The position numbers and the translations under genes were made by a program. From the NCBI GenBank assembly GCA_947470885.1, contig CANIXE010000001.1, forward strand, positions 1 to 37,824: 37,824 nucleotides of DNA. The letters run 5' to 3'. The DNA is from Planctomycetota bacterium (GTDB lineage Bacteria > Planctomycetota > UBA11346). The number at the start of each line of letters is the position of its first letter. Within the stretch, counting starts at the first letter, position 1. A model generated the notes under the pieces. It searched no databases, was not told the DNA's origin, and saw only the letters and a program-made list of their open reading frames with translations. Of the stretch, positions 1-37,824 are shown one piece after another.

Positions 1-1
1 C

Positions 2-1195
2 GGGTTGGCTGGATTGTCATGTGCTTTGCAACTCCAGGAGGCCGGTCGTCCGGTGCAGATCCTGGAAGCTTCGGACGGCGTCGGCGGCCGGGTGCGCAGT
101 GACCGGATCGGTGACTGCACCGTGGACCGGGGATTCCAGATCCTCCTCACCGCGTTTCCCGAGGTCCGTCGCCTGGGCCTGGATCTGCTGCCCCAGGGTC
201 AGTTCACCCCGGGCGCCCTGGTCCGCCGCCAGGGCTGGTGGCCCCTGGAAGATCCGGCCCGGCGGCCCGAGGCGCTTCTGGCCAATCTCCGGGGTCCCGG
301 CTCCATCAAAGAAAAAATCGGCGTTCTCGCCCTGCGCCAACGCCTGATGACCGGCCAGGCCGAAGCCCTGCTGGAGGGCGAGGACCGTTCGGTGGCCAGC
401 GTCCTGGACGACCTGGGGCTCACCGGCGAGTTGCGGGATGGATTTCTGCGCCCGTGGTTTGGTGGCATTCTGCTGGATGAGGACCTAAGCGCCTCCTGGC
501 GGATGTTCGCCTATTATTTTCGGATGCTGGCCACCGGCCATGCCGCCCTGCCCCACGGGGGCATCGGCACCCTCAGCACCACCCTGGCGGCCCGCCTGGC
601 CCCGGGCACCATCCGCCTGAATACCCGGGTGGTGGCCGTCGAAGGCTCTTCGGTGGTCCTGGATGATGGTTCCCGGGTGGCGGGATCCGCGGTGGTGGTG
701 GCCACCGAAGCCCCCGCTGCCCACCGCCTGCTGGGCGAGAAGTTGCCGCCCCCCGCCCGGGGCAAAACCGTGCGTTCCCTGTGGTTCACCTTTGCTGGAG
801 AGCCCCCCGCCCGGGGAGACATGCTGATCCTCAATGGCGATCACAGCGGCCCCGCTCTGCATTTGGCCTTCCCCAGCGCCGTGGCCCAAGGCTATGCCCC
901 CGCCGGCTCCAGCGTGGCGGTGGCCACGGTTCTGGGGGATGGCCCAGATCCGGAAGCCGAAGTCCGCCTGCAGCTCCATACCTGGTTTGGTCCCACGGTG
1001 GAAAGCTGGCGGCTGCTGGTGTCTCAGCGCATCATCCACGCCCAGCCCCGCCAGGATCCCGGGGATCAGCCCCGGGGAGAACGGACGACGCTGCTGGCCA
1101 CTGGCCTGGCGGTTTGCGGCGACCACCGGGCCCAGGGGTCCCTGCAAGGTGCCCTGGCCAGCGGCCGGCGGGCGGCCCTGGCTCTCTTGAGCTAG
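2..1195 (+). CDS. FAD/NAD(P)-binding amine-oxidase / phytoene-desaturase-like oxidoreductase (5' end runs off the window)
   Basis: The ORF is open to the window start. It has an N-terminal dinucleotide-binding region (AGLSCALQLQEAGRPVQILEASDGVGGR) and a C-terminal GDHR..GSLQGALASG segment typical of flavin amine-oxidase-like enzymes. Its TAG stop (1193-1195) overlaps the convergent NUDIX stop (CTAG). Confidence 0.75.
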   Translation, partial: GLAGLSCALQLQEAGRPVQILEASDGVGGRVRSDRIGDCTVDRGFQILLTAFPEVRRLGLDLLPQGQFTPGALVRRQGWWPLEDPARRPEALLANLRGPGSIKEKIGVLALRQRLMTGQAEALLEGEDRSVASVLDDLGLTGELRDGFLRPWFGGILLDEDLSASWRMFAYYFRMLATGHAALPHGGIGTLSTTLAARLAPGTIRLNTRVVAVEGSSVVLDDGSRVAGSAVVVATEAPAAHRLLGEKLPPPARGKTVRSLWFTFAGEPPARGDMLILNGDHSGPALHLAFPSAVAQGYAPAGSSVAVATVLGDGPDPEAEVRLQLHTWFGPTVESWRLLVSQRIIHAQPRQDPGDQPRGERTTLLATGLAVCGDHRAQGSLQGALASGRRAALALLS

Positions 1196-1608
1196 GGATT
1201 CGCCACGAGATCCACCTGGTCGTGTCCGGCCTGCCAGGCGGCCAGCACCCGGACATGCCACGAGCTGACCGGCAAACCCGGCAGGGCCGGCAGGGGAACC
1301 CGAATCAACGCGAAGCCCGGTTCCACCCGGAGATGGACGGATTCCGGCAATTGCGCCTGGAAAAACCGGGCAATCCAGCGGTCCCCCTTCACCAGATCCA
1401 CCGCCGGGACGAAGGATTCCGGCCGCCACGCAAGTTCCTCCGCAAGTTCCCGGACCAGGCATTCCTCGGCGTTTTCCCCGGGTTCTCGTTTACCCCCGAA
1501 GCAGGTCAGCTGCTCTGGGGCGTGGCGGACCCCGGGCGGGCGCAGTTGGAGCGCCAGACGGCCCCGGTGGTCCACCAGGATGGCGCAGGCATGTTCCGGT
1601 GCGGCCAT
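1192..1608 (-). CDS. NUDIX hydrolase
   Basis: 138-aa ORF with a canonical Nudix box (GGKREPGENAEECLVRELAEEL). ATG at 1608. Confidence 0.85.
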   Translation of the reverse strand: MAAPEHACAILVDHRGRLALQLRPPGVRHAPEQLTCFGGKREPGENAEECLVRELAEELAWRPESFVPAVDLVKGDRWIARFFQAQLPESVHLRVEPGFALIRVPLPALPGLPVSSWHVRVLAAWQAGHDQVDLVANP

Positions 1609-1665
1609 GCCCGAGCCTCAGGCCTGGATGCCGTTGGTCCACAACCGGGCTTTCGTTAAATCGAT

Positions 1666-1697
1666 CTTTCAGACGACCGGACGACCGGACGTTGAAG
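1666..1697 (-). repeat. Arm-only fragment (copy D) of the structured intergenic repeat family
   Basis: GACGACCGGACGACCGGAC (1672-1690) is identical to the 19-nt arm at 32657-32675. Its flanks, CTTTCA / GTTGAAG, resemble the CTTCAATGA / TCATTGA flanks of copy A. It lies in the divergent NUDIX / methyltransferase intergenic region. Confidence 0.5.
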
Positions 1698-1740
1698 CGG
1701 ACAGGCTTGACCTGGAGCAAACGCCCGTGGCAATGCAGCG

Positions 1741-2517
1741 ATGACCGGAAATGCCGCCCAGCAACACGACCTCAACCCCACCGCTGCCGCCCAGGTGGTC
1801 CGCCATGCCGGGTTGCGCCAGGGGGACACGGTGCTGGAAGTGGGCGCCGGTACCGGAGCGCTGACCGCCCCCCTGCTGGCGGGTGGAGCCACGGTGATCG
1901 CCGTGGAACGGGATCTCAACCGGGTGGCCAAGTTGGAAAAACGCTTCGCCAGCCAGATCGCCGCCGGGCAGTTGATCCTCCATGCCGGAGACGTGTTGAA
2001 GCTGCCCCTGGCCCTGCCCGCCACCTGGACGGTGATTGCTAATCCTCCATTCAACCTCACCGCCGATCTGGTCCGAGCCTGGCTGCTGGCGGCGAAACCG
2101 CCCCACGCCATCACCCTGGTCCTGCAAGCCGAAGCCGCCCGCAAGCTCACCGGCGCCCCGGGGATGCACACCCGATCCAGCGCTTTAGCGGCCCTCGCCG
2201 GGCGCACCGGCATCGCCGCGGAAATCCCCCGGGATGCCACCTCGCCCCCCAGCCGGGTGGACCTGGCCCTGTGGTCGTTCCGCCGGCATCCCCAGGCCAA
2301 GCCCGCGGATCTGGTGCTGGTGGATCGCCTGCTGACCGTGGCCTTCGCCGGGCCCCACACCGTCCAGGACGCCCTGCGGGGGATCGCCAGCAGCATTCAG
2401 CTACGCCGTCAGGGCGCGGAGAATCACTGGCAACCCACCGCCCATCCCCGGGAAATCCCGCCGCCCGCCTGGCTGCCCCTGGCCAAACTACTCCACCTCT
2501 GCGGAAAACTGCCGTGA
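1741..2517 (+). CDS. Class I SAM-dependent methyltransferase, rRNA adenine N6-methyltransferase (KsgA/Erm, RrnaAD)-like
   Basis: 258-aa ORF with QQHDL..GDTVLEVGAGTGALT (SAM-binding), VERD, and IANPPF motifs arranged as in the RrnaAD family. Confidence 0.7.
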   Translation: MTGNAAQQHDLNPTAAAQVVRHAGLRQGDTVLEVGAGTGALTAPLLAGGATVIAVERDLNRVAKLEKRFASQIAAGQLILHAGDVLKLPLALPATWTVIANPPFNLTADLVRAWLLAAKPPHAITLVLQAEAARKLTGAPGMHTRSSALAALAGRTGIAAEIPRDATSPPSRVDLALWSFRRHPQAKPADLVLVDRLLTVAFAGPHTVQDALRGIASSIQLRRQGAENHWQPTAHPREIPPPAWLPLAKLLHLCGKLP

Positions 2518-3881
2518 GCGGAACTCAGAACGAGGTCACTCCAGAGACGGCAACCCCGATCCCCGCCTCCACCAGCTACGGGGCCCTGGCGGAGGCCACG
2601 GCGCGCATGCTCACCACCCGCTACGTCCTGGCCCTCCTGGCTTCGGCGGTGGTGGCCGGCCTGGGCCAGGTGCTGGTCCAGGTTTCCCTGTCGGCCCAGG
2701 CCCACGACGCCCGGATCATCAATATCGCCGGGCGCCAGCGCATGCTCAGCCAGCAGATGGTGAAGGACGTCCTGGCCATCGACCATGTGGCGGCCGCCGA
2801 AGCTGAAGAATTGCGCCAGGGCATCCGGGTCGAACTCACCAACTGGACCCGGATCCACCGGGGGCTCCAGATCGGGGATGCGACCTTGGGCCTGCCCGGG
2901 GGCAACACCCGGACGGTGATGCTCCGCTGGGAGGCCCTGGAACCCGCGTTCACCGACCTCCACCGGGAACTCACCGCCGCCCTCACCGGGCAGCCCCAGG
3001 ACCTGGCCGCCCTGCTGGCCAGCCAGCGCCGATTCCTGGTGGGCATGGAGGCGGTGGTGAACCAACTGGACGCGGAAAGCAGTCAACGGGTCCACTGGCT
3101 GCGTTGGATCGAGGCCGGGCTGTACCTGCTGCTGGTGCTGATCCTGGCGATTGAGGCCCTACTGGTGTTCCGCCCGGCGATCCACCGCCTGCGGGCCAGC
3201 CTGATCGCCCGGGAACGGGCGGAACGCCGGGCCATCGCCCACGAGGTCGAAGAAGCCGCCGGCCGCCTGCAGCGGCGGATCGGCCAGGATCTCCACGACG
3301 GCCTGGGCCAGGAACTCACCGGGGTCAGCTTCCAGGCCAAGGCCCTGGAACGTCGCCTCGCCGGCCAGCCCGAAGCCCAGAGCGCCGCCGAGATCGTCGC
3401 CCAGGTCCAGGTCTGCATCGCCACCACCCGCAACCTGGCTCGGCTTCTCCATCCCCCCAGCGCCGAGGTGGAATACCTGCCCAGCGCTCTGCGGGAATTG
3501 GCGGAAACCACCGCCCGGGTCTACGCCATCACCTGCACCTGCGACTGGGATGACGATCTGTCCCTCCCCGACATCCAGGACGCCGGAGAAACACCCCCGG
3601 GCGTCCATCTGTTCCGAATCGCCCAGGAGGCCATCAACAACGCCGCTCGCCATGGTCGGGCCAAATCCGTCCTCCTGACGGGCCGGGCCACTTCTTCCCG
3701 GGCCTTCCTCAGCATCGACGACGATGGGAACGGCTTCGATGTGGCCAGCCATGCCGATGGCATGGGCCTGCGGACCATGGCCCACCGCTGCGCGGCGATG
3801 GGCGCCACCCTGAGCATCAACCGACGGATGAACGGCGGGATGCGGGTGGAGGTCACTTGGCCGATGACACCGCCGGCGTGA
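2514..3881 (+). CDS. Sensor histidine kinase, NarX/PilJ-type periplasmic sensor with HisKA_3 and HATPase domains
   Basis: The GTG at 2514 overlaps the upstream stop (GTGA). The protein has a TM segment, a P-box-like INIAGRQRMLSQQMVKD, a second TM, the H-box HDGLGQELTG, and ATPase motifs EAINNAARHG, DDDGNGF and GMGLRTM. The part of the long ORF upstream of 2514 overlaps the methyltransferase gene and is treated as non-coding. Confidence 0.8.
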   Translation: MSGTQNEVTPETATPIPASTSYGALAEATARMLTTRYVLALLASAVVAGLGQVLVQVSLSAQAHDARIINIAGRQRMLSQQMVKDVLAIDHVAAAEAEELRQGIRVELTNWTRIHRGLQIGDATLGLPGGNTRTVMLRWEALEPAFTDLHRELTAALTGQPQDLAALLASQRRFLVGMEAVVNQLDAESSQRVHWLRWIEAGLYLLLVLILAIEALLVFRPAIHRLRASLIARERAERRAIAHEVEEAAGRLQRRIGQDLHDGLGQELTGVSFQAKALERRLAGQPEAQSAAEIVAQVQVCIATTRNLARLLHPPSAEVEYLPSALRELAETTARVYAITCTCDWDDDLSLPDIQDAGETPPGVHLFRIAQEAINNAARHGRAKSVLLTGRATSSRAFLSIDDDGNGFDVASHADGMGLRTMAHRCAAMGATLSINRRMNGGMRVEVTWPMTPPA

Positions 3882-5331
3882 TGACCGGGGTGAACGCCGG
3901 GATTTTGCCCAGGTCTAGGAACAAGGAGTTCTGACCCTTCGCATAGCTGGCTTCCGGCCCGGGTTTGACGGCCTGGATGCGATCTGCCGGAAGCATCGAG
4001 GTGGCCGCCGGGGCCGGATCGGTGGCGAGGCGGAACGCCGTGGCGGAACGCCGCTCATAGAGAATGCCCGGCAGCAGGGCGGTTGCCACCATCAGGACCT
4101 GGCATTCCCGGTCCAGTTGGGCGGCATCCTCGGGCAGATGCCCGCTGGCCCGCCAACCCACGATGAGCCGGGCTGCCAGGCGGCGGATGCGCTGGGCCTG
4201 TTCCGCCTGGACGGCGGTGATCGTGGTTTCCATTACGTTTGGTAGGGCCAACCGACTGATCACCCGCAACCGGGAGATATCCACTGATCCCAGTGAAATC
4301 GGGGTTCCCCCCGACCGGCAGTAGTCCTCGCTCGCCGCCATGGTTTTCAGCATGAAGGCCGCATCGTGGGGGGCGAGAAACCAGAGGGCGCGGAAGGACA
4401 ACCACTCGCCCATGGCGGTTAATCTGCTGGTTCCGCCCCCGAAGTACAATCCTGTGCCGGAGATGGTGCCCTGGAGCGTGTTCTGGACGTAGACACCGGT
4501 GAACAGCATCCGTTCACCAGCCCACGCCTCTGCCACTTCACCGCGGGCATTCATGGGGAGCGCCATCCACGGCTGGGGATCGACACCCCGGAGGATGGCC
4601 TCCAACCAGGCGTCGTCCCGAAGCTGCACCAAGGAAACATGGATCATCCCATCCATCAGGCTGGCCCCATGCCGGGTGGCATCCACCAGGGCATCCAGAT
4701 CCGCGAGGGCCGGCCTGGGATCGGCACTGGTCCGGGCCTCGGCCCCCAGGGCCACGGCAAGATTTCGCAACTGCAGCAAGCTGGGAGTGCGAACCGACAC
4801 CATGGTTGTCAACGAGGCGGTTTCGGGATGGCTCACATCCTCCTTCAACCACCCGATGACCGTCAGCCGCACTGGCCCGGCCTGGTGGAGGTCCCGCCAC
4901 GCCTGGCGTTTCACCGCAGATTCATCAAGGACGCGGAGGGTTTCCCGGTCCCGTTCTTGATGAAACCTAGCCTCCAGACATCGGGCCTCTAGTCCACTGA
5001 TGGGCTTGCTGGGAACCTTCCATTCCACGGCGCTGTGACTAAACAAACCCCAGGCCCGGGCCTGCTGGGTTCGGTCAACGATGGGCGCCTTGGCCAACAG
5101 ATCCACCAGAGTCACCCCCCGATCCTGCACGCGCAATTTCTGAACCTCGGCCTCCAGGACCCGCAAGCCTTCTTGGCGATAGGCCAATCCCAAAATGAAA
5201 CCCATGAGCCCCAGCAGAAGGACAACCATCAGTTGCCAGGCCCACCACGGCAGTCGATGAAATATGGTGGCAGGCCATGTTGTCGCAGCGAGGGATGGAG
5301 ACATGGGGAAACTGTGATTTATCGCCGGCAT
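3853..5331 (-). CDS. Hypothetical single-pass membrane-anchored protein
   Basis: 492-aa ORF with an N-terminal TM segment (WWAWQLMVVLLLGLMGFILGLAY) and high GC3 like neighbouring genes. I recognise no family. It overlaps the convergent kinase gene by 29 nt. Confidence 0.55.
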   Translation of the reverse strand: MPAINHSFPMSPSLAATTWPATIFHRLPWWAWQLMVVLLLGLMGFILGLAYRQEGLRVLEAEVQKLRVQDRGVTLVDLLAKAPIVDRTQQARAWGLFSHSAVEWKVPSKPISGLEARCLEARFHQERDRETLRVLDESAVKRQAWRDLHQAGPVRLTVIGWLKEDVSHPETASLTTMVSVRTPSLLQLRNLAVALGAEARTSADPRPALADLDALVDATRHGASLMDGMIHVSLVQLRDDAWLEAILRGVDPQPWMALPMNARGEVAEAWAGERMLFTGVYVQNTLQGTISGTGLYFGGGTSRLTAMGEWLSFRALWFLAPHDAAFMLKTMAASEDYCRSGGTPISLGSVDISRLRVISRLALPNVMETTITAVQAEQAQRIRRLAARLIVGWRASGHLPEDAAQLDRECQVLMVATALLPGILYERRSATAFRLATDPAPAATSMLPADRIQAVKPGPEASYAKGQNSLFLDLGKIPAFTPVITPAVSSAK

Positions 5332-5538
5332 TCAACAAGATGAATGATGCCCGCGTTATGCCCAGATGTGTACACAGGCCATGCAGTCGCCATTGCCAGG
5401 TCCCATACTTCGCCGTTTCGTTCGTATTATTCGTTCCAAATCAGTCGTTTTCCCCGTGATATTGCGGATTTTATGAAGATTCCATGAACAGAAAGGGCAC
5501 ATTGCCGTGTTCATACCAGGAACGTAATCTGCACCGCA

Positions 5539-7836
5539 ATGTCCCCAGCCTCTGATTCTTCCCTCAAAAAAGCGCAACGCCGGTGGAAACTTCCTGGAAT
5601 TCGTGTCCAGGTCTTGATCCCCGTGAGCTTAGTGGCCCTATCTGCCGGCTCGTTGGCCTATAGCGGACTTACCGGTCTGGCCCAGAACGCATCCCACCTC
5701 GACCATCTCCATGGTGAAATCGACCATTTGGCGGAGCAAATCACCGGCTTGGACGAAGCCGTCCGCCTCGCCAATGCCCGGACCCAGGAATTGGGCTCCC
5801 TGGGTGCAGAACTGGGCAAGACCGCCGGAGATTTGAATGGGCAGATCAGCGGAGCCCTGGCCAATGCGGAATCTGAACGCCTACAAGCCGTGGCCGCCCT
5901 CGCGGAAAGCGCCCTACGCCTGCTGGATCATCAAGGTGAACTCCTGGCTGGGATTGTCCGGGCTGAAGCTCCACGACTGACGCCCACTGAAACGCCCGCC
6001 GTCTTTGCCGAGGCCCACTCCCTTTCCGGGGCCGATCTGGGATTCACTCTGCGCCAGACCTCGGCAGGAAACTGGACGCTCCAGAACGCCACCGCAACGG
6101 ACCAGAACGGCCGAAACTTGCCGGGAAATCCGTTGATAGATAAAGCACTGGCGAAGTCCTGCAGTTCCGGATTGCTCCTGCTAGATGACCGTTTGGTCCT
6201 CGCCGGGATGGCGAAATTGCCACCGGGAACAGAACCCATCGTGATGGTCTCGGTGAAACCCATCAGCACGGCGACCATCCGGGAACTGGGCAATGATCTG
6301 TGGGTGGAGGCGATGGCCTGGCGCTATGCCGGAGGCACCTGGAGCAATCTGGCCAGCACCCTGGCCTTGGCGCCGGAGGATCTCGTTCTTCCCGGGGATG
6401 TCGCCGGGGAATTGCTCCGGCGCCAGGGAACGGCGGACCCCAAGAATCTGTATGGATCTGGACGGGCATTGGTTCGCACCACCCGAACAATCACCCTGGG
6501 AAAACGCACATACCTGGCGGCCTACCAAGGTCTGGTGGATCCCGCCGGGAACCTGGTGGGAGCCCTGTTGGTGGCCCGGGATGCCACGGCCATGGGCAAA
6601 CGGGCCGCCCTGATCAAGACCCGTACCGCCCAGGCGACGGAACAGATCACCGCCCTCGATGGCCACCGCAAAAAGGTGGATGAGGCAGCGCGGAAAAGCG
6701 CCCAGGACTCCGCCGTGCTCGCGTCTGGGGCCGTGGCCACCCGACAACGGGTCAGTGAACGCCTGGGCCAGGCCGCCCGGGCCGCATCCGCAACCCGCCT
6801 GTGGATCTGGTTGGGGGTTGCCGGTGCCGTGGTAATTTCCCTGCTGGCCGTGTTTATCGCCCAGCGACTGATCGCCCAGCCTCTGCGGCGGACGGCTCGG
6901 GCGTTGACCGACATCGGCCAGGGAACCGGGAATCTGGGCGTGCGCCTGGATGCCAGCCGGGGCGACGAACTCGGACAGATTGCGGGCGGATTCAATGCCT
7001 TCGTCAGCCGACTGGGGGGAATCATTGCCGGACTGGGGGGCACCGCCAGAACCCTGGAATCCTCTGCCCATGCCCTCGAAAGCCAAGCCACCGGCATGGC
7101 CACTTCGGCGGGAAATACCGCTTCCGAGGCGGCCCGGATCCGCAGCGCCTCGATGGCGATGTCCGAACGCACCACCCAGGTCGCGGCCAGCGCCGAAGAA
7201 CTCAGCGCTTCCGTGGGGGAGATCGCCCAAAGCGCCACCGAGGCCGCCCGGGTCGCCCGCCAAGCGGTGGGGGATGCCGACCAGGCCACCGTGGTGATCA
7301 CGGAACTGGGACGCAGCACTCAGCAGATTGCCGACCTGGTGAATCAGATCACGTCCTTGGCCAAACAGACCAATTTATTGGCCCTGAACGCGACCATCGA
7401 GGCTGCCCGGGCCGGCGATGCGGGCCGTGGATTCGCCGTGGTCGCCCAGGAAGTGAAAACCCTTGCCCATGGGGTCCAGGGCATCGCCGGGGACATTGCG
7501 ACCCTGGCCAACACCATGCATAGCAACACCGCGGCCGCAGAATCCAGCATCGCCCGGATCACCGCCGTCGTCCAAAAAGTGGACGAGCACCAGGGGTCGA
7601 TTTCCGCCGCCGTGGAGGAACAAACCACGGTGGTCGCCGAAGTGACCCGGGATGTCCAGCTGGTGGCCCAGCAGTGCGAGGACATCGCCCAGGCAATTGC
7701 CCAAGTCGATACCGCGGCCCAATCCACGGGGCAGGTCGCGGCCGACACTAAACAGTCGGTGAGCGAGTTACTGACCCTGGCCCGGGGCCTGCGCCAGGTG
7801 GTCGGCCAATTCAAGGCCGACACCCCCAGACCTTGA
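5539..7836 (+). CDS. Methyl-accepting chemotaxis protein
   Basis: 765-aa ORF with an N-terminal TM, a large periplasmic region, a second TM, a HAMP-like segment, and the highly conserved MCP signalling hairpin ([31 protein letters not shown]). Confidence 0.9.
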
Positions 7837-7860
7837 ATCCGGATTTTCGGTCCAGACCCC

Positions 7861-9123
7861 TCAATCCCCGAAACAGGTCCCCACCAGACGAGCTGACTCC
7901 ACCATGGGATGCTTGGGGGGAACGAGCTTCAGCTGGCCGGCGACTTCTTGCAGGGGCACTGGCACGCACTGGTTGCCCTTCACCGCCACCATCACCCCAT
8001 AGCGACCTTCCGCGAGAAGACGGGCGGCGGTGGTGCCCAGCTGGGTGCACAGCAGGCGGTCGGTGGCCGTGGGACTGCCACCCCGCTGGACGTGACCCAG
8101 GGTGGTGACCCGGGCCTCGGTGCCGGTGAGACGCTGGATCGTCCGGGCCAGGCGGCTGGCCTTTGGTTCCTGGACGGTGTGGTAGGTCATCTCCACCGCC
8201 GCCCCGGTACCCCGCTTGATCATCACCGTTTCGGTGGGGGCGAGGATGTCCTCGTCGGCGTCCTCCTTGGTGTGCTTGTCCTCCTTGGAGTGTTTGTCCT
8301 CCTTGCGGGCCTTGTCCTCTTTACGTTCCCGTTCGTGGCGATCCTTGTCCTTGTCCTTCTTGTGCCTTTTCTCGGACTTGCGCCGCTCCTCGGCGGCGAC
8401 TTCCTCCCGGCTCATCGCTCCTTCGGCGACGGCGATGATGGAGAAGCGTTTGCCGTGGCGGCTGCGGTTCAGGAAGTGGCTGGCCACCACCTGGGCGTCG
8501 TAGGGAATCTCGGGGATGAGAATGGCGTCGGCGCCGCCGGCACTCCCGGCCCCCAGGGTCAGCCAGCCAGCGCGATTGCCCATGATCTCCACGACGATCA
8601 CCCGCTGGTGGCTGGTGGCGGTGGTGTGCAGACGGTCGATGGCCTCGGTGGCGATGCTCAGGGCGGTATCGTAGCCGAACGTCAGGTCGGTGTTCAAAAT
8701 GTCGTTGTCGATGGTCTTGGGCAGGGTCAGGACGTTCAGCCCGGCCTCCCGCAGGCGGTTGGCGTTCTTCTGGGTACCGGCGCCACCAAGGCAGACCAGA
8801 CAGTCCAGCTGCATCCGCTTGGCGTTTTCCACGGCCACCGCCGTCATATCGCTGACCTTGCCCCCCATGCTCATCTTGTGGGGCTTGTCCCGGCTGGTGC
8901 CCAGGAAGGTCCCACCCTGGGTCAAGATTCCGCTGACCGCCCGGTCATCGAGGATGATCGTGCGGTTTTCCACGAGGCCCCGGAACCCATCCTGGATCCC
9001 GATGCACTTCATGCCGTATTCCCCCAAGGCCGCCTTGACCACCCCGCGGATCGCTGAATTCAGGCCCGGGCAATCGCCGCCGGCGGTGAGGATGCCGATG
9101 CACTTGGTCTTGCTCTTGGACAT
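7861..9123 (-). CDS. pfkA: ATP-dependent 6-phosphofructokinase with a large charged insertion
   Basis: Starts MSKSKTKCIGILTAGGDCPGLNSAIRG, preceded by GGAG 6 nt upstream of the ATG at 9123. PFK motifs are present (IGGDGS-like LGGAGT, PKTIDND, MGNRAGW, GHVQRGG). The rest of the 884-aa track ORF upstream is GC-driven read-through. Confidence 0.9.
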   Translation of the reverse strand: MSKSKTKCIGILTAGGDCPGLNSAIRGVVKAALGEYGMKCIGIQDGFRGLVENRTIILDDRAVSGILTQGGTFLGTSRDKPHKMSMGGKVSDMTAVAVENAKRMQLDCLVCLGGAGTQKNANRLREAGLNVLTLPKTIDNDILNTDLTFGYDTALSIATEAIDRLHTTATSHQRVIVVEIMGNRAGWLTLGAGSAGGADAILIPEIPYDAQVVASHFLNRSRHGKRFSIIAVAEGAMSREEVAAEERRKSEKRHKKDKDKDRHERERKEDKARKEDKHSKEDKHTKEDADEDILAPTETVMIKRGTGAAVEMTYHTVQEPKASRLARTIQRLTGTEARVTTLGHVQRGGSPTATDRLLCTQLGTTAARLLAEGRYGVMVAVKGNQCVPVPLQEVAGQLKLVPPKHPMVESARLVGTCFGD

Positions 9124-9225
9124 GGTTGGCTCCGTGGCCGGCAGGGTAGCGCTCCGTCCGCACCGGGGAAGACGGCCGCCCTGTTTGCTTCCCTCGCCAT
9201 CGCTTGGCGGATAACCACGCCAGCC

Positions 9226-10104
9226 ATGGACATCCCCGAACTCAGCCCCCATGCGCTGTCCAGTCTGCTGGCCATCGCCGAGCACGGTTCGGTGTCCGCC
9301 GCCGCCCGGGCCCGGGGCCTGACCCAGCCCAGCATCAGCCGGCAGATCCAGGAGCTGGAGCGCCAACTGGGCGTCCCCGTGCTGGAACGCACCACCCAGG
9401 GCGCCCGGCTGACCCCCGCCGGCGAGGTCCTGGCGGAGGGCGCCCGGGAATTGTTGCGGGGGCTCCAGGCCCTGCCGGAAAAAGTGCGTTCCCAGCGGGG
9501 CGAACTGTCCGGCCGAGTCCGCCTGGGCACCGTGGATTCCATCGGCATCTACGTGCTGCCGCCCCTGCTGTCGTCCTTCATCCAGGCCCATCCCCGGGTG
9601 GATGTTCAAGTGGTCTGCCAGAGCAGCCCCCAGTTGATGGCAATGCTCCTGGACGACGAACTGGACCTGGCCATTGGCACCACCGAGCATCCCCGGCTGC
9701 ACTGTGAACGGCTGTACCGCAATCCCCTGGTCCTGGCCTATCCCCCGGGTTTGCCGGAATCCCAGGTACCCACCACGATGGCAGACATCGCCCAGCGGCG
9801 AATCGTCACCTTCGCCCCGGGTCTGACCATCCGCACCCTGTTGGACGAGGCCTTCACCAAAGCGGGCCTGGCCTTCCAACCGGTGATGGGCCTGGCGAAT
9901 GTCGAAGTGATCAAGGCGATGGTCCGTTCCGGCCTGGGCCTGGGGATCATCTCCGATGGCTGCATCACCGGCTTCGAGCTGAAATCCCGGCCGATCAGCG
10001 ATCTCACCGTGGCCCGAACCATCCGCCTCATGCACCGCCCGAATCCCCAAGGTCTGGCCATCCTCGCCCTGGCTGATTGGCTGCGCCGGCTGCGCCAGCC
10101 ATGA
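9226..10104 (+). CDS. LysR-family transcriptional regulator
   Basis: N-terminal wHTH (LLAIAEHGSVSAAARARGLTQPSISRQIQELERQLGVPVLER) plus a LysR substrate-binding domain. It is divergent from pfkA. Confidence 0.9.
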   Translation: MDIPELSPHALSSLLAIAEHGSVSAAARARGLTQPSISRQIQELERQLGVPVLERTTQGARLTPAGEVLAEGARELLRGLQALPEKVRSQRGELSGRVRLGTVDSIGIYVLPPLLSSFIQAHPRVDVQVVCQSSPQLMAMLLDDELDLAIGTTEHPRLHCERLYRNPLVLAYPPGLPESQVPTTMADIAQRRIVTFAPGLTIRTLLDEAFTKAGLAFQPVMGLANVEVIKAMVRSGLGLGIISDGCITGFELKSRPISDLTVARTIRLMHRPNPQGLAILALADWLRRLRQP

Positions 10105-10931
10105 GCCGCTGGCACATCCTGATGTTTGCGCTCGTCCTGGCGGGTTCGCTGGGCGCGATGGAGCCATCATCGCCGGTCGTCCAGGTCGGCCCGAATCCCT
10201 CGGCGGTGGCCTTCTTCGAAACGAAGATCCGGCCCGTGTTCCAGGAGTATTGCTGGAAATGCCACGGCAATGGCAAGAAACACGGCGGATTGAAGATGGA
10301 CACCCTGGACGGCCTGCTGGCGGGGGGCAACGAAGGCGTGGCCCTGGTCCCCGGGGACAGTTCCACCGGACTATTGATGAAGGCCCTCCGCTACGAAAGC
10401 GGCGACAGCGACCTGGACATGCCCCCCAAAGGCAAGTTGCCCGATGCGGTGATCTCCGATATCGCCCGTTGGATCGATCTGGGCGCTCCCTGGCCCACCG
10501 GCCTGCCCCCAGCACCCTTGGTGCCGCCTCCGCCGCCGCCTCCCTTCCTGGGCCGTCTGCATCCCGCCATCGTCCATCTGCCCATCACCGCCCTCGTGCT
10601 GGCGATCCTGACGGAATTCCTTCGCTGGTGGCGGGGACCGGACTGGCGGAAGGCCAGCGACCTGCTGATCGCTGCCGGTGCCCTGGGGGCCATCGCTGGG
10701 GTGATCAGCGGTAGCTCTCTGGAAGGCGGTCAGGATCCCCGACTGCTGGAACGCCATGAATTGCTGGGCTGGCTGGCCCTGGTGGGGGCTTTGTCCGCCG
10801 GGGTCCTGGCGGTGGCATCACGTTACGCCCCTGGTGCCCGTCGGCCTCTGGCCCTGGTCCTGGTCCTCACCGGAGCGCTGGTGATCCTCGCCGGCCACCT
10901 GGGGGGCGAGATGGTCCACGGACCGCTGTGA
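10101..10931 (+). CDS. Membrane protein with an N-terminal PSCyt1 (planctomycete cytochrome c, CxxCH) domain and a DUF2231-like multi-TM C-terminus
   Basis: ATG 10101 overlaps the LysR stop (ATGA). It has a signal peptide, FFETKIRPVFQEYCWKCHG (CxxCH), a proline-rich linker, then HPAIVHLPI and four TM helices. Confidence 0.8.
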   Translation: MSRWHILMFALVLAGSLGAMEPSSPVVQVGPNPSAVAFFETKIRPVFQEYCWKCHGNGKKHGGLKMDTLDGLLAGGNEGVALVPGDSSTGLLMKALRYESGDSDLDMPPKGKLPDAVISDIARWIDLGAPWPTGLPPAPLVPPPPPPPFLGRLHPAIVHLPITALVLAILTEFLRWWRGPDWRKASDLLIAAGALGAIAGVISGSSLEGGQDPRLLERHELLGWLALVGALSAGVLAVASRYAPGARRPLALVLVLTGALVILAGHLGGEMVHGPL

Positions 10932-10949
10932 CGGTGCCGCTGGCTGAAA

Positions 10950-11672
10950 TCAACGGGAACGGCTGAACGCCGCTTCGTCGACGATGCACACCGCCTGGGG
11001 GTGCATCCAGAGCATCGACGCGGGAAACGCCGTGCTGATGTCCCGATTCATCAACCGGGACACCTGGGTCGCCTTGTGGGCGCCGCTGATCAGGATCACC
11101 ACCCGGCGGGCGGCCATGATGTCAGCCATGCCCAGGGTCATGCCTTTATTACTATCGAAGCGGACACTGTTGGGCTTGAAGATGTCCACTGTTGCCCGGG
11201 CCAAGTCCGCCAGGTGGGCGTTGGGGGTCAGCATGGATCCGGGCTCATTGAAGGCGAGGTGGCCGTTCACCCCCAGGCCGAGGATCATCAGATCCACCGG
11301 CCCTTGGGCGGTCAGGGCCTCCTGCACCCGCTTGCACTCGGCATAGCTATCGGGCACATCGCCATCAAACGCGATCCGCCGGACGGCAGGGATTTCCAAG
11401 GGTCCCAGCAGATTCTCCTGCAGGTAGCTGGCAAATGATCCGGCATCCCGGATGCCCAGACCGTTCCATTCATTGACCTGGACATGGCGCAGATGGTGGT
11501 GGGGCAGGGTCTCCGCCACCACCCGCTGGACAAACAATTCATAGGCCCGCTTGGGCGTGCGCCCCGCGATGCAGGCAAACAGCGGGCTTTGCCGCTGGGT
11601 CAGTTCGGAAACCATGATGTCCGCAGCCAAGCGGCTGAGGGATTCATGTTCTGGCGTGACGATGACCTGCAT
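10950..11672 (-). CDS. nagB: Glucosamine-6-phosphate deaminase / 6-phosphogluconolactonase family protein
   Basis: The LGLGVNGHLAFNEPGS motif and overall NagB/Pgl layout are present. The ATG at 11672 (MQVIVTPE) has GGAG 8 nt upstream. The symbol is tentative because the substrate cannot be told from sequence alone. Confidence 0.75.
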   Translation of the reverse strand: MQVIVTPEHESLSRLAADIMVSELTQRQSPLFACIAGRTPKRAYELFVQRVVAETLPHHHLRHVQVNEWNGLGIRDAGSFASYLQENLLGPLEIPAVRRIAFDGDVPDSYAECKRVQEALTAQGPVDLMILGLGVNGHLAFNEPGSMLTPNAHLADLARATVDIFKPNSVRFDSNKGMTLGMADIMAARRVVILISGAHKATQVSRLMNRDISTAFPASMLWMHPQAVCIVDEAAFSRSR

Positions 11673-11717
11673 GGCGGGACTCCGGGGACGCAAATGGGAC
11701 CGGGCGGATCAGGCTGT

Positions 11718-12137
11718 TCAGGCCGTGGCGCCACCCGCCTGGGCCGGAGCCTGGGCCTGGGCCTGGAGCTGCATCCGGCTGGGTTCGAACGGGATCAGGG
11801 GCAGGTTGGCGTGCATCGCCAGATTGTTGAGCTGGACCATGATCTTGCCCGCACCGACCACCAACAGATTGCCGAAGAAGGCATGGTTGGGATCGTTCTT
11901 GGGCTCGAAGGCGGCGCTGGTGGTGAACAGGAAGCGCCAGCCGGCCCGGGCGAACGGCTGTTCCTGGGCGCCCAAGGATAGCTGGAAAGTGACAATCGCC
12001 GTGTGCATCGTGCCATCCGGGCTGGAGGGCAGGAAGTGGAGTTGGCCGGCGGCTTTGATTTCGGCCTGGCCTTCGCGGCTGGTGGGCTGCTGAATCATGA
12101 GGCCATCGAGGAAGTCGCGGCTGATGTCAAACTGCAT
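11718..12137 (-). CDS. Hypothetical protein (possible SecB-like chaperone fold)
   Basis: 139-aa ORF with GAAGG upstream of ATG 12137. It has a C-terminal Gln/Ala tail. The resemblance to the SecB layout is weak (..NLPLIPFEP..). Confidence 0.5.
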   Translation of the reverse strand: MQFDISRDFLDGLMIQQPTSREGQAEIKAAGQLHFLPSSPDGTMHTAIVTFQLSLGAQEQPFARAGWRFLFTTSAAFEPKNDPNHAFFGNLLVVGAGKIMVQLNNLAMHANLPLIPFEPSRMQLQAQAQAPAQAGGATA

Positions 12138-12329
12138 GGGATGCCTTCGTGACGGAGGGGTGGTTGCGAGGAGGCGATATAAAGGACTCCCGGCGGCGGA
12201 GCAACCCGATTGCCAGATGCCTGTCCGGACGCATCATCCCCACCCCCTCGACGGAACCTCCGACCAGCCTTGTAAGGTTCCGTCCAGATCTTCGTCCCCA
12301 CGCCGACAAAGTTTACCAGAGGACACCCT

Positions 12330-13082
12330 ATGACGGACCATGCCCAACCGCCGGTCGCCCCCCAGGCGCTGATCCAGGCCGAAGCCCTCAGCAAATATTA
12401 TGGCGACTTCACCGCCATCGAAAACGTCACCTTTTCGGTCCCCGCCAGCTCGGTGACCGCCTTCCTGGGGCCCAACGGCGCCGGCAAGTCGACGACGATG
12501 AAAATCCTCACCGGCTTCCTCGCCCCGTCCTCGGGCACCGCCCGGATCGCCGGCCTGGATATGGACAAGGACCGGATCGAGGCCAGCCGCCTCCTCGGCT
12601 ACCTGCCCGAGAACGGCCCCCTCTACACCGACATGACCCCCGGCGCCTACCTGAGCTACTGCGGTGCGGTGCGGGGGATCTCCGGCGGTGCCCTCCGGGA
12701 TGCCCTCGACCGGGTCGCCCACGACTGCCGGGTGGAAGAAGTCTGGCACAAGCCCATCCGCAAGCTGTCGAAAGGCTTCCGCCAGCGCGTCGGCCTGGCC
12801 CAGGCGATCCTCCACGATCCCAAGGTACTGATCCTGGACGAGCCCACCAGCGGCCTCGACCCGAATCAGATCGCCCTCGTCCGGGACCTCGTGAAGTCCC
12901 TGGCCAAGTCCAAGACCATCCTTCTTTCCACCCACATTCTCCAGGAAGTGGACGCCATGGCCGACCGGGTCGTCCTGATCTGTGACGGCAAGGTCCAGTT
13001 CCAGGGCACGCCGTCCGAACTGTCCGCCGACAAGGGCATCGAAGCCCGTTTCCGTGAGCTGACCAAGGGAGTCGCAGCATGA
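12330..13082 (+). CDS. ABC transporter ATP-binding protein (ABC-2 / GldA-like)
   Basis: Walker A GPNGAGKST, signature LSKGFRQRV, Walker B LILDEPTSGLD, and H-loop STH. GAGGA RBS upstream. Confidence 0.9.
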   Translation: MTDHAQPPVAPQALIQAEALSKYYGDFTAIENVTFSVPASSVTAFLGPNGAGKSTTMKILTGFLAPSSGTARIAGLDMDKDRIEASRLLGYLPENGPLYTDMTPGAYLSYCGAVRGISGGALRDALDRVAHDCRVEEVWHKPIRKLSKGFRQRVGLAQAILHDPKVLILDEPTSGLDPNQIALVRDLVKSLAKSKTILLSTHILQEVDAMADRVVLICDGKVQFQGTPSELSADKGIEARFRELTKGVAA

Positions 13083-15829
13083 GCTCGTCGTCTGCAAATT
13101 CCGGCCTGAACCTGACCGCGCTCCTCGCGGTCATGCGTCGCCAGCTATCCAGCCTGCTGGGGAATCCCCTGGGCTACGTCTTCATCCTCGGCTTCGTCCT
13201 GGTGAATGGCGCCACCCTCTTCCTGTTCCAGGGCGATAAGTATTTCGCCCGGAACATCGCCGATCTGGCCCTCCTCCAACCATGGATGCCCTGGTTCCTC
13301 GCGGTCCTTCTACCCGCCCTGGCCATGGGCTCGTGGGCCAGCGAACGGGACAGCGGCACCGAGGAACTCCTCCTCACCCTGCCCATGTCCATCGCCGACG
13401 CGATCCTGGGCAAATTCCTGGCGGTCGCCGCCTACTTCACCATCGCCCTGGTGTGCAGCCTGTCCAACGTGATCGTGGTCGACTGGCTGGGTGATCCCGA
13501 TTACGGCCTGATCGCCGCCAACTACCTGGGCTGGTGGCTCGCCGGTCTGGGCTTCGCCGCCCTCGGTGTCCTCGCCAGCGTCCTGGTGAGCTTGCCCGCG
13601 GTGGCCTTCGTCATCGGCATCATGTTCTCGGGCATCGCCCTGTGGGCCGCCCAGAGCGCCGACTGGTTCGACGCCTTCAACCGCGGTGTCGCCCCCTTGG
13701 GACACATCGGTGCCGCCCTGGCCCTGATGTCTGCCGCCCTGGGTTCCGCCGTATTCATCCTGTCCAGCCGCCGCTGGCGCCCCAGCAGCAAGGGCACCGT
13801 GGTCGCCCAGGTCCTGTCCCTGACCTTCGGCCTGCTGCTGCTGGTCAACGTCGCCCGCCTGGCCAACAAGGGTGGCGTCGACGCCGACATCACCTCGGAA
13901 GGCCTGGCCAGCATCAGCCAGACCAGCCGCACCGTCCTTGCTGACGTGAACGATCCGGTGCAGATCACCGCCTTCATCAGTCAGGACCTGCCCCCGGAAC
14001 TCGCCCTCAAGGCCAAGGAAGTTCAAGACAAGCTGAAAGCCCTGGAACGGGCCCGCCCCGGCCAGATCAAGGTGGTCATCCACCGCCCCGTCGACGCCCT
14101 GGACAAGCTGGGGACGATGGCCGCCAAGGAATACAACCTGAAGCCCCGGAAGAGCGTCATCGAAACCGTGTCCGGCCGTGAATTCGCCGATGTGTTCCTC
14201 GGTGCCGCGGTGCGCAGCGGCGCGCGGATGCAGGTAATCGAGCACTTCGATCCAGGCCTGTCCGTGGAATACGAAATGGTCCGGGCGATCCGTGGCGTCG
14301 CCACCATCAAGAAGAAGGTCCTGGGCATTGCCACCACCGACCTGGACATCAATGGCGGCTTCGACTACCAGTCCGGCCAGATGAACCAGCCCTGGGAAAT
14401 CGTGCGGGAATGGCAGAAGCAGTACGAAGTGCGGGGCGTGAACCTGGACAGCCCGGTCGCCGCCGACATCGACGTGCTCGTCGTGCCCCAGCCCAGCAGC
14501 CTGATCCAGGCCCAGCTGGAAAATCTCCACGCGGCGATCTGGGCCGGCAAGCCGACCATGATCCTGGAAGACCCGATGCCGTACTTCTCCATCGCCACCG
14601 GGCGCAGCGACCTGCTCCCCGGCCAGCCGAAGAAGAGCGCCAACCCCATGGGTGGCCAGCAGGGCCAGGAAGCCGGCCCGCCCAAGGGCGACATCAAATT
14701 ACTGTGGAAGAGCCTGGGCCTGGATTTCGATGAGACCCAAGTGCTCTGGTCCGACTACAATCCCAGCCACCAGTTCCGCAACCTGATCCCCCCGACCTTC
14801 GTGTGGACTAGCCGGGACCAGAAGGGTGTGCAGGACGCCACTGCCACCACCGGCATCAACAGCCTGCTGATCCCCTTCCCCGGCCAGATCCTCCCGGCCA
14901 AGGACAAGCCCGCCTCCCTGGAGGTGAAGACCCTCATCACCCCCACCCCCCAGGTTCCCTGGGGTCGTCACCGCAGCGAAGAGCTGGGTGAAAAGGACTG
15001 GATGGGTCGGTTCAGCATGAAGGAGCCCAAGACCCGGTATTCCGGGGACAAGGCCAATCCGCCGGCCATGGCCGTGGCGGTGACCGGGACGATGCTGGCC
15101 GCCTGGCCGGTGGCCAACCCGGCCTACAAGCCCGAGGCCAAGAAGGACGACGCCGAACCCGAAAAGAAGGCCGGCATCGCCAGCACCAAGCCCATCAACG
15201 TCATCGTCATCGCCGACGTGGACTTTGTGAATAACGAGTTCTTCGCCTTCTACCGCAACACCGGCAACAAGTTTGCCGAGGATGAACTGCGCTTCCTGCT
15301 CAACCTGCGCAACGTCCAGCTGGCCGCCAACAGCATCGACGCCCTGGCCAGCGACAGCGCTTACCTGGATCTGCGCAATCGCCGGGCCGAACGCCGGCCC
15401 CTGAAGAAGATGGAAGACCAGATGCTCCTCACCCAGGAGAAGTTGCGGTCCAGCCTGAGCGCCGCCGACATGGACGCCGAAATGGCCGTGACCAAGGCCA
15501 ACGAGTCGTTCCAGGGCGAGCTGCGCAAGATCGATGACAACAAGGATCTGGACGAGAACGCCAAGGCCCATGAAAAGGCCATGGCCCAAGTACGGGAACA
15601 GCGCAAGCTCGACCTCGCCCAGGTCCAGATCAACGAAGTCAAGGAAGCCAAGATCCGCGACGCCAAAGCCGAACAGCGGCTGGCCCTCAAGGGTGATCGG
15701 GACCAGGTGAAGCTCCTGGCCATCACCATCCCGGCCATCGTCCTTGCCCTACTCGTCCTCGTCGTGTGGACCAACCGCCTGCGGGCGGAACGGGCCCACA
15801 TCCCCACCTCGCGCAAGCGCGCCGCCTGA
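13079..15829 (+). CDS. Fused ABC-2 permease (GldF-like) and GldG-like auxiliary domain protein with a C-terminal coiled coil and TM anchor
   Basis: ATG 13079 overlaps the upstream stop (ATGA). It has about six N-terminal TM helices, a large soluble domain as in 'ABC-type uncharacterized transport system' (GldG) proteins, a Lys/Glu-rich coiled coil, and a terminal TM. Confidence 0.8.
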   Translation: MSSSSANSGLNLTALLAVMRRQLSSLLGNPLGYVFILGFVLVNGATLFLFQGDKYFARNIADLALLQPWMPWFLAVLLPALAMGSWASERDSGTEELLLTLPMSIADAILGKFLAVAAYFTIALVCSLSNVIVVDWLGDPDYGLIAANYLGWWLAGLGFAALGVLASVLVSLPAVAFVIGIMFSGIALWAAQSADWFDAFNRGVAPLGHIGAALALMSAALGSAVFILSSRRWRPSSKGTVVAQVLSLTFGLLLLVNVARLANKGGVDADITSEGLASISQTSRTVLADVNDPVQITAFISQDLPPELALKAKEVQDKLKALERARPGQIKVVIHRPVDALDKLGTMAAKEYNLKPRKSVIETVSGREFADVFLGAAVRSGARMQVIEHFDPGLSVEYEMVRAIRGVATIKKKVLGIATTDLDINGGFDYQSGQMNQPWEIVREWQKQYEVRGVNLDSPVAADIDVLVVPQPSSLIQAQLENLHAAIWAGKPTMILEDPMPYFSIATGRSDLLPGQPKKSANPMGGQQGQEAGPPKGDIKLLWKSLGLDFDETQVLWSDYNPSHQFRNLIPPTFVWTSRDQKGVQDATATTGINSLLIPFPGQILPAKDKPASLEVKTLITPTPQVPWGRHRSEELGEKDWMGRFSMKEPKTRYSGDKANPPAMAVAVTGTMLAAWPVANPAYKPEAKKDDAEPEKKAGIASTKPINVIVIADVDFVNNEFFAFYRNTGNKFAEDELRFLLNLRNVQLAANSIDALASDSAYLDLRNRRAERRPLKKMEDQMLLTQEKLRSSLSAADMDAEMAVTKANESFQGELRKIDDNKDLDENAKAHEKAMAQVREQRKLDLAQVQINEVKEAKIRDAKAEQRLALKGDRDQVKLLAITIPAIVLALLVLVVWTNRLRAERAHIPTSRKRAA

Positions 15830-15846
15830 ACCGGAGGACCCCAACC

Positions 15847-17547
15847 ATGCGTCTGCCCATCGTCCTCGGCATCCTTGCCGTCGCCACCGCCGTCCCCGCC
15901 TGGTGGCCGGCGTCCACCGCCACCACCACAATCGCCATCTCGGCCCCGACCTTTGACAAGCGTCTGGGCCCGGATGGCGCCCCCCTCCCCCCGGAACAGG
16001 TTGGCAGCCTGCGGGTGGTCACCTGGGATGACGCCGCCAAGGCGGCCACCCCCATCGAAATCACCAAGAAGAACGGCACCTGGGTCATCCCCAGCCACTT
16101 CGACTTCCCCTCGGACGGCAATGCCCGGGTGTCCAAGTCCGCCGCCGGATTCATCGGCGTGCAGCGCGGCACCAAAGTTGCCGACGATGAGAAGCGCCAC
16201 GAGGAACTCGGTGTCCTCGATCCCCTGGATCAGAAAAACCTGGCCAAGAGCGGCCAGGGCAAGCGGATCACCATCAAGGACCAGACCGGCGCGGAAATCG
16301 TCGACCTGGTGGTGGGCAAGAATGTCGAAGGCGCCTCCGGCCTCAGCTATGTCCGGGACATCGGCTCGAATGAAGTCTTCACCGCCAAGGTGGATGGGGA
16401 CATCAGCACCAAGTTCATCGACTACGTGGAGCCCGATCCCTTCAAGCTGACCAAGGATGACATCCGCAGTGTCACCATCGCCGACTATTCGGTGAATGAA
16501 GCCAAGGGCGCGGTGGAACAGCGTTCCGCCACTTCCTTTGCCCGGCCCGCCAGCGACAAGGATTGGAACACCGCCAAGACCCCCGATGGCAAGAAGATCA
16601 ACAAGACCGCCGTCGACAATCTGGTGAACGAGGTCACCGGCCTGCGTCTGGCCGGGGTCCGGCCCTACGCCAAGGAATGGCTCCAATCCCGTGGCTTCTA
16701 TGTCACGCCCCAGGGTCTGTACGGCAATGAAGGCGCGGTCTCCGTCACCACCAAGGATGGCCTGACCTACTGGATGTTCTTCGGCGAGGTCGCCCTCGAC
16801 GACGCCGCGGACCAGAAGGCGGAAAAGGCCAAAACTGACGCCAAGGACGCCAAACCCGCCGGCGCCAACCGCTACCTGGCGGTGTTCGTCCGCTACGACG
16901 ACAAGGCCGACGAGGTTGCCAAGGACGAAGCCGCCAAGGAAGCCAAGGAAAAGGAAGAAAACGCCAAAAAGGATCCCAAGGACCAGAAGCCCCCCGCGGC
17001 CAAGGCCAAAAAGATCACCGGCAAGGAGCGGGCCGACAAGGCCGACAAGCGCTTCAAGCAGTTCTTCTACGTCATCAGCGACGACAGCTTCAAGAAGCTG
17101 CGCCCAACCCTGGACCAGCTGTTCGAGAACAAGCCCCCCGAGCCCATGGGGGGCAAATCCGGCAAGACCAACTCGGTCTGGCTGGACGAAAACGGCAAGC
17201 GCCCCGGGGTGAACACCACCGCCAGCGGTCTCCAGTACGAGGTACTGGCCGGCACCGGAGCCGGACCGTCCCCCACCGATGCGGACTCCGTGGAAGTGCG
17301 CTACAAGGGCACCCTGGTGGACGGCGAGGAATTCGACAGCACCAAGGGTGACGCCACCGCCACCTTCGGGGTGACCGGGGTAATCAAAGGCTGGACCGAG
17401 GCCCTGAAGCTGATGCACGCCGGCGACAAGTGGAAGGTCTTCATCAAGCCCGAACTGGGCTACGGTGAAGCCGGCAGCCCGCCGAAGATCCCCGCCAACT
17501 CCATCCTGACCTTCGAGATGGAATTGGTGAAGATCGTCGGCAAGTGA
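15847..17547 (+). CDS. DUF4340-like protein fused to a C-terminal FKBP-type peptidyl-prolyl isomerase
   Basis: ATG 15847 follows a GGAGGA RBS. A signal/anchor (MRLPIVLGILAVATAVPAWW) is followed by a long domain in the position where DUF4340 follows GldG genes. The C-terminus carries a clear FKBP domain (GLQYEVL..VEVRYKGTLVDGEEFDS..GVIKGWTEAL..GDKWKVFIKPELGYG..IPANSILTFEMELV). Confidence 0.8.
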   Translation: MRLPIVLGILAVATAVPAWWPASTATTTIAISAPTFDKRLGPDGAPLPPEQVGSLRVVTWDDAAKAATPIEITKKNGTWVIPSHFDFPSDGNARVSKSAAGFIGVQRGTKVADDEKRHEELGVLDPLDQKNLAKSGQGKRITIKDQTGAEIVDLVVGKNVEGASGLSYVRDIGSNEVFTAKVDGDISTKFIDYVEPDPFKLTKDDIRSVTIADYSVNEAKGAVEQRSATSFARPASDKDWNTAKTPDGKKINKTAVDNLVNEVTGLRLAGVRPYAKEWLQSRGFYVTPQGLYGNEGAVSVTTKDGLTYWMFFGEVALDDAADQKAEKAKTDAKDAKPAGANRYLAVFVRYDDKADEVAKDEAAKEAKEKEENAKKDPKDQKPPAAKAKKITGKERADKADKRFKQFFYVISDDSFKKLRPTLDQLFENKPPEPMGGKSGKTNSVWLDENGKRPGVNTTASGLQYEVLAGTGAGPSPTDADSVEVRYKGTLVDGEEFDSTKGDATATFGVTGVIKGWTEALKLMHAGDKWKVFIKPELGYGEAGSPPKIPANSILTFEMELVKIVGK

Positions 17548-20225
17548 TCCCGACGGACCACGTTTTGTTGGACGCTCTGACGACCCGGCTTCCCGCCGGG
17601 TCGTTCAGTTGTTCCCTGGCGGATCGCCTGCTCTGGGCCGAGGACGCCAGCATCTACCGCCTGGTGCCCCGGGCGGTGGTGTTCCCACCGTCCCCCGCCG
17701 AGGTCCAAATGGTCCTCGCCCTCGCTGGAGAACTGGGCATCCCGGTGTGCTTCCGGGCCGGAGGCACCAGCCTATCGGGCCAAGCGGTGACCGACGGAAT
17801 CCTGATCGTGGTCAGCCGGGACTGGCGCAAGATCGACGTCTTGGACCAGGGCGCCCGGGTGCGCTGCCAGCCCGGCGCCGTGGGCGCCTGGGTGAATGCC
17901 GCCCTCGCCCCCCATGGCCGGCGGATCGGCCCGGATCCCGCCAGCATCCAGGCCGCTGAAATCGGCGGAATCGTCGCCAACAACGCCAGTGGGATGTGCT
18001 GCGGCGTCCATGAAAACAGCTACCGCACGATCACCGGCCTGGAGCTGATCCTGGCGGACGGCTATCGCCTGGACACCGGGGCCGCCGACGGGGACGACCG
18101 CCTGAACCGTGACCGCCCCGCCCTGTGGCAGGGCTTGACTCATCTGCGGGACCGGGTGCGGGCCGACGGCCCCCTGGCAGCCCGGATCACCACCGCCTTC
18201 CAAACCAAAAACACCGTGGGCTACGGCCTGAACGCGTTTCTGGATGCAGATGCTCCGGCAGCGATCCTCCAGAAACTGGTGATCGGCAGCGAAGGCACCC
18301 TGGCCTTCATCGCCGCCGCCACCTTCCGCACCGTGCCCCTGCCCAAGCACCGGGCCACGGCCTTCCTGCTGTTCCCCGACATCGCCACCGCCGGCCGAGC
18401 AGTGGCCCCCCTGGCGGATCTGGGGGCGGCGGCCGTGGAACTGCTGGACGCCACCAGCCTGCGCCGGGTGGCGGACAAGCTGGACGCTCCCCTGCCCTTC
18501 GGCGATCCCGCGGTGCTGCTCACCGAATTCCAGGAGGAAGACCCCTTCGTCCTCGGCGACCGCCTGGTGGCGGCCCGGCCGGTGCTGGCGGGCCTGGGCC
18601 TGGCCCGGCCCGTTGAATTCACCACGGATCCGAACCTCCAATCCCGATGGTGGGCGGTGCGCAAAGGACTCTTCCCCTCGGTGGGGGCGGTCCGCGCCGC
18701 GGGAACCGCGGTGGTTATCGAGGATGTGACCTTCCCGGTGGCCCATCTGGCGGACGGCGTACTGGCCCTGCGCGCCCTGTTCCACCGCCACGGTTACCAG
18801 GACCAGGCGGTGATCTTCGGCCACGCCAAGGACGGGAACCTCCATTTCACCCTGACCCCGGATCTGAGCCAAGAGGCCGAAGTGGTCCGCTACCGGGCGT
18901 TCATGAACGATCTGGCCGAGGTCGTCCTGGCCGCCGGTGGCCACTTGAAAGCCGAACACGGCACCGGCCGGAACATGGCCCCCTTCGTGGTCCGCCAGTG
19001 GGGCGCCGACGCCGTGGCGGTGATGCGGGCGGTGAAAACCCTCCTGGATCCGGGGAATCTCCTCAATCCCGGAGTGCTGCTGGCGGATGATCCCGAGGGC
19101 CACCTCAAACACCTCAAGCGCCTGGCCCCGGCGGATCCCCTGATCGACCGCTGTATTTCCTGCGGGTTTTGCGAACCCGCCTGCCCCAGCCGGGATGCGG
19201 CCATGAGCCCCCGTCAGCGGATCACGGGCCTGCGCCTGCTGCGGGGCGGCACGCCGGAAGAGATCACCGCCATCTCCCAGGTCTGGGCCCCCACGGGCCT
19301 GGACACCTGCGCCGGGGATGGCCTGTGCGCCACCGCCTGCCCGGTGGGCATCGACACTGGGAACCTGGTACGGGCGGAACGGGCCGTCCGCCGTCCACCC
19401 TGGGCCCGGTTTGCCGCCCGGCTGACCCTCCGCCATTTCGCCCTGGTCGTCGACGCCGCCCGGGGCGTCCTGGACGTGGCCGCGGGCGTCCGCCTGCCCG
19501 GCCGCCGGATCCCGATCCCCGGAGCCGCCCCGACCCTGCCCCGACGCTGGCCGGTGGGCTCGCCCACCTTCGCCTACCTGCCCACCTGCGTGACCCGGAT
19601 GATCGGCCCGGACAGCGTACCCGAAGCCCTGGCGACCCTCGGCAGGATCCACGGTTTCGGCCTGGAAATCCCCGGGGGAATCGCTGGTTTGTGCTGTGGA
19701 CAGGCCTTCGCCAGCAAAGGATTCCCCGAGGCGGCGGCAACGGCAAAAACCGCCACCGTGCGGGCGATCCTCGCCCTGGGTCGATCCCAGGTAATCATCG
19801 ACACCTCCACCTGCGCAGGGTTTCTGTTGGGCCCGGCGGGTCTGCCACCGGAGCTCATCGCCCCCTGGGCCGCGATGACCGTGCTGTCACCGGCCCAATT
19901 CGCCCGGCTGCTCCCCCCAGGTCGTGGCGCCGGCCTGGCCCTCCACCCGACCTGCAGCGATCAACGCCATGGCTGGACCGGCGATCTGCAGGCTGCCTTG
20001 CCAGGAGCGGAACTGCCCGCCAGCGTGGGTTGCTGCGGCATGGCCGGGGACAAAGGCTGGAGCACCCCCAGACTCACCGACGCGGCGTGCGCCCGGGAAG
20101 CCTCGGAAGTGTCGGCAGGTGATGCCAGGGCGGGAGTAACCACCGGAACCACCTGTGGTCACGCCCTCGCAGCGGCCACCGGATTACCCTACCGTCACGT
20201 TTTTACGGTGCTGGCAGAGCCTTGA
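17544..20225 (+). CDS. FAD-binding (GlcD/D-lactate dehydrogenase-like) oxidase fused to 4Fe-4S and CCG (GlcF-like) domains
   Basis: GTG 17544 overlaps the upstream stop (GTGA). It has an FAD_binding_4-like N-terminus (FRAGGTSLSGQ), ferredoxin motifs CISCGFCEPACPS and CATACPVGIDTG, and two CCG motifs (CCGQAF, CCGMAGDKG). Confidence 0.85.
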   Translation: MIPTDHVLLDALTTRLPAGSFSCSLADRLLWAEDASIYRLVPRAVVFPPSPAEVQMVLALAGELGIPVCFRAGGTSLSGQAVTDGILIVVSRDWRKIDVLDQGARVRCQPGAVGAWVNAALAPHGRRIGPDPASIQAAEIGGIVANNASGMCCGVHENSYRTITGLELILADGYRLDTGAADGDDRLNRDRPALWQGLTHLRDRVRADGPLAARITTAFQTKNTVGYGLNAFLDADAPAAILQKLVIGSEGTLAFIAAATFRTVPLPKHRATAFLLFPDIATAGRAVAPLADLGAAAVELLDATSLRRVADKLDAPLPFGDPAVLLTEFQEEDPFVLGDRLVAARPVLAGLGLARPVEFTTDPNLQSRWWAVRKGLFPSVGAVRAAGTAVVIEDVTFPVAHLADGVLALRALFHRHGYQDQAVIFGHAKDGNLHFTLTPDLSQEAEVVRYRAFMNDLAEVVLAAGGHLKAEHGTGRNMAPFVVRQWGADAVAVMRAVKTLLDPGNLLNPGVLLADDPEGHLKHLKRLAPADPLIDRCISCGFCEPACPSRDAAMSPRQRITGLRLLRGGTPEEITAISQVWAPTGLDTCAGDGLCATACPVGIDTGNLVRAERAVRRPPWARFAARLTLRHFALVVDAARGVLDVAAGVRLPGRRIPIPGAAPTLPRRWPVGSPTFAYLPTCVTRMIGPDSVPEALATLGRIHGFGLEIPGGIAGLCCGQAFASKGFPEAAATAKTATVRAILALGRSQVIIDTSTCAGFLLGPAGLPPELIAPWAAMTVLSPAQFARLLPPGRGAGLALHPTCSDQRHGWTGDLQAALPGAELPASVGCCGMAGDKGWSTPRLTDAACAREASEVSAGDARAGVTTGTTCGHALAAATGLPYRHVFTVLAEP

Positions 20226-20976
20226 CCGGGGCAGAACCGGGCTGAATCAACGGCTTGGCTGCCGCTTCGGTTGGGACCATCGGTGGAATCGAGTTCGACC
20301 TAGAATCCGGCGCATTGACCGGGGGCACTTTACAGACGTAGAGATCTGTTTTCGGACCCATCAACCCACCCTCACCAAAAACGTCAAACACCCGTACACA
20401 CAGCAGATTTTCTCCGGCATGCACCAAGCCAACAGGAAGGCGATATACCCGTTTCAACGTCCAACTTCCCGGCTGACGAACATCCGTACTGCCCACGGTG
20501 GTGCCGTTCACCTGGGTCAGGTCGAAATCGTCGATCGCCCCCAGGTGCAGTTCCAACGGCTGCCCCAACCAGGCATCGGGAACCGTGAAACGACGGCGGA
20601 AAATCGCCTCACCATCGCTGACCGACCAATCTCCGCCATAGCCGCTCCACGGCAGGGGTGTCTGATAATCCAACCATTCCCGATCATTCGTGGCGGGTGA
20701 CATTGCCGCAATTCCAGCCGCGGTGACGCCCTTGTCCTGAATGCTGTTGGAGCTGTTCTTGGCCGGGGTCAAGGGTCCGGTCATCTTGGCCTTCCAGATT
20801 CCCGCCAGGGGCACCTGTTCCAACGCAAGGTCACTGACGACAGCCCCCTCGGCACCCTGGAGCACCGGGGTTGCCAGGGGGAGCAACGACAGCCAGATCA
20901 GCAGTGACGGGGGAAACACAGGACATCCATGACTACTGGTACGGTTGGCGGAGCAAAGCGTTGAAAGCACTTCCAT
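20203..20976 (-). CDS. Secreted protein with a galactose-binding-like (GH2 sugar-binding / jelly-roll) domain
   Basis: Signal peptide present. The segment EWLDYQTPLPWSGYGGDWSVSDGEAIFRRRFTVPDAWLGQPLELHLGAIDDFDLTQVNGTTVG..LLCVRVFD matches the GH2-N / sialate-esterase-type carbohydrate-binding module pattern. Confidence 0.65.
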   Translation of the reverse strand: MEVLSTLCSANRTSSHGCPVFPPSLLIWLSLLPLATPVLQGAEGAVVSDLALEQVPLAGIWKAKMTGPLTPAKNSSNSIQDKGVTAAGIAAMSPATNDREWLDYQTPLPWSGYGGDWSVSDGEAIFRRRFTVPDAWLGQPLELHLGAIDDFDLTQVNGTTVGSTDVRQPGSWTLKRVYRLPVGLVHAGENLLCVRVFDVFGEGGLMGPKTDLYVCKVPPVNAPDSRSNSIPPMVPTEAAAKPLIQPGSAPVKALPAP

Positions 20977-21086
20977 GAGCCGGGACAGCCCTCCTCAGCG
21001 GTTACCCCGTTTGGGCTGGGACACTTTGTTCCCCGAAGCCGACTACGTCTTGTGCCAGAGGCCCCTGGAGCGATCATTTTGCGCCG

Positions 21087-22853
21087 ATGAAACGCCTTGC
21101 GTCGTCGGTACTGCTACCTGCCCCTCGCATGGTGGAATCCCGCCCAGGCGAGGTGGTGGTTCCGTTCAGTCGGACGGTCGACGGACCCGATCTGGGGGTC
21201 ATGGGATTCACGACCAGCCCGCAGTCTGCTTGGATCCAACGGGTTGCCGATTCGTCCTTGGCTCCGGAAGCCTACCGCCTATCGATCGACCCACGTGGCC
21301 TGACCCTGGCCAGTGCCGACGACCAAGGCGCCCGCCACGGTCTGCGGACCCTGGGGCAACTCCTCTCCCTCCATGGTCGGTGCCTGCCCTGCGGAGTGAT
21401 CGAAGACGCTCCGGCCTTCGCCATCCGGGGTGTCCTCCTGGACATCAGCCGGGACCGCATCCCCACCATGGCGGAATTCCGCCGGATCATCGCCCAGCTG
21501 GCTTCGTGGAAGATCAATCATCTCCAACTCTATGTCGAACACACCGTGGCCTATGCCGGCCACGAAGAGGTCTGGCGGGACTTGGATCCCCTGACCCCGG
21601 CGGAAATCCGGGAACTGGACGTTTGCTGCGCCGCCCAGGGCATCGCCCTGGCGGCCAACCAGAACTGCTTCGGCCATCTGGCCGCCTGGTTCAAGCATCC
21701 CCGCTACGCCCCCCTGGCCGAAATTAGCCCGGAGGGTTCCTGGGATTTCAACGGCCTGGTGACCCGCCAGGGCGGCTTCAGCCTGTGCCCAGGGGATCCC
21801 CGTAGCTTCGCCCTGGTCCAGGACTGGCTGGGCCAACTCCTGCCCCTGCACACCGCCCCGGTGGTGAACATCGGCTGCGATGAAACCTTCGACGTCGGCC
21901 AGGGCCGATCCAAGGACCTGGTGGCCGCCCGGGGCCGCACCGCCGTCTGGGCGGATTTCACCGCCCAGGTCTGCGCCGAAGTCGCCCGCCACGGCAAACG
22001 GCCTTCGTTTTGGGCGGACATCGCCCTGGAGCACCCCGAAGCCCTGGCCGCCCTGCCCCGGGACACCATCGGCCTGGCCTGGAGCTACGAAGCCGACGCC
22101 CCCTTCGAACGCTGGGTCCGCCAGCTCACCAGCCTGGGTCTGGAAAGCTGGGTCTGCCCCGGCACCTCGTCCTGGCGCTCCATCACCGGACGCACCGGGG
22201 AGCGCCAAGCGAATCTGCTGTCCGCAGCCCAGGGCGGCCTGGCCGCCGGGGCCACGGGCTTCCTGGTCTGCGACTGGGGGGACCTGGGACACCGTCAGCA
22301 GTGGCCCATCGCCCTCCACGGCTTGGCCGAAGCCGCCCATCGGGCCTGGTCCGGGACCGCCCCGTACGATCCCAACGCCGGTGCCCAGCATGCCTTCGGC
22401 TGTCCAGAGCTCGGCCCCTGGTTGGATCGCTTCGGCGCCGTGGATGCCCATTTTCGGGCCATTGGCGGGCGCACTCCGGGCGCCCCGCTGCGCAATGCCA
22501 CCGCCCTGTTCACCGACCTTCACCATCCCCTGGGTCATCCGTGGATCGGCAACGCCGGGGACTGGGCCAATCTGGGCCGGGACCTGGGGTACCTGCGGGA
22601 TGCCCTGCCAGAGGGTCTTGACCAGCAGATCGGCGAAGAATTGCATCATGCCTGGCGGGTCGCCTTGGCCGCCGCCACCCGGGCATCCTTCCGCCGGGCC
22701 GGCAATTCCGCCGCCCTGCGGGAAATGACGGGCCACTGGCGGGATCTCACCGCAGAACACCGCCAACTCTGGCTTCGGCGCAGCCGCCCCGGGGGCCTGG
22801 CCGCCTCCTGCCGCCACTACGACCTCGTGGCCGACGCCTGCTCAACGGCGTAA
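21087..22853 (+). CDS. Glycoside hydrolase family 20-like (beta-N-acetylhexosaminidase-like) protein
   Basis: A GH20b-like N-terminus is followed by a TIM-barrel start (IRGVLLDISRDRIPTMAEFRRIIAQLASWKINHLQLYVEH) and a GCDE motif in the position of the catalytic D-E pair. Confidence 0.7.
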   Translation: MKRLASSVLLPAPRMVESRPGEVVVPFSRTVDGPDLGVMGFTTSPQSAWIQRVADSSLAPEAYRLSIDPRGLTLASADDQGARHGLRTLGQLLSLHGRCLPCGVIEDAPAFAIRGVLLDISRDRIPTMAEFRRIIAQLASWKINHLQLYVEHTVAYAGHEEVWRDLDPLTPAEIRELDVCCAAQGIALAANQNCFGHLAAWFKHPRYAPLAEISPEGSWDFNGLVTRQGGFSLCPGDPRSFALVQDWLGQLLPLHTAPVVNIGCDETFDVGQGRSKDLVAARGRTAVWADFTAQVCAEVARHGKRPSFWADIALEHPEALAALPRDTIGLAWSYEADAPFERWVRQLTSLGLESWVCPGTSSWRSITGRTGERQANLLSAAQGGLAAGATGFLVCDWGDLGHRQQWPIALHGLAEAAHRAWSGTAPYDPNAGAQHAFGCPELGPWLDRFGAVDAHFRAIGGRTPGAPLRNATALFTDLHHPLGHPWIGNAGDWANLGRDLGYLRDALPEGLDQQIGEELHHAWRVALAAATRASFRRAGNSAALREMTGHWRDLTAEHRQLWLRRSRPGGLAASCRHYDLVADACSTA

Positions 22854-22906
22854 ACCATTTCCAATTCCCTATTCCAGGCCCATCTTGTTCTCCCAGACGA
22901 GGAACC

Positions 22907-24118
22907 ATGACCACAGCCCGCCCGACGCCCAAGCCCGCCGCCAAGACCTCAGCCGACAAAACCCCGGCCGATAAACCTGCCAAGGCGGCAAAAGCAGGCA
23001 AAATCACCAAGTCCGTCACTCCGGCCGAACCGCCGGTGGTGCGCCTGGTGGCCGGCTGCATGACCGGCACCAGCATCGACGCCCTGGACACCGCCCTCCT
23101 GCGGATCACCGGCCGGGGCCTGGACCTCAAAGTCCAGCTCATCGCCCATGACAGCCTGAGCCTGGGCAAGCTGGCGGATCCCCTGCGCAAGCTGGCGGAC
23201 CAGCAGCCAATGACCGCCGGCGACATTGCCAAGCTGTCCGCGGACCTCGCTCGCCTGCACCTTCGGGCCCTGGAAAAAGTCGTCCGTGGCCACCGCCTGG
23301 ACTTGGTCAGCGTCCACGGCCAGACCGTGTTCCACGCGCCCCCTTATTCCTGGCAGCTGGTGAATCCCGTGGTCATCGCCCACGGTCTGAAAGTGCCTGT
23401 GGTCAGCGACCTCCGGGCCGCCGACCTGGCCGCCGGCGGCCAGGGCGCCCCCATCACCCCCATCGCCGACCTGCTGCTCTATGGCCACCCGACGGAACGG
23501 CGCACCGTCGTCAACCTGGGCGGCTACTGCAATATCACCCGCCTGCCCGCCAGCCAGGATGTCAGCGCCATCAGCGGCGGCGACGTCTGCGCTTGCAACC
23601 AGGTGCTGGATGCCATCGCCCGGGCCGCGCTCAACCAGCCCTACGACCCGGAAGGCCGCAACGCCGCCAAGGGCGCCACCGATCCCACCGCCCTCCGGGA
23701 CCTGGAAGCCCGCCTGGTGCGCCAGGCCCGTTCCCGGCGCAGCCTGGGTACCGGCGATGAACTGGCTGGGTGGATTGCCCACCACCGCAGCCGCCTGGGG
23801 GGCGACACCCTGGCCCGCACCGCCTGCGCCGCCATCGCCCGGACCATCGCCAAGTCGGCGGTCCACGAAGGCTTCTCCTGCGACCGCCTGGTCCTTGCTG
23901 GTGGTTCCGTGGCCAACAAGACCCTGGTGGCGGAGATCGCCACCGCCGCCGGCGTTCCGGTGACCCCCAGTGACGAGCTGGGCATCCCCTCGACGATGCG
24001 CGAGGCCGCCGGCTTCGCTGTCCTCGGCGCCCTCTGCGAGGACCGGGTGGCCATCACCCTCCCCGCCGTCACCAACGTTCCTGTGGCGCCCATCGCCGGC
24101 GTCTGGGTCCGTCCCTGA
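22907..24118 (+). CDS. anmK: Anhydro-N-acetylmuramic acid kinase with an N-terminal Lys/Ala/Pro-rich extension
   Basis: GAGGAA RBS before ATG 22907. The AnmK core motifs are present: GCMTGTSIDALD, VHGQTVFH, DLRAADLAAGGQGAPITP and NLGGYCN. Confidence 0.85.
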   Translation: MTTARPTPKPAAKTSADKTPADKPAKAAKAGKITKSVTPAEPPVVRLVAGCMTGTSIDALDTALLRITGRGLDLKVQLIAHDSLSLGKLADPLRKLADQQPMTAGDIAKLSADLARLHLRALEKVVRGHRLDLVSVHGQTVFHAPPYSWQLVNPVVIAHGLKVPVVSDLRAADLAAGGQGAPITPIADLLLYGHPTERRTVVNLGGYCNITRLPASQDVSAISGGDVCACNQVLDAIARAALNQPYDPEGRNAAKGATDPTALRDLEARLVRQARSRRSLGTGDELAGWIAHHRSRLGGDTLARTACAAIARTIAKSAVHEGFSCDRLVLAGGSVANKTLVAEIATAAGVPVTPSDELGIPSTMREAAGFAVLGALCEDRVAITLPAVTNVPVAPIAGVWVRP

Positions 24119-24151
24119 TCCCCTGAACCACCGCAGAAAACAGGACCTCCC

Positions 24152-24652
24152 ATGGCCAAGATCACCCTCAAGGGCAACCCCATCAACACCAGCGGCGACC
24201 TGCCCGCCGTCGGCGCCGCCGCCCCGGCGTTCCGCCTGGTCAAGACGGATCTCAGTGAGACGACCCTGGCGGACTACGCCGGCAAGACGGTCATTCTCAA
24301 CATCTTCCCCAGCGTCGACACCCCGACCTGCGCCACCAGCGTGCGCCAGTTCAATGCCAAGGCTTCGGGCCTGGCCAACACCGTGGTGATCTGCGCCTCG
24401 AAGGATCTGCCCTTCGCCCTGAAGCGCTTCTGTGGCGCTGAAGGCCTGGACAAAGTCGTCCCTGCCAGCGATTTCCGCGATGCCGGTTTCGGCCAACGCT
24501 ATGGCTTGACGATCACCGACGGGCCGATCAACGGCCTGCTGGCCCGGGCGGTGGTGGTCATCGGTCCTGATGGCAAGATCAAGCATCAGGAACTCGTGGC
24601 GGAAGTCGCCAACGAACCCAACTACGCCAAGGCCCTGGCCGCGGTCGGCTAA
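24152..24652 (+). CDS. tpx: Thiol peroxidase
   Basis: 166 aa with the typical Tpx sequence (KGNPINTSG..APAF..LNIFPSVDTPTCATSVRQFN..CASKDLPFALKRFC). Confidence 0.9.
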   Translation: MAKITLKGNPINTSGDLPAVGAAAPAFRLVKTDLSETTLADYAGKTVILNIFPSVDTPTCATSVRQFNAKASGLANTVVICASKDLPFALKRFCGAEGLDKVVPASDFRDAGFGQRYGLTITDGPINGLLARAVVVIGPDGKIKHQELVAEVANEPNYAKALAAVG

Positions 24653-24662
24653 AGGTTCGCCC

Positions 24663-25046
24663 ATGGCTGCCGAAAATCGTCGTTTCACCCGGATTCCCAC
24701 CGCTTTGCCGGTGCGGATCGAACATGCCGGCGGGATCCTCACCGGGGTAACCCGGGACGTGGCCTTGAAGGGCATATTCGTCACCGGGGCTGGGGAATTG
24801 CCCCCGGACACCCCGGTGCGGGTGGAGATCCGCCTGGATGAGTCGGCGCAGATCCTTGCCGACGGCACCACCGTGCGCAGCCAGGCCAACGGCCTGGCGA
24901 TCCAAATTGGCACCCTGGAAGGCGTCGAATCCTACGGGCATCTCCAACGCCTGGTTCTTCTCAACAGCCCGGATCTGGCGGCTGCCGACAAGATCGAGAG
25001 TGAAATCCAGCATCACCTGGGCATAAAACCCCGCGATGGGGCTTGA
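24663..25046 (+). CDS. PilZ domain protein
   Basis: The internal ATG at 24663 gives a 127-aa protein. It has the RRxxxR motif (NRRFTR) and a D-x-(S/A)-x-x-G motif (DVALKG). The longer track ORF overlaps the tpx 3' end. Confidence 0.65.
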   Translation: MAAENRRFTRIPTALPVRIEHAGGILTGVTRDVALKGIFVTGAGELPPDTPVRVEIRLDESAQILADGTTVRSQANGLAIQIGTLEGVESYGHLQRLVLLNSPDLAAADKIESEIQHHLGIKPRDGA

Positions 25047-25089
25047 CCGCCCCGTCGGTCTTCCTAAATTCCCGCCCTCGCATTTGCCT

Positions 25090-25167
25090 GGTCCGCGTAG
25101 CTCAGTTGGTTAGAGCGCCAGATTGTGGTTCTGGATGTCGCGGGTTCGAGCCCCGTCGTGGACCCCA
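25090..25167 (+). tRNA. tRNA-His (anticodon GTG), encoded G-1 and CCA
   Basis: Manual cloverleaf fold gives an 8-bp acceptor stem including G-1:C73, D arm GCTC/GAGC, anticodon stem CCAGA/TCTGG with loop TTGTGGT, T arm with GTTCGAGC, and a 3' CCA. Confidence 0.85.
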
Positions 25168-25168
25168 C

Positions 25169-25206
25169 AACGAAGAAACCCCGGCCTAGGCCGGGGTTTC
25201 TTCGTT
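25169..25206 (+). terminator. Intrinsic terminator-like perfect palindrome after tRNA-His
   Basis: AACGAAGAAACCCCGGCC TA GGCCGGGGTTTCTTCGTT forms a ~17-bp GC-rich stem with a U-rich 3' side. Confidence 0.65.
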
Positions 25207-25300
25207 TCACAGAGTCCCTGCACAGCCTGTCGGTGGAACGCCGGACAAACCGTGATGCTCCTTCTTGTGGGCTAGGTTGCCGACGATAAACCGCGCCACC

Positions 25301-27253
25301 ATGTCTGAACTCGCCCCCCTATATCCTGTCATCGAGCGCGTCCGGCAGGGCGCCCATATTGCCGGCATGGCGGAATACGAGGCGCTGTACCGGCGCTCCG
25401 TCGATCAACCTGACGCCTTCTGGAGCGACATGGCCAAGCGCTTCCTCCAATGGCAGCGCCCGTTCTTCCAGGTCCAGGACGTGGATTTCGCCGACGGCTA
25501 CCACGCCTGGTTCCTCGGCGGCCAACTCAATGTCAGTGAAAATTGCCTCGACCGTCACCTGGCGACCCGGGGCGACCAGGCCGCGATCATCTGGGAAGGC
25601 GACAAGCCCGGGGATGTACGCACCCTGACCTACCGCCAACTCCACCGGGAGGTCTGCCGTCTTGCCAACGTCCTCAAGGCCCGGGGCGTGCACAAGGCTG
25701 ATCGGGTGGCGATCTACATGCCGATGGTCCCGGAAGCGGCCATCGCGATGCTCGCCTGCGCCCGCCTGGGGGTGATCCACAGCGTGATCTTCGGTGGCTT
25801 CAGCGCCGAATCCGTGCGCGATCGTATCCTCGACAGCGATTGCCGGGTGCTAATCACCGCCGACGAGGGCCTCCGGGGCAGCAAGATCGTCCCCCTGAAG
25901 AAGACCGCCGACGAGGCCCTGGCCCACTGCCCCAACGTCCACACGGTGATCGTCCACAAACGCACTGGTGGCCCCGTGACCATGCGCACCGGCCGGGACA
26001 TCTGGTGGCACGAGGCCGTCGCCAGCCGCCGGCCTTACTGCCCGGCCGTACCGGTGGACAGCGAGGACATCCTCTTCCTGCTCTACACCAGCGGTTCCAC
26101 CGGGAAACCCAAGGGCATCGCCCACACCACTGCCGGTTACCTGCTGTTCGCGGCGATGACCCAGAAGTACGTCTTCGACTACCGGGATGGCGACATCTTC
26201 GCCTGCATGGCCGACGTGGGCTGGGTCACCGGCCACAGCTACGTGGTCTACGGGCCCCTGGCCAACGGCGGCACCACCTTCATGTTCGAAGGCATCCCCA
26301 CGTACCCCGACTCCGGGCGTTATTGGGACATGGTCCAGCGCCACAAGATCACCCAGTTCTACACCGCCCCCACCGCGATCCGGGCAATCATGCGGGACGG
26401 CGACGAACTCGTGAAGAAATACGACCGTAGCAGCCTAAGAATCCTGGGCAGCGTGGGTGAGCCCATCAATCCTGAGGCCTGGCGCTGGTACTTCGAAGTC
26501 GTCGGCGAAAGCCGCTGCGCCATCGTCGATACCTTCTGGCAGACCGAAACCGGTGGCCACATGCTGACTCCTCTGCCCGGTGTGACCCCGATGAAACCCG
26601 GCAGCGCCACCCTGCCCTTCTTCGGTGTCGTCCCCGCGATCCTCGATGAAAAAGGTGTGGAACTCCAGGGCAACGGCATCAGCGGCGTCCTGGTCTTCAA
26701 AACCGGCTGGCCCAGCATCGCCCGGACCATCTACGGCGATCACCAACGCTACCTGGAAACCTATTTCAAGCCGTTCCCCGGCCATTATTTCACCGGCGAT
26801 GGCTGCCGCCGGGACGAGGACGGCTACTACTGGATCACTGGCCGGGTCGATGACGTCATCAATGTCAGCGGCCACCGGATGGGCACCGCCGAGGTCGAAA
26901 GTGCCCTGGTGGCCCACCCCGCCGTGGCCGAGGCCGCGGTCTGCGGCTTCCCCCACGAGATCAAGGGCAGCGGCATCTTCGCCTACGTCATCCTCAAGAC
27001 CGGTCACAGCGAGACCCCGGAACTACTCAAGGCCCTCATCGCCGAGGTCCGCCACCACATCGGGCCAATCGCCACCCCAGACAAGATCCTGATCACCCCA
27101 GGCCTGCCCAAGACCCGCTCTGGGAAGATCATGCGCCGGATCCTGCGCAAGATTGCCGCCCAGGAGACCGACAATCTCGGCGATACCTCCACCCTCGCCG
27201 ATCCGTCGGTGGTGGACCTGCTCATCGCCAAGCGGAAGGAATTGGGGAACTGA
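25301..27253 (+). CDS. acs: Acetyl-CoA synthetase
   Basis: 650 aa from ATG 25301 ([10 protein letters not shown]..). The full-length Acs signature is present: [24 protein letters not shown], and [17 protein letters not shown]. Confidence 0.95.
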
Positions 27254-27274
27254 ACCCCGGCCAGCCCCCGAAAC

Positions 27275-27314
27275 AGAGATCCCCACGTTCCAAGAACGTG
27301 GGGATCTCTATTTC
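27275..27314 (+). terminator. Intrinsic terminator between convergent acs and the PATR/FN3 gene
   Basis: A 16-bp perfect stem, AGAGATCCCCACGTTC / GAACGTGGGGATCTCT, is followed by ATTTCATCTT. Confidence 0.7.
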
Positions 27315-27348
27315 ATCTTGATCCACGTGGGGAAGGCGCCCCCCAGAC

Positions 27349-29442
27349 TCAGCCCTTTGCTGGACGTCGCCGCTGGACCGAGCGCATCAGTCCCAGGCCA
27401 AAGAACGCCAACAGGGCCATCGCCCCACCGGCACCGCAGGTGCCATGATCGTCTGAGTCCGGATTCGAAGGAGTCACCACCGGACCACCGGTCGTTGTGG
27501 TGAACGTACCGTCAACACTGGTCGCCAGATTCTCCATCGCATCCCGGCTGATGACCCGGAAATGATAGGTAGTTTCCGCCGCCAGACCCGTGACCACCAC
27601 CTGGTGGGAGGTGACCTGGCTGCTATCCAGCAACGTGGAACTGCCGTAGAAACTGGTCTGGCCATACTCCACCTGACTGTCGCTGGCTTCATCCGTGATC
27701 CAGGCCACGACAATGGAGCTTCCGGTGGCGGAGGTGCTGAAAATCCCGGTAATGACCGGGGGAATGCTGTCTCCCGTGGTGGTGAAAGCCGCGTCATCGC
27801 TGGTCGAAAGATTCCCTGCCGCATCCCGGCTGATCACCCGGAAATGGTAAACGGTGCCGCCCTGCAAACCGCTCAATGTCACGCTGTGGCTGGTATCCAA
27901 GGTCGGATTCGCCGGAGTCATGCTGCCATAGCCCAGCGAAGCACCGTATTCGACACTGCTGGTGCTGCCTTCGTCTGTATTCCAGGTGATCAAAGCCGAA
28001 CTGCTGGTCAGGAAACTTGACGTGACCATCGAGATCACCGGGCCAGAAGCATCACTGGCGATCTGCAATCCAGTCAACGTCACATCGTGACCTGTGCCAC
28101 CGACATAACTCAGCATGAAGGTGGTCCCGGGATTGGTTACCGACACGACCGTCGACCCCTCCGCGAGTCCCAGAAACGTCCCGCTCACCGGCCCGGCTCC
28201 GGTGTTGTGGATGATCGTCATCACCGATCCAGGCGTCGGTGAATAAGACGAAGTATCGACACTCAGACCAGCCCCATTGAGGGTTACCGAAGCGGCCGAA
28301 ATGGTCGCATACCGGGTGGGGGATTTCGTAACCACGTGGTAAAAACTGCCACTGCCCAACGTCAGCTCCGGGGTGGACCCATGCATGGTCATTGCGGTCA
28401 TCGTCTCATCGCAGGACAGCCGGCTGGTCGAACCGCTAACATGCACGGCGCCAACCGTGCATTCATTGGCCAAGACCAGGGTGCCGGCGGTGACCGTCAC
28501 TGGGGAATCCATGAGAATTCCCCAGATATGGATCTCCCCACCAGCCAAGGTGGTGACCCCCGTATAAGGATACGATAGCCCACTGAGGATTTCCGTCCCC
28601 TGGATGGATTGGCGCAGACCTCCCGTTCCTGAAAAACCGCCCGCGTAACCGGTAGGCACTGACTGCCCGGCGCAACCGAGGCTGTTTACTCCGAGTTGGA
28701 CCCTGGCGGAACTATTTGTGCCCGCCAAACCACCGATGGTTTCGCTGACTAGGCCATCCATCCCGGTGGCCGCAGATAAATCCAGGGTGCCCTGGACGGT
28801 CACCACCACGGAATCCTTGATCTCTGGTGGGGCTTTCACCTGGACGATGGCGCCAGAGTCGATCCACAGGGGACCGGCGATGGATTCCGCCGCCGAACTA
28901 TCGAGGACCAAGGTACCAAGAGCGACACTCGTAAGACCGCTCACCGTGTTGTTGACCGTGCCGTTCAATCGTTTGATTCCGACGCCACCATAGGTGATCG
29001 GTCCAGCCCCGGTGAGACGCCCTGAAAGATTCAAGGTCCCCGTGGCCGAGGCCACAGTGATGGTCAGGACCGCAGAACCTGCCGTGCTGATCGGCAGAAG
29101 GACATGAACGATGCCTGCGCCTTGATCATTGAGGTTCTTGCACGTGACGGCATTCCCGGAAATGGTGTAGGATTCATAGATGTTGAGCTGATCGATGGTC
29201 AGCCCGATCAGATCATTGACCGGTGCGCTTTTTGATGCGAACGGCGAACCAGCAGGAAAGACCATGATGCAATCCGGCGTCGGGAAGGCGTCCCAATTCC
29301 CGGCATCACTGAAATTGACGGTTCCACCAGCGGCGGTCCAGGTGGCGGTCGCAGCGGGCGCGGAAACACCGGCTGCTCCAAGCATAATCATGGTGAAAAC
29401 GGCAGACTGGAGGATCGACTGGACAGGGGAGATCGGGGTCAT
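27349..29442 (-). CDS. Secreted surface protein: autotransporter-associated beta-strand (PATR)-type repeats, two FN3 domains and a C-terminal Cys/Gly sorting signal
   Basis: It has a signal peptide and repeated G-T-L-x-L / GG-type beta-helix repeats. Two tandem FN3 units (..TWNTDEGSTSSVEYG..TVYHFRVISRDAAGN.. and ..AWITDEASDSQVEYG..TTYHFRVISRDAMEN..) follow. The tail is CGAGGAMALLAFFGLGLMRSVQRRRPAKG. Confidence 0.8.
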   Translation of the reverse strand: MTPISPVQSILQSAVFTMIMLGAAGVSAPAATATWTAAGGTVNFSDAGNWDAFPTPDCIMVFPAGSPFASKSAPVNDLIGLTIDQLNIYESYTISGNAVTCKNLNDQGAGIVHVLLPISTAGSAVLTITVASATGTLNLSGRLTGAGPITYGGVGIKRLNGTVNNTVSGLTSVALGTLVLDSSAAESIAGPLWIDSGAIVQVKAPPEIKDSVVVTVQGTLDLSAATGMDGLVSETIGGLAGTNSSARVQLGVNSLGCAGQSVPTGYAGGFSGTGGLRQSIQGTEILSGLSYPYTGVTTLAGGEIHIWGILMDSPVTVTAGTLVLANECTVGAVHVSGSTSRLSCDETMTAMTMHGSTPELTLGSGSFYHVVTKSPTRYATISAASVTLNGAGLSVDTSSYSPTPGSVMTIIHNTGAGPVSGTFLGLAEGSTVVSVTNPGTTFMLSYVGGTGHDVTLTGLQIASDASGPVISMVTSSFLTSSSALITWNTDEGSTSSVEYGASLGYGSMTPANPTLDTSHSVTLSGLQGGTVYHFRVISRDAAGNLSTSDDAAFTTTGDSIPPVITGIFSTSATGSSIVVAWITDEASDSQVEYGQTSFYGSSTLLDSSQVTSHQVVVTGLAAETTYHFRVISRDAMENLATSVDGTFTTTTGGPVVTPSNPDSDDHGTCGAGGAMALLAFFGLGLMRSVQRRRPAKG

Positions 29443-29492
29443 GGGAGCACTTTCACAGGAGTATTCGCGGTGGAGACGGGCACATGGGCACC

Positions 29493-29660
29493 TCAGTCCC
29501 GTGAAGAACGACGATGGAAGATGTACGACAACACGGCCAGGATGATGCCGATCACGGCCAGAATCTTACCGATGTAAGCCATGTCCTGGGCAATTCCGCT
29601 GAAGCCGAAAATTGCGGCAACGATGGCGATGACAAAGAAAACAATGGCCCATTGTAGCAT
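29493..29660 (-). CDS. DUF1328 (UPF0391/YtjA-like) small membrane protein
   Basis: 55 aa: MLQWAIVFFVIAIVAAIFGFSGIAQDMAYIGKILAVIGIILAVLSYIFHRRSSRD. AAGGAA RBS before ATG 29660. Confidence 0.8.
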   Translation of the reverse strand: MLQWAIVFFVIAIVAAIFGFSGIAQDMAYIGKILAVIGIILAVLSYIFHRRSSRD

Positions 29661-29725
29661 GATGGTTCCTTTCGGGGAATGATGGTAAAACCGATGCGGG
29701 ATCCGGTCGGTGAGGCTGGAGTCCA

Positions 29726-29929
29726 TCATCCCTGACGAAGGCGAATAAAGCCAACCAGACCGATCACGGAGAGCACACTGCCTCCGACGATCAGCCACAC
29801 CGTGCGATCGGTGTACTGGCCGGTGAACAGCCGTGAAAAGGCGTTGGGTATGGATTCCGTGGCATTCGCCCCGATCAGCAACAAGGCAATCCCCAGAATG
29901 AACAGGGAAACAGTGAGAAGAATCTTCAT
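29726..29929 (-). CDS. DUF3185-like small membrane protein
   Basis: 67 aa with two TM helices flanking the FTGQYTDRTVW motif. AAGGA RBS 7 nt before the ATG. Confidence 0.7.
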   Translation of the reverse strand: MKILLTVSLFILGIALLLIGANATESIPNAFSRLFTGQYTDRTVWLIVGGSVLSVIGLVGFIRLRQG

Positions 29930-30318
29930 GGCGTAATCCTTGGATGGAGCGTTGTTTTGAACGAAAAAAGCGCCGAAAATCTCTTAGCGAAGTCGATTCC
30001 AGGCCCTGGACGTCGAGCGAACGATGTCCGAGCACGTTCCGCGACCCACTCTAACCAGAGAGAAGGCCTGATGGTGAAAAATGTGTCCTGCAGATGGCAG
30101 TGGTTCTGGAGAACCGTTCGTGCAGGCGGACAATCCCCTGTGCCATCGGTCAAAGCACGGGTCAGTGCGACTCTTGAAAAGTCCGTGATGATCCCCTGGA
30201 TTCGCGCACCCCAGCAGGGCACGAATCCGCGATCCCATTCACTATCGAAATCAGCTTACCGTTGACCCTAAATGAGTACTTGCCGATTCCGGGAGGTCAC
30301 GATTCCCTTGGCATCACT

Positions 30319-32469
30319 TCAACCACCACCCAGTCCCTTCAGGCTGAGAGCGATGCGCTTGCGGATGAGATCCACCGTGAGCACCCGAACCTGGAGTTGC
30401 TGACGGACCGAAACCACTTCGTTGGGATCGGCGATGAACCGATCCGACATTTCAGAGATATGGATCAGACCATCCTGCTTAACCCCGACATCGACAAAGG
30501 CACCGAACCGGGTGACATTGGTGACAATCCCCGGAAGGATCATCCCGGGAACGAGGTCCTCTGGATGGTGGACCTCCGCAAAGCGGAAGACGCTGAACAG
30601 GGGACGGGGATCCCGACCTGGCTTGGCCAGTTCGGCGAGGATATCCCGCAGGGTCGGCTCACCCACCTCGGCATCACACCAGCGTTTCAGTTCAATTCCA
30701 CGGTGCAGTTCGGGCCGGCGCATCAGCTCACCAACTTCAACCTGGAGTTCCCCGGCCATCCGTCGGACCAGGGCATATCGCTCGGGATGCACAGCGCTGG
30801 CATCCAGGGGTTCACGACCCTCCCGCAGACGCAGGAAACCTGCGCACTGTTCAAAGGCCTTTGCCCCCAGACGGGGAACCTGGAGCAATTCCCGGCGGTC
30901 CCGGAAGCCCCCGTGTTCTCGGCGATAGGCAACGATGGATTTGGCCAGGGCCGGCCCGAGGCCAGACACCTGACCCAACAATTCCTCGCTGGCCGTGGAC
31001 AACTCGACCCCCACTCCATTGACGCAACTGGCCACCACCCGTTCCAGGCCTTCCCGGAGCAAGCGCTGGTCGACGTCATGCTGGTACTGACCGACTCCGA
31101 TGGATTTGGGGTCAAGCTTCACCAGTTCGGCCAATGGATCCTGCAAGCGCCGCCCGATGGAAATCGCCCCACGCACCGTCAGGTCCAGATCAGGAAATTC
31201 ACTCCGGGCCGAAACGCTGGCGGAATAGATGGAAGCCCCGGATTCAGATACCAGGACCACCGGGATGCCCAGTTGCAAGGATTCCAGGAAATCGGCGGTT
31301 TCCCGTCCCGCCGTGCCATTGCCCACCGCCACCGCCGCGGGTTTGTGGCTGGCGACCAGGCCACGAATGGTCCGAGCCGCTTCGTCTTGGCGTCGAGATT
31401 CGTGGGGGAAGATCGTGGTGCTGGCCAGCAGCCCACCCTGGTCGTCCAAGACCACTGTCTTGCCGCCAGTGCGCAATCCCGGATCCACCGCCAGCACCGG
31501 CCGCCGGCCAAATGGCGCGGCAAGCAACAATCCTCGGAGATTTTCAGCAAACACCGCGATGGCCTCGGCATCCGCCCGTTCCTTCGCCCCGTGGAGGACT
31601 TCGTTCTCCAGGGCTGGCGCCAACAGGCGCTGCCAACCATCCACCAGGGCCAGATCGATCTGTTCCCGAACCCGACCCTGATGACGGTCCGGACGCAGCC
31701 ACCGCTGGCGGAGGATGTTCAAGGCCAGCTCTTCGGGCGGTAGGGCCGAAAGTGACAGCACCCCGGACTCCCTCCCCCGGAGCATTGCCAGCAGACGATG
31801 GGAGGGGCAGCGGGCCAACTCTTCACTCCAGGCAAACCAATCCCGGAATTTTGCCGCCGCCTCATCGTCCTTCCGGCCACGGGCCACCGTGGACACCAGG
31901 CGGGCCTGACGACTGAATAATTGGCGCATTTCTCCCCGGGTGGGGGCATCCTCACTCACCGTCTCGGCGATGATGTCCCTGGCTCCGGCCAATGCCGCAT
32001 CTGCATGTAGCACCTCCCCCGTGATGAAACCCGATGGGTCCGGGAATCGCCCCCCCTCCAACAGGGACGCCGCCAGCGGCGCGAGTCCGCGTTCCCGAGC
32101 CTGCTGGGCCCGGGTGCGACGTTTCGGGCGGTGGGGAAGGTAAAGATCCTCCAGTTCCGCCAACTGTCTGGCCTTGGCAATGGCACCAGCCAGGGATGGG
32201 GTCAGAAGCCCGCGTTCTTCCAGGGATTGGAGGATCGCAATCCGTCGTTTCTCCAATTCCCGCAGACTGGCCATGCCATCCGCGATGGCGGCAATGGCCA
32301 CCTCATCCAAACCACCCGTCACTTCCTTGCGATAGCGGGCGATGAACGGCACGGTCGCCCCATCATCAAGAAGAGCAATCGTTGCCAGCACCTGTGCTGG
32401 TCGGACCTTCAGCTGGTCCGCTACTTTCGTTGCCAGGGGAAGGGGATCATGGGCGATATCAGCGGGCAT
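30319..32469 (-). CDS. tex: Tex-like transcription accessory protein (YqgF/HhH/S1 domains)
   Basis: Starting at MPADIAH (ATG 32469), the N-terminus aligns with Tex N-termini (..LLDDGATVPFIARYRKEVTGGLDE..). There is a C-terminal S1 domain (GMILPGIVTNVTRFGAFVDVGVKQDGLIHISEM). The upstream part of the 806-aa ORF runs through a non-coding repeat. Confidence 0.9.
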   Translation of the reverse strand: MPADIAHDPLPLATKVADQLKVRPAQVLATIALLDDGATVPFIARYRKEVTGGLDEVAIAAIADGMASLRELEKRRIAILQSLEERGLLTPSLAGAIAKARQLAELEDLYLPHRPKRRTRAQQARERGLAPLAASLLEGGRFPDPSGFITGEVLHADAALAGARDIIAETVSEDAPTRGEMRQLFSRQARLVSTVARGRKDDEAAAKFRDWFAWSEELARCPSHRLLAMLRGRESGVLSLSALPPEELALNILRQRWLRPDRHQGRVREQIDLALVDGWQRLLAPALENEVLHGAKERADAEAIAVFAENLRGLLLAAPFGRRPVLAVDPGLRTGGKTVVLDDQGGLLASTTIFPHESRRQDEAARTIRGLVASHKPAAVAVGNGTAGRETADFLESLQLGIPVVLVSESGASIYSASVSARSEFPDLDLTVRGAISIGRRLQDPLAELVKLDPKSIGVGQYQHDVDQRLLREGLERVVASCVNGVGVELSTASEELLGQVSGLGPALAKSIVAYRREHGGFRDRRELLQVPRLGAKAFEQCAGFLRLREGREPLDASAVHPERYALVRRMAGELQVEVGELMRRPELHRGIELKRWCDAEVGEPTLRDILAELAKPGRDPRPLFSVFRFAEVHHPEDLVPGMILPGIVTNVTRFGAFVDVGVKQDGLIHISEMSDRFIADPNEVVSVRQQLQVRVLTVDLIRKRIALSLKGLGGG

Positions 32470-32523
32470 GGCTCCATGGTGCCAGATAATCCCAGACACC
32501 AAGGAGGTTCCCCCGGAGAATAA

Positions 32524-32696
32524 CAGGGCGCCGCAATGGAACGCTGAATGTCCATGACGGAGCACTCTTTGCGGCGCCAGTCTGGTCGTCCGGTCGTCCG
32601 GTCGTCCACCAGCAGTGAGTCTTTCGGATATTCCCGCTGAACATTTGGCTTCAATGACGACCGGACGACCGGACATTTTCATTGAGGTCCCCTGCG
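32524..32696 (-). repeat. Structured intergenic repeat, copy A (full length, in the tex 5' leader region)
   Basis: Its reverse complement matches 33592-33756 with 9 substitutions and one 8-nt indel. It contains a GC-clamp hairpin (32527-32536 / 32569-32578), three tandem GGTCGTCC units (32584-32607), and the complementary 19-nt arm (32657-32675). Confidence 0.85.
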
Positions 32697-32739
32697 GAGA
32701 ATAGTTCGGTATCCGCACCATGGATGCCGGCAACACCAC

Positions 32740-32772
32740 AAAAAAAAGCCCTGATCCAAAATGGATCAGGGC
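32740..32772 (-). terminator. Intrinsic terminator of the HTH/H1-like gene
   Basis: On the minus strand, the GCCCTGATCCA TTT TGGATCAGGGC hairpin is followed by T8. Confidence 0.8.
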
Positions 32773-32807
32773 AGAAAAGCCATTATCCCACAGGGACTAA
32801 CGGAATT

Positions 32808-33287
32808 TCACGCATCCAGGATCATCGCAATGACCTTGCGCTTGTCGTCCGAGGCCTGGTGGACCGCAACGGCGAGGTCATCCGCGAAGACCCCCACCAG
32901 ATCACCCAGAGAAACCGAGGCGAGGTCCACTTCCTTGGCCCGCTTGGGAGCTTTAGCCGCCTTGGCTGGCTTCGCGACTTTGGGAGCCTGGACCGCTTTG
33001 GCGGCCTTGGGCGATTTCTCCGACTTGGCGGATTTCCCTGCCTTGGCCTTACGACCCTTTTTAGCGGGAGCATCTGCCTTCCCCACCAACGCTTTGACCT
33101 GCTCCAGATCCAGGCCAAGGAACGTGGCGTATTTGGCCAACGTCGCTGCATTGGGAACACGCCGACCGGCCATGACATCGGCCAAAGCCTGGGCGCCGAC
33201 GCCGATGGTTTTGGCCAAGGCAGCGGTCGAAATCTTCAGTTCCGACTTCTTGGCAGCGATGGCGAGGGAAAATTGGGATTTGCTCAT
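32808..33287 (-). CDS. XRE-type HTH protein with a histone-H1-like Lys/Ala/Pro-rich central tract
   Basis: 159 aa from ATG 33287. The N-terminal HTH (FSLAIAAKKSELKISTAALAKTIGVGAQALADVMAGRRVPNAATLAKYATFLGL) is followed by APAKKGRKAKAGKSAKSEKSPKAAKAVQAPKVAKPAKAAKAPKRAK and a short acidic C-terminal domain. Confidence 0.7.
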   Translation of the reverse strand: MSKSQFSLAIAAKKSELKISTAALAKTIGVGAQALADVMAGRRVPNAATLAKYATFLGLDLEQVKALVGKADAPAKKGRKAKAGKSAKSEKSPKAAKAVQAPKVAKPAKAAKAPKRAKEVDLASVSLGDLVGVFADDLAVAVHQASDDKRKVIAMILDA

Positions 33288-33322
33288 GGCACACTTTCTA
33301 ACAACACTCCGATAACATGACA

Positions 33323-33351
33323 ATCGTAAATATTCCTTTTGTCGATCCCAA
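33323..33351 (-). promoter_or_regulatory. Candidate sigma70-like promoter for the HTH/H1-like gene
   Basis: On the minus strand, TTGGGA - 17 nt - TACGAT ends 35 nt upstream of ATG 33287, in a locally AT-rich segment. Promoter consensus in this lineage is uncertain. Confidence 0.3.
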
Positions 33352-33591
33352 ACATCATAGGCGATGATTGGCTCTGCGATTCTCGTTCGACATCACACCT
33401 GCATGGCACATCACCTCCGAAACCAACAATGTCCCATGCCGGCTTGACCAAACCGTGACAATAATCTGGTCAACGTTGCCACAAAATTGCGGCTCAAGAA
33501 TGCTCATGACGTCTGGTTTTCATGGGAATTCACCCGATTTAAACCTGAACCCATATGCCAGGGAAAGCGCTGTTCAGAACACGCCCCTGAT

Positions 33592-33756
33592 CGCAGAGGA
33601 CCTCAATGAAAATGTCCGGTCGTCCGGTCGTCATTGAAGCCAAATGTTCAGCGGGAATTTCCGAAAGACTCACTGCTGGTGGACGACCGGACGATCGGAC
33701 TGACGCCGCAAAGAGTGCTCCGTCATGGACCTCCAGCCTTCCATCGCGGCGCCCTG
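33592..33756 (+). repeat. Structured intergenic repeat, copy B (full length, inverted relative to copy A)
   Basis: It has the same architecture as copy A: local helix TCAATGA (33603-33609) / TCATTGA (33631-33637), arm1 33614-33632, arm2 33682-33700, and a clamp hairpin at 33702-33753. No plus-strand gene lies downstream. Confidence 0.85.
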
Positions 33757-33859
33757 CACCTGATCGTGCCTGGAAGTTGACCCCATGTCTGGCCACACGC
33801 ACCACCCGCTTCGGGAAAGAAATCTTGAGCTGGATGCATATTTCCGCCTCATTTCCCAA

Positions 33860-34558
33860 TCATGAACGGCTATCCAGCGGGTGATAGGACTGCTTGATCT
33901 CGGTGGTCGGCTCAACCCGGTCGGCTGCCCCAAGATGTTTCCAACCAGCCATCAAACCCTGGAGACGCCAATGGCGATCCATTGGCTTATCACGGACCAA
34001 GGTCGTCATTCCACAAGGATGCCAATCCACCACCACCGTCTTTCCGGTCATCGCATTGAACAACTCCTTCAGGATTATTTCATGGGAGACAACCACCAGG
34101 CGCTGGGGGAAAGGCTTCAACGCCTTCCATTCCGCCACCATCTTGGCGATCCGCTGGGCAAGGGTTACATCAGATTCGGGATGGGCAGGCTTTCCAGCCC
34201 CCTCCCGCCGCGATTCCCATTCCGGATCCATGGACCCATTCGGACTGAATGGACTGCCCAAGACCTGGGAAAGGAGCACCTCCCCCACCCGCCAATCTGG
34301 AACCACCGGACAATCGCAGGCGGCAGCGATGCGGTCGGCAGTTTCCAGGCAACGTCGGAACGGTGAGGAAACCACCTGAATCGCTCCCCCGGAGGCTTTG
34401 ACTTGAACTGCTGTCAACTCCGCTTGCTGAACACCAATCTCCGCCAAAGCAGGATCCAGACGTTGGTAGGCCGGACTGCCCCTGACTTTGAGCTGTTGGT
34501 CCCAGGAAATCTGGTAGCCGTGACGGATTAGGGTGATGCTCTGCATAATGGAAAGCAT
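33860..34558 (-). CDS. Histidine phosphatase (phosphoglycerate mutase-like) family protein
   Basis: RHG motif (ITLIRHG) near the N-terminus and VVVSHEIIL later. The start is ambiguous (34546, 34558 or 34588). GC3 is lower than in surrounding genes. Confidence 0.7.
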   Translation of the reverse strand: MLSIMQSITLIRHGYQISWDQQLKVRGSPAYQRLDPALAEIGVQQAELTAVQVKASGGAIQVVSSPFRRCLETADRIAAACDCPVVPDWRVGEVLLSQVLGSPFSPNGSMDPEWESRREGAGKPAHPESDVTLAQRIAKMVAEWKALKPFPQRLVVVSHEIILKELFNAMTGKTVVVDWHPCGMTTLVRDKPMDRHWRLQGLMAGWKHLGAADRVEPTTEIKQSYHPLDSRS

Positions 34559-35290
34559 GCGGAGATGCCCATGTGACACAAACCCCATGGCGGCCAGGCC
34601 CCGATGCCATCCTTCGGATTATTCCCCGGAATGCGTTGACTGGCGGTATCAGGCGCTGAACGAAGCCTTGGAATCGGGTCGCCTGACAGCAATCACGTAT
34701 CACGCCGATTGGAGAAAAAGCCCCGGGTGGCATTTGCGCCGTTTCGCGGCTCCGTCGCAGAATTACACTTGGTTGCCACCTGAACACCGCCACGGCTTCC
34801 TGGGCCCACAAGGTGACTTCGAAGTCCCCAGAGATTGATCCTCAATAAGGCAGTTGATTTGGCCATTTGCAGAATCTCCGCTGTATTTGTTAAGTCTTTG
34901 CCTCGACGGTTGTTTCACCCAAATGGTGGGTCTGGAAACGCACGTGGTGCGCACCTGCTGCGTTTTCCAGGTTGATGACTCGATGGCCTATGCCGACATA
35001 CCTGGCTGTAGAACATCTCCAGGTGCACCAGTATCGTTCCCCTGGCGACACCCTGGTGGACAACGCTCGGTCGAACAATGGGAGGTTCTCCGAATACAGT
35101 CAATTTTCGCTGCCCACATAATCGACGTCAGTAGGGCATCGGCGGCTGATGGAGATGCAAGACGTCGACATACCCACCCGAAAGTCTGGGGGCAGGGCAT
35201 CAAGGACGACCCATCCACGACCAGCCCAGACAAGTCCGCGGTCATCACAGGGCAACCACGACACCGGGGGCGAATCAGGAGACCTGGAAC

Positions 35291-35336
35291 AGAAAAGGAC
35301 AAACTCGCGGTACCGGGTGGTACCGCGAGTTTGTCC
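35291..35336 (-). terminator. Intrinsic terminator after tRNA-Ser(TGA)
   Basis: An 18-bp perfect stem, GGACAAACTCGCGGTACC / GGTACCGCGAGTTTGTCC, is followed by TTTTCT on the minus strand. Confidence 0.8.
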
Positions 35337-35348
35337 AACAATTCCAAT

Positions 35349-35438
35349 TGGCGGAGGCGGAGGGATTCGAACCCCCGGAACCATCGCTGGCTCGCTGGTT
35401 TTCAAAACCAGTGCTATCGACCACTCTGCCACGCCTCC
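35349..35438 (-). tRNA. tRNA-Ser (anticodon TGA), long variable arm, CCA encoded
   Basis: 90 nt. Acceptor GGAGGCG/CGCCTCC, anticodon stem CTGGT/ACCAG with loop TTTGAAA, long variable arm, and T loop GTTCGAATC. Confidence 0.9.
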
Positions 35439-35539
35439 GTGACCAAGACGCCGGGATGCTACATGCCTTCACCGGCACGCAAACGGGACAACAGTTGCGC
35501 TCTCCATCGTCTTGTTATCCTCCCAACCCCCAATCGTGG

Positions 35540-35629
35540 GGAAAGGTGGCAGAGCGGCCGAATGCGGCGGTTTCGAAAACCGCTAGTGTCGAAAGGCACT
35601 CGGGGGTTCGAATCCCCCCCTTTCCGCCA
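35540..35629 (+). tRNA. tRNA-Ser (anticodon CGA), long variable arm, CCA encoded
   Basis: 90 nt. Acceptor GGAAAGG/CCTTTCC, anticodon stem GCGGT/ACCGC with loop TTCGAAA, long variable arm, and T arm GGGGG TTCGAAT CCCCC. Confidence 0.9.
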
Positions 35630-35647
35630 AATGGATGTGCGGATGTG

Positions 35648-35678
35648 GACCCCTGGCGCAGGCCAGGGGTCTTTTTTT
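35648..35678 (+). terminator. Intrinsic terminator after tRNA-Ser(CGA)
   Basis: The GACCCCTGGC GCAG GCCAGGGGTC hairpin is followed by T7. Confidence 0.85.
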
Positions 35679-35947
35679 GTCAATTTGCGGATTTTTTTCG
35701 TGATTTCGCAGGCAGTTGACCTGGCGCCGATTTCGTCCACGGGATCGTACCAGCTTGACCCCGAGGTTCCCTGGAACAGTCCTGACACCCTACCCTGGAA
35801 CCTCTGGAGTAACCCTCGCAGCGGTATCCGTCCATCTGCGTCTAAACCTGGAATCTCATGTCCGGGAATCTTCCAGAACCGGGATCCCTGGCCCACCGCG
35901 CGGCAGGATGGATCAGGACCTTTCCGCGGTTAGCGATCGGTTTTTGC

Positions 35948-36643
35948 TCAGGTTCGACGATGGGCCAGGATGCGGGCGTCGGTGATCTGCTGGGCCACGA
36001 CCTGCAGCCGTTCCGCCAGATCGGCGGGGCGGTGTTCCTCCAGGTTGCCGATGAAGGCCAAGCCGGCGATGGGTGGCAGGCCTTTGCCACCGAAGATGGG
36101 CACCGCCACCGACCGGTGGACCGCCTCCGAATCCGGATTGACGGCATATCCCAATTTCCGGGCCTTGGAGCGCACCGCGGCGGAATTCACCGGATTCGCC
36201 GGTTCCAGGTGGGCCTCTAGGATCAGACCAATACTGGATTTATTGGCGGGATACGGGGTGTAATCCCGCAGGCCGGCATCCAGAGTCTCGCCGGGTTCGG
36301 CATGGAGCAGGTAACAGACATCCCCCCGCCAGAGGACGCCAATGGCCAGGCCCAGGCCCGGCCGCTCGACCTCGCGGAGGATCGGCATGGCGATGGCCAA
36401 CAGACCCGAACCCTGCAGGCACTGGGCGGCCAAAACGTGGATGCCCGGTCCGGGGAGATACTGACGGGAGGAATCCTGTTCTGCCAGACCGATGTCCCGG
36501 AGGGTCCCCAGCAGGCGATTGGCCCGGGTTGGCTCCCAGCCCAGGGTACGGGCGGCGTCCAGGGTTCCCAGGCGACCGGTGGAGCACAAGAGACCGAGGA
36601 GGAGGATCCCATCGGCGAGGGACTGGTTAGGCTGGGCGGGCAT
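35948..36643 (-). CDS. IclR-family transcriptional regulator
   Basis: 231 aa with an N-terminal wHTH (SLADGILLLGLLCSTGRLGTLDAARTLGWEPTRANRLLGTLRDIGL) and an IclR effector-binding domain layout. Confidence 0.75.
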   Translation of the reverse strand: MPAQPNQSLADGILLLGLLCSTGRLGTLDAARTLGWEPTRANRLLGTLRDIGLAEQDSSRQYLPGPGIHVLAAQCLQGSGLLAIAMPILREVERPGLGLAIGVLWRGDVCYLLHAEPGETLDAGLRDYTPYPANKSSIGLILEAHLEPANPVNSAAVRSKARKLGYAVNPDSEAVHRSVAVPIFGGKGLPPIAGLAFIGNLEEHRPADLAERLQVVAQQITDARILAHRRT

Positions 36644-36693
36644 GGCGCGAGCCTTGCCCGCCGTTGCATGAAAGCAATGCGTCTGGAGCGGGA

Positions 36694-37596
36694 TCAGCGA
36701 CCGTTGATGCCCAGGGCGCGCTCCACTTCGGCGGCTTTTTCCCGGGCCATGAACAACTGATAGCGGGCGCCCGCCAAGTCTTCGGCTTTCACCAGGAAAT
36801 AAGCCACCAAGGCATGCTGATCTGGGGTATTCTCCCGGCAGCAGGCCAGGGCCAACCCCGCCTGGTCCCCCGGGGACAATTCACACCATTCCCGGGTTTC
36901 CGGATCGCCGGTGAGAAATTTCACCGTCATCACTCCATCTTCCGTCAGTTCCTGGAGTTTGGGTGGAATGAATGCGGGATCCACGCCCATCGTTACGGTT
37001 TTCCGGGCCGTCAGGGCCGAGCGGATCGCCTGACGCAACCGGCGGGTCCAGGGATCCACCAGGGGATTATCCGCCGGGCCAGCTGCCGGTTTTTCGGCGG
37101 GGTCCTTGGGCACATTCTGCTTGCCGTCCTTACCCTCGACGGATTTGCCTTCGGATTTCCCAACGCCTTTCTTGTTTTTCGTCAGCGTCACCTTGGGGAA
37201 GGAGGCGGGGAACGGGGCGATGGCGGCGGTGTAGGCCTGGATCGCCAGGGCCGTGAACTGTTTCTTGGTCCAGAACAGGTTTTCCTGGACTATTTGCGCC
37301 AAGTCTGGGTCCGGATCCGCCACCAACAGCCGCCGGGCCAACTCGAAATCCACCGCGGCCTGGACGATGGCCTGGCGTTCCACCATCTTCCCGGCCCGGG
37401 CCTGGTCGACGGCCACCTTGCCCCGTTCCAGCAAGTCCATGGCCTGGAGCTTGAGGATCTTCGCCGTCACCGGCTTGCCCGCCACCGGCTTGCCATTGGC
37501 CAAGGTACCCCCCGGCTTGATCAGGGCATCAGCACCCGTGGCGGCGGACCCCAAGACCAGCATGACCAGGACGGGGACAAGAACGGGGGACGACAT
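36694..37596 (-). CDS. Hypothetical secreted protein with a central Lys-rich linker
   Basis: 300 aa with a signal peptide (MSSPVLVPVLVMLVLGSAATGADA). AGGA lies upstream of ATG 37596. GC3 is typical of local genes. No family recognised. Confidence 0.6.
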   Translation of the reverse strand: MSSPVLVPVLVMLVLGSAATGADALIKPGGTLANGKPVAGKPVTAKILKLQAMDLLERGKVAVDQARAGKMVERQAIVQAAVDFELARRLLVADPDPDLAQIVQENLFWTKKQFTALAIQAYTAAIAPFPASFPKVTLTKNKKGVGKSEGKSVEGKDGKQNVPKDPAEKPAAGPADNPLVDPWTRRLRQAIRSALTARKTVTMGVDPAFIPPKLQELTEDGVMTVKFLTGDPETREWCELSPGDQAGLALACCRENTPDQHALVAYFLVKAEDLAGARYQLFMAREKAAEVERALGINGR

Positions 37597-37696
37597 GGGC
37601 GGTCCTGGGATCGGCGACGGGGCGGTGGGGCGAGAATAAATGATGTGAACGCTCCACTTTTTGCCACTGCAGGCAGGCCCATCCCCCGGGGGAGAT

Positions 37697-37799
37697 CAGG
37701 GCGCCGCAATGGAACGCTGGATGTCCATGACGGATCTCTCTTTGCGGCGCCAGTCCGGTCGTCCACACCTGCAAATTTCAACGGGGTTTTCCATTGAGC
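37697..37799 (-). repeat. Structured intergenic repeat, copy C (short variant upstream of the 36694-37596 gene)
   Basis: Its clamp hairpin (37700-37709 / 37742-37751) differs from copy A at only 3 predicted unpaired positions. One arm unit GTCCGGTCGTCC lies at 37753-37764. A shortened 5' module retains the CTCAATG..GTTGAA helix. Confidence 0.75.
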
Positions 37800-37824
37800 G
37801 CTTGATTTCAACCTAAATGCCGCA

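Follow-up and report, generated by a model that had tools for sequence, protein, structure and literature searches.

A hairpin-forming repeat upstream of tex in an uncultured planctomycete is very probably a MITE with ISAs1-type ends

In the genome of an uncultured Planctomycetota bacterium, the spacer in front of the gene tex contains a non-coding block that recurs in inverted orientation on the far side of the neighbouring HTH gene, which raises the question of whether the block is a structured RNA, a regulatory leader or a mobile element. The window examined here is the whole stretch of 37,824 nucleotides from contig CANIXE010000001.1 (positions 1 to 37,824, forward strand; assembly GCA_947470885.1). 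An initial annotation of this window described a family of no known class that did not look like a MITE, favoured an ERIC/REP-like structured element or a cis-regulatory or small RNA, and proposed an Rfam scan, a covariation test and a count of copies with their orientation as means of checking it. Here we present evidence that the block is very probably a MITE, selfish DNA of an ordinary kind, and that it can be assigned by its ISAs1-type ends. The description of a non-coding, dispersed, hairpin-forming repeat family was right, and it is the class and the function proposed for the family that change.

That the repeat block is present, far beyond chance, was confirmed by a repeat search of the window, which returned inverted arms of 109 nt at 97% identity (32588-32696 and 33592-33700) and of 76 nt at 91% identity (32524-32599 and 33681-33756), together with a direct repeat (32509-32591 and 37682-37764). 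Copy limits were set by aligning copy A, the reverse complement of copy B, and copy C, together with their flanks; every copy starts with CAGGGCGCCGC and intact right ends close with ...GGTCCCCTG. Copy A spans 171 nt (32524-32694, plus strand) between the terminator of the HTH gene and the start of tex, with 54 nt between it and the tex ATG (32469), while copy B spans 163 nt (33594-33756, minus strand), with the HisPhos stop on one side and the start of the HTH gene on the other. These limits replace the ones first drawn (32524-32696 and 33592-33756). The intrinsic terminator of the HTH gene (32748-32772, minus strand) lies outside the element and is also kept in the related species. In a six-copy alignment (A2), A and B share 155 matches against 8 mismatches and 8 gap columns, an identity of 95.1% without gaps whose differences are 8 substitutions and one 8-nt indel, essentially the 9 substitutions, 8-nt indel and 94% reported initially; the two form inverted repeats 899 nt apart. 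A third copy of the clamp (37697-37764, 94% identical to A) belongs to copy C, which is cut by the end of the window (37697-37824, plus strand). Protein look-up with an adjoining 300-aa protein led to overlapping contigs from other samples, and the complete copy of 369 nt was found in one of these (L003, 1818-2186). Copies measure 163-171 nt, or 369 nt where a second element is nested inside, sizes within the range of a MITE (<600 bp).

The ends of these copies carry the clearest signature of their origin. Copy A has a left terminal inverted repeat, CAGGGCGCCGCAATGGAA (32524-32541, plus strand), that agrees at 13/18 positions with the reverse complement of the right one, CAGGGGACCTCAATGAAA (32677-32694, minus strand); in copy C the terminal inverted repeat, CAGGGTACCGCAATAAAA, agrees at 14/18, and inverted ends of this quality would arise by chance with P of about 3e-5 to 4e-6. 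CAGGG starts all copies of the family, and CCCTG ends all intact copies except B (CTCTG), the end types being CAGGGCGCCGCAATGG-type at the left and ...CATTGAGGTCCCCTG at the right. Directly abutting these ends, copy A is flanked by CGGAGAATAA (32514-32523) and CGGAGAATAG (32695-32704), 10-mers that match at 9/10 positions, and copy B by CGATCAGGTG on the side of its left inverted repeat (33757-33766, minus strand) and CGATCAGGGG on the side of its right one (33584-33593, minus strand), again matching at 9/10. The left flank of copy C, CGGGGGAGAT (37687-37696), has an identical right counterpart beyond the window, in L003, giving a perfect 10/10, as do the flanks of a further copy, G, which has GATCCCAGTC on both sides. 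A match of at least 9/10 between abutting 10-mers is expected by chance at 3e-5 per copy, and all four copies that retain both ends and their native surroundings (A, B, C and G) carry a 10-bp duplication. The remaining three of the seven copies (a D/A hybrid, E and F) have no matching duplication, which we would attribute to recombination or truncation. The exclusion of a mobile element in the initial annotation therefore stands in one respect, as there is no transposase inside or adjoining the block, and fails in the others: terminal inverted repeats of the CAGGG...CCCTG type are present, and so are the target-site duplications whose absence had been asserted. Together these inverted repeats and duplications, the two features by which transposon insertions are defined, indicate that the element reached its present sites by insertion, and these insertion signatures explain why it is conserved.

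Comparison with a related species provides an independent view of the tex locus. A homologue of the HTH protein with 71% identity is encoded on contig L007, where the gene order HisPhos-HTH-tex is kept, and the element is in neither of the two spacers, which measure about 80 nt (HisPhos-HTH) and 150 nt (HTH-tex). Subtracting copy A and one duplication from the HTH-tex spacer of the window leaves about 156 nt, which is similar to L007 with its 150 nt, and the two spacers align across the insertion point, with the terminator and the blocks just upstream of the ATG in common. As L007 is only about 75% identical, the insertion junction is not legible base by base, so that insertion is supported by this comparison and a precise empty site is not; among the recovered contigs, no empty site was found in a near-identical strain. 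The tex leader of L007 nevertheless lacks the element, which is therefore not a conserved tex leader. The HisPhos-HTH spacer measures 570 nt in the window and about 80 nt in the related species; copy B explains 173 nt of the difference and leaves about 300 nt of extra non-coding sequence (33291-33583). The HTH protein itself (32808-33290, minus strand) is of the XRE type, has a Lys/Ala/Pro-rich, histone-H1-like middle (AKKGRKAKAGKSAKSEKSPKAAKAVQAPKVAKPAKAAKAPKRAK) and has few homologues. Elsewhere in the window, a perfect palindrome of 38 nt (25169-25206) lies directly 3' of tRNA-His (25091-25167) and another of 45 nt, 89% perfect, lies at 27270-27314; both are probably terminators.

Further copies were recovered by exploiting the spurious ORFs that are called through the repeats. 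The exact clamp-core pattern gave only two chance matches among genome contigs, in unrelated MAGs, and the left-inverted-repeat pattern gave a single chance match among metagenome contigs, within a coding sequence, while an exact-pattern scan of viral contigs gave two chance matches; the exact clamp-core pattern is probably too strict and would miss copy D. Protein look-up returned no record of the exact tex and HisPhos proteins, and the genome, metagenome and viral collections that were scanned evidently contain little of this organism. A six-frame translation of copy A compared with the protein collection matched three ORFs, and their contigs, from the same set of samples, carry the new copies E (L012, 1038-1215), F (L011, 1160-1322, truncated at its right end) and G (L013, 9759-9921, 163 nt, with its perfect duplication). 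In total, seven distinct copies (A, B, C, the D/A hybrid, E, F and G) were obtained from the same organism in several samples and in unrelated gene contexts. The hybrid copy, in L003 (7189-7359 and beyond), equals A in its right half and differs at 7 positions in its left 85 nt; it was seen in one sample, and on its outer flank ychF (in the order ychF-recQ-nuoA) takes the place of tex. We consider that homologous recombination of A with a copy D, itself unseen, probably gave rise to it, and that it hence marks a strain-level rearrangement, with a chimeric assembly as the alternative.

Contig ends repeatedly coincide with the family. Two short contigs with the HTH gene (L009 and L010, 962 and 888 nt) stop within copies A and B, as the window does within C, a pattern of breaks within copies that is typical of a multicopy repeat in assembly. 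ORFs that run into copies include P0010 (L013, 9204-9884), P0009 (L011, 520-1407) and P0008 (L012, 997-1776), as well as an extended tex ORF in the window (30319-32739); such ORFs gain heads or tails encoded by the MITE, and when copy G is taken out P0010 acquires a different 200-aa end. An isolated 22-nt fragment of the octamer arm, GACGACCGGACGACCGGACGTT (1672-1693, plus strand), which equals the C/G-type right arm, sits in the spacer 1620-1740 with the rest of the element absent around it, and may be the remnant of an old copy. Other repeats were encountered in the same contigs. A 79-nt stretch of the window (34875-34953) recurs with 95% identity at the end of L012 (1713-1791), an unrelated contig, and is a further dispersed repeat located where a contig breaks; it lies in a gene-free interval of 760 nt (34589-35349), where the called ORF, overlapped by two tRNA-Ser genes, is probably spurious. 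The end of L011 (11244-11406) consists of an 84-nt unit in two tandem copies that are 89% identical.

Within the element, the best-conserved part of the family is the clamp hairpin GGCGCCGCAA...TTGCGGCGCC (32527-32578, plus strand), whose first base is base 4 of the left inverted repeat. Next comes an array of the octamer GTCGTCCG (32580-32607, plus strand), whose copy number varies among copies and which pairs with an array of the complement, CGGACGAC, near the right end (32656-32674, plus strand). The 10-bp GC clamp, the 19-nt complementary arms and the TCAATGA/TCATTGA helix of the initial annotation were all found, and the 8-nt indel between A and B proves to be one unit of GTCGTCCG. Left arrays hold 1-3 units and right arrays 2-4 (left/right 3/2, 2/2, 2/4 and 1/3), and since the arrays sit just inside both ends, inverted to each other, the long hairpin formerly described as arm1 and arm2 is an extended inverted repeat pairing with itself. 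Two subfamilies (A type and G type) have about 75 nt at the left and about 45 nt at the right in common and differ in their interiors. The family has no coding capacity, as all six frames are broken or shifted by octamer indels, and the peptide shared between copies was rightly judged incidental. Compared with Pfam, the MITE-encoded peptides matched no transposase or other relevant family. We also considered whether the ATG in the left inverted repeat (MERWMSMTEHSLRRQ...) might be the remnant of a transposase N-terminus and rejected the idea, Pfam support being absent and the ATG of real ISAs1 elements lying 85-145 nt inside the IS.

Copy C is a 163-nt element of the G type that has received a second element of 209 nt (L003, 1863-2071, minus strand), the first 13 nt of which, CCTAAATGCCGCA, are visible at the end of the window (37812-37824, plus strand). 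The insertion occurred at TTCAA, with a 5-bp direct repeat on both sides, and the inverted ends of the nested element (CCTAAATGCCGCATTGGATTTTTCACGCGGAGG...) are about 40 nt long, next to arrays of its own octamer, GCGGAGGC; it is a second MITE-like family. With its CC ends and 5-bp duplication it resembles, by analogy only, IS1380-type elements (compare ISArsp10, PMC6305408). When the full copy C was compared with plasmids by blastn, matches were confined to the octamer arm of the nested element: the arm CTCCGCGTCTCCGCGTGAATCC matches unannotated intergenic sites, several per record, in Sphingomonas, Sphingobium and Sphingopyxis plasmids as well as in Trichormus and Gemmatirosa. In Sphingopyxis indica pMC4 (L017, tsaD-hemC spacer, 280-440), TTCACGCGGAGACGCGGAG arms occur in inverted orientation about 95 nt apart. 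These matches suggest that the arm type is a widespread palindromic repeat.

The family to which the ends of the MITE belong was approached through published signatures and real elements. ISAs1 elements have terminal inverted repeats of 14-22 bp that begin with CAGGG, and generate a 10-bp direct repeat (PMC11946415); in ISArsp11, for example, the left inverted repeat reads CAGGGCTGATGCAAAGTCG and the direct repeat is 10 bp long (PMC6305408). Using the ISEc1 transposase of E. coli K-12 (yhhI) as a tblastn query against plasmids, we collected six elements and looked for their termini. Those of ISAzs5, ISAs1 and a Methylocystis IS are CAGGG...CCCTG, with inverted repeats that agree at 18-21/24 positions and perfect 10-bp duplications, and ISEc1 likewise has CAGGG...CCCTG termini; in the other three of the six fetched elements, the end search found none for ISKpn31 and the Nostoc element and only a poor match (8/24) for the Streptomyces element. 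The left inverted repeat of the MITE agrees with that of ISAzs5 at 12/16 positions in the same register, and with single members of the family at a modest 7-12/16. In both ISAzs5 and ISEc1 the left inverted repeat likewise pairs with the downstream leader, and the GC clamp of the MITE is plausibly a relic of the 5' leader of its parent IS. A tblastn search with six ISAs1 transposase queries gave no match in the window and 11 related loci (138 kb, redundant). We therefore rate derivation from ISAs1 below MITE status, and regard it as likely, since the element carries the ISAs1 signature.

A MITE that owes both its origin and its mobility to a DDE family distinct from ISAs1, such as an IS4-related group with duplications of about 10 bp, would be in keeping with the want of a cognate transposase in these 138 kb and with the modest agreement of the inverted repeat with any one ISAs1 member. 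Some IS4 subgroups have 8-12 bp duplications with CA- ends. The combination of a CAGGG terminus with a duplication of exactly 10 bp is nonetheless the published ISAs1 signature and was seen on three real elements, so that this origin is unlikely. Less probable still is a structured cis-regulatory tex leader or a family of small RNA genes. In its favour, copy A lies only 54 nt from the tex start codon, conservation of the clamp is high, folding of both strands is much stronger than that of dinucleotide-shuffled sequence (z = -4.2 and -5.1), and the stem substitutions in copy B, two in number, stay G-U compatible on one strand. On the other side, only three tRNAs in the window passed the Rfam gathering thresholds and no family reached its threshold at the element; the best matches of an E-value scan of 32400-33900, mostly to eukaryotic miRNA models and to unrelated sRNA models, scored a chance-level 14-25 bits where the thresholds lie at 33-100 bits. 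Across six copies the RNAalifold covariation term was +2.17 (positive values being penalising). The clamp and long hairpin contain no compensatory changes among these six young copies, a comparison of low power in which 75 of 500 shuffles score as high. These two structures hold two G-U changes and four pairs broken in some copies, and two further minor helices also include broken pairs, giving broken cells in six pairs across four helices; G39 to T, one of the differences between A and C that had been placed wholly in unpaired positions, alters an inner base pair predicted for the clamp. The long hairpin has arms of unmatched octamer number, the target duplications indicate insertion, and the related species has a tex leader without the element. 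Finally, the seven copies recovered include A and C antisense and B and G sense to their neighbouring genes, a mixed orientation that argues against a functional RNA. We thus found no support for the cis-regulatory or small RNA reading that the initial annotation had favoured.

Two further explanations accept the insertions and ask what became of them. Copy A might have been co-opted secondarily as a tex promoter, attenuating hairpin or RNA-stability element, or the A/B pair might serve to invert the HTH segment: A lies within the promoter or 5'-UTR region of tex, its clamp is followed on the tex strand by CUGUUAUUCUCC, a weak match and the sole terminator-like one, A and B are inverted repeats of about 95% identity, and recombination between copies is evident from the hybrid in L003. 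Yet the terminator-like match needs a T-rich tail that A owes to its own target duplication and that B, C and G do not have, a scan of the element gave no promoter-like site, and the HTH segment has one orientation in every contig, with no inverted form seen, which together make such co-option improbable. That A, the HTH gene and B constitute a composite transposon carrying the gene as a unit is a reading to which we give almost no credence. Two inverted copies with their left inverted repeats facing outward do flank a single gene; the outer flanks, CGGAGAATAA to the left of A and CACCTGATCG to the right of B, are unmatched, each copy has its own duplication, the gene occupies the same place in the related species without the copies, and no second locus with an identical A-HTH-B unit was seen. 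Both the composite transposon and an invertible cassette were rejected on these flanks.

As each has its own duplication, their outer flanks are unmatched and the HTH gene of the relative lacks both, A and B represent two separate insertions, and their position on either side of the HTH gene is a coincidence. Each copy of the MITE would be a non-coding deletion derivative of an insertion sequence of which only the two ends were kept. In the mechanism we envisage, an ISAs1-family DDE transposase, encoded elsewhere in the genome now or formerly, and whose identity and activity are putative, would bind the inverted repeats that begin with CAGGG, move the element and insert it at a 10-bp staggered cut, the repair of which would leave the 10-bp direct duplication. 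The octamer GTCGTCCG arrays would then gain or lose units by slippage, the parent IS would probably have contributed the GC clamp from its 5' leader, and the copies would become substrates for homologous recombination between strains. We infer that the element is neutral for expression of tex and of the HTH gene; an effect on tex expression is possible. The unusually high conservation of the clamp counts against a pure-transposon view and could hint at a further function.

For annotation, these findings remove a false lead towards a novel structured RNA in the tex leader and replace it with the remnant of a mobile element, and suspicion is due for ORFs extended or created by copies, for example the extended tex ORF, P0008, P0009 and P0010. 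The MITE family also explains the fragmentation of the assembly at about 20 kb and the point at which the source contig ends, marks sites of strain-level rearrangement, and provides a modest data point on non-autonomous derivatives of the ISAs1 family. No description of MITEs traceable to ISAs1 was found in the searchable open-access literature. A speculative scenario, to which we attach little probability, is that the family has no surviving autonomous partner and persists through use of its copies by the host, either as tuning hairpins near promoters, such as that of tex, that vary among strains, or as recombination hotspots that reshuffle gene order among strains living side by side, as in the tex-to-ychF change in L003; this would then be the first described ISAs1-derived MITE lineage, with a nested, octamer-armed MITE type that has relatives in Alphaproteobacteria and cyanobacteria.

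Viewed against known systems, the family has the properties of bacterial MITEs in general (definition in PMC2779907), being small, non-coding and mostly intergenic, with terminal inverted repeats and a target duplication. It further resembles them in its many copies, its folding into a long hairpin, its nested insertions and the recombination between its copies. Among named families, we take it to be similar in kind to Correia/NEMIS elements of Neisseria, RUP of Streptococcus, ERIC/IRU of enterobacteria and the MaeMITEs of Microcystis. Correia and RUP elements duplicate TA or short sites, and all of these named families differ from the MITE described here in their ends and duplication length and have no sequence similarity to it; unlike their hosts, the bacterium here is uncultured and known from metagenome contigs alone. 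The RAYT-mobilised REP/BIME elements are dispersed, intergenic and palindromic as well. REP elements are 20-40 nt long and have no target duplication, and an identity with REP/BIME is ruled out by the size of 163-171 nt and the 10-bp duplications of the present family. The closest comparison is with the ISAs1 family (ISAs1, ISEc1/H-repeat, ISAzs5 and ISArsp11), whose members are 1.2-1.5 kb long and encode a transposase that the 163-171 nt MITE lacks; the MITE also differs in its inverted, variable-number octamer arrays near the ends and in that its autonomous partner is putative. It has in common with these elements a duplication of exactly 10 bp, ends of the CAGGG...CCCTG type, inverted repeats that are imperfect and about 18 bp long, and a left inverted repeat whose 5' end joins the leader hairpin.
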